A stretch of DNA of 64,000 bases from Plasmodiophora brassicae (Eukaryota): positions 1,054,001-1,118,000 of the forward strand of contig CP145413.1 of NCBI GenBank assembly GCA_036867785.1, in the 5' to 3' direction. Below are positions 1-64,000 of this stretch, one piece after another. The notes below the pieces were generated by a model. The model ran no database searches. It saw nothing but the letters and a program-made list of their open reading frames with translations, and was not told the origin of the DNA. The position numbers were made by a program, and so were the translations under genes. Position 1 is the stretch's first letter; every line of letters begins with the position of its first letter.

Positions 1-189
1 GGGTTCCGTCTGCCGTTGGTGAGTAAGATCGCCCCAGAGTTCTACGACTCGCGCTGGAAGAACTGGGACGGCGAGGGTCTCGTCATTCACGATTCCTGGA
101 CCCGCGTGATCTACGACTACATCACTATGCCGAACATGGGCCCGTTCTCCCGCATCAAACGCACCTGCGAAACCAAGAAGGCCGCCTGA
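1..189 (+). CDS. DEGS1: Sphingolipid delta-4 desaturase (DES1/DEGS1), C-terminal fragment cut by the window edge
   Basis: Frame 1 reads GFRLPLVSKIAPEFYD...HDSWTRVIYDYITMPNMGPFSRIKR...TGA(187-189). This matches the DEGS1 C-terminal signature LPxVxxIAPExY...SW..V.YD......GPYSR.KR. Confidence 0.85.
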   Translation, partial: GFRLPLVSKIAPEFYDSRWKNWDGEGLVIHDSWTRVIYDYITMPNMGPFSRIKRTCETKKAA

Positions 190-280
190 TATCCAATGCA
201 CACATTGTGCCGTACTAGTCCCACTCGCTGGTACTTCGATCTAATAACGGCAATAGGGTGTGCATCATGATCAGGATTCG

Positions 281-1038
281 TTAGTCGTCTGCCGAGAATG
301 ATGCTGGGGCCACTTTGGATACCTTCTTCTTCAGCTCGCTGTGCAGATCGGCTAGTTCCTTGCTAGGGCGTTTCGGCATGACGACTGCCAGTGTGTGCTC
401 CTGGCCTCGGCTCTCCACAGTCTTCTTCAGCTCATCGAGGAGTTTCTTCGGTGGCGTTGGGTGGTCGGGTTCCAGGCGCGCCACTTTCGCCGGTGACCCG
501 TGCGACTGATCGTCCGCCTTGCGTTTGTTCTGCTTGAGCTCCAGGTGGATCTGCTTCATCTGTGGCGTCGGCTTGTGCAGCTGCGGGGGCGGTGACCTGC
601 TCGCCACTGCCTGTTTCAGCTCAACAGCGATCGGTGCCGGCAGCGTATGACGCTGTGGACTCCCTGCCGCTCCCGCGTTCTTCTGTGGAGTGCCTGGCGA
701 AGCGGCCGCCTTCTTCGGGCTGGCGGCAGGCTTCTTCGAGGGGCTTCTGGGCGGGTTCGCTGGAGCCGCCTTCTTCGGGCTGGCGGCATGTTTCTTCGCG
801 GGGCTTCTGGGTGGGCTCATTGCCGCCTTCTTCGGGCTCGAGCTGGTCGCCGCGTCACCGACCTTCAGCAGCTCTTTGACGATGTCGGCCGTCTGCAGAT
901 ACAGGTCTCGGTTAGGGCAGGGAGTGACAGGCCGGCACCATCGCGTACCTTTTGGTTCGCTTTGATATCGTGCTTCTTGGCGAGATCCTGCAGATCCCGT
1001 CGCGCCATACCCTCCAGGGCTTCTTTCGTGTACCCCAT
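281..1038 (-). CDS. Basic protein with N-terminal SAP/HeH-like (NuSAP-like) motif, SPKK repeats and C-terminal ELK repeats; exons 1038-949 and 892-281
   Basis: Exon 1 MGYTKEALEGMARRDLQDLAKKHDIKANQK joins exon 2 TADIVKELLK... across a 56-bp GT-AG intron (948-893). Repeated SPKKAA/SPAKK/SPSKK motifs follow. Confidence 0.75.
705..838. repeat. Coding tandem repeat, about 2.3 copies with a 57-60 bp period, encoding the SPKKAA units
   Basis: gccgccttcttcgggct recurs at 705, 765 and 822 with similar intervening sequence. Confidence 0.85.
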
Positions 1039-1253
1039 CGAGCGCTTGACAAGTGTTTGGCCGGCCAGCCCGCGTGTTCGTAGTCCAGCAGGCAGGCAGA
1101 CAGTCGTTTCGCACTGGCACTGTCGCAAGGCGCAGCCCACGCTGCCAGTGACAGGAGGCTCGGCTAGCCGAGCAACGTTACGATGCGTCGAAGCGGCGGT
1201 TACTTGCACAGAAAGCCAACGGTGATCCCCATGTATTGATGAACAAGTCAAAT

Positions 1254-1604
1254 TCACGTTGCCGGTTGCGCGGCGACGGGTTCGTTCTTGGCCTTGGCGT
1301 GCCGGGGCGCGATGTTGTCGTTCAGGGCCGGCGCTTGCGTGCTGAGTATAAACGCGATCAGCATGCACATGATGACGACAGCGACGATAATGATGGCTAG
1401 GTAGCTCAAACTGCCGGAGCTAACGTTGGGAGTGTCAGTGCAGGCATCGTGGGAAGTCGGCGCAAGTAACGACCTCGTGAACCCCATCGTCCAGCCCTGC
1501 AGCGCTATCATCGTCGTTGAAAGCGTCTGCGTTCCAGGGATGGCCATACCGCAGACAGTGGCGATGCCACACAGAACGCTGTCGATCAGCGCCAAACCCG
1601 CCAT
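1254..1604 (-). CDS. Hypothetical small membrane protein
   Basis: ORF of ~116 aa with a hydrophobic N-terminus and a strong TM segment (YLAIIIVAVVIMCMLIAFIL). It fills the gap between two genes. No family recognised. Confidence 0.4.
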   Translation of the reverse strand: MAGLALIDSVLCGIATVCGMAIPGTQTLSTTMIALQGWTMGFTRSLLAPTSHDACTDTPNVSSGSLSYLAIIIVAVVIMCMLIAFILSTQAPALNDNIAPRHAKAKNEPVAAQPAT

Positions 1605-1941
1605 CAATCAAATCGTACCAGTCGCACTGAGCTCAGGACCCGTTTCCCCTTCGATTTCCCGACCCGACCCGATCCGGCTCGGTATCCTGGAAAACCCGAT
1701 GCGCGCCGAACTCGCAATAGCGACCGGTGTCCAGATGGCCCTTGTAATATTATTATACGTCATGTTCGATAGGTGCTTGAGTGCGGGGATCATTGTGACA
1801 GGACAGGAACAGATAACGCCAGTTGTCGCTCCAGGCTTATACGCTCGTTGTTCCAGGAAGTCCATGTTTCATACAGGTCGGATGCGGAGCTCAGGCGGTC
1901 CAATCTGGATGGCATCGAATCAGGACCCGGTTCGGATGTAA

Positions 1942-4900
1942 CTACCTAACAGCAACAGACGTTTCAGAAACGTCGCGGTTCACGACTGGCACGTCTCGCC
2001 GAGCGGGAATGGATCCAGATGACGCCACAAGCAGGTCTTCGAGTTCGTTCAGCGAGAATTCTGGGACCTGAAACAACGAGTTCACATCAGAACCAAGCAG
2101 GCCATAATTCGACGGCCAGCGTACCGCGTCAGATACGGACGACGCATCGAATTCCACTTTGTTCGAAGAAAGAGTCATCTCTGACTGGCGTTGGGCAAGG
2201 CGCGCCTTCAGCTTTGCTATTACCTCCAACCATTCATTCCCGAGACGCATCAGGGCCTCGCGATACTGGTCGGATCGTAACGCGGCTTCCTGACGCACCT
2301 GCCCGCTGTGATGTCAATACAACATTCAGCCTCTGGTGGGATCGTATCGACCTTATTGAGACGACTGGCGTCACGTTTGCGACCCTGAAGGTCCGCTTGC
2401 AACTTGTCGATAAGCTCTTGGCTTTTCGCCCGCTCCACCCTGAGCTGCCTCAGCTGGTCGTTGGCCACCTGCAGAGCTGAATCCTTCCTTTGCAGATCGC
2501 TTTTGACCTTGTGGAAGCTGGCCTGGACGTCGGACAGCTCGGACAGCCTTGCCTCGAGCTTCTCGACCTATCCGGAGCGTTCAACAGACGTAACCCACAT
2601 ATTCGGGTGACGTGTTTCCCCACCTTTGCCTGGAGCTCTTTGACGCGCGCTTGCTTTCTCGCCAGCTCGGCGCTCATCGAATAGATCTTCTCATGCACCT
2701 TCAGGCTGGCGCTCCGTACCTCGTTGTCAGCGTCGACAAGCCGCGCCAGTCGCTCACGAAGGTCCGCGATGGTTTTGTCCCGAGCGGACACCAGCTGCTG
2801 GAGGTGCTTAACCTGTCGCCAAGCGGTGATGTGAGCAAGCAAACGCACGGGAAGACCGATCAACGGTTGTGCCTTTTTGTCCTTCTCGTGGAGCTCGTTC
2901 TGCTGCTGGTCGAACTGGGCTTGAAGGCGTTGTTTGCCAGCTATGCCGTCAGCGTTGGAAGTAATTGTGTCCGTTAGCGTCTTGATCTGGGTCTTCTGTT
3001 GCTGAACTTTGCTTTCGAGCCGCGCTATTTGCTGAAACGACGACTCGTCAGGCCGATTGGAGGACCTCATGGCATGGATGGCACCTTGGCGAAAACGCCC
3101 CGATCGGGTGAGACGGATCTCGTCTTCACCGACGGAGACACAGACCGGGACACAGGAACGGTAGCCGCCATTTGCTGGGCCTGGTGGGCCAGTTGCTTTC
3201 GAAGAACCTTGCACTGGGCCACCGACGCTGACAGTTTCTGCTTCGCCTCTGCTGCCTTTTGCCGTTCCTGTTCGATTTGTTGTTGAAGTTCCTCGATCTC
3301 CTCACAGGCATTCCTAGAGAGTGCCGATTAACCCACCGCTGGTGACCAGGGCAGCAGGCAATGCCCGAACCTCGGTGATGTTGGACCGCACGGGTCAACC
3401 AGCTTCATCTTGGGCGCCTTGCCTTCACACTTAGCGGCTGACGAAGTCAACTGGTGGATTCGTTCCTCGTAACCGTTTACGGCCTGGTCGTGGTCTATCC
3501 GGAACCTGACCACGAGGCGCACATCAACGAGTGACGGCGACGATGAATGTAACCGTCCACCCGCACTTCTCAAATTCGTTCAACAGTGCCTCGAACTGCG
3601 CCGCATGCAGAGCAAGTTCTGCATCAGCTCGAGACTTTAGGTCGTTGAGCTGCTGTTCCGTCTCTGCCAGAACCTAATACAAACCTTAGAGAGATGCCCC
3701 ATCCCGGATCAGCAATTGTACGTCGCACACCCTCTGTTCAACGCTCTTCCGGTGACGTTCGATGCGGTTCTCGTGAACAGCCATTAGGTGCGTTCTCTCG
3801 TCGGCGAACGACGCCTTCAGAGCTTTCAGCTCTGCCTCGTGGGCCGCTTCCAGTGCTTCCACCTAGAGTCCATTATGAATCGAAGTGGGCCGTATTCAAG
3901 GCATTGGACCACCTTCGCGCGTAGTTGTTCAACTTCAGCCCTCAGCCCATCACATTTGTGCTTCACAAGGCGATGCCTCCTCTTCCAATACTTTTCGCTG
4001 GGCTCCTCGGTATGGCTCTGTTCACTGGATTTCTGCATGTCGACGTTAGTGCCCAGAGCACGGCCAGTTCGAGATCAGCGTTGAACCTCGTTCTGTTGAC
4101 GCGAGAGAATGTCGTGCAAACTGTTTGCCTCTGATTGAAGCAGGTCATTCCGACGGTGCAGACGGGACACTTCTTCTGACAGGTGTCGTCGCTCAGACTG
4201 TTCGTAGCAGATTCAGAGTACGTCCGCAGCGTTTCGATTGCATCACGTACTTCCAGTTCTGCAATCAGGGCGTCTGTCATGTCGACGATCTCATCCGGCG
4301 GCCGAACAGACGTCTAAGAGCACCGGCAAGGATTAAAGAAACGGAGCGAGCCTGGGTACGATAAGCCGACCTCTGCCGTGTCCGTCCCTGTATGACGTGT
4401 AACCAGAGACGACGTCTGCGTTGAAGCCAACGAAAATGTCGGCCTCGCTGAGAGCTTCAGCTTCATTTCCTGCGTTGCCAGCTAAGCACACTAGGCGACG
4501 CTTCATGTGCTTCAGACGGGACGCACCCGAAACGTGTTCAGCTGGCTGCGAAGCATTTCGACGCCGAGCATCAGTTTGGTCCGTTCCTACCCGAGAGTTA
4601 ACAGGCTGCCCAGGTGTGCGGTCGCGTCCAGCGGTCGCCCCACATCGCAGAGCGCGCAAATCGTCGGTTCCATCTGCTTCCAGGAATTGCCAATCTGACG
4701 GGCCTCGTGCTGGACGGTGTCGCGAACAGCGTTTATGTCGACCTCCTGGCCATCGAGACTGGTGCAGGCGGAGATCAGAATCGTGACGTGTTTGCTCATT
4801 TCCTGGGCCATATCGCCAAGTCAGCAGCCATCGCAGGCGTTTGCACACGAACAGTAACCTGTAGAATCGACCTAGCGATGATCACGTCCTTCAAAGAGCA

Positions 4901-7900
4901 ACTGGACACCGCTCGCGACGAATGCCCCTCTGCGTTGGTATGCACTGGGCGGTCCGGCGACGTGCGGGCGTCCCCTGGAAAGGGGCCCCTTCTGGGCAAC
5001 GTGGCATCGCTCACTTCGCAGCTATGGATCACCTAGACGTTTGTCTCAGCGCGCTGCATGGGGCCCAAAGGCCCGCCCTGACCTTCTGCTCCGGGTGCAG
5101 GTCTGCCTCGTTGTCGACCGTCGCCTAAGCGTGATGTTCAGTGTCAGAGCGGCGTGCCAGGGAGCCGTTCCCTACCTGCACGTCTGCATTTGCGCATGCA
5201 ACCGTGTCCGTCTGGGACATGGATTCAACCTGTGCGTGCCAGGTTAGAGCAGTCATCCCGTTGCGAACGCACGCCGAGCACTCGTTCGGTGGTAGGCGCC
5301 CCGGGCTCTGTCTCGGTGCTCTGATCACACGTCGTTGCTGCGCCATTGTTGATCGTCTGCCCCGCCACAACCGGCAGCTTGTCGGCGGGGGCGACCAGCA
5401 CCATATCACGCTGGTCGGCCTCGGCTAGTCGAGCCTCCAGCTCCTGGAGACCCGCCAATCAGGGAGCGCCCGGGTCGTTCCAGCCGAGGCGAACCTACGG
5501 CAACGGTCCTGCGATGCAGGGCACATTCGGATTGCAGGCTGTCGTTTAGCCGGTTGGAAGCGTCGAGGCGCTCCAGGAGCTCGGATTCCACGACCTTCAA
5601 CGCGGCGACATGGTGGGTGATCGTTCGCAGATCGTCGTCGCGGCCTGACCCGCCGCACGACTGTTGGGCACTGTCAGACCAAGACGGATCTCAATCGATC
5701 GTCCAGCACGGTCTACCGGTAGGGCGTCGATGAACTTCTCCAGCGACGACATTCGAGACCCGATGCTCTTCGCGTGAGCGACCTGGCAGTCGTGCACCGC
5801 CTGGGCAACCTGTCGTCATCAGTCAGAGAGAGGGTTCCCGTCATTCAGGCGATCGAGCGTGGCGCACCTGCGCGTCGGTGTCGGCTATCAGCGAATCCAC
5901 GTGTCGCAGCGCCCGATCCCTGTCCATGCAGCAGTCAGCCAGGATCGATAGGCTTGCCGGATACCCGCCTGCCTCTGCTGGGTTAACGTTGCGACCTGGG
6001 CCAGGTACTCTGCTTCGATGGCCGCGTCCAGGCGCACGACCGCCGGCAGGGCGGGAGGCGCCGTTCCGCACCGAACCGGATCGTCGGGAACCGTTTGCTG
6101 TTGGGCCGCAGCAGACTGCTGGCAGATGCCCAACTCTGTTCGTAACGCGTCGACGGCACACTCCAGGCGGCTGGACGCAGGCGATCAGCTGGCGATTCTG
6201 GCAGCACCAATTGCGAATGATCACAGAGGCACCTGATTTGTTGTCGTGCCAGAACGTATCGCTGGCGATGAAGCCTGTGCTCCGACCGGAGCCGTTGCCC
6301 CGACCGTTCCTGCTCCAGAAACTGTTCGCGGAAGACATCCACGAGGGCGGCCAGCCGGGTCGATTCGCATTTGGCCTCCAGCTAACGTGCACGTCAGTAC
6401 GTTCGATCCGATGGGGCAGGGCAAACCGCAGACGGACGCCTTCGACTAGGGCGGACATGGACTCGATGGCAGCCAGGCCGGCGTCTAATCGTTCCTGGGA
6501 TCGGTCGGCACAGTCCGGGCAGATCGTCGTTCCCTGTAGACGCTCCCGATCAAACTGTTCCCCTGCGTGGAAACCGACATGTGGGTGCCCCGTGTGAGAT
6601 CATCGCCCCGGTGACAGCGCGCTTACGAAGGCGGTCGAGCTGGCTCCCGTATCGTTCCCGCTGATCTCGAACCTCTTCGCGCAACACCCTGATCACTTCT
6701 TCCGCCTTTCGAAGTTCGCGATGTTTCCCTTGGAGCATTTCAATGCGTTTCGCCTGGATCGTGCCGTTGACATGCGATTGTCGTGTGGGAATCCACCACC
6801 CGCGCCGTACCTGCTGGCGAGCATGCGCTTGAAGCGTGGCACAGTACGCGTCAAGGGCGGCCGACGACGCCTGCCGTTGCTGGACGTCCCGCTGAAGGCG
6901 AAACACACGGTCCTCGAGCTGGTGAACGCGAGATCGGAGCAGGGTCGACGGCTGCTGCGCCTTCGCCGTCAATACGTTCGCCTCGCGAAGCCGACGTAGG
7001 GCGCCAGCTTCCTGTGCCTGCACGACCTTGTCAGCAGGAACCACAGGGGGCAGAACGACCACCGCCAGGTGACCTTGGTTGCCGATAGCTGGGCGGCCAG
7101 GGTCACAATCTGGGCGTTCTTCTCCTGCAGGCGCCTGTTCTCTTCCCCGCCTTGCAGAGCGTCGATCGTCCGCAACAGAATATCGGTGTAGGCCCTGCAA
7201 TCAACCAGCTCGCCTTCGAGCTGTTCGATCCGCTGGCAGCTGTCGGGACCGGCTTTGCCTGGCGTCTGCACGCTCGCCTCATCGCCTATGCGCCGAATGG
7301 CACCCATTCGTTCAGTATGGCATTGTTCACGGCCGGGGAAATGCGGCCGTACATTCAGGCGGACGCTCAACAGGTTGACGTTCCAGAACGGGTTCCAGAG
7401 GCGGCGGCTGTGGAATTGCCAGCAACGTGTGATCGTCCAGGTCGTCCGGCACGTCCTTGCAACCGCATGTTAGACCCGACCTCATCAGGTCCAGCGACGC
7501 CTGCAGGTCGGCGATGCGACGCTCGGCGTGTGCCGCATAGTCCCTCTCCGCCTGGAGCTCTGTCGCCACCTGCTGGGCTTCAATGCGGCACCGCTCGATC
7601 GTGGTTCGCTGATCTTCGTTCTCACGGATCAACGATTCCAACCGAGAATCGTACGACGCGGGTTCATGGCACATCGTCAACGCGGGCGAGACGTCCGACT
7701 CTGACCCGACCAGGGCTGTTTGCTGCAGGATCAGGTCACCCGACGTGTGAAGCCAGTTGCAGTAGTACCTCGAAGCCGTTCAATCTCGGCGCTCTGGGCT
7801 TCCATGCGCCTGGCAACGGCATCGGCTTCACGACAGTCGTCTTGGAGTGCATCGGCCTGCTTCTGGGACGCAGCGGCCTCAGCGTCCAGCTGTTTGCGAA

Positions 7901-10466
7901 GGGACTCGCACAGCGCCTGAAGACGTCGGATCTCGTCCGCGGTCTGAAACCGAACGGTTTAACGTAGTGGATGGTACGTGCCAGGAACCCGACCTCGGTA
8001 TCGTCAACGGGAACGCAGGAGTCGTCCGCCGTCGGCTTGGACAGCTTGGCAAGTCGAAGCTCGAACGTGACTCGTTGCATGTTGGCGCCGAGCTCAGCGA
8101 TTGCGCTGCGAGTACCCCGAATCAGGAGGTCAACCACCTAATAGGGACGCGAGCGTACCGAGCGTGCTCCATTTCGGACGCAGCCAGACGTTTCTGAAGG
8201 GCATCTCGCGACAGCCTCAGGGCGCGAAGCTTCCCATCAGCGATATCGACTGCAACATGGACTCTGTCAATCATTTGTAGGACGCCCAGGTCCGCCTCCT
8301 CGGCGCTGTTGCAGGTGCGATTGAACAAGGCGGCAATGGACTGTCGGATCACAGAGAGGCTTGGTCGCTCTGTCAATTCCATGCCCTGGTCCTGCTCTGC
8401 CTGGAGGTGCCGCTCGTGGTCTAGAACGGAGCACTGCGCCTTGCTATGTATTTCCTGCAGGCGGTCTAGCGCTGCCTGTCCCGGGCGTCACACGATGCCA
8501 TCCGGGGAAATGCACGACGGGCAAACGTACCTGAATCCGTTCAGTCTCTGCCCTCGAACGTTGCAGGTCGAGTTCAAGCCGGTCGACATTGCGTTCGCTC
8601 GCGCGTTCACTCGCTCTTGCTGCCTCCTCTTTGGACTTCTCGACGGCCCCTTCCATCGCAGACACACTTCGGTGGGCGTCGTCGAGTTTACTGAACGCAC
8701 AATCGTTACGACTCGCATGTGACGGTCTAGGCGTTGCTTACTCAGAGAGGGCCGATGTCTCCGCCTTCAGCTCCTCATTGGCCTCCTCCAACTGCCGAAT
8801 CCGGTCCTTCAGCCGATTGCATTCCTTTTCACAGCGCTTCAACAGCGCATTGCTGTCCGCCGTGCCCGCGATTTGCTCCTTCTGGTGGGAGATCTGGACG
8901 CAACGCTGGAATGAGGGGACGCGTTCTCAAATCACACACATGATGAGCGCTAACGGTGGCCTTCAGCTTGGTGACCTCGGCCTGGTGTCGCCTGGCAATC
9001 TCCGCGGCCTCCTTTCGGTGCCTCTCAATTTGCTCAATCAGCGCCTTTGGATCACCGTTCGCTTTCAGCTCCCGTAGCGATTGCTTGGCGGTCTTCAGGC
9101 GATCGGCCAGCCCCGCCTGTTGGCAACCACCTAAGCGCAACGCATTCGAATTCGCCGACGGCTCACGATACGTTCTCTATCTGAAGCTGGTCCATGGCCT
9201 GATCGTTGTTATCCAGGGACTTGGTCTGCTCCTAATTCGTCTACTCGTCAGCAACGAACCAACGTGGTGATCCCGTCGTGCATACCCTGAGCTGTGCCTG
9301 CAACCGGTCGACTTGCTCTGCATATTTCGCCTCCTTCAGCACGATCTCGGCCTGGGCATCGGCCAGTTTGGTTCGCAGCGTTTCCGATTCCGATGACATT
9401 GCCTGCACACACGTTTCGCCCGTTAGCACCTCTATTGGAAGGTAAGAATTCGACGCGCATGACCTCAAGCGATTTCTGCAACTCCACGATGGCGCTGGCC
9501 TTAACGAGGCAGTCGTCGGCCGTATGCCGAACCTTGTCTTCCAGATCCCGTATTTGGGTGTCCTTCGCACGCAAGATCTGAAGCACCTTCGCGTTCTTCT
9601 GCTCATTGTCGTCTCGCTCACGTTCCATCATCAGGTCGACCATGGCGGCAACCTCGGGCATGTCAGACGCCATCATGCTGGTGATGTCGTCAAACGATTT
9701 CGCCTTGCGACCAAGGTAGTCGCATTGCTGTCGTAGAACGTCCAGCTTGCACGTCAACTCGGTGTTGGCCGCTGAAAGTCCAGCGAGCTCGGCGTCACGT
9801 GCCTGCATCTGATGGGGCAGGCCATTCGTGGTAGGTGGTGATGCGGTCTCGTCGCGTTTAGCAGGAGCGGAGGGGAGACTAGGGGGCGCTGCTCGACGAG
9901 TATCGGCGTCTGGAGATGCAGGGCTACGCTGGGGAGGATCTGCGACCGGTTTCCCTGCCCGATTTATCGGCAGTACTGCTGCGGATGCACCCCCGTTCAA
10001 CTTGAGATCAGGTACAGGGAGGGCACCCCAGACGGAGAACAGCGCGAAGAACTTCTGTTTGAAGTACGACGACTTGATGTGGAATATCTGAACAGAGGCG
10101 GTTAGCCGACGGCCCGGGCGTCGTGCATGACGGATACATCGCGGTGCGTATGGGATTCGTCCTGGGAATGACGTCCCCGGGGCCTGGGGATCGGCTTCTT
10201 CAGCTGCAGGCGAATTTCCACGAGGGCCTGCTCGCCCGCCGCTAGACGAAGCCTGTCGGGGTGCACTGAGAAGCGGTCCGCGTTCCCAGGGGTAACCTCG
10301 AGGTCGACCGCACAGGTCAGCGGATTCGAAATGCGGATACACTGTGAATACACCTGCTCTCCCGGCAATGAGCACGCTTCCGCACACGATGGAGCGCGGC
10401 GCTGCTTACATGGTTGAGGCGAATCGCGCTGCCAAAGATGACCTCCTCCGGGTCCAGCCGCAGCAT
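1942..10466 (-). CDS. Very large multi-exon coiled-coil protein, centlein-like, with an N-terminal ASH/MSP Ig-like domain (could be more than one gene)
   Basis: A continuous chain of minus-strand heptad-rich exons separated by ~50-60 bp introns. The N-terminus MLRLDPEEVIFG...YSQCIRISNPLTCAVDLEV...FSVHPDRLRLAAGEQALVEIRL fits an ASH/MSP pattern. MPEVAAMVDLMMERERDDNEQKNAKVLQILRAKDTQIRDLE resembles the recalled centlein segment PDLTQVVSLVVEREK...KVLEILQVKD. The C-terminal PEFSLNELEDLL resembles the centlein tail. Confidence 0.6.
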
Positions 10467-10539
10467 GTGGTTGTGGGCAGGACCCGGACCGGCTGACCCC
10501 TGTACCATGTAGGGCCAAGTCAGGCGGGCGGCGGCATCG

Positions 10540-11844
10540 ATGGGGCAACGGGAGACGATCGTGATCAACAGGAGCCGCGCGGTGCCTCTGTGAAGGGCTG
10601 CGTCGTCGTCCACCCTGGGCGAACCGTTCTGCAGTACGTACACACCAGCATGGCTGCTGTTCGATACGTTGGCGCCCTCGTCGACGGCCGCATGCACGGC
10701 CGGGGCAGGATCATCCTGACCGACGACGGGTCCGTCGTGTTCGACGGCACGTTTCGTCATGGCGCCCGGGATGGATCTGGGACGTTGGCGTTACCGAACA
10801 AGGTGACAGTGGCGGCGCCGACCGTTGCCCGGGTCACGCTCACGTGCAACAACAACCACAGATAACGGTGACGTCGCAGTGGGCGGATGACGCCCTGGCC
10901 GGCGAGGCTGTCATCAACGTCGACGGGAAGGAGACGTACCGAGGCGCCATGTGCAACGGGAGGCGAGACGGCCACGGGCGTAACGAGTACGAAGGGGTCG
11001 GCGTGTATGTTGGGGCGTTCCGCAACGACAAGGCAGTGTCCCCATGGACCGGTGGCGGTATGGCACCCTGACTGTGTTCCCAGAGGCACGGGCGAGGCGT
11101 CATGACGTTCCACTGCGATCGGGGCGAGTACGACGGCGAGTGGTCGCTGGACGAGATCACGGGCAAGGGCAAGGCGACGTTCAAACCGCAAGGGATCGTC
11201 GCCCAGGGCGAATGGCAACGTGGGATGCTGCACGGCCGCGGCTGCATACAGTTTGCCAACGACGACAGATACGAAGGCGAATTCTGCAACGGGATGCGAT
11301 CCGGTCAGGGCGTGCTTACGATGGCGAACGGCGACGCCTACGCTGGGCAATGGGACAGCGACCTACCCAACGGGGAAGGCCGGTTCACGTCCTCGAACGG
11401 AGATATCTTCACTGGCCGCGTAAGACGGCCATGCTGTACTTTACTGACATTGGGACTGTGCTGAGAATAGGATGACCTCAGTTCGTTTGTGGCCGCCGGC
11501 AGGGTCAGGGACAATTGCGAATAGCGTCAACGGGAGAGACGCTAACGGGTGAATGGGTCGACGACATGCTGACCGGGCCGGGGAAATCGGTCAGGGACGA
11601 CGGCACCGTCTACGAAGGCGATTTCCTAGATGGCGTCCGCCATGGGTTCGGGACACTGACGCCAGGCGGGGACAGCGCTGGCAGGTACGAAGGCGCCTGG
11701 GTGGCGGGACGCCGCCACGGTCGTGGCCGAATCGAACTGCCGGACGGGTCTACTGTTGTCGGCCAGTTCGACCAGGGCGCCCTCGTCCGTGTCCTCGAAT
11801 ACACGTTCGCACGGGATAGCCCATGGGCCGACCCGTCAACATAG
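10540..11844 (+). CDS. MORN-repeat protein (multi-exon)
   Basis: Many YxGxF/WxxGxxHGxG repeats (YVGALVDGRMHGRG, YEGEFCNGMRSGQG, YEGDFLDGVRHGFG, YEGAWVAGRRHGRG) across exons joined by short GT-AG introns. Stop TAG at 11842-11844. Confidence 0.9.
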
Positions 11845-11936
11845 CTCTAAACATGTGTCAGCCGCGTCATCAGCAGCTGTTATCCGTTCCGGATGACAGG
11901 AGGTTCGGACGCGTGAGGTACCTGCAGTCATCAAAC

Positions 11937-11962
11937 TGCGCGACTGTGGGCAGGTCTATTTT
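11937..11962 (+). promoter_or_regulatory. Putative upstream element, copy 1 (CGYGAC-N11-CTATTT)
   Basis: tgcgcgactgtgggcaggtctatttt begins 130 bp before ATG 12067. The same spaced motif occurs upstream of the two paralogues. Confidence 0.5.
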
Positions 11963-12066
11963 CAGGGCCCCCATTTAGGCTCGCACTTGCCACCACTTCA
12001 CTGCAGGGGCCCGACTGAGGGCCGATCCCCGGTTGCTGCCCGAGAAGCACGTGCGATTGCAGGCCG

Positions 12067-13693
12067 ATGCGTTTGGGCTTCGGCAGCGTCATCGTCGTCC
12101 TAGGTGTTGTGGCTGTCAGCGCGGTCGATACCCAGCGCGGCGTTGTCCAGGCGTGTGACAACAACGAGGACGACGACGGTGATGATGCCGCTGGGTCCCC
12201 AGTGACACTGCTGGGCAGCTCACTCGAATACGGCCATACGTTGAGTACGGCAGAGGATGAGTGTCCCTCAACCGCAGGCCTTGACGATGGGTTCTCACTA
12301 TCGGGCGACGCCGAAGGTGGACCCGGGACAGACGACTTCAGTCCCGGAAGTGACGACGACGCAACACTGCCCGATTCGGATGACCATGTTCCTATGTACT
12401 CAGCCGAGTCCAGCTGGCATGGTCGTTCCATGGCTGAATGGTTCAGGGACACGTCCCCAGATCCGCCCCCGAACCTTCCAAGGTCGCCCTCTGACAGGCA
12501 TGATGCCCTCCCAATGCAGAAGGGGTCTTTCGCCCACAACAACGGAGTGGACGTCAACGACGACTGGATCGGCATGGTACAACCGCGTCCCGAGCGCTGG
12601 TCACTGCTGTCGTCCGGTCTGGCTGCCGGTAGCCATCTTGTAGCACCCATGGCAGCGCCGCCAATCGAGGGCGATCCACCTCCTGCGTCACCTCGAACGT
12701 CATTGGAACATAGCGCAACCGATTCGGCGCTCCTTGATGGCTCGTCATCCAGCAAAGACGCCGTTATGAACCCTGACGAGCGCACACCGGCCTGTGACAT
12801 CATCCGCGTTCGTACGCCGCCACCCCGGCTTCGATCGGATTTGACTTCTGACCTGACGCCAACCCGCCCAAAGCGCTCCTATGCCCGTTCCAGATATGTA
12901 TACAATGGAGGCAGCAGACGGAGCAATTCGGGGGAACGTCTTCCTTCCGTTCGGTCCTGTCGCGTCCTGGAGCTGCCAGATCCACCGTCTTCCAAGAGCG
13001 CACCGGTGAACCCGACTATGCCTGACCTGGAGCTCCTTCCGCCCATGCGACTAGGTGACCTGAAGTTGATCTGCAATTTATCGACATCGGATCTGACAAC
13101 AGGCAGGTGTTGCAGATGACGATCCGCAATCCAGTCATCCCGAAGAACAATCGCAGCCACAGCTGTCGAGTGCCCCTGAGATTGACGAATCGCCGTTGGA
13201 TGAGGACGGGCCGCGTGGGTCTTCTGAGGCGACCCGCTCTGCAGGACAATCATCGGCCTCGCCATACGACCGCGTATCGCCACCTACACCACGATCGGGC
13301 AGAGTGCGTTTGTCGAGCGCTGCTGCTCTTGTAGTGTTTCCTGCTCTTGTGTGCTCGTATCTGATCATGGTGACGAAAGACTCGGCGCCAGGCAGGGTCG
13401 GGCAGCTTTGGCCGGCCGCCCCGGTTGTTCTGCCCGTTGCCTATCTCGCAGGTAGGCGTATCGGCAGGACACTGCACCGGAACAGGGTGCCCCCCATGCC
13501 GCTTGGCAATGCCATCAGATGGCGGCACACGTTCCCCGGGTCAACGACCGCGGGGGCCATGGAGTACTCACTTGCCTCCGTTATGTTCATGATAATCACC
13601 GCTTCCATGCACCTTCTGGCGACGTGGTTGACATCGTTCCCAAGGCTCTCCGGTGTCCCGTTCTATCCTGATCGCGTTGCGTTTGTCGACTGA
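12067..13693 (+). CDS. Tandem family paralogue A: signal peptide, acidic S/P/D-rich region, conserved 3-hydrophobic-segment C-terminal domain; exons 12067-13054 and 13116-13693 (~521 aa)
   Basis: N-terminus MRLGFGSVIVVLGVVAVSA. A phase-1 GT-AG intron (13055-13115; an alternative acceptor at 13106 is also in frame) joins the two ORFs in frame. The C-terminus contains PPMPLGNAIRWRHTFP and GVPFYPDRVAFVD. Confidence 0.8.
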
Positions 13694-13926
13694 TTTTCTG
13701 TGTACGTATACGATAAACTATTTGTATTTGTTTGTAAACTGGTGCAATTGCATCAGTAAAATGCAACAGTGCCCTAATAATCTGCAGCAGGGTTACACAT
13801 GATTGTTCCATCCAGCGCACACTGGATGCTTGGGCAATGCGCGCGCGTCTAGTACGAGCCACTCCTCCACCCAGCCCCGCCGTGGTATCCGATCCGGCAG
13901 ACGCACTTGAGGATTCCCCACCCGAT

Positions 13927-13952
13927 TGCGCGACTGGGGCGGGCCCTATTTC
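13927..13952 (+). promoter_or_regulatory. Putative upstream element, copy 2 (CGYGAC-N11-CTATTT)
   Basis: tgcgcgactggggcgggccctatttc begins 96 bp before ATG 14023. Its first 10 nt are identical to copy 1. Confidence 0.5.
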
Positions 13953-14022
13953 TGGTGGTATACCCAGGAAATTCTCATGTTCGCTCCGAACGTGGGCCCA
14001 GTCCTGTGTGGCGCCTGGCCCA

Positions 14023-15876
14023 ATGCACCGTCACGTTGGCCTCTGTGTACACGTCCTTGTCATAGTCGCTTCGGCCGGAGTAGACGACGACCGTACGGCC
14101 AACGAGTTCGCGCTGTGCAACCAGCGCTACGATACCGAACGTGATGGTAATGTCTCCGATTCAAAGCAGCAGTCGATTGCGATCGACAGTCCGCTAGACG
14201 CAGACGCTCCTGACGACGCATCGACCGTTTGCACATCAGAGGATGCACATTTAGATCTGGACCACGGGTATTGGACCCCGGTGGACGAACCTGGGACTGT
14301 CACTGACTATGACGACGAAGACCCTTCCGATGACGATTTATCGTCGTCTGCGTCAGACGACGATAACGACGTCGCCGGCGATTCCAGCTTATGCCAGTCA
14401 CAACCCCAGACGCAATCCGAAATGCCGAAGCTGGGCAGAAACGTGTTTGGAACGTCTAGGGCAACGGGACCAAGCCCTGACTCAGGCCCTTCGTTGCAAT
14501 CTTGGCGTCGAGGTGGTGCGTACCCCACGCCACAACCTGATCGTTGCCAGAGGACGACAACCCCAGTTGATCAGGCATCTGACCGCGGCATCGGGACGTT
14601 CCTACCAAGTCCTGTGCCAAGCCCTTCCAGAACGCTTTTTCATCAACGTCGTCCTCGCCTACAGACACATGCTGGATTCCTCCTGTCGCCGACGCCGTCG
14701 ACAAGTACCGGGAAGTCGGTGGCTCTAGGCGCCAGCAGCGGCGAGATTACAGGAAGCTGGGTACCACACGAAAGCCTGTTTGAGTCGACCGTGACAACCA
14801 GTCGATCTGAGGAGCAGAACCCCTTTCTAATTACTGTCCCCGCACCGAAGCACGAATACGCTCAGGTGCCTACCCCGCTCACGATTTCTCGTCAAGATGT
14901 TTCCTCCCCGCGCGATGGTTGCATCCCTGGATTCGTCGTTCCTGCTGACGTCACACCGCGGGCCAATAGCGGCGCCAAGATCATGGTCCCTCGATTTAAC
15001 GCAGGAGACGAAACGAACGTGACTGTGTCACAGTCTATTGAGCAAGCCGGCAAGAATGTACTCGGTACAGAGTTGCGCTCGAAGACCGCCGGACGTCCTC
15101 CTGCGCTCGATCAGTCCTTGCTCGCTACAGGTGACGACATGTTTTGATCTTGAAGCAGCACATGTTCTGACTGAGACCATTGTGTTACAGATGGTGGTTT
15201 TCAGTCAAGCGGTTTTGAAGATGGGCTGATTCCACAGGTGACAAGTGCTCTGGAGGATATCGAATATGTGCCGGCGCCCCTGTCGTCAGCGCCAGAGCGT
15301 TCTCATGGGTTAGGCGCCCCAGATGATCTTGGGCGACACGCAACTGCGGCAGGAGGGCGGCCAGATTCGCAAGCACCAATATCGACGAAAGCTCTTGGCG
15401 AGGCGGCACTAATCGCCGAGTCGTCATCGGAGTCGTCCTCGTCAGGTAGCCGACCACAGACTGTGGCAAAGCCGTCCACAGTGCCTCCCATGGTGCTAGT
15501 TATTGGTCTTATGCTGCTCTCCATCCCTGCAATCGAACTGACGACCAGGAAGCGCACGGTGAACCCGAGACCGAGCAAGTTGGGGACGCATTGGCCGATT
15601 GCAATGGCTGCCTTACCTCTAGCATACGTTGTTGGCAGGTACATTGGCAAGAGATATCGTTCGGTAACGCCACCGATGCTCCTTGGCGATGCCGACGTCG
15701 CCTGGCGTCATACGTTCCCGAAGCAGGCGGCTGCCGGGTTCATGGAGTACTGCGTTGCAGGCGTTATTCTTCTGATCGGCACGGTTGCCGTGCGCTGCCT
15801 GGCGACACGACTGACGTCGTCCCCATGGCTACCAGGTGTCCCGTTCTATCCCGACCACGTCACTTTTATCAACTGA
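14023..15876 (+). CDS. Tandem family paralogue B; exons 14023-15130 and 15191-15876 (~597 aa)
   Basis: N-terminus MHRHVGLCVHVLVIVASAG. A 60-bp phase-1 intron (15131-15190) restores the frame. The C-terminus contains PPMLLGDADVAWRHTFP and GVPFYPDHVTFIN. Confidence 0.8.
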
Positions 15877-16166
15877 TTCGTTCCTCGCAATCGTGAGCGA
15901 GGGCGTTCCTTCCGGTCCAAGAAGTCAGGCTGTAGCTGCCGTTGGCTATAGCAGAGTCAAGCTTGTGCAGTAGATGAAAAGCAGTGCGGCTGTGAACGAC
16001 GATAAATAACGAACGGGCAAGGCTGACAACAGTAGCCCTCTCTTTGATCGGAAATTCATGTGCTCATGCGGCAGGCTTGGTTCGTTCATCCATCAGGACG
16101 AGTGAGTCGCAGGGTGCTCTCCTTAGAGAACCATCACCATTCCCATAGGCCAAGGCACGCTAGCAA

Positions 16167-16192
16167 TTCGTGACGTGGGACGAAACTATTTT
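16167..16192 (+). promoter_or_regulatory. Putative upstream element, copy 3 (CGYGAC-N11-CTATTT)
   Basis: ttcgtgacgtgggacgaaactatttt begins 115 bp before ATG 16282, with the same spacing between half-sites. Confidence 0.45.
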
Positions 16193-16281
16193 TGGCGGCC
16201 TCGGCGATGGAATGTCCTGAAATTTGCCTGCTCCGACATGTGGCCTGCCGGCTCACGCTGGGAGCCCGGGTTTTCCATCCA

Positions 16282-18275
16282 ATGCATCCGGGCGCAGGCG
16301 TCTGTGTCCTCGCTGTCGTTGTCGTGACCGCCTGCGTGACTGACGGCTCTGACTGTTCGACACGCGTCCCTGGCGGTATCGAGGCCGACGCGCCTAATGA
16401 GGATGCCACCAGTGCAAAGCAGTCGGTGCCAGGTGGCGCGCACGCTCCCCTGCTCGGCAGCGATGTTGATCACATTCAGACAATGGCCTCGTCAGAGGAT
16501 GAGCAATCCTCAGACTCTGATCAAGAGGAGCATGGGGATTCAGACGACGAGGCCGGCGCAGAGACGGACTATCCCAGTGGCGAACCACCGTCAGACGCGG
16601 ATGACCCTTCGCCTATCCGCGCGTCCGATACCCCAGGTGTATTCACCAAGAGCCCTGAGCAGCGTCGATTGGTGAGGTCGGGTGCATGGATCAGGCCGTC
16701 GGATCAAGAGCGCGAGCACTCGAGCCGGTCCAGATCGACAGCTGGCCGTCGATCCGGTGAACGAATGACACCGGCTCCGACATTGCCGAACGAGGCTCCC
16801 AGTGTTCACTGCAGGGGGTTCCTGTCTTCTGATATCAACAGCGGCGCGGTTCAACCGGAGCAACCGTTGCCGCCACTCGGGTCAGCCAGTGGACGTCCCG
16901 ACAAGAACCCACTTATAGATTTCGCTCCAGAACCAACGTATGAGGCCGACCGGCCTCCTGCAACACAGCACCGCCCTCCAGAGCCTAGAACGACCACCGT
17001 ATACCAGGAACGTCGAGACAACACTCTCTCTCGCAAAGATGCTGATAGCAGGCCTGGCCTCCCAGCTGGTGGCTGGCGCACGCCTCCGCGCGTCCAGGCA
17101 CCGCCGGCGCCTCTCGGATTCGAATTGCCCCACGATGTCACTCCTCGCGTCCATCGTATTCATGCGCCTAGCGGAGACGACGAATCGAACGAGCCTGACG
17201 GACGTCTCCCTATGAAGCAAGTTGGCAAGGACCTTTTTAAGAATTGGACGCCGAAGAGCGACTCGACGAAGCAACCCCCCGCCTTGGAATATCCGGAATC
17301 TCCCTTCCATCAAGGTAACCTTATCAGCTGGCCGTCGCAGCGGTTTGACCTGATGGCCATTGCCATATTGTTGCAGTTGGAAGCCGACAAGGTCATCGCC
17401 TAGGAGACGTGTTTCAGCCGCAATTACCACGCGTCACTGAGCGTTCCGGTCCACAGCCAGCAGCGTCGACGCCAGGTGTACCAGGTTCTCCTGGAGCAGT
17501 GTCGCGAGTGCCCGAGTTGGCGCGTAGTGGGAGCCCATCAACCTCTGTCAGGGCTGCCACCTTCAGACACCAAGAGCAACAGGACGATGACCCCCAGGCC
17601 GTGCCGCAGCGCCTCGGGCTGCCTATCGACACGACGCCAGAATTCGGCCGACCGGCCCAACAAGGTATTGATCTGGAAGCGACACCATGTCTGATGCCCA
17701 ATCACTGTGTTGCAGATGAAGGCCCGGTAGAGTTTCCAGGGAAACTACCCAGGGTCGACCCTCAGCCAACCTTTAGACCATGTGGATCGCAGACGCCAGC
17801 GGCAGCCTCACAACGACCAGTGGCGTCGTCCTCAGTGGAACAATCGTCGCCTGCGACAAAGCCATCCCGAGCCCTCCTGTTGAAAGTACTTGCCGGCCTT
17901 ACGTTGCTGTCGTCTGCGCCTGCAGTCCGATTGGCGAGGAAGAAGGGCCTGGCGAACCCGAGGCCGAACAGGCTGGCGTCGTACTGGCCGGTTGCATTGG
18001 CCGCCCTGCCTCTGGGGTTCATTGCTGGCAGGTACATTGGCAAGAAGATACGCCGGTTGATCAGGATGCCGCCGATGCCGCTCGGCGATGCGAACCGGTG
18101 GCGCCATACGTTCCCGGAGAAGGCCAGCGCCGGCCTCGTGGCGTACTACGTTGCAGGCGTCACGATCCTGGCCAGCACGGTGGCCATGTGGTTCCTGGCA
18201 ACGTGGCTGACGTCGTTCCCGAGGTGGCCCGGCGTTCCGTTCTATCCTGACCGGGTCGCGTTCGTCTCCTACTGA
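16282..18275 (+). CDS. Tandem family paralogue C; exons 16282-17314 and 17377-18275 (~643 aa)
   Basis: N-terminus MHPGAGVCVLAVVVVTAC. A 62-bp phase-1 intron (17315-17376) restores the frame. The C-terminus contains PPMPLGDANRWRHTFP and GVPFYPDRVAFVSY. Confidence 0.8.
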
Positions 18276-18365
18276 TGATACATGAAACCGGGACGTATTA
18301 TATTGTGACCTGAACCGGGACTCAGCGAACCCGGACGAATGTGAAACCCAGGCTGTACCTCAGTA

Positions 18366-21300
18366 TCACTTCTGCGTCCCCGTACTGAACCGTCGCATTG
18401 CGAGCAGCGCGTTGAAACGTCGTCGTTCCGTCGCCAGCTCGTCGTCCTTGCTGTCGAGCTTGATCTCCGCCTGGGATCGGTACGTATCGATGCGCAACGC
18501 GATCTCGCGTTCGACGCGCTTGAATTCCTGACAGCGCATGTTTGCCAGCGAGTTGGTTTCGTCCCTGATCTCGGCAATCTGCCAGGTGAGTGCAAGGCGT
18601 GAGGCGCTGAGGGCTCAGTGAGGCAAAGGTCTTACCTGCTCCCGCAACTCCTTGCAGAGATTCAACACGTGCTTCAGTCCCGATGCCATAGACAGCAGCT
18701 TTTCGGCACGGGGCGCTTGCTCGTTCAACTGTCAGAATCATCAGCCAGGACGGAAAGCGTGTTCGTTGGCAGCGCACCTGGACCTGAGCCCGGTGTCTCG
18801 TGCATTCGACTTGCAGGGCCTGGATTGTTTGCAGTAGCGCAGAGCTTTCAGCTCGCTTCTCCTCGACCTCTTCCCGACACAATTCCAACGAGGTCTGGAC
18901 TTGACGCTTCTCATACTTGAGTGCCTACGTAGGTATTTAATCAGAACAACCGTACAACTAGCGTACACTTCGCCGAAAATGAACAGATGCACCTGAATAA
19001 CGTGCAGGTTCTCCTGCATGTCAGTTGTCTCCTGACAAGTCATATTCAGATATACATAACGCGAGAATCAAGCCTGGTTCACTCGTTACCTTCAACGTAT
19101 AGGCGGCAATGGTAGAGTCAAGCTCCAATATACGAGCCTAGGTAGGAACAGGTGAATGCCGAGGTGGACCAACACGCGGGAGGTAAAACCTTGGCAGTTT
19201 CCAACGATTCGGTAATGTCGTGATTATCGCAGAGGAGAGCTTGCCGCTCCAGTCGAAGAGACCCGTTCTCGTGGCGCAGCTTCTCGCAACGAGATTTCAG
19301 ATGGGATAGCTGACGTAAGGCTTCCTCGGTTTCCTGGACTTGATTGTGGTACTGTGCCAATTAGCTTCAGAGACGGCGCTAGTCAACTAGAATCGACCGG
19401 TATGTCTGCCTTATCATGTACACCAGCTAATTCCTCCTCGTATTGCGATGACGCCTGTCGCGCGTCCTGGTCGTGCTGATTGAACATGAGACATCAGGTA
19501 CCATTCAGCCAGCGAAGCCTCTCACCTTATCGGACAGTGCTGACAGGCGAGCTCGCAGAAAGACCACCCTAGAACCATAAGACAGGCGAGACGGCCTTGA
19601 CAGAATCGCCTGCCTACTCATTTGTTGCTCGGTGCAAGCGCACACTCATCCGCGAATGACTGTTGGTCAGCCCGTACAAGTGCACGTGCAACTGCTTGAT
19701 GCTGCCTTCGAGAGTCGCCAATCGAACACCTAACTGGGCAAGCTGCAGGTGCAGTGGAAGTTAAACTCAAGGTCCACGAATGCAAAGCACATCGACTGAC
19801 GAAAGCGCCCCACGTGGATTCCCATTCAGCAGACCTCCCGAGAAGATGAACAATGGCCTTTATAGCGCGACCCAAGTTGCCTATGCCCTGCGAGTTCGAC
19901 TTTCGAACGGTATGAAGCCGGCGGGAAACGGAGTCGAGGTGACCCTGCACGAATACCATCACATTACGTGAGGCACAGAATCAGCAGTGCCGGCGTACCA
20001 AAGCGAAACGGAGATCGTTGACGAGGTACGCGGCTGTCCCTTTTGATCCCTCCAGCGACGCATGAAGGTTTGACAGTTGATCACCGCTGTCGGTTTCTGC
20101 GACCTGAAGCGGTACCGGGCATAGTCGTAGTTCAGCACGCCGGAGATCGTTCCAGGGACCCAGCACAGCAGAAGCAGGGGCACGATCATCGGTATTGTCA
20201 GCGTGACAGGAAACAACGTCCCAGTACCGCCGGCGCCAACTGTGAACCTCCGACTCCAGGCTAGAAACCAGCTGGAATTGCAAGTTCGCCAGCGGCGTCA
20301 GCGCATCGTCGTTCGTGGGAGGAACGTCAACACTGCCAATCAGTCCGAGAAAGTTGGACGACAACAGGTTGCTGGGCAGGTCCTCATGCTCAGGGCATCT
20401 TGTCTTGCTCTGCCAGACCGCAACCTCAGATTCCAGGGCGTGGCAGCAACGAACTAATTCCGCTGCCCTGGTCAAAACCTCGGACCGCTGTAGCCGCTCA
20501 CCAGCAGCCAGCGAGCCGACTTCGGCAGCTAGGAGCAATGCCTGTCCAAGACGGGATCGCATGACTTCGCCCGTTGATTCATAACTGAACGTCATCCGAG
20601 AGACGATGCGTACAAGATGACCAGCATGACGAGACAGTACACAGACGTCAGGCTCGTCGAAGCGTCGTGAAACTGCCCTGAACCGCAATTCAGTTTCAAG
20701 GTTCTGTAGTTGAAGCGATTGCACCGAGAGCGTTCTGCAAGTGGACGCGAGCTCGGCTCGGAAATAGGCAGCCGACGCTGAAAATCGAGCAGCGAGTAAC
20801 AAAGAACGTGCCACGTACTGATTCAGCGCTTCGATAATGCGCTCATTGTCCCCAAACGTCTTGGCGCAACATTGGACGTGGTCGACGAACTTTCGTTGGG
20901 CAGCACGCTCGCGATAAATGGATTCCGATAAAGCGCGTGAAAGCGTTCCATAGTGGAGGTTTGACGTGAGATCGGCGAGACACATCGAGAGGTCCCATTG
21001 TCGGATCCGAGAAGCAGCTACTAATTGTCGCAGCTCGGCGACCTTGGCATCGGTCTCAAGTTGTCGTTTGCACAGAGCCTGGAACTCCATTCGGCTCCTC
21101 GAAGCGACTTGCTGTGCATCGGATGCCAACTTCATCGCTTGCCTGACGACCTCTGTATGAAACACGTCGACGCAGCGAGTTGATGAACCACATGTGCAGT
21201 GCTTACACAGGGCGAGCCTCTGCCACCGTTGGACTTCAGCTTCCAGCATGCCGATAGCTTCGTGCTGCTTGGAAATTGTAAACCGCATCTAACAGGGTTC

Positions 21301-22802
21301 TCATTGGTCACGCGGTCATTATCGATGCCGCTCTGGACGCACCTCTCCGATCTCGGAAATGGCGTCAATCAAACGACGCGCAGGCGGGTCATGTGAGCAA
21401 ACATGATCGTGGTGGTCGACGACATCCATAGACTGCGACGCTGGTTCAGAAATCAACTTGGCCGAGCGTCAATGACCGGCACAACTTTGGAACTACCAAT
21501 TTTACAGGTTTGCCATAAATCGGAGAACCTGGTTGTAGTTGAGTACGATGGTGATCATTCAGGGAATGTAGGTTGCTTGCGAAACGAGAAATCCAAGAAC
21601 GCGTCAGCGCTTGCTCAACAAAGGATCTGTTCACTATGTTTACGAACGTGCCACTGTCAACGGAACCGTAGAGTACCTTTTACTGGTTTCTAGGAGCACC
21701 CTATTGTGCCATGTGATGACATCGCAACGGCGTTCCAGATGACTGCATGATGAAGACAGGATGTGGCGTGCCTTGCAGAACTCATCCTGCAGGCTCTCAA
21801 TGTCCTGGGCTTTCTGATGCAGTGCGTCTTCCAGCGTCTTGATACAGGTAGTCTGGCGGGACAATGTGCACGATTGCACCGATATGACGATCGAAGAAGC
21901 ATCTCGAACTTCGTTTGCAATGATGGAGAGCATGGCGCAAACACAAAGAGAGACACGCGCGGCTGTAACCTCTCTTTCCAGACTGGCGATCGTCCGGGCC
22001 TGCTCCTTGGACAGGTCTACCAGTTCCGACACAGTACGACGCTCCGCAGCCAGCAGCGTCCAGGCAGATATCAATGCCATGACAAGGTTTCCGACGATGG
22101 GCACGACTGATTTCCGCCACATTCCCAACGTCACAACCACGTCCTAAACCTTTGTCAGAAAATGTCTTTGCACCAGAAGAACTAACACACTAGACCGACC
22201 TGCAACCTCGATATGTCGGTCAGCAGCAATTTCAAGTCCGATTCGCAATCGTTGGAACAAGCGCGAGCGTCGCTGGACTGTGCGCGGTACTCGTTGAGCA
22301 CATCATGCAGAGAAGAAAATGACGCCGCTACAGCATTGAATCTTGGCGATGGTCTGCCCGGACATGAGCCTGACGATATTACGCGGCAGCATGGTACTCA
22401 CGATGAGCAGCGAGGCAAGGTTTCAGTGCGAGGACGATGCGTAGCAAGCAGACGATCATATGCGTGCTGAAGATCGTAATGCCTCGTCCTCCAAACCGAG
22501 CATTCCTCTTCACATCGCTCGATCACCCGACGTTGCCGACAGATGATCTCCTGGTAGCTTTGCAGGCGGTCGCACAGTTCCGAAACCGTATCCGACGCCA
22601 CGCTGCCGGTCGCCGTATGTGCACGTTTGTCCACGATGGGAGGGCGCCCCCCATCCGCGTCACCTGTAACGGCGGAGCGCTGAACCCGCTTCAAGACCGC
22701 GGCGCGTGCCAGCGACGCTGCTCGCGACGCCCGCCTGCATCGTTCGTCTCTCCACCGCGTTATGTTCTCCACCTCATCCTCATGGTTGACCCGTAGCGAC
22801 AT
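18366..22802 (-). CDS. Uncharacterised multi-exon coiled-coil protein (start and single-gene status uncertain)
   Basis: A series of minus-strand heptad-rich exons (e.g. 19981-21288, 19118-19360, 22398-22802). The last exon reads IAEIRDETNSLANMRCQEFKRVEREIALRIDTYRSQAEIKLDSKDDELATERRRFNALLAMRRFSTGTQK* with the stop at 18366-18368. Confidence 0.55.
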
Positions 22803-23321
22803 TGCCGGAGCGGGCCGATGTCGTAACAGTCGGGAGTCGGGACTCGGGACGCGAAGATGGCGCCAAAAAGATCGTCGTTCGCTTCAGCGTCAGTTCGTCT
22901 GACAAAAATATGGTAACAACTGCGGGCGCGCCCGCGGGAAACCCAGATGCAAGGAGCGGTGTTCCGGCTCCACACGCAAAGGCGGATGCTTCATCCGACG
23001 TCGTTTCATAAGCAACGCCCTTATGGTCTTGGCATATCAAACTGTACTGATGATGCCACTAGTCTGCTAGAAGAGCATTCAACCGACCTGCACACCGGAG
23101 ACAGCGCATCGACGTTGCAAACCTACCGGTACTATTGTAGCAGCAAGGACGTTCCGGGAGTTTGGAAAACATGCTGGAGGGTGGTGAGCAGACAGTGTGA
23201 CGAGCAAGAATTCGGTACGAACCGGGCTGCGGTTCCGTCATTACTAGCCGACAAAGCGATGACCTAGGGCGTCCTCGTACTGTAAAACAAGCTTCACCGA
23301 TCGTCGCCGCCGAGCAGGTCC

Positions 23322-25551
23322 ATGGACGGTAACCTCTCCGTCGACAGTTCGCACGATGACGTCGACAACAAGAACGACGAAAGCGACCGCGACACGCGAT
23401 CCACCTCGAAAGACGACCATAGTCAGTCCCTGCGCACGCCCCACACACCGTCCATGCCGCCAGTGGCCGCCCGTTATGAACAGCCGGCGCCGAAATCGCC
23501 ACGTCCAGCCGCCAATCTCGTGTCGAGGCACTCAAACGGCACCGTCAGGGACCAGTCTCGAGCGGCCACCGCCGGCGACGCTTCAGTCGCCAGCTCAGGC
23601 GCACGCGATCTGGCAGCGGCCACCAGACGCTCGCTTGTATCCAACATCATCCAGGACCTGTTCTTTTACATCATCTTCCTCATCCTGTTCGTCGTTGCCA
23701 TCATGCTGCGCTCGCCGCAATCGTTGCCCTCCGAATGGAGACTAACGCTGCAGAGCCGGTTTGCACCGACCGAGCAACAGCTTGTCAACCACGACGCCAT
23801 GCCGTTCGACGATATCAACTCTCGCGAGGACGTCTGGTCGTACCTGAAGCTGACGTTGGCCCCCGCCCTGGTTCCTGATCCCGCGTCGCCACTCTCCAAC
23901 GCACCCTTGTTCCTGCGATCCGTCCTCGTTGGGTCCATTCGGCTCTGGCAGGTTCGCGTGCACAAGGAATCGTGCCCGTCGCACCTGAACGTCATCATGT
24001 CGAACCTTGGTGGCGCGCAGGTCACCTGCTTCCCAGAGAGCCTAACAGCAGGGACGACGTCACAGGATTCATACGGCGGCCCCGATAATTCCCTGTTCGA
24101 GTGGACGGGCCCACCCCAGAAGAGCGTTAACATGTGGCTCGTGGCACCCGACAGCCAGTATGGATCAGGAGGCGGGTTCAGCCAGTTCCTGTCGACCAAT
24201 CTGACAACGTCGACGGCGCTGCTGTCGTACCTGGAGTCCAACGACTGGATCGACCTTCAGACGCGCGCCGTCTTCGTCGATTTCGCATTGCACAACCCGA
24301 CCGAGCGCCTCTTCTGCATGGTCCGCCTGCTGTTCCAGACGCCAGCGTATGGTGGTGTGCAGGCAATCAGCAGCTTCAGGGTGGCGGCTGTTATGATGTA
24401 CAGTACACCGTCGGACATCGTCGCAGCCGTCTTCGAAGGGCTGTTCATCGTCGCGTACCTGAGGATGCTCCGGGCGACGATCAGCGAGATTCGCCGATCG
24501 GGACGGTCGTTCTTCACGAGCGTCTGGGGCATCATTGACCTGCTTAACAGCATTATCTTCGCCATGATCATCATCCTGAGCGTCATAACGCGGTCGTGCG
24601 CGTCGTCTCTGTACAGCCGGATCGACACCGACGCGTACGTCAACTGGCAGAACTACGGGTACATGTCGAATCAGCTGAAGAACCTCGGTGCCTTCAATGC
24701 CGTCCTCTCCTGGATACGGGTACGTCCACACATGTTCGCAGCGGGCACACCAGGCAGTGACACGGGACGCCTCAATCAGTTACTGAAGTACCTGAGGTTA
24801 TCGGCCCGACTGTCGATGCTGGAGAAGGTGTTCGTCAACGTCAAGAGCGAGCTGTTCGCGTGGGCGACGCTTTTCCTGGTCATATTCAGCAGCTTCGTGC
24901 AAGCGTTCTACATGGGGTTCCATGAATCCGTCAGCGACTACCAGTCGCTGGGCATGGCCATCATGACCCTGTTCAAGGGCGCGTTCGGCGACCTTGTCGT
25001 CACCGAGTTGCAGGCCGAGAATCAGATCCTCGGCCCGATCTTCTTCATGGCCTACATCTTCGTCATGTTCTTCGTCATGCTGAACATGTTCCTTGCGTCA
25101 GTTGCAATGCGCCCTGGCAACACGCAACGCTGTCCCTGGAACTAACCCACGTCGCAGGATTCTGCAAGGCGCCTGGATAAAGACGGAAGAGGACATCCAA
25201 GGTGAGCAGAAGGACGGGTTAAAGGCGGCGCTGGACGAGGCCATCATGAACGCCAAGAACCAGTATCGCGAGCGCCGCAAGACCGTCGTCAGCCACATGG
25301 TCATCAGCGGGATCCGAACGAAACCGGCGCTGCGGCAGACGGGCGCGACGCCGCGATCCCCGGCCGCCATGCGGCGCGTGTCCCTCGGGCCCACGTCGCC
25401 AGGCGCCGGCGTCGGGACGCCGACGCCGCGCCACGCCCTGATCCTGACGCCCAGGCAGATGGACATCGTCGAGGCCGCCCTCGCCAACATGAGCCCGGAA
25501 GAGTTGTCCGAGTCTGACAGCGACGACGATTCCGGGTACCTAGATGAATAA
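23322..25551 (+). CDS. PKD2: Polycystin-2 (PKD2/TRPP)-like cation channel; introns 24720-24779 and 25097-25157
   Basis: Motifs present: FDDINSREDVWSYL, LVGSIRLWQVRV, LESNDWIDLQTRAVFVDFALHN, LLKYLR, TLFKGAFGD, ILGPIFFMAYIFVMFFVMLNMFLAIL. These are the polycystin TOP domain plus six-TM channel signature. Confidence 0.92.
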
Positions 25552-25832
25552 TTGTATTTATCGGCAGTGAACAATCAAGGAGGTCGCCCCCCAACGCGGA
25601 CGTCTGTAACGCTGAACACAATCGGTAGTCAACAACACTGCGCACGGGGGAGGGGGGAAATTGGGGCAGTCTATCTTTGTCATGCCGTCATCCGGGGTGC
25701 GGCCTAAATCGGGCCCGGCCGTAAATCGCGCGGAGCAAAGTCGCCCGTGGCCGCAATTAGGCGCGATCGAGCCAGCTGGCTCGTCTCACAAGCGCTACGG
25801 TGCATGACGGACGCGCGTCGTCGTCGATGACC

Positions 25833-26361
25833 ATGCAAATGCGACGGCGGAACCCGAGGTGCCCGAGGCCACCGTACCTGATGAACGCGATCGCGCTGCA
25901 GTTTCTGAGGGATGCGACCTGGGATTGGATCGCGCAGGCCAGGCCGGATTGCAAGGAGGACGCGGACGTCCCCTGCCACCCGGACACGATCGCCGACGCC
26001 GCACAGCAGCCGTATCCGGACCTGTTCGATCTTGCATATGGACGAGACTGTATTGCAGGACATCCATCGTCGAGTTCCTTGTCGGAGTCCCGTCACAAGC
26101 AGGTGTCCTGACCAATGTCTAATTCTAATATACCGGTTGATGCGTTATTTAAAATGTTAACGATGGTTGTGTACTTGCCAGTATGTTTGCTGGCGACGAG
26201 AACGAATTCCAATACCGGAATCAGCAGGACACGTCTCGCCCGCGCGCTTCATCGTTCGCCTCGCTATTCACTGTCGATGCTCGGCTGCCTGTTCCCGCCT
26301 GCGTACAGGGCATGCGGCACGCCCGCCCACTGCGCATGCAGATGCTTACACAGTCGAATAG
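25833..26361 (+). CDS. Hypothetical protein, possibly two exons (intron ~26103-26181)
   Basis: A GC-rich ORF, then an AT-rich GT...AG segment, then an in-frame continuation YVCWRRERIPIPE...TVE*. No family recognised. Confidence 0.3.
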
Positions 26362-26366
26362 GTCGC

Positions 26367-26396
26367 CACACAGCTGGAAGTCACACAGCTGGAAGT
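26367..26396. repeat. 15-bp direct tandem repeat (cacacagctggaagt x2) upstream of SLBP
   Basis: Exact duplication read directly from the sequence. Confidence 0.8.
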
Positions 26397-26616
26397 GGCC
26401 GCACGGGGACGAGAAAATCTGTTGCCCGCCGGCGCAGGGCAGGAGCTCGCGCGCACGCAGCGGCCCGGATTCTGTGACCATCGGCTGACGGCGTGCGCGC
26501 GTGCGGTCGCCTGCCGGTTGGCCCATATTCGCGCGCGCCTATCCGAGTTCAAACTCTACAGGGCAACCAACCCCGACTGCAGTTTCTTCGCGACGACGAC
26601 GACGACAACGTGGGCG

Positions 26617-27284
26617 ATGCCGGAGCATGAACCGTCGTGCAGCAGTGTGACCGGTGGGGCTCGCGTGTCACCGTGCGCGTCGGACACGATTGGCAAACCG
26701 GTGCGGCATCGCGAGACTGATCGGACGCGGTTGCGGCAACGTCAGAAACAGGTACGCTTCGTTTCCATTCGCAGACCTCTGTGGATGCCTAAATGACGGG
26801 CAGGTCGACATTGGCCGAAACACGATCGCCTACGATAGATACGTCAAGAGCGTCGCCAAGTACGGGGGCATTCGGCCATGCATTGCTGCTGCGATTCTGA
26901 GTTCGTATTAGGTCGCACAGGGATCGCGAGAAGAGATACAGTACACATCCAGTAACGCCCGACATCCACCAGGTTTGCAGCAAACGAAGCTTCGACGGGC
27001 AGGTTAGTCATTTCAGGCGTGTGCTCCGACTGCTGCCTGACGTCAGTGGTGTTTTCTAGGTCAGAAAGTGGAGACGCCTGTTGCATCTATGGGACACGAC
27101 TACGCCGGGACAATCTGACGAGCACGCGCCTGTTCCTGGTGCGGGAAGTGCTGATGCCGACGATCCTGAGGACGACGAACTTGTTACTATCGTGTACGAC
27201 AAAACCTGCCGGGACGCGTCCGTTGATTCCCGTCCAAACGACCTACGGGTTGATGAGAGCGATGGCAGTAGCGTCGAGTTCTAA
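26617..27284 (+). CDS. SLBP: Histone RNA stem-loop binding protein; exons 26617-26751, 26804-26859, 26912-27002 and 27060-27284
   Basis: The spliced product reads [32 protein letters not shown]...HPVTPDIHQVCSKRSFDGQVRKWRRLLHLWD. This matches the SLBP RNA-binding domain (RQKQI.YGKNT.AY..Y...HP.TP....SRRSWD.Q...W...LH.WD). Confidence 0.93.
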
Positions 27285-27454
27285 TATGGGCGTCACCGCT
27301 GCCTTCCAGATGACACGAAAATGATCTTCTAACTGTATGAAGACACTGACATACATATCGGGTCAACGGATGGCATGAGCGTGCACCGCCATGCGATATC
27401 GCTTGCGACGAACCGCTCTGGCATGCGGGATAGATACATGGGCACAGGCAGATG

Positions 27455-30400
27455 CTATACCTCCTCAAGTGCGGCTTGGATCGCGCGGGCCTCAGGGGTG
27501 GGTCTGTAGACGGACGACGCATCGACGACCTCGTCATAGCGGCTGGTCCATTTGTGGTAGTGGATGCGATAGGATCCTTCGGGCAAGACTTCCAGGATCT
27601 TGCAGTCGTACAGACGCGGACCCCAATGTGATGCGAGCGCCATATCGTCGACCTGGAACGGCTTAGCCGTCTTGAACGTCTGGCGGTGCTTGTAGACGAA
27701 ACTGAGCGCACGTTGCCGGTCCTTCTCGGACAGGTCGCATTGTTTCAGGATCTGAATGAACTGGTTGCTACGTTCTAGCCGCTGCGCGTCGGTCTTCCTT
27801 GAACTTGCTGGCTTATTCGACTGCTCGCGCTTCACTTTGGACACTGGACGATGGTCAGCACGTAGAGGCGATTGGATCCGCCGCTTCTTAACGGGTGATC
27901 CCGGCAACGCATGATACCGTCGTCGGGTACGTTGTTCGTCGCGCCCGTTCAGCTTTGTTAGCGTCGGCGGTTTCTCGCGCTGACCGTTCTTCGGTACCTC
28001 ACGTGTCGAGGAACGCCGTCGAGCAACAGATGATGGTGAGGCGGGCCTTTCCGGCGATACCCGTCTGGTCAGCCGACGCGTCGATCTTCGCTCGTTCTCC
28101 AGATCGCCATGGTCCTCAGGCGCTTCAGGTATTTTGTTGTCGAATGCCTCCTCGGCCGTTTCTGCTTCGACCTCGGTGCGCCGTTTAGGCAGGCGACCCC
28201 TCCTGGCCATTGGCCGGTTGGCGGCGACATCTTGCTGGACTTCAACCGGCTCAACAGCCGGAGTGGTTTGTCGTTTCCGTAACCTTGTCGAAGCGCGTTC
28301 TTCCTCCATCGCCTGGCCATGCGGTGGTACTGTTTCTTGTGCTTCGTGGATCTCAACTTTGATCGAGTACAGGTTGCGTTTAACCTTCTCTCGACGACGG
28401 ATGATGTCCAAGATGGTACGAACTTCGTCGAGATCGGTCCTGACCAGAGCCAGATGGTCGTAGAAATCAGAAATCTTCGCCTGTGAAGGCAGCGTAGCAT
28501 GCGAAGGACACATTGCCTGGCCACTTCGCCCAGGAGAACAGCCGACGAAAAGAGCGCACAGAGGATGCATCTGCTGCGAGCATTCAGCATGCCCGCACTC
28601 GATCGTGAAACCAGAGCGTCGACTACAAATAGCACAGACAGGCGTGGCGCGGTGCCGACGTGCCATCGTCGCAAGGAATTTGCCAACCAGGATACGCGAG
28701 GCAGTAACGATCACATCGGGGAATGAGACAGAGCATGCGACGTGCGCCCACTTCCCAGTCTCCGTTTGTTGGTATGCACCACCGAGACGGGGACAGAGTT
28801 CGCATCGCACGGTTCGCGTTCGCTCATGACCGGACTGACAGCGTCTACATCGCCACCGTACACGAGCGCTCGCGTTACCATTTGTGTAACACGAGAGATG
28901 AACAGCGATACCGCAACGGGTGCATATTGTCAAGCCTTCGGATTCGTTCCCGAACAAGAAGCAGACGGAGCAAACATCAGGCAAGTAGATGTCCTCACCG
29001 TCGAGCGAGCGTGGGGCGACGAGACCCACTCCAGACGACACTGCCAGATCCCCTTCTGACCCTTCCAGTTTCATTTCCGTCGCAGGTGCAGGTGGACGCG
29101 TCCGAGCCAGGATGCGGACCATGTGCTGGCCGAGTCGGTCGCGCGACGTGCCGTCAGCATAGGAAGGAGTATGCGACTCACAGAACAGGTAGAAATACAA
29201 GTCGGTGCCGACAGCGTCGACGCGCATGTACAGACCGTGCTCCCAGGCACAAGTGGCATGCATCGTTTCAGGGCACTGAACATCTTCGCAGCTGCATGGA
29301 AGTGTGGACCCGTACCGCTGCTTGCAAATCGAGCAGACCGACCCAGCGCTGGCTTCGATGGCGGATGCGACGCCAGCAATGGGAGACATGGTGACGACAT
29401 CAGCAACATGGGCAATCGGGTTCCATAACGCGCACGTCAGGTGGACAGGGCCGCCCGCATCGCTAGGTTTGAACGCGAACCCAGACACAGGACATAGCAG
29501 GCATTCGTGCTCCGGGCGGGACTCGGCTGGGTTAGCACAGGGGTCGCAGTGCCAATCATCATCTGGAATGGTATCGATGCCATAACAGCATTTGTGAACC
29601 GCGAGCCCGCACAGTTCGCAAATGACGATCGGGTTCAGCTCGGAGCCATCCGTCCCGAAGCACACACGGCAGCTCGTGTTGTAGTGGTCCTGGTCAGTGC
29701 CGACGGAAGCGGCATCGACATCGCGGACGCCCCGGATCAGAGCCATGCGAACGGATTGCCATCGGGCAACATGGAGATAGTCGACCTGCGTCTGCTGACG
29801 CTCGTTCTCCGTCACGGTGGCAACACTGGCGTAATCCTCGTCCGACATAGCATGCAGAATAGAGGTCCGGAACCCGTTCAGCTCTGCTACCTGAAGAGAC
29901 AGTTCGTGCTGAAGGTGGACGAGTTCGGACAGAAGGTCGCCATCTTCACCAACTTCAGGGTTCACTGAGGCCAGGGCGCGGAATCCAGACCGGGCGCGAC
30001 CGCGCCTGCTGCCATCGCCGCAGTCAAACTGACAGAGGACATGCCCAAGGTCGGTAGCGATTAGGACATGAATGACGGGCTCGTCGCGGCCAGCAGCTGG
30101 ATCGAGGCCAAGTCTGTGGCATATCGCTTGGACGTCCAGAAAGGAAGGCAAGTAGAGGTCATCGTGGTCGATTCTCAGGTCGCGATCGGAGATGGAGATC
30201 GGCGGTGGGAGGATAAAAGATGGATCGGATCGACGACATTCGTCAGCGTCGCAGACAGACACCTGCGCTAGTTGGTCGGGGCGAATTGGGTCAAAATACA
30301 TGGCGATGCCCTCATCCCAGAAGCGATGAGCGGCCGACTGCCCATCCGAGCCGTCGGTTGAATTGGAGCCAGACCGCGTTATCCGGACGACATGGTCATC

Positions 30401-32045
30401 GTCTGACAGCGCGCCCGAACGGCCATTGATCGAATCCCTATTTCGTCTCACGATGGGCATGTCGTCAGATTCGACATCGGAACTCTTGTTGTCACCACGA
30501 TCACAATCGGAGTCATTGTCGCAGCCGCCTGGTGAGGTCGTCGGACGTACGGCGACGTTGTCAATGGAGAACTGGGCGTCATCGTGGTCTTCGCAGTACA
30601 GAGTGAATGTGTGGTTGGCGATCGAGATTGAATCGAGCCACGGTAGGTGTTTAACGCGGGTCCTGAACATGAAATTAAAACCAAACAGGCAATTCCATGC
30701 GACAGGAGCACCGACCCGTTCTTCTTTAGCGAGCGTATCTCCAATCTGCGACCATCGCTCCGTGCGCAGCGGACGTGAAGGTAAGAGCAACAGCCGGGCT
30801 CAGCGCAGCGAACGCAATGGCCCTTTGACCTTCGACAAACCTCACACGACCGCTCAGGCCGATTGAGTTCGAGGCTTGAAACGCCAACAAGCGCATGCTT
30901 CGATTTCCCGGTTCCAATTGAAACCTAGAACCGTTCAGAATATGGTACGTTAGAGAAGCGAACGATCGATAACCATATTGGACCACAGTGCGCAGACGAC
31001 ATGACACCATCGGCCTTCTTCCGTCTGCCTTAGAGCCCCGCCGACGTCAGGGCACAGCATGCAGACAGCGTCAGAATTGCGACGACAGGCTGTGAGAAAA
31101 CGTCAGATACGTGCATCTCATGGACCGCAGCAGATGACCAACGTTGACAGAACCAGGCGCTTCTCGGAATGGTACCGACCCCGTAGCAGGACTGATGAAC
31201 AGCGACCTCACACCCATCGCATATGACAATCTCGTTGCCGTCGTGATCATCCCCGCTTTGACAGATGTCGCATACAACGTCATCGGTATCGTGATTGGTT
31301 ACGGTCTGAAACACGAATAAACACGTGTGCCATACAGCGTGACTGAGATGTCGTACAGGGGTAAGTGTTGCTCGTGCACGCCCATTTCGTTGTGGTATTT
31401 CGGTTCGCATGTGTTTCCGACAGAGCGCCTTGGAGACTACCGTCTTGGATTGCTCAAGCAGCCCAAGATGCAGACCTTTGCGGTATGCACAAAGGACGTG
31501 GAAAGACGTTGCGCATCGCCCAGAAGTGCACTGAATGCAGCCACCCATCTTCTTACAAATTATACATTTCAAACGGTTGCGTTCCGGATGCACTTGGTCG
31601 ACACCGATGATCGGCTGCATCGCATTGCCTGCACCAATTTCTAAGGCAACCACGCGCGACGACGAAACCGCACAGTTGTAGCGTACCTCCCGATACCCAG
31701 GTCTCAGGTGTCCAAAGGGCACAGCAGATGTGGGCCCAGCGATTGTCGTTCGTGGGTTTAAGTGCCCCTGTTGTGCATGCGCTATCAGAACACGCGAATA
31801 GGTTCGGTAATAGTGTAAGGACCTCCAGGAATTCTACACATGACGCAGAAAGGTCGGGTGCGGGTTTTAGCAGAGCATGCAGTGCAGGTCCAAGAAGATC
31901 GTTTGGAAGCGGTTACGCCGTAGCAGTCGGGATGCACGCGGACAGAACATTGAGAGCAGGTGAGGAGCGGTGCAAGTCCAGCGTCAAGGCAGCAGCCACA
32001 CACATCCATTTCCTTATTGAGCGCCGCTTGGTTGACGGTTGACAT
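27455..32045 (-). CDS. BRPF/JADE/AF10-related chromatin reader with four PHD-Zn knuckle-PHD (PZP) modules, an EPC-II-like helix and a C-terminal Tudor-knot/chromo barrel; 5' end may extend further upstream
   Basis: Four CxxC...CxxCxxxVHxxCY...WxCxxC...CxxC...GGA...WxHxxCA...CxxC...HxxCA...CxxH modules. [23 protein letters not shown] is BRPF-like. The tail reads [24 protein letters not shown]...[16 protein letters not shown]. The introns I traced between modules keep one frame. Confidence 0.88.
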
Positions 32046-32620
32046 AAATAAAATATATAGCTGTTCCCAGAACTGCATCGTTAGTGGCAGGGACGAGTAC
32101 AGAATGCACTCCAAGCTGACGTTGATTCAGCGCGAAATTCATGCGAGGAATCAGGGCAGTCTATCGGCTGGGTCGCGTGTCCGCCTCCGGGCCGGGATTC
32201 CGGTTCTTCGGCGCGAATGAATCAGCCGTCGACGAGCGTGACACGCAATGCCCCTGAAAGAGTCCGAGCTGACAAAAAGTCCACAAGAAAGAAGGGTGTT
32301 TTTGTAGAGCAGTGAGCGATGCCGACCCGTCTTCGGCGGCGGCCACATGAGGACGCAACATGATCGGCGCCGTCGAAGGTCGACGACATGACACCACCCT
32401 GCTGTTCATGAGCCATATAATTCCTTTGTTGAGGAGCGGTCCTGTCAGAGGACGTCTTGACTATGATGACCCTGCATATGGGCGGTCGACGCGTCGACCA
32501 CGCTGCCATCTGGTGGTGCAGACATCGCGAAGCGATCCCAGTCGAGCGTGCACAGCCATTCGACACGGAAGTCGGAGCGTCCGATCGATTTCGCAAACCA
32601 GGAGCGGGAAGGTGTGCGGC

Positions 32621-32643
32621 TGTGTGTGTGTGTGTGTGTGTGT
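32621..32643. repeat. (TG)n microsatellite, ~11.5 units, in the divergent intergenic region
   Basis: tgtgtgtgtgtgtgtgtgtgtgt read directly. Confidence 0.95.
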
Positions 32644-32750
32644 CGAGGTGTGGACGCAAAATCATTGTCGAATCGGTATCGGGGAGCGGCCCTTGACCGG
32701 TCGTTGCAATGTTCAGCTTGATAGATGGGCGCCCACACCGGCGCCTGCGG

Positions 32751-33434
32751 ATGCCGACGACGTCGCAGCGATGCAGGCAACTTGTATCGGCCGTCTGCCT
32801 TCAGTATCGGGGCGCCGTCATTGCCTGTACCTTTGTCCTGCTGGCCATGGTAGGCATCGCGTCCTGGTCGTTGGCGCCGCGAACAAACCGGCTGGCTACT
32901 CTGAGAGGTCTCATAGCGTTGAGACTTACTTGCAGATTCGAGCGGCTGAACGTTAAGCACAGGTCCGCTGACGAGAGCAGAACTGGGCCACGCCACCTGG
33001 TCTCTTCTACATACGATGGCGGCGAAGTTCCCAGACAACGCGACAAGCGCACAGCAGAATGATTACCGTCAATTTATGCATCTCCTTGCCCGCCTATATC
33101 CCTGCCACGAATGCGCAGGCCATTTCCAGGTAGCGTCTGCCACAGATTGTGACACAGCCATTGCCCGTTGCAAACCCTTGTGCAGGAGCTCCTCTCAGGT
33201 TCGCCACCAGACGTCCGAAGTGGTGACGCGTTTAGGAAATGGTGAAAGACGACGCCATGGCAGTGCGATGTGTCGTTAACATTTGCCAACGTCAGGTTGT
33301 GTGTCGCGCATAACGTCGTACGTAGGCGCTTGGACCAGACAGAATCCGATTGCAGCGCAGACCACCTGTCCAACGAGTGGCCATCTAACCTGGCCGGCGA
33401 GGATTGTGGATGCACTCCCCCGAAGTACCGATAG
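32751..33434 (+). CDS. ERV2: Erv1/Alr-family FAD-linked sulfhydryl oxidase, Erv2 type (N-terminal TM anchor, C-terminal CGC)
   Basis: Spliced product: ...IACTFVLLAMVGIASW...TRAELGHATWSLLHTMAAKFP...LYPCHECAGHF...WLCVAHNVVRRRL...EDCGCTPPKYR*. Confidence 0.88.
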
Positions 33435-33467
33435 CAGATCACGCGTCACACTCTATAAACGTCTTCT

Positions 33468-36050
33468 TCATTGCTTCCGACGCTTCGCAGCGCGGGCCGG
33501 CTTCGCTGGTCGTCCGGATCGTTTCGGGCCCGCTCGACCCGGTGCCGGTTTGCCTTTCTTGATCGGCGCCTTGGACTTGTTTCGCTCCTTGCCTTGGTGC
33601 TTACCGGACTGCCATTTCTCAGTCATTGCATTGGCTCGCGCGGCGTCCTGACTGAGCTCCAGCAACTGAGCGAAATCGGCAGCATCAACGAACCGCGACT
33701 TCTTCTTCGACGATCCCGCCTCGTCTTCAACGTCGCCATCACTGCCGTCATCACCACCGAATTCAACTTCGCTTTCATCATCGCTGTCGATGCCGCCAAG
33801 GTCTGCAGCGTCGCCGTTCTCATCGTCGTTGAACATCTCGTCCAGTTCCTCGTCGGACACGACATCTTCACCGTCGGCAACGTCATCCGATTCGTCATCA
33901 CCGGAGTCGACATCGTCATCGATGTCAACTGGGCCATCCGTTTTCGCCAGTTCCCGCTCGAACAGTTCCTCGGCGAACTGTTCTTCGTCTTTCCCGTCGT
34001 CGGGCACGAGGTCGCCACGTTCGACCCGCATGCGGAAGTACCGATGCATGAACTTCTCGTCTTCCCGGACCAGGCTCTCGTCTTTGCCCCAGAATGCCTG
34101 TGCGTACCGATTAGCAACCCGTTGTTAACAGAATCCCAGAGTACGTACCTCAGTGTTAGCAGGGGGTTCTAGCTTGCCCGCAGAGACATTTCGGGGAGCC
34201 ATACGCGACGTCTGCCTCAGGTTCTTCTTCGGATTTCGGTACACGAACCGGTCGAGGAAGTGTGCCGTTGTGAAATCCTGGATCGGGTTGCCTTTGTAGA
34301 CCACAGGATCGCACGACAGGATGTCGTTGACGAACTTGGTGACCGATGGGTGATAATGCTGAGCCAACAGAGCCAACTCCCAGAGACACGTCGACTGCGC
34401 TTGCGCGAACTGGGGATCACGCTTCTGCATATCATACTGGCTCTTCTTCGGACCCGAAGGGTTGCTACTGCCAATGTCTTCCTCATCATCATGGAACCGC
34501 TCGAGGTCGTCTTCACAGTCGGGAGACTGGACAACCAGTGCCCATAAGCCGGCGTGGATCTTGGCAACCTCTGACAGGAGAAGCAGGGACCCACAGATAA
34601 ATCCCGGGCGGGAGTGCAGGCAGACCTGCAGGAGGCGCTTCGAGAACGCAGCGACTCGCGGAAGGCTGACATCGTTCTTCATCGTGCGATATATGAGGTT
34701 CAGGTACAAGCTGTGTTTGGAAGACGTTGCCAGGCAGGGTGACAGCAGCGACTCGTAGACGGCCGTGTAAAACCGGGTCGACAGCGACTGACGTGCGTTC
34801 ATCACCTGGAACAGCAGCATCAACGCTTGGATGGCCGTGTTGAAGTTCGTCGAATGCGCCAGTTTAAACAGGCGATCCGTTTGCTTGTCGTACGTCTCCT
34901 CGCTCATGATCGTCGACGCAAACGGGAACGCGCGGTTCAACCCAGTTAGGAGCGCCGATAGTAGGCGTGAATCAGCGGATAGGTCACGATGGGAGAAGAA
35001 CCCCATGTAGAGATCCACCAGCTTTCTCGCCAGCTCGCATTCAGCGTTCGATAGTTGAATCTGCGTTAGAACAATGATCGCCTGGTGCTGAGATCGCGGG
35101 TTGACATTAGCGCGCAACAGGAGCCGCTCGATTTCGTCGACGATAACGGGTTTCATACGCGGGTGGTGGTCGAAGACGGCAGTGAGAAGGCGATGCGCAC
35201 GAGTCGAAACTTTGCGATTAGGGTCACCGAGTTTGTTGACGAGAACGGCCAGAAAGCGAACCTCGCACTCTGGCTTGAGAGATAACAGCTCCTGGATGAT
35301 ACCAAGGCACTTGATACGATACCATTCGACAGGATCGGAACAGGAAACCTCCAGCAACGTAACCAGCTCGGAGTACAGGTCTTTGATACGCGATTCGAAC
35401 ATTCGATAGACCATCCATTGATCGCGCTCAGCGGGGCTCAGACGGTTCTTGACCTCGTTCCAAGCCTTTGTGTCCCACGCTCGCAGCTTGCGGTGGTCAG
35501 GAAGAAGGCATGCACCAAATACATCCCTGAGCGCTTCCAGGGCCAGCAGGGAGTGCTCACGGCTCTTCTTGCGCGCGATCGCCAGCAGACGATTGATGGA
35601 AAATTCGGCGAGGTGGACAGGCGATTCTGGAGCGCAAACAGCCAAGGCAGATACTTGGTCCTGAAGTGTTCCTTTCTGGAGCAATCCGTGGAGAAGAGAC
35701 GAGTCGCCTTTACGGTGGTTGGTCTGCAACTTTTCATATGCTGCGCAAGCGCTCTGGAGGAGATGTTCGGCTCGGCCCTTCGCAAAGTCATGGCCGTCGT
35801 CTGCAATTGCAAACTCCCCCGTTTTCGAAGCGGCAGATTGCTGCAACGCGGCTAATGCCTCGAACCACGCGCAGTCCGGATTCGCCGTCACGATCACGTC
35901 GGACCCAGCCGCGCTGGATGCTTTTCCCTTTCCCCCGCCACCGAACTTAATGTGAGAACTCGCTGGCTTCGGTGCTGCGACGGGCTTCCCAGCAGGTGCC
36001 GCCGCCTTCCGCTTACCAGCGTGCTTCATGTCGCTAGCAGGCCCCGGCAT
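33468..36050 (-). CDS. CEBPZ: CCAAT-binding factor / Noc1-Mak21 (CEBPZ) ribosome biogenesis protein; intron 34148-34098
   Basis: Motifs present: GTLQDQVSAL, LVNKLGDP, LLSALLTGLNRAFPF, RVAAFSKRLLQ, YDMQKRDPQFA, HYHPSV, FLDRFVYRNPK, plus an acidic C-terminal tail. Confidence 0.95.
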
Positions 36051-36426
36051 GATTGCTGAGTCCGCACGGACTCCGCGGCGGACTCCGCGGGCTTCGATGA
36101 TGCTTATACGTTCACCGGGCCGTGACATGGGGACCACTATCGTTCGCTGACGTTGGGTGCGTTCTACACCTCCACCATAGGCGACGGAACATAACATATC
36201 GTCCGCGCCAGACTATGTTATGCCACATGTGACCAACTATTGCTAAAGGCACCCATGTGCATAGACGTTATTGAGAGTGTCTCGATATGCGTGCAGTGCC
36301 AATTCACATATGATGGAATACGCGTTTGTCTGAAATCGCACTGTTGGTGTTGGGTGTCGGTGACGGCGTTCGTCGAACGTGACGAATTTGCGAGTTGGGC
36401 GGCGGCCACGCTGGCAGTCCGTGGCG

Positions 36427-37235
36427 ATGAACCTGTTTGGGAAGCGGCCGGACCCGCAGGATCAGGTCAAGCAATGGATGTCGTCGCTGCGGAAGGAGAT
36501 CCGGACCATCGATGGTGATATCCGAAGTCGGTCGATGCGGCGTGCACACGGGCCGCGCCCCGCTGACCCCGATGATGCGTACGGCAGGAATCGAACGCGA
36601 CCAGATGAAGATGAAGGCGCAGATCCAGATGTCAGTCAAGAAGAACGACGTGAACGGCGCCAAAATCATGGCGAAAGCCCTGGCCAGGTCGAACAAGACC
36701 ATAGAGCGAATGCATATGACCAAATCCAAGATCAATTCCGTCGGTGGCCGGACGCGTTAGGTCTTTCACCGTTCTGATATGTCGGGCGTGCAGGTCGTTC
36801 TACAACTGAAGGAGCAGCAAGCGACATTAAAGGTTGTCGGGGTGATGGCGTCGTCGAACAAGGTCATGGCCAGCATGTCCCAGTTGTTATCTGTGCCGCA
36901 GATAGCGACTGTGTCGAGAAACATGGCAAAGGAGATGGAGAAGGTCCTGTGCATGACTCCATTCGGACCGTTTCGTCCTTCTAAGTTGTTCCCTGCAACA
37001 GGCCGGCCTCATATCGGAGATGATCGACGACCACTTTGAGATGATGGAGGACGAGAACGTGGACGAAGCCGTTGACGAGGAGGTCGACAAAGTATTGTAC
37101 GAAGTCACAGCCGGGAAACTCGGCAAGATGGAAGCCGCCCCGATTCGTCCGGTGGCGCAGCAGGAGGAGGCCGTCGACGAGGAAGAGGAGCAGAAGATCG
37201 AAAGCATGAAGAAGAGATTAGCTGATCTTCAATGA
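36427..37235 (+). CDS. VPS24: ESCRT-III subunit Vps24/CHMP3 (4 exons)
   Basis: MNLFGKRPDPQDQVKQW..LRKEIR...AKIMAKAL...SKINSV...KEMEKAGLISEMIDD...VDEEVDKVLYEVTAGKLG...MKKRLADLQ*. Snf7-family, CHMP3-type signature. Confidence 0.92.
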
Positions 37236-39338
37236 ACAACCCGTTTTCGCCTGCTCCTGCAACGGGATCCCATCTCGACGGGCGTAACGTGGATGGCGTA
37301 GCCCCATTGACACTTCCGCCCGTGATGGCCGTCGAATGTGACGATCCCCAATGGCCCCGGCTGGTCACTCAATGCGACCAGACATTGTGCAGCGACATTG
37401 TCGCGCTGTGCCGATGGCGGTCAGCAATGCTGAGGTTCGTATCGCGTGTAGCTGATACCAGCAAAGCAGTAATGATTCGTGCAAGGACTTACTTCGCGGA
37501 GTGGCGAAGGCGCACCCGTCTCCGACTCTTTGTTGCCTTTCGGCACTGGTGCCGCCTAACGAAGCTGCTCAGGTCGAGGAGGCAGCGCTTTAGACGTCGC
37601 GTCCTGCGTGCATGGAGACGGTCCGCTGTCGTCAGCGTCCGTGTTCGTATCTGCGCTCCCATCTGCGAATCATTTCTACATCAACGGGCCCTGGCGCAAG
37701 GGTACGAACAGTCGTGCAACCTCGATAACCGACGCCCATATCGTCGTCTCCAGACTCAGACGGTGGGTCACATGTACTCTGCGCGCCCAGGTGACCGAAC
37801 GCCATGCGTCTCGAACGAAGAGGAACGCGTTGCGAGCTTGGCGGGCCGTCCTTATCGCACAGGTCCCCCTGGCATCGACCCGCTGCGTATCTTGCATGTT
37901 AACTATTGGGTAGGTGCTGTCCCCTGGAATGCTGCTTCGTCGCCAGTTCCGACGATGGCGGGATGTTGCCGAATTTCGGAGTCAGCACCTGTGGCAATTG
38001 TCGGTTCGTGTCGATAGGCGCCTGCTTTCCAACTCGTGGGCCATGTTTCGGCATGCATTCAAGCACAGCCGGGCCGTTCTTTCCGCCGAGTTCGCATGAC
38101 TGTCATTATCAGTTCCACCGGTGTGTCTTACGTCTGCTTCAGGGCACAGGTTGATGCCCAGCGTGTGCGCACATGCCTTCAGCACGCCTTTGGCCACTGG
38201 GTGTCATCGTTCGAAGCGAGACTTGCAGAACCGTTAAGACGGTTCGTCGTCCAGCGAACCACATTCCGTCAGTGGCTGACGTTTGTCGTCCAACGAGTAC
38301 GTTTTATCTTGGGCGCCACCACCTGTCCGCCCCTGACAAAGCCGATGCGTTTCTAGAAGTCGGAGGCCACCATGGCGTATTTTCTGCGACGATCTCGAGC
38401 ACGATCCGTCAGCAGGAAGGCATTCTGCTGGTGGTGCCAACTGGCAGTCTGCAATCGCCTAGTGAAGCGATCCCGTTCTCGCCGACGATGCGCCTTGTTT
38501 GCCAGGTTACGCCGATAACGTTGTGTTCTTCCGTCGGGTCACATTCGTTGCAGCTGGAGATATACGGTGCTACAACGACGACGCTTATGGCACTTGGAGC
38601 AGCTCTGCCTTCGGAATCACTTGCAGTACCGTCGTCGACCGCTCCTCGAGTATTCCTTCAACCTTGTACGACTCGTACCATATCTATACATGCTGCCGTC
38701 AGGATGTGCTGATGGGGCACACAGTGGAGCATCATGCTACAGCTGAGGTCGCGTCTGCGATTCCGAGTGGCCGAATGTATTCGACAGGGATTCCGGATGT
38801 GGCGCCTGGTGTTCCAACGACACCGGGCCGCTCGCCTGTTCCGTCTGGTCCGCATCGTCGACCTCTGGATCAAAGCCTACTCCTGTACGGGAACCATTCC
38901 GTTGGCCCTTCCGCTCAGTAACCGTTTTCTACAGTAAGGACTCAGGAGCGCGCCAGCGTCGAACTTGCCGACCTGTTTCGTTTACGATGTGTCGGTCGGC
39001 GATCGATCCGCAAATGGCACGCATGTCTCGTCGGGGTAGGCGGCCCTATACGCCCTGATCCAGGTGGTCACTAGACACACTAACTCTGTTGATGATAGAG
39101 CCCTGATTCAGTGCAAGTTGACGCTGCTGATCAGTGCTGGATCCGGCACGCGTGTCGAAGAGCAATTCAGGCGCTGCAGTCGAGTGTGGAGCGGCGTCAA
39201 CGACGCGCATCGTCGTACAGCCGGTGGCGAATTCTTCATCGGCTGTGGGACAAGTGGCGGTACGAGACTGCCAACGCTGTTGTTGCCGAGCCACCCCGGT
39301 ACGATCGCGACGAGTGCCGAGAAACGTGCCGACAGTAG
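37232..39338 (+). CDS. Sfi1-like centrin-binding repeat protein (multi-exon; true start uncertain)
   Basis: Recurrent Arg-rich L...F/LxxW repeats: RLFVAFRHWCR, RRVLRAWRR, RNALRAWRA, LRRQFRRWRD, LQHAFGHWV, RTTFRQWLT, IRQGFRMWRL, RRSIRKWHA, LHRLWDKWR. Confidence 0.7.
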
Positions 39339-39423
39339 CGTTCTACTGGCTGTTCTACTGGCTATTGCTGTCCAAATTCCATATTACAGTACTGTACACA
39401 CGACAGTATAAATCCGGTCCCAC

Positions 39424-40288
39424 CTATGAATGCAATGTATTCGATACGGACGTTTGCATCAGGGTGATGTAGGTCGACACGATCAGGAAAAGGATCGTCT
39501 GCCCGATAAGCACGTGTCAATAAGGACCTGGGCATAGGCGCGGGACAGCATTTTACACTTTCGAATCTTGTTTGTGCTAGTTCTTCAGCGAACATGAGGA
39601 CAAGAAGGTGAGCGCTACTTGCAGCAACGAGAAGGGACGCCGAGCAGTGAGTCCAGAAGGACAGCATCAGTGACAATGAAAGGAGAATCAATCCTGTCAG
39701 CGCATGGACCAGCACCGCTGCACGACATCTGCAACCAGCGATTCAGCAGTATGCTACCAGCTGGGCAAACGTGCCGGGCAACCTGACAACATCCTTAGAC
39801 AGCTCCAGCGGGCGGACCGTGAACTCCACAACGACCGCTATGGTTAGCATGGCACCGACGAGGATGACCACCTCCAGTCGCAAGTGGAATATACCCTGTT
39901 AGCGAAGGTGAACAGCAGACCGTGCTGCGGTTGCAATGCACGTACGTAATACATGCCCCAGTAACGGGCCATATGAAACGCGCTCGGCAGAATCAGAATC
40001 ATGCAGACGGTTGACAGGACGCCCGCCAGTCTTTGAACGGCCTGTCGACCGCCGCCTGCGCATTCACGTCAGGTCTGCCGTGCTGACGAAGAACACGTGC
40101 GGCTGACATGACTCGGGGCCGAGCGCGTCGACCAATGCGACGAACGCGTGGCCAGCAGCGGCGCCGGCGAGCGCGCGCACACACAACCGCGGGGCACCCG
40201 CCGACGCCGTCGCCCCGATGTCGTACGCGACGACGGCGAAGGCCGCCGCTGACAGCACCGAGCGCGCATCCGGCAGCGCCCTGCCCAT
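39424..40288 (-). CDS. Hypothetical multi-pass membrane protein (multi-exon, boundaries approximate)
   Basis: Successive hydrophobic exons: VLSAAAFAVVAY, LAGVLSTVCMILILPSAF, LEVVILVGAMLTIAVVVEF, LTGLILLSLSLMLSFW, VLIGQTILFLIVSTYITLM. Confidence 0.5.
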
Positions 40289-40850
40289 GACGCCGTCGAC
40301 TATAAACTGAGCGCCTCCCCCGTCGCCTTGACGCGCACGGCCCCGTTTTCCGCGGCACAGCCACACTCGACAGCAAGGCCAGGGGCGGCGGGTCCCACAC
40401 TCGTTGTCGTAACGCCTGACGTCGTCGCGGCAGTCACATGCGGTTCCGGCGATGCCAAACAGAAGCGTTCTGATCCATCGACGCGACACCCTGGATCAGC
40501 CGCAGCAGTGTTGCTAACGTTCCCAAGCACCCGTATAGTGGTTTTCGGTATATTCCGCGTGACTCCTTTGACGTGGTGGTCGAAACCTTCTCGATGGGAC
40601 GAGTCCAGTTGCTTGCGCTCGTGCTCTACATGCGGTGTGGTGTCGCGCGCAGGGGCGATACCGCGGATTCCGTGGCGGACACCGGATCTGGCCGTCGCGG
40701 GCTGCATCCACGACAGGCACGCGCTGCACCAGCGTCACGACTACGACTGGCGCCCCTCTCCGTGGCGACATGCTGCGTGCGGGTGCCGGCGAACCTGGTT
40801 GCCCGACCAATAAGGAGCTGCACCGACACGTCCGCGGGGCACTGCCCACG

Positions 40851-43800
40851 ATGTCCGCTGCAGAGCAAGTCGAGGAACTGCAGCGGCTGGTGCGCGACGA
40901 CGATGGGTCGTCGGACCGGGCGCTCATCGTCTGCCGCGCCGTGTCGGACGCGAACATGCCGGGTACCCGCCTGGATTCGTCACTATGCGACGCCTACTCC
41001 GCGCTGATTGCCGCGTCGACGACGACGGCCCGACTCACCCTGGCCACGGCCGACGCTCTACGCTTCGTGATTTCGCGGCCAGACGACCGTCGCGAGTTCG
41101 GTGCCATATCGACTGCCGCGGCGGCCGTTGTCTCCTGTCAGTTGGCCCATCGTGTGCCCAGGATGAATGCGGCCGCCATCGTTTACCTGTGCAACGACTC
41201 CTCTGTCAGCACGGCCTACCCATTCGTTGACGTTCCTGGCGTCGAAAGCCAGGGAGACGAATTCGTTCACCTGGTCCTGATTCGAGCCGTCATCACGTAC
41301 GGGACAAGCGATTCCACGTTCCTGTCGGCAACGTTTCCGCATCTGGTCAACGTGTACGCCACCTCACCATCATGTTCTTCGCTGCGAAGAACCGCCATTG
41401 TCACGTTAGCAGACTGGGCGCAACGATCAGTGGACAACGGCGATGATGTCATCGCCAGCCTGAATCGCCTGCTCGATGTCGTCATCGAATGCAATGACGG
41501 TGATGTCTGTTCGGCGTATCGTCGCCTCTTGGACATCATCTTCCACTTCGATCATCGTCACCGTCCTGAAGATGCCGCACGGCTCCGTCGCGTGATTCAA
41601 CAAGGCACCAAGGCGCATTGGCTGATCGCGTCTCGTCTGGTTTACGGATTGGGCGCCAAGACCGCTGTGGCCTCGTGCCCGGCGCTGATTGGCCGCCTCC
41701 TGCAATGCGCTGGAGACCCTCACGTCTGGAGCGAAGCGAAGCTCGTATTCGAACGCGTCACCGTGGACACGTTCGCGGTCGTGCCTCAGGAACAGTGGCT
41801 GGCTCCCATGCTGTCCATTCTGACTGATAGCACCGGGTCCTTGCCGTCAAGGATTGCGAAGGACAACCTGCATGCGTTTGCATTGCCGGTCCTCGTCCGA
41901 GTAGCGCCTCGCGAGTGCTGGGCGGCGGTCTTCGGTGCTCTTCGCGATTCGGATACCCAGGCGGCTGTAGACTCTTGCTTTGCGGTTGCCGGCACTTTAC
42001 GACGCTGTGGCGTTCGTCTTGGAAACATTGGCCTGGCCGATGAAGAAGTCATCAAGGCGCTCTCGAGCGGTACCGAGCAGACTCGCCTGACGGTTCTTGC
42101 ATTCGTCTGTCTTTGTAGGTGCCTGTCTTCTGTTCTTAAGTCTGGTCTTCGTGTCTGATCATACTTCATCAGCTCCACAGATAGCGGAGTTGCCATCGAC
42201 TAGGGAATGCGACCTGGTACAGGCGTGCCTGCATGCGTTACGGTCACCTACGTTGTCCTCCGTTCGGAACCGGGTCGCCTTTCTCATGAAGGCGTTTCTA
42301 GCGCGAATCAAAAATGGCACGTGGCGTTCACGCAAGGAGCGCCGCCTGCACCCCGCCTCGCCATTCGATTCCGACGACAGTGACGACGACTGCGTTGTCG
42401 CCGAACACTTCAGGTCTGTTGACGCATGTAACGTTTAATGGCTTCGATAACGATTGTATTCTAGGTTCGTTCGTTGGCTCCTCAAGTCGTCGGCAGAGAA
42501 TTTGTACCGTGGAGCGTCGCTCGACCGGTTACTGATGAATCTTCAGCTGATTCAGATCGTGACGGACACGTTTAACGGATCCTGGCGCGACACTTTCGTT
42601 GGAACTCGCGTGCTGTCCACCTTATCGTCATTTATCACCCCAGTGCGGTCATTAGCATCATCAATCCTGCTGCGAGTCGCGTCGGCATCACCCATTCCCG
42701 GCCTGGAACGCCCAAGCGACTTGCGTCCTGTCATTACATCGGTTCTGGCGCGTTTGACTTCTGCGATTCCCAGCGAAGCAACGGCCGCTGCTCAGACACT
42801 GCATGTCCTGTTCACCGTCTATGTTCAGCGGCTGCGTTGGACGATACTGGTAACGGCCGCCCAGATCGCTGTTGAACGAACCGAGGACAACATTGACGAG
42901 TTCATCGGCAATCTGGCCGACATGGTATCCAGGCAAACACGCTTGGCGATGTGCACGCCCCTGGCCGATCGATATCGCATCGAAAACGAACGCTCGTATG
43001 GGGCGCTTTGTGCCCTCACCTTCGTGGTCGAGTCGCTGCCGCGTTTGTCAGAGGACTGCGCCTCAGTGGTGGCCGACGTTGCAAGAACGTGTCTTGACGT
43101 GGCACTTGAAGCGCACATCAGTGAATCTGTCGCTGTCGACTGTCGCGGACACGTCATTCTGGACGAGGACGACGCCGACAGCGGTGATGACGAGTCGCGC
43201 ATCGTTGTCGTGCAAAGCTGGCAGATCATCAAGCAGTCCTGCTCGCTGCTTGTGGCGATCACGACCGTGACGCATAACCCTTCTTTGATCAACGACATCG
43301 GTCTACTTATTCTCAAGATTCTACGTGGAGCCAAACACCAGGGCATCATCACGCGCGCGTTCCAATCGTTGGAGGCTCTGTGCGCTCATGTTCTGGCTCT
43401 GGATCAAGGTGCCGGGTTTGTTAATGCCTGGCTCGACACGTTACTTGATGTCCTTCAGTCTGGCGAGACCTCGCGCCTGGCCTGGATTCGACGAAGCGCT
43501 GGTGTCCCGTTCTGTTACCGGGCCATCCTTCGCGCCGAAATCCGAAAGTCGCCCCATTGCCGTACAATGTCTCGTCGTGTCATGTCGACGATCATGAGCA
43601 TCATCAGGACCTCCCCGGAATGGGAGGCTCGCGTTCTCGCCCTGAATGTGCTCCGTGCTGTGCTGGGCGACGGCGTGCTATCGGTACACCTAGTATCGTA
43701 CATCCCCGATGCGATGCGGTTCGCCCTATCTGGGTTCACCTCAACGCACTGGGCCATTCGTAACGCATCGCTCATGCTGTTCACGACCATCGCCCGCAAC

Positions 43801-45582
43801 CAGGACCTGGGCCCCGTTCGCGCCCAGATTCGTATTGTGCTGCTCGACGAACTCGCCCAGCTGTCACCGGACACGTCTCACCCAGGCCTGTATCCCGTCC
43901 TGCTAATGGGTACGCTTGTGTTTCCCCCACGTCGAACAATCTCCTGACTGGAGTGTATCTAGTGTCTCGGATGTCGCGATCGCCAGCAATGACGCCGTTC
44001 GTACCTCTTGTGGAGCAATGCAGCCGGCACCATATCTTGATGCTCAGACACATGGCAGCTCGGGCCATGCTGCCATGCTGCATGGACCCAATGCAGCGCC
44101 TGGTCGCGTTACTACGCGACCACTTGCCTCCTAAGCACAGACTGTCGTCTATCTCGTCCAACGCGCTGCATGGCCTTGTTCTACAAATGATTGCTCTATC
44201 TGGCGACCTTGATGATGGTCAGCGACCGCCTGCTGACTTGGTCCAGTCTCGGCTCTATTTGACGGGGTCAGCGATGACCTGCCCCACTGTTCGTCGCGAA
44301 GCGATGTCGGCGTTCTGGCTTCTTGTGGACACGTCCTCTTTGAATGCCCTGGTGTCAACGTTGTTGCGATCAGCAGTTGACGCGAGCGAGCGCCCTCCAA
44401 ATGGGATTGGGGCTCGGCGGCTATTGGGTCGCGCTGCCAAGCTCATCATCCACTGTCTAAGATTCGTGTCGGATAAGGACGAGCGACGTGCCTTGGTTGC
44501 AGCGTGTTCACCAGCAGTGCTGGTAGACTCGATCCCGGACGACGTTGATGCCAACGTTCTTCACGACATTCTTCAGTGCTGCCTAGAGCGTGGGATGTCG
44601 TTCGTTGAATGTTTGCCCATTATCGATCGTTCGGGAGCTCGATTAACCGAGGACCAGTGTCTGGCTGTTCGTTCTGTAGCTGAACGGGATCCAATTGCTT
44701 TGCGTCTCGTTGGCAGGTGCCCAACGTCTGCCTTGGCCGATGTCCTCCCTGTCGTGTCCCAGGCCGCTGCCCCGTGCAAATCTGTCGACATGCGTTTGGC
44801 CGCTTGCGTCGCTCTTCTTCGTCTTCGACAGGACCGCGTTGAGATCGACGACACCAGTGCGTCTGTCTTCTGGACGACCGCGTTGCGCCTCCTCCAGTAG
44901 GATCTAATCGTTTGGTGGTGTGTCTAACTACGGCCTCCTGACAGGAACTTGATAGGGACGAAAGTGGAACGGTTCGAGATGCCGCCGAAGCCCTCGTACC
45001 TGTTATCGACACAAATGCGCGGGTGCATACGACTCTCGAGCGTCTGTTCTTGTACCTGATGCGGGACCTGTCGCATTGTACGCCCCTGCACGTCGCGCTC
45101 TGGGAGATGCTGATGACGCTGGCCAACGTCAGCGACGGCGTCTCCGCGAACGTCGTCTACGTTCCCGACAGGGACAACGATTTCATGGAACCAGTCCTGC
45201 TCGCTCAGCTTCTTGCCTCGCTCATCCATGCCGTCGTTTCGGTACGGTTGACCCTGTCCAACTGACAGTATTTGCCAAGTTGCTAATTGCTTTGTAGATG
45301 GGCACGCCTCTAGCGGGTTCCTGGAGGAGCGAGGCCGAAAAGGCAATTGTCGACGTCGTGTCCCACGTTTCCAACGAGAACACGAGTTCGGCGTCGTCCA
45401 ACCGGTTCCATGCTTTGTATATAGCGGGTCTAGCTGTGCTAGCCGCTGGTGGCCGTGTCCCTGATGCATGCAGGGACATGTATCAAGTGGACCCGGACCT
45501 AGCACCGCTCCTGGATAGTCCGGCAGACGTGACCCAGCATCTGTTCCTGCTGAACCCATTGTCCCAGTGTTACCCCAATTGA
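40851..45582 (+). CDS. THADA: THADA/Trm732 (DUF2428, ARM-repeat) tRNA methylation cofactor
   Basis: Motifs present: VDCRGH, IVVVQSWQIIKQSCSLL, AKHQGIITRA, WIRRSAGVPF, VLALNVLRAV, GFTSTHWAIRNASLMLF, LYPVLL. This is the DUF2428 region within a long helical protein. Confidence 0.9.
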
Positions 45583-45693
45583 TTATTACACGCCGAGCGC
45601 GGATCAACTGGCCAGTACAGTATCGAAGTCCTCCACAGACCGATGTGATAGTGCGTTCCACTAGACTGCATTTAGACACCGATACGGCGGCAC

Positions 45694-47672
45694 TCAGTAC
45701 CCCTGGGTCAGGTCCTCACTTGGCGAAATGACGTCGTCGATCTTGAGAATCATCTTGACGACCTGGGTGGCCAGCTGGATCTGCTGCTGCTTGCCGATCA
45801 GGGATTCGAAAACACCCTGCTCCTTCATGTTCATTGTGGACGCCCGAACGCAGTCGACGCCGATGAAGTGGTTGCCGGTCGCGACCTGGGCCGCTTTCGC
45901 TTCAGCAACAGAATCAATCGGGGACAGCCCACTGTTCTCGGCCAACGCCATCGGCGTGTTCTCGAGCGCATCGGCGAACGCCCGAACGGCGTACGCCTCG
46001 ACACCTTCCTGGCGTTCGGCTTGGTCGGTAATGTGGAGAGCGCACGAAATCTCGCACGACCCGCCACCGTAGACAATCTTGTTGTTCTTGATGAGGTTGC
46101 GGGTGACGCACATGGCATCGTGAAGCGACCGCTTCGCCTCGTCGACGATCATCTGATTGCCACCGCGAACGAGAACGGTGACAGCATGCGAGTTCGGGCA
46201 GCCTTCGATGAGCAGCATGTGGTCACGTTGCGTACCGAACGACACCTCGCGAACTGTCTTGGCCGTCCCCAGTTTCTCGGGAGACAGTTCCTCGAAACGC
46301 GGGATGATCCTTCCGTTCGTCGCAATGGCGAGCAGTTCCAGTTCGACACCGCCGACCCATCGGACGGCAGGCATGTCATACTGAAGCAGAAGATGATTCG
46401 CCTCGTCGTCGAAGCCCCACTGGCACATGACAATGGAGGCGCCGCTCGCCTTGCATTTCTCAACCATGTCGACGAAGTACTTCTGCTCGAGCTCGAACAG
46501 CTTGTTGTAATCCTCGACGCTCTTGATGTCCAGTTTGTGGCCTGCACAGCCGATCAGACCGGGTACACTAAGCACATCCGCAGAGAAGCGCACCAGTTTT
46601 CGGCTTCGGAGGCTCGAACGGGCAGGTTAGCAACGCGATCTTGACATCGCTGAGGTGCTTCGGCATTTGCGGGTGCGACATGTCCTGGTCAAGTATGACA
46701 TAAACAGAACGGCCAACGTAAGGAAATCTGGGAGCCAACCTTGTCAAGGACAATGCCCTCGACCAGCATCGTGTCTTCCAGCTTGCCGCCGACTTTGCCC
46801 TCGACCTTGATCAGGTCGAAGTTGACGTCGCGACGCTCGAGATCGGCGACGGACAGGACGGCACGAACGGCAATCTCAGCCATCTTGCGCTGATACCGGT
46901 TAATGATCTTGGAACCAAGCCTATCGTGTTCCAAATCAGATCACGAACGGTACGAGGACGCCGAGACGCAACGGCACTACGTTGTCGATGCGGTCTGCAC
47001 CAGAGGCTCGATGTTGTCCGCGTCGAACTCGATCGTGTCGCAGATCGTCTCCAGGTGGCGCACCGCCAGGCGGGCGGCAATCTCAAACCCTTTCGCAATG
47101 CGGATCGGGTGCACGCCCTTGTCGAGCAGCTTCTCAGCTTGTTGCAGCAGCGCGCCTGGCATTGCAATCGCCCATAATAAGCAACGGACGTCATTACATT
47201 CCAAGCGAACGCGGTGTTACCGGCAAGCACGACGACGCCGGTCGTGCCGTCCCCGATCTCGTCATCTTGCGACTTGCTGAGGTCGACAAGCAGTTTCGCG
47301 ATCTGATGTTGGACCTTGAATCGTGGGAAATAAGCGGCGTGAATGTTGGAATACGGGTGGTTGTAATGACATACCTCCATCTTGTCCAGGATCGTGGCGC
47401 CGTCGTTCGTGACAGTGACATCACCGTCAGGCGAGACGAGCATCTTGTCCATCCCCTTCGGGCCCAGCGACGTCCTCATAATATTCGTGACGGCCCGCGC
47501 CGCCAGGATATTCGCCTTGTGCGCCTCCAGGCCATGCTTCCGCTGCGTGCGCTGCTGCTCGCGCAGGATCTATCGCAACGGTCGGTTCCACGCCTGCGCA
47601 CCCACCCCGACGGAATGCCAGCGCACGTACGATGAACGGGCGCCCGTACTCGTCATACGCCATCTGTGCCAT
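45694..47672 (-). CDS. CCT5: T-complex protein 1 subunit epsilon
   Basis: Motifs present: [25 protein letters not shown]...[51 protein letters not shown]...[24 protein letters not shown]. Confidence 0.98.
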
Positions 47673-47947
47673 CTCGCCGCCGGCGCCGCCCTTCATCTCG
47701 TCCGCCTCTCCGTTCGCCGCGCGTCCACTCGCGTCTCTCCAGGAACACCGTGAGCGGACTTAGCTGCTCTCCGCCACCGTCTCGTCGCCGTCGCGCGCTA
47801 TTCTGGGAATCAATCCCCTACGACGTACTGTACGTCAACGTTGATGTCTGGCCGTGCGGCTTCCCCCATCCCGCCATCCATCCGCATCAGAACGCTGATG
47901 TACCGCCGCGGAGAAAACCGCTGGAGAATGTGTTGCGGCGCCCGCAA

Positions 47948-48782
47948 ATGGTTGACCCGAAATGCAAACTTCGGCCCAGGTTAGTGCAACGGGGGGCGGA
48001 TTTCGTTGCACGGACGGCGGATCACGCCAAACAGGCGTGGAGCGGGGGGCGCATGCGACCGGGGTTGGAAGGTCGGGCGATATTTCGGGTATGGCGCAAG
48101 GTGGAGCTGAAGACGGCGTGCGATCTGGCCAAGATGGAGGTCGAGGCGGTCGTCAACGCGGCCAACCGCAGCCTGCGCCGCAGTCGTGGCCTGTGCGAGG
48201 CGATCTTCCAGGGGGCCGGCGTGTCCGATATGGAGAAGGCGCTGAAACCGCTGGCGCCTTGTCCTTTGGGCGGCGTCAGGCTTACTCCCGGTTGTATGGT
48301 GGTCTGACTGATCGTGCGTCCGTTTGACATCATGGGACATGCAGGGTTCAAACTGCCTGCCAAGTACGTCATTCATGCTGTCGCACCGACTAACGGCGGG
48401 GAACCCTCCGAGCATGAGACGAAAGCGCTCCTCAATTGCTACTGGAACACCCTTGAGCTCTGCAAAGAGGAAGGCATCAAGCAGGTGGCGTTTCCGTGCT
48501 TGGGGACGGGGATCGTGGGGTTCCCGCACCGCCAGGTTTGCTGAATACCGCTCCACGTCCCGATGGGCAGTTGACATGGTTCCGAAGGCGACATCCATCG
48601 CGCTCATGACGGTTCGCGACTGGATGTACACGGACAACAACGAAACCTTTATGGACAAGGTCATCTTCACGGCGATCCGACGGACGGATATCGCATTGTA
48701 CTGTGTGGATTTCGCGGCCAGTGGAACGATCTGATAAGGGTGCAGGTACCAAGAGCTTCTACCCCTCTTCTTCAGGAATTAG
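47948..48782 (+). CDS. Macrodomain (MacroD-like) protein, 4 exons
   Basis: CDLAKMEVEAVVNAANRSL...GLCEAIFQGAG...LTPGFKLPAKYVIHAVAP...LLNCYWNTL...VAFPCLGTGIVGFP...KVIF...YQELLPLFFRN*. Confidence 0.9.
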
Positions 48783-48842
48783 CTCGTCGGGTGCAATCAA
48801 CAATGGGGTGTATTGTCGAGCTCGTATGCCGTGCTGATGGTA

Positions 48843-49490
48843 TTACCGGCCGTACTTCAGAAACTCCCATGGACGATTGTCTGAGTACTACATGAGCTAT
48901 GCACGGTACAAACAGAGACCGATCAGGGGCTACCTAGTGGGCAGACTTCGCGGGTCTTCAGCCATCGAGATATGCCTTCGCGTTCCTGGTCAGTATACCC
49001 GTCGCAGTAGTGAGCAAGACACGGATAGTTACAGTGGAAATGGAACGTGTGGTTGCAGGTGCCCCAGGCAACTGTACAATCCTCGGTGACATTCGTGGCC
49101 TGATTGGCCTGCACGATGTCACAGAGTGAGGAACCCCCATGTAGAAACCGTCCGCCCGATATTCACCTGGCACTCGATGCACAGATCCATAACCTAGCAG
49201 ACCACCGGTCATCAGCAATGTCGACACCGCAATGCTAGCGTAGCGCTCATACGTGATTGCGACAGATGGCACAGTTGTCGACAGCAATATCTATACAGAG
49301 CTCATCAACACACCAGACGCCGGGTTGGGCGACGCAGGATCTCACCCCAGGACCACATCGCGACCGCATTCCAGCTTCGAATCTCGAACTTATCACCAGA
49401 CGCGGTGGCGGGGCCGGCAGATCCCTCGGCGCGCCCTGGCCCTGGCTCCGACAGGTCCATGGCGACCGGCCCCTGGTCAGTGTCGCCCAT
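48843..49490 (-). CDS. RBX1: RING-box protein 1 (SCF/cullin E3 subunit), multi-exon
   Basis: [40 protein letters not shown]...[41 protein letters not shown]. Confidence 0.97.
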
Positions 49491-49661
49491 CGCCGCCGAC
49501 TGTTCCAACTGCCACGGCGTTTTTGGCCCCGTGTGTTGATGCACAGAATAATTTTGGCGGGGTCAAGGCCTCGAGCGTCACTCACGACACAGAGCACTTA
49601 CGGGGTTTGGGACGTTCGCATCTCGTTCGCGGGTATCGTCGCCGAGCCCCTGACGTGCACG

Positions 49662-50145
49662 ATGCCGCCGCCCGGTATCGTCATGTACGTGCTCGTCGCC
49701 CTGCTAGCATGTCGATCGACGGCCGCGCCGTGCAAGGACCCCGACATGAAGATCTTGTCAACGGTCCGATTCCAAATTGGCGACGTAAACGTGCTCGCGA
49801 TGTGTCGCTGCGTTAGGGCCTCCTTTATTGACGGCCGTGTAGATGGAATGCTTCCGAGAATGCAACGGCTCCGCGCCTGACCGGTTCCTGCCCTGCTATA
49901 GCAAGTGCATGACCGATAACCGCCTGTATACGCTCTTCAGCAAATCGTGTAGGCAGTGCACCAACCAGAGAGCTGTTTGCTACTTCGACTGCAACTTCCC
50001 GGAGATCAACCAGACGATCTGCTGTGAGACCTGCGACGCCCAGCTCACACAATGTGCAAGCGGATCCGCATCCAATGCCGCGCTGCTGTCACCCGTCCGT
50101 CCTAAGCCCGTGCAGAACCGGGCTCCCAGTCCACTTTATCTGTAA
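49662..50145 (+). CDS. Small secreted cysteine-rich protein (134 aa); exons 49662-49763 and 49843-50145
   Basis: Signal-like MPPPGIVMYVLVALLACRSTAA, then a 79-bp GT-AG intron. Exon 2 has 12 Cys in CxxxC/CxxC pairs. Confidence 0.75.
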
Positions 50146-50254
50146 TGGCCCCGACGAGTTTGGTGGAGCAATACACCTAGGTACTTTGTTCCGTTTCACC
50201 CAAGCGCAAGGCAGGTGGCATGAATTGTATTAGAACCACCATGTGAGTTCCCGC

Positions 50255-53200
50255 ATGCAACGGAACGGACAGGTGGAGCGTCCGCGTCGACGCCGCGCAG
50301 CAGGCCCCGTTCGAGTCAGTCATTGCGGCATTCCGTGGATGAGCTGCGTGCTCGGTTCAGTGTGCGACTGGGAGGTCGTACACCAGCGCCTGTCGCTCGA
50401 CATCGATGTCGCGCGGCAGCGTATCGTTGGGATCGCCGTCCTCGCCGTCATCCCACACAACACGGACCCAGGGGCGCCCAGGAAGAACCAGCCGAGCGTC
50501 GCGCCGCAGCACAAGCGATTGTACTTGAACTGCGGTCCCGACATACAGATTCAGTCGGTCACCGTCGATGAGCATTCGGCCACGTTCGAATTGCGATCGG
50601 TGTCTGGCAGTGAACGGGACACGGCGGGCGATCCGAAACGGTTTCCTGAAACGAATTTCCTTGTCGCGCCGCCCGACCTTTCTACATTGCGAAGCCTGGA
50701 CGCGTATGGCGTTGTATTCGACGCTCATCTGGACTGGTTAGATCAAGGAGAACTGTGCATCTTCATTCCTGATCAGGTCGGAATGTCGTAGTTTGTGTGT
50801 GTGTTCCGCCCACTGTCGTGACGGTTTCCTACCTATGTAGGTTGTCGTCGGACAGAAACAACTTGGTCCATTACTCCCCGAGTCGGTTTCGTCATCAGAT
50901 GCCGCCGCCATGGATGGCCTTAATGTCCCGGTTCTTGTCACGATCCACTATGTGGTTGATGGACCAACATCCGGAATACAGTTCACGCGACCCTCCACAC
51001 ACTTCCCTCGAACGCCGTGGACTGCGTTTGCTTACACAGAATTCGCCAACGCTTCGGCATGGTTTCCGTGTCGCCTGTCACACGTATGTCTGGGACACGT
51101 TTGGGGTATTGGCATCGTTCTCATACTTTTATAGTGGGAGCGTGCGACGTTCGATTTTCATATCACGGTGCCGTCTTCGTACAAGGTGTTCTGCCCTGGG
51201 CGGCTTGTCCGCGAAACACCTGCCAATGAAACGCATACAAAGACGGAGCATTGCTTCGAGGTCGACGAACCGATTCTGGCCAGGAGCGTGTCGTTCGCCG
51301 TTGGCGAGTTTGAGGTCGTTTCAGACGACGCGTATGCTGGCTTGGGCTTCCCTTTGACGCACTGCATGCCTGCTGGATTCGCCCCACAAGATCATCTGTT
51401 GCACACAGTACTGTTATTGGAAACATGCCGCGCTCGGTGTCCTTACTAAGTGGTATAGGTGTCGTGCACGAGTGAAATATTTTCCACATATGCAGAATAC
51501 CTGGGGCAGTCGTATCCGCTCCCTGGGTACACGCAGGTGTTCGTCGATCCTGCCTTTTCTGATGTTCAGTCTATGACCAATGTGACGTTGCTGTCGGCTG
51601 ATTTGATCCATTCCGACGCTGTCATTGACCAGACATGGAAAGCTAGACGCAGCATTGCTGAAGGTTTGCTGCAAACACTCCTTCACTGTGATTATTTACA
51701 CTGGCGTAGGTATTGCACGTTCGTGGATATCTCATACTGTTCAACCGCGAACTCATGCGGATCACTGGATTGTTGAGGTCGGTTTAGATCACAACTGGAG
51801 TACGCGCTGGAGCTTAGACCTCGTCCAGGGCATGGTTGGATTTCTGGTTGCCATTTACATCGAGAAGGCGTTTGGCCGAAATGAACGCCGGATCCAGCGA
51901 CAGCGGATAACAGACGACGTCGTCCGGGGTGCAAGACTGCCGTGGACTATTCCCATATCGTCGGAACTGTATGGGCACCCAGCAGAGGTTCACAGTTTGT
52001 ATTTCCATCAGAAGTCGACCATCGTCATGCACATGCTTGCGGATCTGATCGGCGAATCCTCCTTCCGTGACATTGTCAAACAGCTCATTGACGATGATGC
52101 TGTCTTGCCCCAGGTTTTTTCCCTGTCTGCATTGTTGCTAGACCTCATACTGAAATTTGTGTTTCGTCCAGGCCGACCTTCCGATGCTTCAGCCGGATCA
52201 GACATCGGTTGCAACACCTTCCACACCTATGTTCTCGTCTGGTATGGCTCGTGGTTCAGGTCTGGTGAACGCTACTGACACAGAGTTGCAGGTACGCCAT
52301 TGGCAGCACAACTTGAAAAGCCATCTACCGGTGGAAGCGCTCGCGGCATCAGTACAAAAAGGCTGCTAAAGCTGGCTCGGCATCGTTCAGCGCTCAACCT
52401 GGATGACTTCTGTGAGCGGTGGATCAACGGCGTACATTGTCCCGTTCTCAAAGTGGCGGCGAGCTTCGAGCGGAAGAAGAGTGCGTGTCGAGTTCAGATC
52501 GAGCAGGCTGGCGTCATCGCCCATGGCATTCTGAAAGTCTACGTGTACGAAACCGACCAGCAGGTCTACGAGCACGAGAGCCGCATGGATTCGCTCGTGG
52601 AGACATTCGTGTTTTCGTGCCATTCCAAGGTTCGGAAGAACCGCAAACGTTTCGACATCGATGCCGGTGAAGAGGACGAGGATGAATTCAGCGGTGGGGA
52701 TGACGAAGTTCTGGAGGGCGACGAAGGGTCACCCACCGATGGCGCTGATGGGTCATTGCTTAGCAAGCACGGCAAGAAACTGAAGAACGACACGCCCATC
52801 AGGTGGGTGCGCATCGACCCGAAGTTCGGCTGGATTCGCAGCCTATCAATCGATCAGCTGCCTCTCTGGGCAGAACTTGAGCTTCGCCATTCTCCTGACG
52901 TTATCGCCCAGATTGAAGCTGTCATTTGTCTTGGCAAAGCGCTTCTTCGAGGAGTCATCAGTGCCCAGCGGGGGAAGGAAAAGGACCCGCTGCAAACGTT
53001 GATGGCGTTCAACGCTCTAAAGGACTGCCTAGAGAACGGCGACTATTTCCACCAAGTTCGCGTTTTCGCTGCGCAGCAATTTGCAACGTGTGCCCGTCCT
53101 CGTAAGGTCAATGGCACCGACCGTCAGCTGTCCGTCCTGATCGACTTCATCAAGGAGAAGCTGTACAGCCCGCCTGACTACTCCCTCGTTGAACCAACGG

Positions 53201-54348
53201 GTTTCAACGACTTCAGTGAGCATCTGGTTATTCGCGGCACGTTCCACGCTGTGGCATCTGTTCGCATACCCGGCCCCGGAGGCAGACCGGTTTCGCCCAA
53301 CGCCTGCGTCGATCTTCTCGTCGACCTTCTCAAGGACAACGATAACTCGCAGAACTACTACGACGATAGCTATTATGTCTCTGACTTGCTCACCGCCCTC
53401 GGCAAGCTGGCGCCTGCGACCGACGCCGACCGCGATCGTGTGTTCAAGCAAATCGAGCGCCTCCTCGACCACGAGCATTTGTTTCCGTCGTACCGACGGC
53501 TTGTCACGTGCGCGTGTTTAAGCGCAGTTGCATCGATTCAGGTCGCGCATGCTCGACGCAATGAACCTCAGGTTGATCCCGATGCCGCCAAGCTCGGCAT
53601 CGAACTGGTCCCTTCCGTGCAAGCGCCCGTGGCGTCCGTCGCCCAGCGCCAATCGTCACCAGATCTCGTGTTCGATGTTCTCCGATATGCGTCTGGCCAC
53701 CACCCACCTGCTGTCAGAGTCACTGCTGTGGCCTCTGGTGCACGCATCGCAGTGGCTCGCCCCGACCTCGTCACGCGCCTTGTCGAATGCATATCCCGAA
53801 CGAGGTCACCTGTGCTGCGAATTCGCATGGCAGAAGCGTGGTCGTGTGCATGGACAGACGCCCGGGTGCGGGCAGGCTCCGCCGACCACAACCCGTTCTC
53901 AGCGTTCGAAGACGTGTCTACGAGGCAGTACGCTGACGCGATCTGGAGCGTGCTGACGGGGCCGCAGGCTCTGTCGTGTGAGCGCTTCCGTCAGCACATC
54001 TATGTCGTGTATGCCTGCGCGTTCGGCATGTCAGCGCCTAAGTGCATGTCCGACAACGTCGACCTGCTGGCACGCGATCGCGAGATCCTGTCCGACAAAC
54101 GTCTCGCCCGGTGCCCGAACGCCGTCCGGCGGTCGGCGGCGCGCGCCAAGCAGAAGCAGGACCAGCAATTCACTGTCAAGCAGAAGAAACGCCCCGCCAG
54201 GCCCAAGACCGGTGCCGGTGCCACCGACCAGGCGAAGCAGAACACACCAGCGGCCGTCTCCGCGTCACCCGCCATTGGCGCTCCCCGATCTGCCATCGCG
54301 ACCCCACTCCGAGACCCTGTCGGCGCTGACATGGAAATCGAACTCTAA
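50255..54348 (+). CDS. TAF2: TFIID subunit 2 (M1 aminopeptidase-like fold)
   Basis: Motifs present: VHQRLSLDID...IVG, SAWFPC, SFAVGEF, YPLPGYTQVFVD, FGRNE, IRWVRIDP, DVIAQIEAV, FHQVRVFAA, DNDNSQNYYDDSYY, FPSYRRLVT. Confidence 0.92.
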
Positions 54349-54584
54349 ATATGACAGTCTCATCGCTGGGTACCGTAAATAGTCGCCCGATCATTCGGCC
54401 CGTTGCCGCAAAAAGAGTGTGCCCTGGCCATGCCTTGCCTGCCTGGCAACAACAAGTTTGGGTCGTGCGTGTTTTTTATCGTCAGGCCGACGGGCCACGG
54501 GGGGTTCCGCTCGACCCAGTCGGCTGGGCCTGGCAGCCGGGCGAGTGTCCGAGTTCGTTCCGCACGACGGCGGGAGGGGGGGCG

Positions 54585-56405
54585 ATGGGGATCCAGGAGT
54601 TGCCCGGCAGCGTCGTGCAGGCGCTGACGTTCGTGTGGGACGAGCTGGGCCTGCCCGACGACGAGCGACGGACGGCGCAGGCGGCGCTGCTGGCCGACGT
54701 GGACGCGCTGCTGTCGGCGCGTGTCGCCTCCGAGAAGGAGCGCGTCAACGACGCGCGTCATGCGGTCGAGTCCGCCAGGCATCAGATCATGCAGATGCAT
54801 GAGGCGCTTGGCGATGAAGGCACGCCATCGCTGCCCGAGATCGCGCCCGGCGTCTCGCTCCTGGAGCAGGTCCGGATCCACGAGGCGGCCGTGAAAACGC
54901 TCACGTCCCGAACGCAAACCGTCGCGGACGTGATATCGCAGCATCTCCTTCGAATTCAGTCCGTATACCAAGAGCTCGGCATGGACCTACCCGAGGAATT
55001 CGCCAGCGTCGGCGCTACGGATCTGACCCCGTTCCGCCTGACGTACATCGAAGCGGCTTTGGAGCAGGCCATGGGCGAGAAGAGGTCGCGTCGTGCGATG
55101 ATGGACAAACTTCTGGCTTCCATCGGCAAGATCGCCGTCCAGCTGTCCCCGACTCCAATCGGCCCCGCCGACTATCGCATTGACATGGCGTCGATTGAAC
55201 GGGAGGAGAAACGCTTGGCGCAGATGCAGAAGGATCTTGAACGGCACACCCAGACGCTGGAGGAGTTGCGGGCGCACGTCGAGGACCGGTGGACGCTCCT
55301 GAAGACCGACATGGACCACGTCAACCGATTCCGCAGCATGCTTCGAGGCGTTCTGCATGCCGACATTGCCATGTACGAGCAAGAACGGACGAAGCTGGAT
55401 GCCCAGTACCAGGCTAGCGTGCCGTTACTCATTCAGGAAGCACGCACGCGGATCCGGGACCTTCACCGAGAACTTCGCCATGTCGTTCATGACGACGATG
55501 ACGTCGACGACGGATTCTCTGGAGCCGATGAAAGCCTGTTGACGATGCTGGAGTCTCGCGAGAAGAAGCTTCGAGCGGAGCTTGAGAAGTCCAGGGCGGT
55601 CCTGCAATTGGTGGCGAAATGGGAGAAGTGCCACGGCGAGCTTTGCGAGGGCAAGCGTGAGGCGCAGGCGTACGCCAACGACCCGAACAGGTTTCACGGT
55701 CGGCAGGCGTTCAAGATGCTCAAGAAGGAAGAGGATCTGAGGCGCCTCGAGACGAAGGTCCTGCCGCGCTTGCAGGAGAAATTGTTCGTCGCCGTTCGCT
55801 CCTGGGAAGCAGAGAACGGGTCGCCTCTGATGGTCGAAGGTGTACCGTTTCTGGAAGCAATGCAGCAGCAGCTCGAGAAGGACAAGGAGAATGAATTGCA
55901 GAACCAGGTGCAGCAACAATCGTCGACGCTTCCGGCCGCCGCTCGTATCCTGAACACACCGTCGCCAGCAGTCAATCGTCGCAAGTCCATGTCGGCGTCG
56001 CTGTCGTCGTCGCGACGGTCTACCCCAGATTCAGTCAGTCGCGCCCCGCGTCGTACGCGTCTCCCCAGTTTCGATGACCGGAATGGGCTGTCCCAACTGC
56101 CTCCTCGTACGCCCACTTCGGACAACGTGGTCGAGCGCGTGCTTCAGCAGGCGGATGCGGCGCTAGCGTCAGCGGCGTCGACCGAGGCGAACTCGCGGCA
56201 AGCGCTGAAGTCCGTCACCGACACCATCCATCGCCTCGAGTATGCCAGCAAGGCCGACCCCGCCGCTCGCCTGAAGAACGCGGATGCCCTGTGCGACCTG
56301 TACCACAAGCGGTCCGTCATCTACACGGCGATCGGCGAGTACGACGCCGCGCTCGAGGATTCGGAGGCCGCCCTGGCCCATGGCAACCGCAACTACTCGT
56401 TATAA
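54585..56405 (+). CDS. MAP65/Ase1/PRC1 microtubule cross-linker with a C-terminal TPR-like tail (intronless)
   Basis: LTFVWDELG...LIQEARTRIRDL...ANDPNRFHGRQAFKMLKKEE...LPRLQEKL...WEAENGSPLMVEGVPFLE is the MAP65_ASE1 core. Confidence 0.9.
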   Translation: MGIQELPGSVVQALTFVWDELGLPDDERRTAQAALLADVDALLSARVASEKERVNDARHAVESARHQIMQMHEALGDEGTPSLPEIAPGVSLLEQVRIHEAAVKTLTSRTQTVADVISQHLLRIQSVYQELGMDLPEEFASVGATDLTPFRLTYIEAALEQAMGEKRSRRAMMDKLLASIGKIAVQLSPTPIGPADYRIDMASIEREEKRLAQMQKDLERHTQTLEELRAHVEDRWTLLKTDMDHVNRFRSMLRGVLHADIAMYEQERTKLDAQYQASVPLLIQEARTRIRDLHRELRHVVHDDDDVDDGFSGADESLLTMLESREKKLRAELEKSRAVLQLVAKWEKCHGELCEGKREAQAYANDPNRFHGRQAFKMLKKEEDLRRLETKVLPRLQEKLFVAVRSWEAENGSPLMVEGVPFLEAMQQQLEKDKENELQNQVQQQSSTLPAAARILNTPSPAVNRRKSMSASLSSSRRSTPDSVSRAPRRTRLPSFDDRNGLSQLPPRTPTSDNVVERVLQQADAALASAASTEANSRQALKSVTDTIHRLEYASKADPAARLKNADALCDLYHKRSVIYTAIGEYDAALEDSEAALAHGNRNYSL

Positions 56406-56605
56406 GGACACGCATCCATATTGTCCCATGCGCGGATGCTCGTTCGCCATGGTTCGTTGCCCCGCTGTAGGCACAGGTAGGGGGGACCAGGCCGAAGCGG
56501 TGCCGGCGGCTCGTGTTTTCCTGGGCGAGCGCTTTTCGTGAAATCGCGCGTGAACGACTGGGAATCTTTTGCGCGTGTGCGGGGCAGACGGTGGGGCTTG
56601 GTGTA

Positions 56606-59131
56606 ATGAGCTCGGCACCCGGGGCCGACGATGCCCGTGGTCAGTCCGGCGAGGTCCTGTGGGTGTGCTCGACGATTGACCACTGCGGTGCGCAGCCCTG
56701 ATCCGGTCGCAGTGGCGGTTTCCGGCCGTCTGCCATTTCTGCTCGGTGTTCCGGGCCGCTCTCGGCCTGCCCGCGTTCTCGCCCGGCGAACTGGAGAATG
56801 CCGTCCTGGATGCATCGAGCCCGCTTCCGGAACTCCACTGGAAGCTGACGCATATTGGGCAAGACCTTGCGCGATCCCGAAACGCGAAAGCGAGCGGGTC
56901 CTCAACGTCGTCACATTCGCCGGTGGACACACGCTGACGGCCGCTGCCTGCGTAGGTTTCCAGGATGGGAATCGGCTCTGGCAGCCGTGTTAAAGTCGGT
57001 CCAAGTCGAAGAGGAAGACATCGGTGTCGTACTCGGCAGGGTTCCATACGGCGACCTGTCACCTGTTGATCGGGTTTGATGGTCGCGAATCCGTAACGAT
57101 ATGCATGGCCCTCATTCGTGCTACCAGCTTCGTATCCTGCATGTGTTATGTTGCAGGTCCCTAGACGTGTCCGATGAAATATATGCTTTCTGCACCCAGT
57201 CGCCGTCTGAAGTGGTCTGTGGATTGTCGGTGCGTGGTTCCACCGGTTTGCCTGCATCCCAACACTTGTATGCAGGTTGCCGACCCGATTGGCATCGATG
57301 CAAACGGGACTTCATATTACCGTTTCTCAGGTATATGGACCTGTGTGACCTGTTCCCACCTCGGCTCACCTCGTGTCGGTTGCAGATGATGCTTGGCTGT
57401 TCACTGAAAAGGTTAACTCCACCAAGGGGCGGCGAGATGGATCGTCGGAGGATTCCATTGTGTGGGGTGTTGCCACGACCACGCTTGCTGAATTGCGTGA
57501 CCTGGCAACCGCTTTGGATGGTGGCAAGAACGCTTCGCAAAAGGCGTTTGTGAAGCGCTTACGAGAAGATATACTTCCCGCGCTTGATGCTGCAGAAAAG
57601 GTATGATTTCGCAGGCCCACTCGATTCATATCGTCCGTGCTTATTGCTGGGCAGAGCCGTTTACGTAGTGAGTACAAGCGCAACGTTGTCGCATTCATGC
57701 CCAGAAGGCAATCGTCACGTATCCAAACGAAGGTACGGCGACTGGGTTGTCGTTGCCGCCATCTGTTTATTTCGTGCGTCAGATGGCCGAAGAGGAAGAG
57801 CTAAGGGCCCAGCTGGAGGCGGCCGAAGAAGAGGAAAGGATAAAACAGGAAGAACGCGAACGTATCGAGGCTGAAAGACGGGAACTTGAAATTGAGCATG
57901 CACGGTTAGTTCTCCGTTGAGATCCGCGTCTCGAGTCGGCTCAGACATGAAGCATCTGTTTAGAGAATTAAGGGCACAGCGTCGCGAGCAACAACTGCTA
58001 CTGCAAAGAACCGATTCGCCAAGGTATGCTGTCGAAACGGTCACAGCCCCTGATCTGCGTCGATAACAGCGGCAACGTTTAACAGGCCGCGATCCCGCTT
58101 CTCTGGACGACTTGCTGCCGAAGCAGTTGATGACGGCAGCGCTGATGCTGCGATGATTCCGACGGGTGCGGGAAGTGTTCCTGAGCCCCGCGAGCCGCCT
58201 GTCGATGATAATGTTCGCCCTGCCGATTATCGACACCATTCCGCCATCTCGCTGTATTGCTAATCGCATCCTTCCGATATGTCTTGCTGAAACACGACAT
58301 GGCAGGAGTGTCGTGGATAACGACGCCAGTGATGTGGGTGCGAGCCAGCAGGACGGGTCATCAGACACTGCTGCGTCCCTGGTCGCCGTCGAGTCGAAGT
58401 CCTTACTTGACAGGGTGCAGGATCGGTACCCAGGATGAGCAACGCTTGTCGTGGACATCTGCTGACTACAGCGTCAGCAATCTGAGCCGCTCAGGTAATA
58501 ACGGGTCGATGGAGCCGGTCACATCGTTCGAGATGGAGGTGGAGTCTAACGAGTCTGGCCTGGGGACCGCGCCCGACGAAGTCGATTCCATCCGCGCCCA
58601 GAATCATGACCGGTACCGTGGCGGGCATTGGAAGCGTACACACGGCTGACCGTGCCCCTGTCAGGGACATGCCACATGTGCAGGGCAGGCCGGATCGGAC
58701 GCCTCGTACCTCTCCAGCACATGTCATTACCGAGGTATCGTTGTCGAGAACGCAAGGTCCATCTGCCACGGTTCAACGTCTGAACCCGCAGGCTCTCGTG
58801 CCGCCAGCGCCTCATTTCCCTCCGCTGTACGTGCCGCTGCCAATGTGCACCTGGCTGCTGCTGACCACGTTCTAGGGCTCGCAACGCTGAACTGACGTGT
58901 GAGTCGTCCGCCGGCGTGGTCCTGCCTCCCGCCGTCTCCGTTGCCACGACGGCACTGTCCACTACGTCGATGCGGACGACAACGAGCGGCACAGCGTTCA
59001 AGCCGGTAACGCGAAGCCCTCTGTCGACCTGCGCTGAGCCGGCCTACACCGACCGAGCGTCGCTGGACCAGTCCCTGTGTGAACCGTCCCTGTCGGATCG
59101 ATCTGCGGGCGAGCAGTCGGCATCCGAATAG
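56606..59131 (+). CDS. DDT + WHIM-domain ISWI accessory subunit (CECR2/RSF1-like); 3' exons uncertain
   Basis: Spliced ALIRSQWRFPAVCHFCSVFRAALGLPAFSPGELENAV (DDT), YGDLSPVDRLRILHVLC (WHIM1), PIGIDANGTSYYRF (WHIM2), WGVATTTLAELRDLA (WHIM3), RRQSSRI and a charged coiled coil. Confidence 0.8.
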
Positions 59132-59189
59132 GGGCCAGAGATCCCGTTATTAAACTCACATCCGCTGCAAGCCGAACGCCTCTTCTGTA

Positions 59190-59742
59190 TCACGCGTTTG
59201 GCGGCGGCGCGAATCCAACGCCGATGCAGTGGCCGATGGCATCCCCAGGCGACAGGTACCATTTCGGGACGACAACAACGGAGGCGACGACGGCGATAGC
59301 AGTGCCAACCAGCCCATACACTGTAAGCGGGCTCGGGTGCGTCATGGCAATTCCGATCAGTGACCAGGCGGTGACAACGACGAGGCCGCCCGATTCACGG
59401 CCCAGTTCGGTGCGAGGCGACAGGTCCCATGCGCCATGCTCCAACCGCAGCTCGGTCAGCGTCGTGGCCGCGACCAGCATAACGAGCGCGAACGCAGCGC
59501 GGGACCATGAGCGAACCCCGACGATCGCCAGCACGCACGCGAAGAACGTCGTGCCGTACACGCCGATCCAGAACGCCTTATCCGGATCGCTGATCGCACC
59601 CAGTCAGCATCGCCGCCCGTGCACACCCGCAACGCGGACGTTACTTTTGCTGGACGTAGGCGGCGTACGCGAAGAACACGGCCATGACGGCATGCGGGAC
59701 GGCCAGCGTCGCCCCATCGACGTGCGCCGTCTTCGTCCCCAT
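59190..59742 (-). CDS. TMEM220: TMEM220-family membrane protein (2 exons)
   Basis: MAVFFAYAAYVQQ|NDPDKAFWIGVY...ELGRESGGLVVVTAW matches the TMEM220 motifs (AAxVQxNDPD...W...Y; E.GRE..GL). Confidence 0.8.
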
Positions 59743-60077
59743 CGCAAAAACGAACGACCTCCGGCGGGCCACTGCCGTCAGTCGATCTGTCGATGCCGTT
59801 CCGCCCGCAGCGCCCCGTCTCATCAGACGGTTCGCGGGTGGGTGTCGCCGTCGTCGGCCGGCGCGTTTCCAGCGCCCGACGGGAACGATCCGCGGTTTCT
59901 TGGCTTGGCCGTCGGGCAGTTAAATACGGAAAGGTGCCGGATCATGCCCGCCCAGTGGGGCGGCCACGCGGCGCCGCACAGTGCAGTCGCTAAAATAGCC
60001 GCGCGCGTCACTCCGCGGGGTGGGCCCGGCGTGGAGAGGTCATGATGGCCGGCGGCACTCACTCTGGCGGCGCGACG

Positions 60078-60671
60078 ATGAGGATCGCAGCCACGATCAT
60101 CGTCGTCAACGCATGCGTGGCTGTGCTGGCGGCGGGCACCTGGGATGCCGCCATGGGTATGGGGTTGATCAAGCGGTCGGGGAGCGTTGACGCGGCCACA
60201 GTGAGCCTTCAGCATCGGGAACAGAGCCGCAGACGGGTGTCCAGCCGGCGTCATCATCAAGATATCCCACGACCCCGGCGATGGTTGCTGCACCCGTCTA
60301 CGGCGCTGATTGGTGTTGGCGTCGTCGTCCTGATGCGCACGTTGGCTCGTAGGCGCCGTCTGAAACCTGTTGTGCCCCGACCCAAGTCGACCATGAAAGC
60401 GCTGCTGGTTGGGATACCAGCGGTCGCGACATCAGCGTTATTGTGCATGTTCACGCGGCACAAACCGAACCAGGCCTCTCCAGAGGCGTCTCCTCCCGTC
60501 GTCGTTCGTGTGCAGGAACGGCCGCGCTGCTGTATACCGGCATTTCTCGTCATTCTCATCATCATGGCTGTTATCACGGCCGGCGTTATTGTTGCTGTCA
60601 TCGTCTCCAGGCGCCACCAGTCCCGAGACCTGCGCTCCTCCAGCGTTGTCGACGACGACCTTCCGACCTGA
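60078..60671 (+). CDS. Signal peptide plus three hydrophobic segments with Arg-rich linkers (intronless, ~197 aa)
   Basis: MRIAATIIVVNACVAVLA; ALIGVGVVVLM; ALLVGIPAVATSALLCMF; IPAFLVILIIMAVITAGVIVAVIV. Confidence 0.7.
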   Translation: MRIAATIIVVNACVAVLAAGTWDAAMGMGLIKRSGSVDAATVSLQHREQSRRRVSSRRHHQDIPRPRRWLLHPSTALIGVGVVVLMRTLARRRRLKPVVPRPKSTMKALLVGIPAVATSALLCMFTRHKPNQASPEASPPVVVRVQERPRCCIPAFLVILIIMAVITAGVIVAVIVSRRHQSRDLRSSSVVDDDLPT

Positions 60672-60968
60672 TGGCGCTCGCTGCCGTATCGGTAACCCCC
60701 AACGCATACCCTATTTCGTCGCCGGCTAATAATGGTACGTCCTTAACATACATTCAACGAAACGTTTCCGGACGTGTGTCGCCCGCCCATAGGCCCCGGA
60801 TGGCAGAGGCGCAGAAATGGTGCGCGCGCAACACAGAAACCTGCGACTGTCGAGCGGAGTGTAGTCTCCCACTGCGGACAGTGGCGAACCATGACGGCGT
60901 GACCCGACAGGGCGTGCTATGAATAGACGGGCGCTCCCGGGCGCCGGCGGCATTCTTGCCCCAGGGGC

Positions 60969-61622
60969 ATGGCGAGATGGAACGACGTTCATGCCCTCCT
61001 GGTCCTGCTCGTCGCCCCGTACATGGTGGGCCTCGTGTCGGCACGAGGGCGCAGCATAAGCGAGGTCGTCAAGCCCGGCAGTATCGGCGGGGGCCGGACG
61101 CCCACACGAGCGTCCAGCGTTCCCGCACCAGGCCGCCTGGCGGATCACGCCTCACGTGCTTCGCAGCGCAATGCGTCCCGAATCACGCCGGCGCACGTGG
61201 CTGCGACCTTGGCCGTCGTGATGCTGCCGGTCGTGCTGAAGAAGGCGCACGACGCGGTTAGAGACAGCAGTCGTCGTCGTGGGCGGCCGCGTTCGCTGTG
61301 GCCTGTCCCGCGCCGCATGTCCTGGAAGAATGTCGTCTTCGGTCTGCCAGCCGTCGCGTTCCCAGTGGCCTGGTGGGTGGCCATTCGACCGAGGCGGCAA
61401 CGTCAGATGCGGAAACACGTTCCACTGCCGCACCTCCATCAACGGGGTGGCCGAACGAACTCACAAGCGGCGCTCTTCGTCCTGATCTGCACGTTCGCGT
61501 TCCTGTTCATCATCGGGCTGGCGTGTGTTGCCTGCAGCGAACGGAGCAGCCGATCGCCGTCTCTATCCGACGACCACCCGCTACGCTTGTCGTGCCACGA
61601 TGTGCTTAGACCGGATCAGTAA
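60969..61622 (+). CDS. Signal peptide plus three hydrophobic segments with Arg-rich linkers (intronless, 217 aa); likely paralogue of 60078-60671
   Basis: ALLVLLVAPYMVGLVSA; VAATLAVVMLPVVL; WKNVVFGLPAVAFPVAWWVAI; AALFVLICTFAFLFIIGLACV. It shares K..V.G[IL]PAVA and an S..DD tail with its neighbour. Confidence 0.7.
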   Translation: MARWNDVHALLVLLVAPYMVGLVSARGRSISEVVKPGSIGGGRTPTRASSVPAPGRLADHASRASQRNASRITPAHVAATLAVVMLPVVLKKAHDAVRDSSRRRGRPRSLWPVPRRMSWKNVVFGLPAVAFPVAWWVAIRPRRQRQMRKHVPLPHLHQRGGRTNSQAALFVLICTFAFLFIIGLACVACSERSSRSPSLSDDHPLRLSCHDVLRPDQ

Positions 61623-61757
61623 ACGTCCATTCATGTTAGAGAACCTCGACCATCCCTAATGGCATCAGACGACTCCCGGTGATCGAGTCGACGAGGATCT
61701 CTACCAGTTCCGGGCAGTCGTACAACAAGCTGGGCTCTGCTCGATCATTGTCGTGTA

Positions 61758-63050
61758 TTACTGGGCGTTCGTTTTCAACGAGGAGACACGTCTGGTGTAT
61801 GGGCGCGGCGCAGACCTGCGTACAAGGCTGACAGGGAAACCCATGTTAGCAAACAGGGCGGCCAGCCAACACACACACGAGCAGAACGGACCATTGAGCG
61901 CAGTCGGCATCCCGTTCGTCACGTGGCTGAGTATGTCAGTGCAGCCGAACGTGGAGTTCTGGCGCACCGACGACGGCCGCCCACAAAGCAAGAGCGGCGA
62001 CGTGCCTTGCACGTTGCCTGCGCGAACAGCAAACGTGTGGGTTGGAAGTCGCAGATAGCGTTGCCGAAAGATCAGGGCCGGGGGTTGCCGCGCTGTAAGC
62101 AACGACATGGGCACGGTGCGCCCCAGCCCATCTCTCCCAGGCGACAATGACGGGGAACACAGACCTGGTGCGAACGCCGGTCCGGAATAGAACGTGGTCA
62201 TGTGCGGCCGACCGGGACGGGTACGTCGGGAGCGCGGATTCGACCAGTTCTTCTCCACCCTGACATGGCTCCCGGGGCCGAACACCGACAGGGCTTGCTC
62301 CTGAACAACGATCGTTCATTCGGGCAGGGCAATGATTCTTGGTGGCAGACGCAGCAGTACCTCGTTTGTGTTCCGAGGCAGGGATATGACAACGTTATCG
62401 CTCATCAGACGCGCACACTCGATAACGTCGTGCACGTCCGGTTGAATCGCCCCGAGATCGTAAACCTGTTGCTGCGCGTAACCTGGTCCAGACCAGGGTG
62501 GGCACATGTACACGACGTCGGCACGGCCCTGAGCAGCATCAGCAACAGCGCTCAGCGGGCCGCATGATGCACGCGTTACCTTCAGCTTGGGCGCGACCTT
62601 GCGAAAGTCGCCGTGCACGAACGTGATCCTGTCTGCGACGCCATAGATCGACGCGTTCACCCAGGCGGCCGCTAGCTTGTCCCTGTCGTGGTCGATCGCG
62701 ATGACGTGGTCAAAGTCGAACGCCAGCGCGATAGCGTTGCCGCCAGCGCCGCAGAACCCCTCGACCGCGACCAGCTTGCTACGAAGCGACCCGCGGGCGC
62801 CTTGCACAGCCGAGAAGGTCGTGCGCGCTATGTGCAGAGCAATGGATTCCGGGCACACCGAGTACCACGATTCTACGCAGACCAGCATGTGATCAGTACC
62901 AGGTTGGTGAGCAACCCATTACCGGGTTTACGAACCGCGATCGAGGACGACGCCTCGGTCGTACAGGGAGAACAGGTCGTATCGATGAACGTAGTACTTT
63001 GTGACGTCCACGTCGTCGTGCACTCTGCGATTGTGCCAGCTGGTCAGCAT
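61758..63050 (-). CDS. TGS1: Trimethylguanosine synthase (TGS1-like RNA cap methyltransferase); both ends uncertain
   Basis: KYYVHRYDLFSLYDRGVVLDR|ESWYSVCPESIALHIA...VEGFCGAGGNAIALA...VIAIDHD...NASIYGVADRITFVHGDF...DVVYMCPPWSGPGY...LPRN...VEKN. Confidence 0.85.
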
Positions 63051-63084
63051 CTCGAAACAGCGCATTGGGGAATCACTGGGTACC

Positions 63085-64000
63085 TGTGGTCGCTTCGGTC
63101 CCCAGCTGCGTTGCGCCGGCGGTCGCCAACCGGCCGGGAACCTGCCGTGCCGACAGCAACTTTGGATTCGTTCGCCGATGTATCGCGCGCTGTCAGAGGC
63201 AGGCGGTTAGTTAGCATGCTGGGCCTGGGACCGCAGACGGGTACGTCGTACCGCGACGGATCTTGTCGCGTGTGGCGGCGAGCTCGATTTCGTCGCGAGA
63301 GAACAGATTACCCGACCCTACCAGGGACACGCGTCAGCGACAAACAGCAAGAGCGCGTATCGTCAGAGTCGTACTGGCCGCGAGCCTAGCAGCGGCGTTG
63401 TGGTACGAAATCGCCGTCGTCGTTGGGTCGGTCAGGGCGGTCGGTGGCATCGCGTGGAGAGCGTTTCGGATGCGGATGCAGGAGCCCACGATGGCCGTTT
63501 CTGCTGGGTGGGTGCGCGTCAGCGGCCACTGCCCAGGGCGCGCGTAACCGGCCAGCTTACCAGCGTCGATCGCCATCGTCCCCGACAGTGCCGTGTACGA
63601 CGCTGCGACCTGGACGCCCATACCCTTTCTGTAACCAGCCTCCGAACCCGACGGGCACGCGCCACTGTACCTCCGATCGAGGACGGTACCACGCGTAGGC
63701 GAGAATATCTCGACAGGCGATCGAACGTAACGTACCCTTAGGTAGGTTATTCCGGAAACCGATTCGACAATGAATCCCTGCGTTCAGTGGCCACTGCGGT
63801 TGCCGCCGGTGGTCGAACGGAATCGCACCCCGCCCAGCTCGCATCGGCCGACGTCGAACTGGGCAGTAGGCGCCCGTCGGGTCGGTGGCGGCGTGGGCCG
63901 CTCATGTTCCGCGCAGCAAACCCGAACCTGAGTTGGTCGAGGCTAGTGGCTTGGCTGCGGACTGCGGGATCGAACTCCGCCATTGCGCTAAACATAGCGG
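63085..64000 (-). other. Probable minus-strand exons of an unidentified gene, or a 5' extension of the TGS1-like gene
   Basis: Several GT...ctaac/ctgac...AG intron-like segments separate open stretches (e.g. ORF 63334-63621). No recognisable domain. Confidence 0.3.

Follow-up and report, generated by a model that had tools for sequence, protein, structure and literature searches.

Three intact paralogues of Plasmodiophora brassicae lie in tandem on the forward strand at positions 12067 to 18275 of the window, the whole stretch of 64,000 nucleotides that was analysed. An initial annotation had placed three same-strand genes there, and they are present as it described. It had also assigned to each gene exactly one intron of 60–62 bp, and its models (products of 521, 597 and 643 aa; introns of 61, 60 and 62 nt, all phase 1 and GT..AG) can be reproduced from the sequence. 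However, the models of genes 1 and 3 do not agree with the spliced forms found in transcript-like contigs, which give a product of 524 aa with a 52-nt intron for gene 1 and a product of 626 aa with two introns (62 and 51 nt) for gene 3.

Exon 1 of gene 1 (12067..13054) encodes a signal-like N-terminus (around 12067–12126) followed by an acidic Ser/Pro-rich region; it is modelled on the open reading frame and is covered in parts by contigs of runs X1, X2 and X3 up to its end at 13054. The phase 1 intron (13055..13106, GT..AG) uses an acceptor 9 nt upstream of the one proposed earlier for a 61-nt intron (13115). Exon 2 (13107..13693) holds a conserved C-terminal module (13298–13690) and the stop codon. 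The splice joint 13054/13107 was found in contigs of three of the four runs, the fourth (X12) having no cover of gene 1.

Gene 3 is composed of three exons. The first (16282..17314) encodes a signal-like N-terminus (around 16282–16335) and an acidic Pro-rich region, and a public protein of 626 aa begins at the same ATG. It is followed by a phase 1 intron (17315..17376, GT..AG), by exon 2 (17377..17664), which encodes part of the probably disordered region and is present in the contigs and in the public protein, and by a second GT..AG intron that is in frame (17665..17715). Both introns are spliced out in contigs of all four runs. The 3′ end of the second intron reads GTGTTGCAG; a like sequence is exonic in gene 1. 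Exon 3 (17716..18275) carries the conserved C-terminal module (17862–18272) and the stop codon.

The structure of gene 2 is a prediction throughout: exon 1 at 14023..15130, a phase 1 GT..AG intron of 60 nt at 15131..15190 and exon 2 at 15191..15876, which holds the module (15478–15873), for a predicted product of 597 aa. The start at 14023 was picked by likeness to the other copies; an in-frame ATG further upstream, at 13837, would give 659 aa without the N-terminal hydrophobic segment. The predicted intron takes out two in-frame stop codons, and its position looks homologous to those of the gene 1 intron and of the second intron of gene 3. An alternative acceptor giving a 45-nt intron was judged unlikely by eye because it lies only 4 nt past a branch-like CTGAC.

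The contigs come from four runs of four studies, under four organism codes. The runs were classed as RNA by an automated guess, marked as doubtful, and the contigs give splice joints but cannot show expression level or life stage. By these contigs, genes 1 and 3 are transcribed and spliced, in other forms than the initial annotation had predicted. The sole cover of gene 2 is an 18-nt match (14640–14657) in contigs that are then unlike the window, which is uninformative on expression.

As spliced, gene 3 is letter for letter the public 626-aa "uncharacterized protein" of P. brassicae, PBRA_006222/PBTT_03744 (CEO98108.1, XXQ33284.1), one sequence with accessions from two public annotations. For gene 2, only a 128-aa model of its C-terminal end is present, in one annotation, and a full-length public model of gene 1 was not found. 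The public models of genes 1 and 2 appear incomplete and could be corrected. The public records of gene 3 and of a fourth paralogue (described below) carry no function or family. PBRA_006148, PBRA_006219 to PBRA_006222, PBTT_03744, PBTT_03663, CEO98108, CEO98034, A0A0G4IRZ5 and A0A0G4IS95 are not mentioned in the main text of any paper searched (PBRA_006219 to PBRA_006221 being guessed neighbouring numbers), and the supplements of PMC12503489 and PMC8595600 contain none of the queried identifiers. A broad search of the literature on plasmodial envelope or surface proteins returned nothing relevant.

The three proteins share a C-terminal module of about 130 aa (about 131), with 48 invariant columns; the copies of the other two genes are 46% and 51% identical to that of gene 1. 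Comparison of the C-termini by tblastn gave E values of 1e-28 to 4e-42, and their similarity is therefore far beyond chance. The four motifs quoted in the initial annotation all occur in all three copies, with one extra residue in the PPMxLG..WRHTFP motif of gene 2. In the module core, dN/dS is 0.21–0.35 at a dS of 0.75–1.4; the module is under purifying selection, as had been proposed. It ends in an invariant, non-hydrophobic tail (VPFYP..V.F). A GPI anchor was ruled out, the C-terminus being this conserved tail behind a conserved module of 130 aa.

Searches with the module and with the remaining parts of the proteins connected the family to a single further gene. None of six protein pieces (the exon-1 part and the C-terminal part of each gene) matched a Pfam-A family at E≤1, the best PDB sequence matched the module profile at E 1.9, and the ESM Atlas offered no usable match for the module or for full-length gene 3, whose structural neighbours reached a TM of at most 0.17. 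Among 1,835,955,588 representative proteins, three matches were obtained. Two are fragments of genes in the window itself; the third is another P. brassicae protein and the fourth paralogue of the family, PBRA_006148/PBTT_03663 (CEO98034.1, XXQ33203.1; 541/544 aa). This protein has the same three-part layout, its module is 42–44% identical to the others, and 34 module columns are invariant across all four paralogues. The family thus has four members, as counted from the window, which contains three of the loci, and from the protein collections. The full-length gene 3 protein clusters under a representative that is an exon-1 open reading frame without the module. Of 222 pattern matches in JGI metagenome contigs, none was confirmed by tblastn. 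A search of longer proteins with the gene 3 C-terminal piece and the module profile was empty and missed even the known 544-aa paralogue; its candidates were picked by shared words, and it is uninformative.

These data agree with the earlier description of a duplicated, lineage-restricted family without a recognised domain, and no described housekeeping family was matched by the module in Pfam, in the PDB profile search or in the ESM Atlas. That the family is restricted to Plasmodiophora is nevertheless a weak claim. A housekeeping gene neighbouring the array has a best non-self match in the collection that is merely 38% identical, so close relatives such as Spongospora and Polymyxa seem poorly represented there.

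Hydrophobic segments were called on the Kyte-Doolittle scale (19-residue window, ≥1.2). Genes 1 to 3 each have four, one N-terminal and three C-terminal, as had been noted. An N-terminal hydrophobic stretch starts within the first 10 residues in all four paralogues and is followed by small residues and then by acidic sequence, with candidate cleavage sites, chosen by eye, at VSA|V, SAG|V, TAC|V and AVA|I. From hydropathy, inspection and the positive-inside rule, we infer a putative cleavable signal peptide. The early Cys listed as a feature of the family is not general: the first Cys of paralogue 4 comes at about residue 92 at the earliest, and in the four-way alignment Cys residues are few and not conserved.

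Between the N-terminal segment and the module lies an acidic region of 370–470 aa with a net charge of −16 to −32, against +4 to +15 for the module. It is rich in D (7.7–11.4%), S (11–15%) and P (9–15%), in agreement with the initial annotation, and S and T together make up 17–22%. Order-promoting residues account for 16–21%, the ESM Atlas model of gene 3 has a mean pLDDT of 0.41 and a pTM of 0.18, and the region is probably disordered. It was also correctly described as barely alignable: the best pairwise blastp match (gene 2 versus gene 3) has an E value of 6e-4, and all other pairs exceed 0.6. The contrast first drawn between a conserved module and a diverged middle region therefore stands.

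We tentatively read these proteins, with slightly more doubt than belief, as membrane proteins of the secretory pathway whose acidic, disordered domain is displayed on the surface of the parasite. The N-terminal segment would act as a cleavable signal peptide and lead the acidic region into the ER lumen, and so to the exoplasmic side. Transfer would stop at the first C-terminal helix, leaving the conserved module to anchor the protein in the membrane; any conserved function (sorting, self-packing or binding of a conserved parasite partner) would reside in the module. The protein would then move to the surface membrane of the parasite, facing the host cytoplasm in the plasmodium stage and the wall in spores. 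The outer domain would work through bulk properties, namely negative charge, extension and possibly O-glycosylation, rather than through a fold, and its quick drift with kept composition could be explained in this way.

Several observations do not sit easily with a surface protein anchored in this manner. The loops on both sides of the second hydrophobic segment are strongly basic. In gene 3, the alignment inspected by eye shows 6 K/R and no D/E between segments 1 and 2, and 9 K/R versus 2 D/E between segments 2 and 3. If the positive-inside rule applies, the second segment is not a membrane span; if it is one, the rule is broken. The module may therefore have two or three spans, with the tail on either side. 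Furthermore, the first C-terminal segment of paralogue 4 is under the threshold. AlphaFold2, run on the module with an alignment of five sequences, placed three long helices at residues 3–27, 39–67 and 87–118, but at low confidence (pLDDT 57.7, pTM 0.28).

The same ambiguity of the charge-based topology, as judged by eye, together with the putative status of the signal peptide, leaves room for a protein outside the secretory pathway. In that case the N-terminal segment would serve as a signal anchor or direct the protein to an organelle, with the acidic region on the cytosolic side of the parasite membrane concerned, for example as a scaffold on an organelle; cytosolic scaffolds commonly contain long stretches that are acidic and disordered. 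We consider this quite improbable. The succession of hydrophobic stretch, small residues and acidic sequence kept in all four paralogues is typical of cleavable signals, and the basic loops of the module fit the cytosolic side, opposite to the acidic region.

A location away from the host, in the spore wall or in an internal compartment, is unlikely in our view, though less so. In zoospore cysts or resting spores, the proteins might link membrane and wall or take part in wall assembly or sensing; alternatively, they might be acidic proteins in the lumen of an internal secretory compartment (in ion buffering, for example). The Ser/Pro-rich acidic domain would then lie in the wall or the lumen. 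The architecture that suggests surface display serves this explanation equally, and nothing sets the two apart. The transcript-like contigs under four organism codes would fit expression in infected tissue, where spores also form. Signal peptide, Ser/Thr/Pro-rich rod and membrane anchor are likewise combined in fungal wall-stress sensors and in plant proline-rich wall-associated proteins. In fungal Wsc1 and Mid2, a signal peptide is combined with an outer rod that is extended and Ser/Thr-rich and with a membrane anchor whose cytosolic part is conserved; the Wsc type bears in addition a Cys-rich N-terminal WSC domain. The present family resembles them in its putative signal, extended Ser/Thr-rich outer part and membrane anchor. 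In contrast to them, it has an anchor of several helices in place of one span and a tail, and no sequence relationship; no wall-binding domain (WSC or chitin-binding) was detectable by Pfam in any of the six pieces.

For display at the parasite surface, a parallel in outline is provided by parasite mucins. Trypanosoma cruzi mucins and Cryptosporidium mucin-like glycoproteins have a signal peptide, a fast-evolving low-complexity Ser/Thr/Pro-rich outer region that functions through its bulk properties, and a conserved membrane attachment. Their attachment is by a GPI anchor or a single span, and each family is rich in members. The P. brassicae proteins share the long Ser/Thr/Pro-rich low-complexity outer region, but differ in having a conserved multi-helix module of 130 residues as the anchor, a strongly acidic outer part and only four genes. 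No sequence relationship between parasite mucins and the family was found in Pfam or among the protein representatives.

The initial annotation had compared the array with variant surface and effector families. In RIFIN, STEVOR and Pfmc-2TM proteins, a signal sequence is followed by a variable region, and the C-terminal part is conserved and basic and has hydrophobic segments; their families are large (tens to hundreds per genome), lie in subtelomeric or repeat-rich regions, vary between isolates in the exposed region and carry an export motif. The present family, also of an intracellular parasite, resembles them in its signal-like start, its variable region and its basic C-terminal part with hydrophobic segments. 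A diversifying family of this kind, variant-surface or effector-like, with an exposed domain under positive selection from the host, would be consistent with outer domains that have diverged until similarity is barely detectable next to a conserved anchor, and with the life of P. brassicae as an intracellular biotroph, as it is described in PMC4471660. The two public records of paralogue 4 also differ by 14 residues and by an indel of 3 residues over about 541 aa; our impression is that this is a high number within a single species.

We hold such diversification to be improbable. The family has four members, not tens, and the paralogues are old, as their dS values indicate. They sit among housekeeping genes in the 64-kb window (PHD-finger, CBF/Mak21, TAF2, MAP65 and THADA). 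By eye, the alignment of all four paralogues shows no conserved host-targeting motif after the signal-like segment. Variation between isolates is little or absent for gene 3: its protein is a single sequence under both locus-tag prefixes, and neither base differences nor indels are listed for genes 1 and 3 in contigs of the four runs, a small sample. The residues that differ between the records of paralogue 4 (two only) are no denser outside the module, 11 of 419 upstream versus 3 of 125 within it, so variation is not concentrated in the outer part. The analogy to variant surface proteins and diversifying effectors is not supported, and we found no evidence for a variant-antigen system. Taken together, the observations of the initial annotation are partly confirmed and its interpretation is partly supported.

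Clubroot ranks among the major diseases of Brassica crops, and the parasite that causes it lives naked inside host cells. To our knowledge, very little is known of the surface coat of P. brassicae. Effector screens of the kind described in PMC4471660 and in the TurboID preprint 10.1101/2025.11.18.684874 retain proteins with a signal peptide and without a transmembrane segment. A membrane-tethered family would be excluded from effector catalogues by design, because of this transmembrane-segment filter. A more far-reaching possibility, which we regard as rather unlikely, is that the module is an invention of the clubroot lineage by which fast-evolving domains, acidic and disordered, are held at the plasmodium surface, from which they would project directly into the host cytoplasm as host-interface factors, a class that effector catalogues would systematically miss. 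If the proteins belong to the spore wall or to an internal compartment, this would be an ordinary orphan family. If they are displayed at the parasite surface, their invariant C-terminal tail would offer a convenient epitope with which to mark the surface membrane of the plasmodium.

The array at 12067-18275 (plus strand) lies in eukaryotic DNA with a G+C content of 54-64% in the window, and each of its three genes consists of a long ORF followed by a second ORF encoding the C-terminus. The initial annotation had proposed proteins of 521, 597 and 643 aa, each with a single phase-1 GT..AG intron (61, 60 and 62 nt). These models could be reproduced from the sequence, but the splicing of genes 1 and 3 differs in the contigs of four sequencing runs from four studies (X1, X2, X3 and X12), which were aligned to positions 11800-18700 and are presumed to be RNA. 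The downstream convergent gene (18322-18924, minus strand) contains a 57-nt intron at 18579-18635, CT..AC on the plus strand, and the removal of this stretch in the contigs of three of the four runs supports a spliced-RNA origin of the contigs. By eye, the translation of this convergent gene is coiled-coil-like.

In each of the four runs, a single contig covers the gene 3 coding region in full or for the most part. Two introns were removed in all of them: intron 1 at 17315-17376 (plus strand, 62 nt, GT..AG) and a second, in-frame intron at 17665-17715 (plus strand, 51 nt, GT..AG), absent from the earlier one-intron model. The resulting product of 626 aa is, letter for letter, the public record P0137, a 626-aa cluster member recovered by exact look-up of the gene 3 exon-1 ORF (CEO98108.1 = XXQ33284.1, PBRA_006222 / PBTT_03744, labelled 'uncharacterized protein'). 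In gene 1, a 52-nt GT..AG intron at 13055-13106 (plus strand) was removed in the contigs of three of the four runs, gene 1 coverage being absent from those of X12. Its acceptor at 13106, read from contigs that cannot reveal low-level use of the downstream acceptor at 13115, sits 9 nt upstream of the one first proposed and gives a product of 524 aa. The exon-intron model of gene 2, with an intron at 15131-15190 and a start at 14023, is predicted. Judged from sequence, the gene 1 intron, the predicted gene 2 intron and the second intron of gene 3 look homologous, since they share by eye the words TTGATCT and CTGA, phase 1 and a site just before an acidic residue. In gene 1 the 9-mer GTGTTGCAG lies in exon sequence (13107-13115), and in gene 3 intron 2 ends with it (17707-17715), which indicates that the acceptor moved by 9 nt between the paralogues. 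The short introns of genes 1-3 agree with the average intron length of 60 bp for P. brassicae given in PMC4471660.

Several further features were observed around these genes. One copy of a 25-nt direct repeat (76% identical) precedes the gene 1 ATG by about 130 nt (11937-11961), and the other precedes the gene 2 ATG at 14023 by about 96 nt (13927-13951). The two copies could represent a promoter element common to both genes, in which case 14023 would be a likelier gene 2 start than 13837, or their similarity may be due to chance. A 315-codon open frame on the minus strand (11931-12878) runs antisense to gene 1 exon 1; this frame probably arises as a by-product of G+C richness in the coding sequence, and the contig joints, being GT..AG in orientation, indicate plus-strand transcripts. 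One X3 contig is continuous over 15856-16282, from the final 20 nt of coding sequence in gene 2 through the intergenic region into gene 3, and could reflect either a long gene 3 5′ UTR or overlapping UTRs that were co-assembled. The upstream gene at 10565-11844 (plus strand) has repeated YEGE/G..G.G units, MORN-repeat-like by eye.

When 1,835,955,588 representative proteins were searched with a profile built from the C-terminal modules of genes 1-3 (alignment A2), three matches were obtained. Two are ORF fragments from the window itself, P0127 (gene 2) and P0128 (gene 1). The third is P0129, a P. brassicae protein of 544 aa in a cluster named 'Uncharacterized protein PBTT_03663' / 'hypothetical protein PBRA_006148'; it is encoded outside the window, probably by a fourth paralogue elsewhere on the chromosome that carries the array. 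One public annotation gives gene 2 just as the 128-aa protein P0127, with a start inside the C-terminal module (15478-15873), and the protein records searched contained no public gene 1 model of full length. Public annotation of both genes looks incomplete and merits correction.

None of six protein pieces matched Pfam at E ≤ 1, a profile search of PDB sequences with the module gave a best E of 1.9, the ESM Atlas yielded no usable match, and 0 of 222 pattern matches in JGI metagenome contigs were confirmed. The best non-self match of the housekeeping neighbour CBF/Mak21 in the protein collection is just 38% identical, so close relatives seem thinly represented there; a distribution that appears restricted to Plasmodiophora may be phytomyxid. 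The module is an undescribed orphan within an architecture of a known type. The clubroot family resembles parasite mucins, Plasmodium 2TM families and fungal wall sensors in layout only.

All four paralogues carry an N-terminal hydrophobic stretch beginning within the first 10 residues (Kyte-Doolittle), followed in the four-paralogue alignment by small residues and then acidic sequence. This putative signal peptide would direct the acidic, disordered domain to the exoplasmic side; a non-secretory topology, which we consider very improbable, ranks last of three rival readings. The middle region (368-468 residues) is rich in D, S and P, with a net charge of -16 to -32 and scarce order-promoting residues (16-21%), and the ESM Atlas model of gene 3 has a mean pLDDT of 0.41. 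The last ~130 residues align closely, with 48 columns invariant in genes 1-3 and 34 across the four paralogues, including W-P, PP..LG.A..WRHT.P, AG...Y and VPFYP..V.F. Hydrophobic segments were defined by a Kyte-Doolittle 19-residue window of at least 1.2; the modules of genes 1-3 have three each, and the first segment of paralogue 4 falls under this threshold. With a net charge of +4 to +15 the module is basic, and the loops either side of its second segment are K/R-rich by eye. AlphaFold2 with a five-row alignment modelled it, at low confidence (pLDDT 57.7), as three long helices.

Between window copies, the module core has a dN/dS of 0.21-0.35 and a dS of 0.75-1.4. Genes 1-3 are old duplicates with the module under purifying selection, and the earlier remark that many differences fall at third codon positions is borne out. 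In the middle regions, the only blastp similarity, between genes 2 and 3, is marginal (E 6e-4, 30% over 106 residues), all remaining pairs giving E > 0.6. Identity of aligned residues there is 17-30%, and the saturated dS makes any estimate of selection meaningless. This divergence had been read as that of a diversifying variant-surface family, which we now regard as improbable, second among the rivals, for it fails on copy number, with four paralogues detected, and on isolate variation, as compared in two public records and four runs, and the setting of the array among housekeeping genes within the window speaks against it. No base differences or indels relative to the window were listed in any of the four runs, and the gene 3 protein is one sequence under accessions with two locus-tag prefixes. 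The two public records of paralogue 4 differ at 14 residues and by one 3-residue indel; the differences number 11 in 419 residues upstream of the module vs 3 in 125 within it, showing that variation is not concentrated in the outer part. A preprint abstract (10.64898/2026.10.14.759018) describes a resource that comprises 192 isolates and 55 assemblies. The window neighbours are ordinary eukaryotic genes (PHD-finger/chromodomain, CBF/Mak21, polycystin-type channel, TAF2, MAP65 and THADA). An ORF at 23286-25145, some 5 kb downstream of the array, matches the Pfam models of a polycystin domain (E 7e-27) and a polycystin-type cation channel (E 2e-25).

The feature first described is thus real and largely as reported, with its splicing corrected, and the proposed likeness to a variant-antigen system did not hold. 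We tentatively favour, at somewhat less than an even chance, a small lineage-restricted family of secretory-pathway membrane proteins that would expose an acidic disordered domain at the parasite surface. The conserved module would serve as anchor and bear the conserved function, which may be sorting, self-association or binding of a parasite partner. To judge from the architecture, the destination is most plausibly the parasite surface membrane, which in plasmodia faces the host cytoplasm; a role in the spore wall or an internal compartment, the foremost rival, is possible but unlikely.

Record identifiers of the family were found neither in the main text of the literature searched nor in the supplements of PMC12503489 and PMC8595600. 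Effector screens in P. brassicae discard proteins with predicted transmembrane segments (PMC4471660; 10.1101/2025.11.18.684874), and this filter would explain why the family has been overlooked so far.
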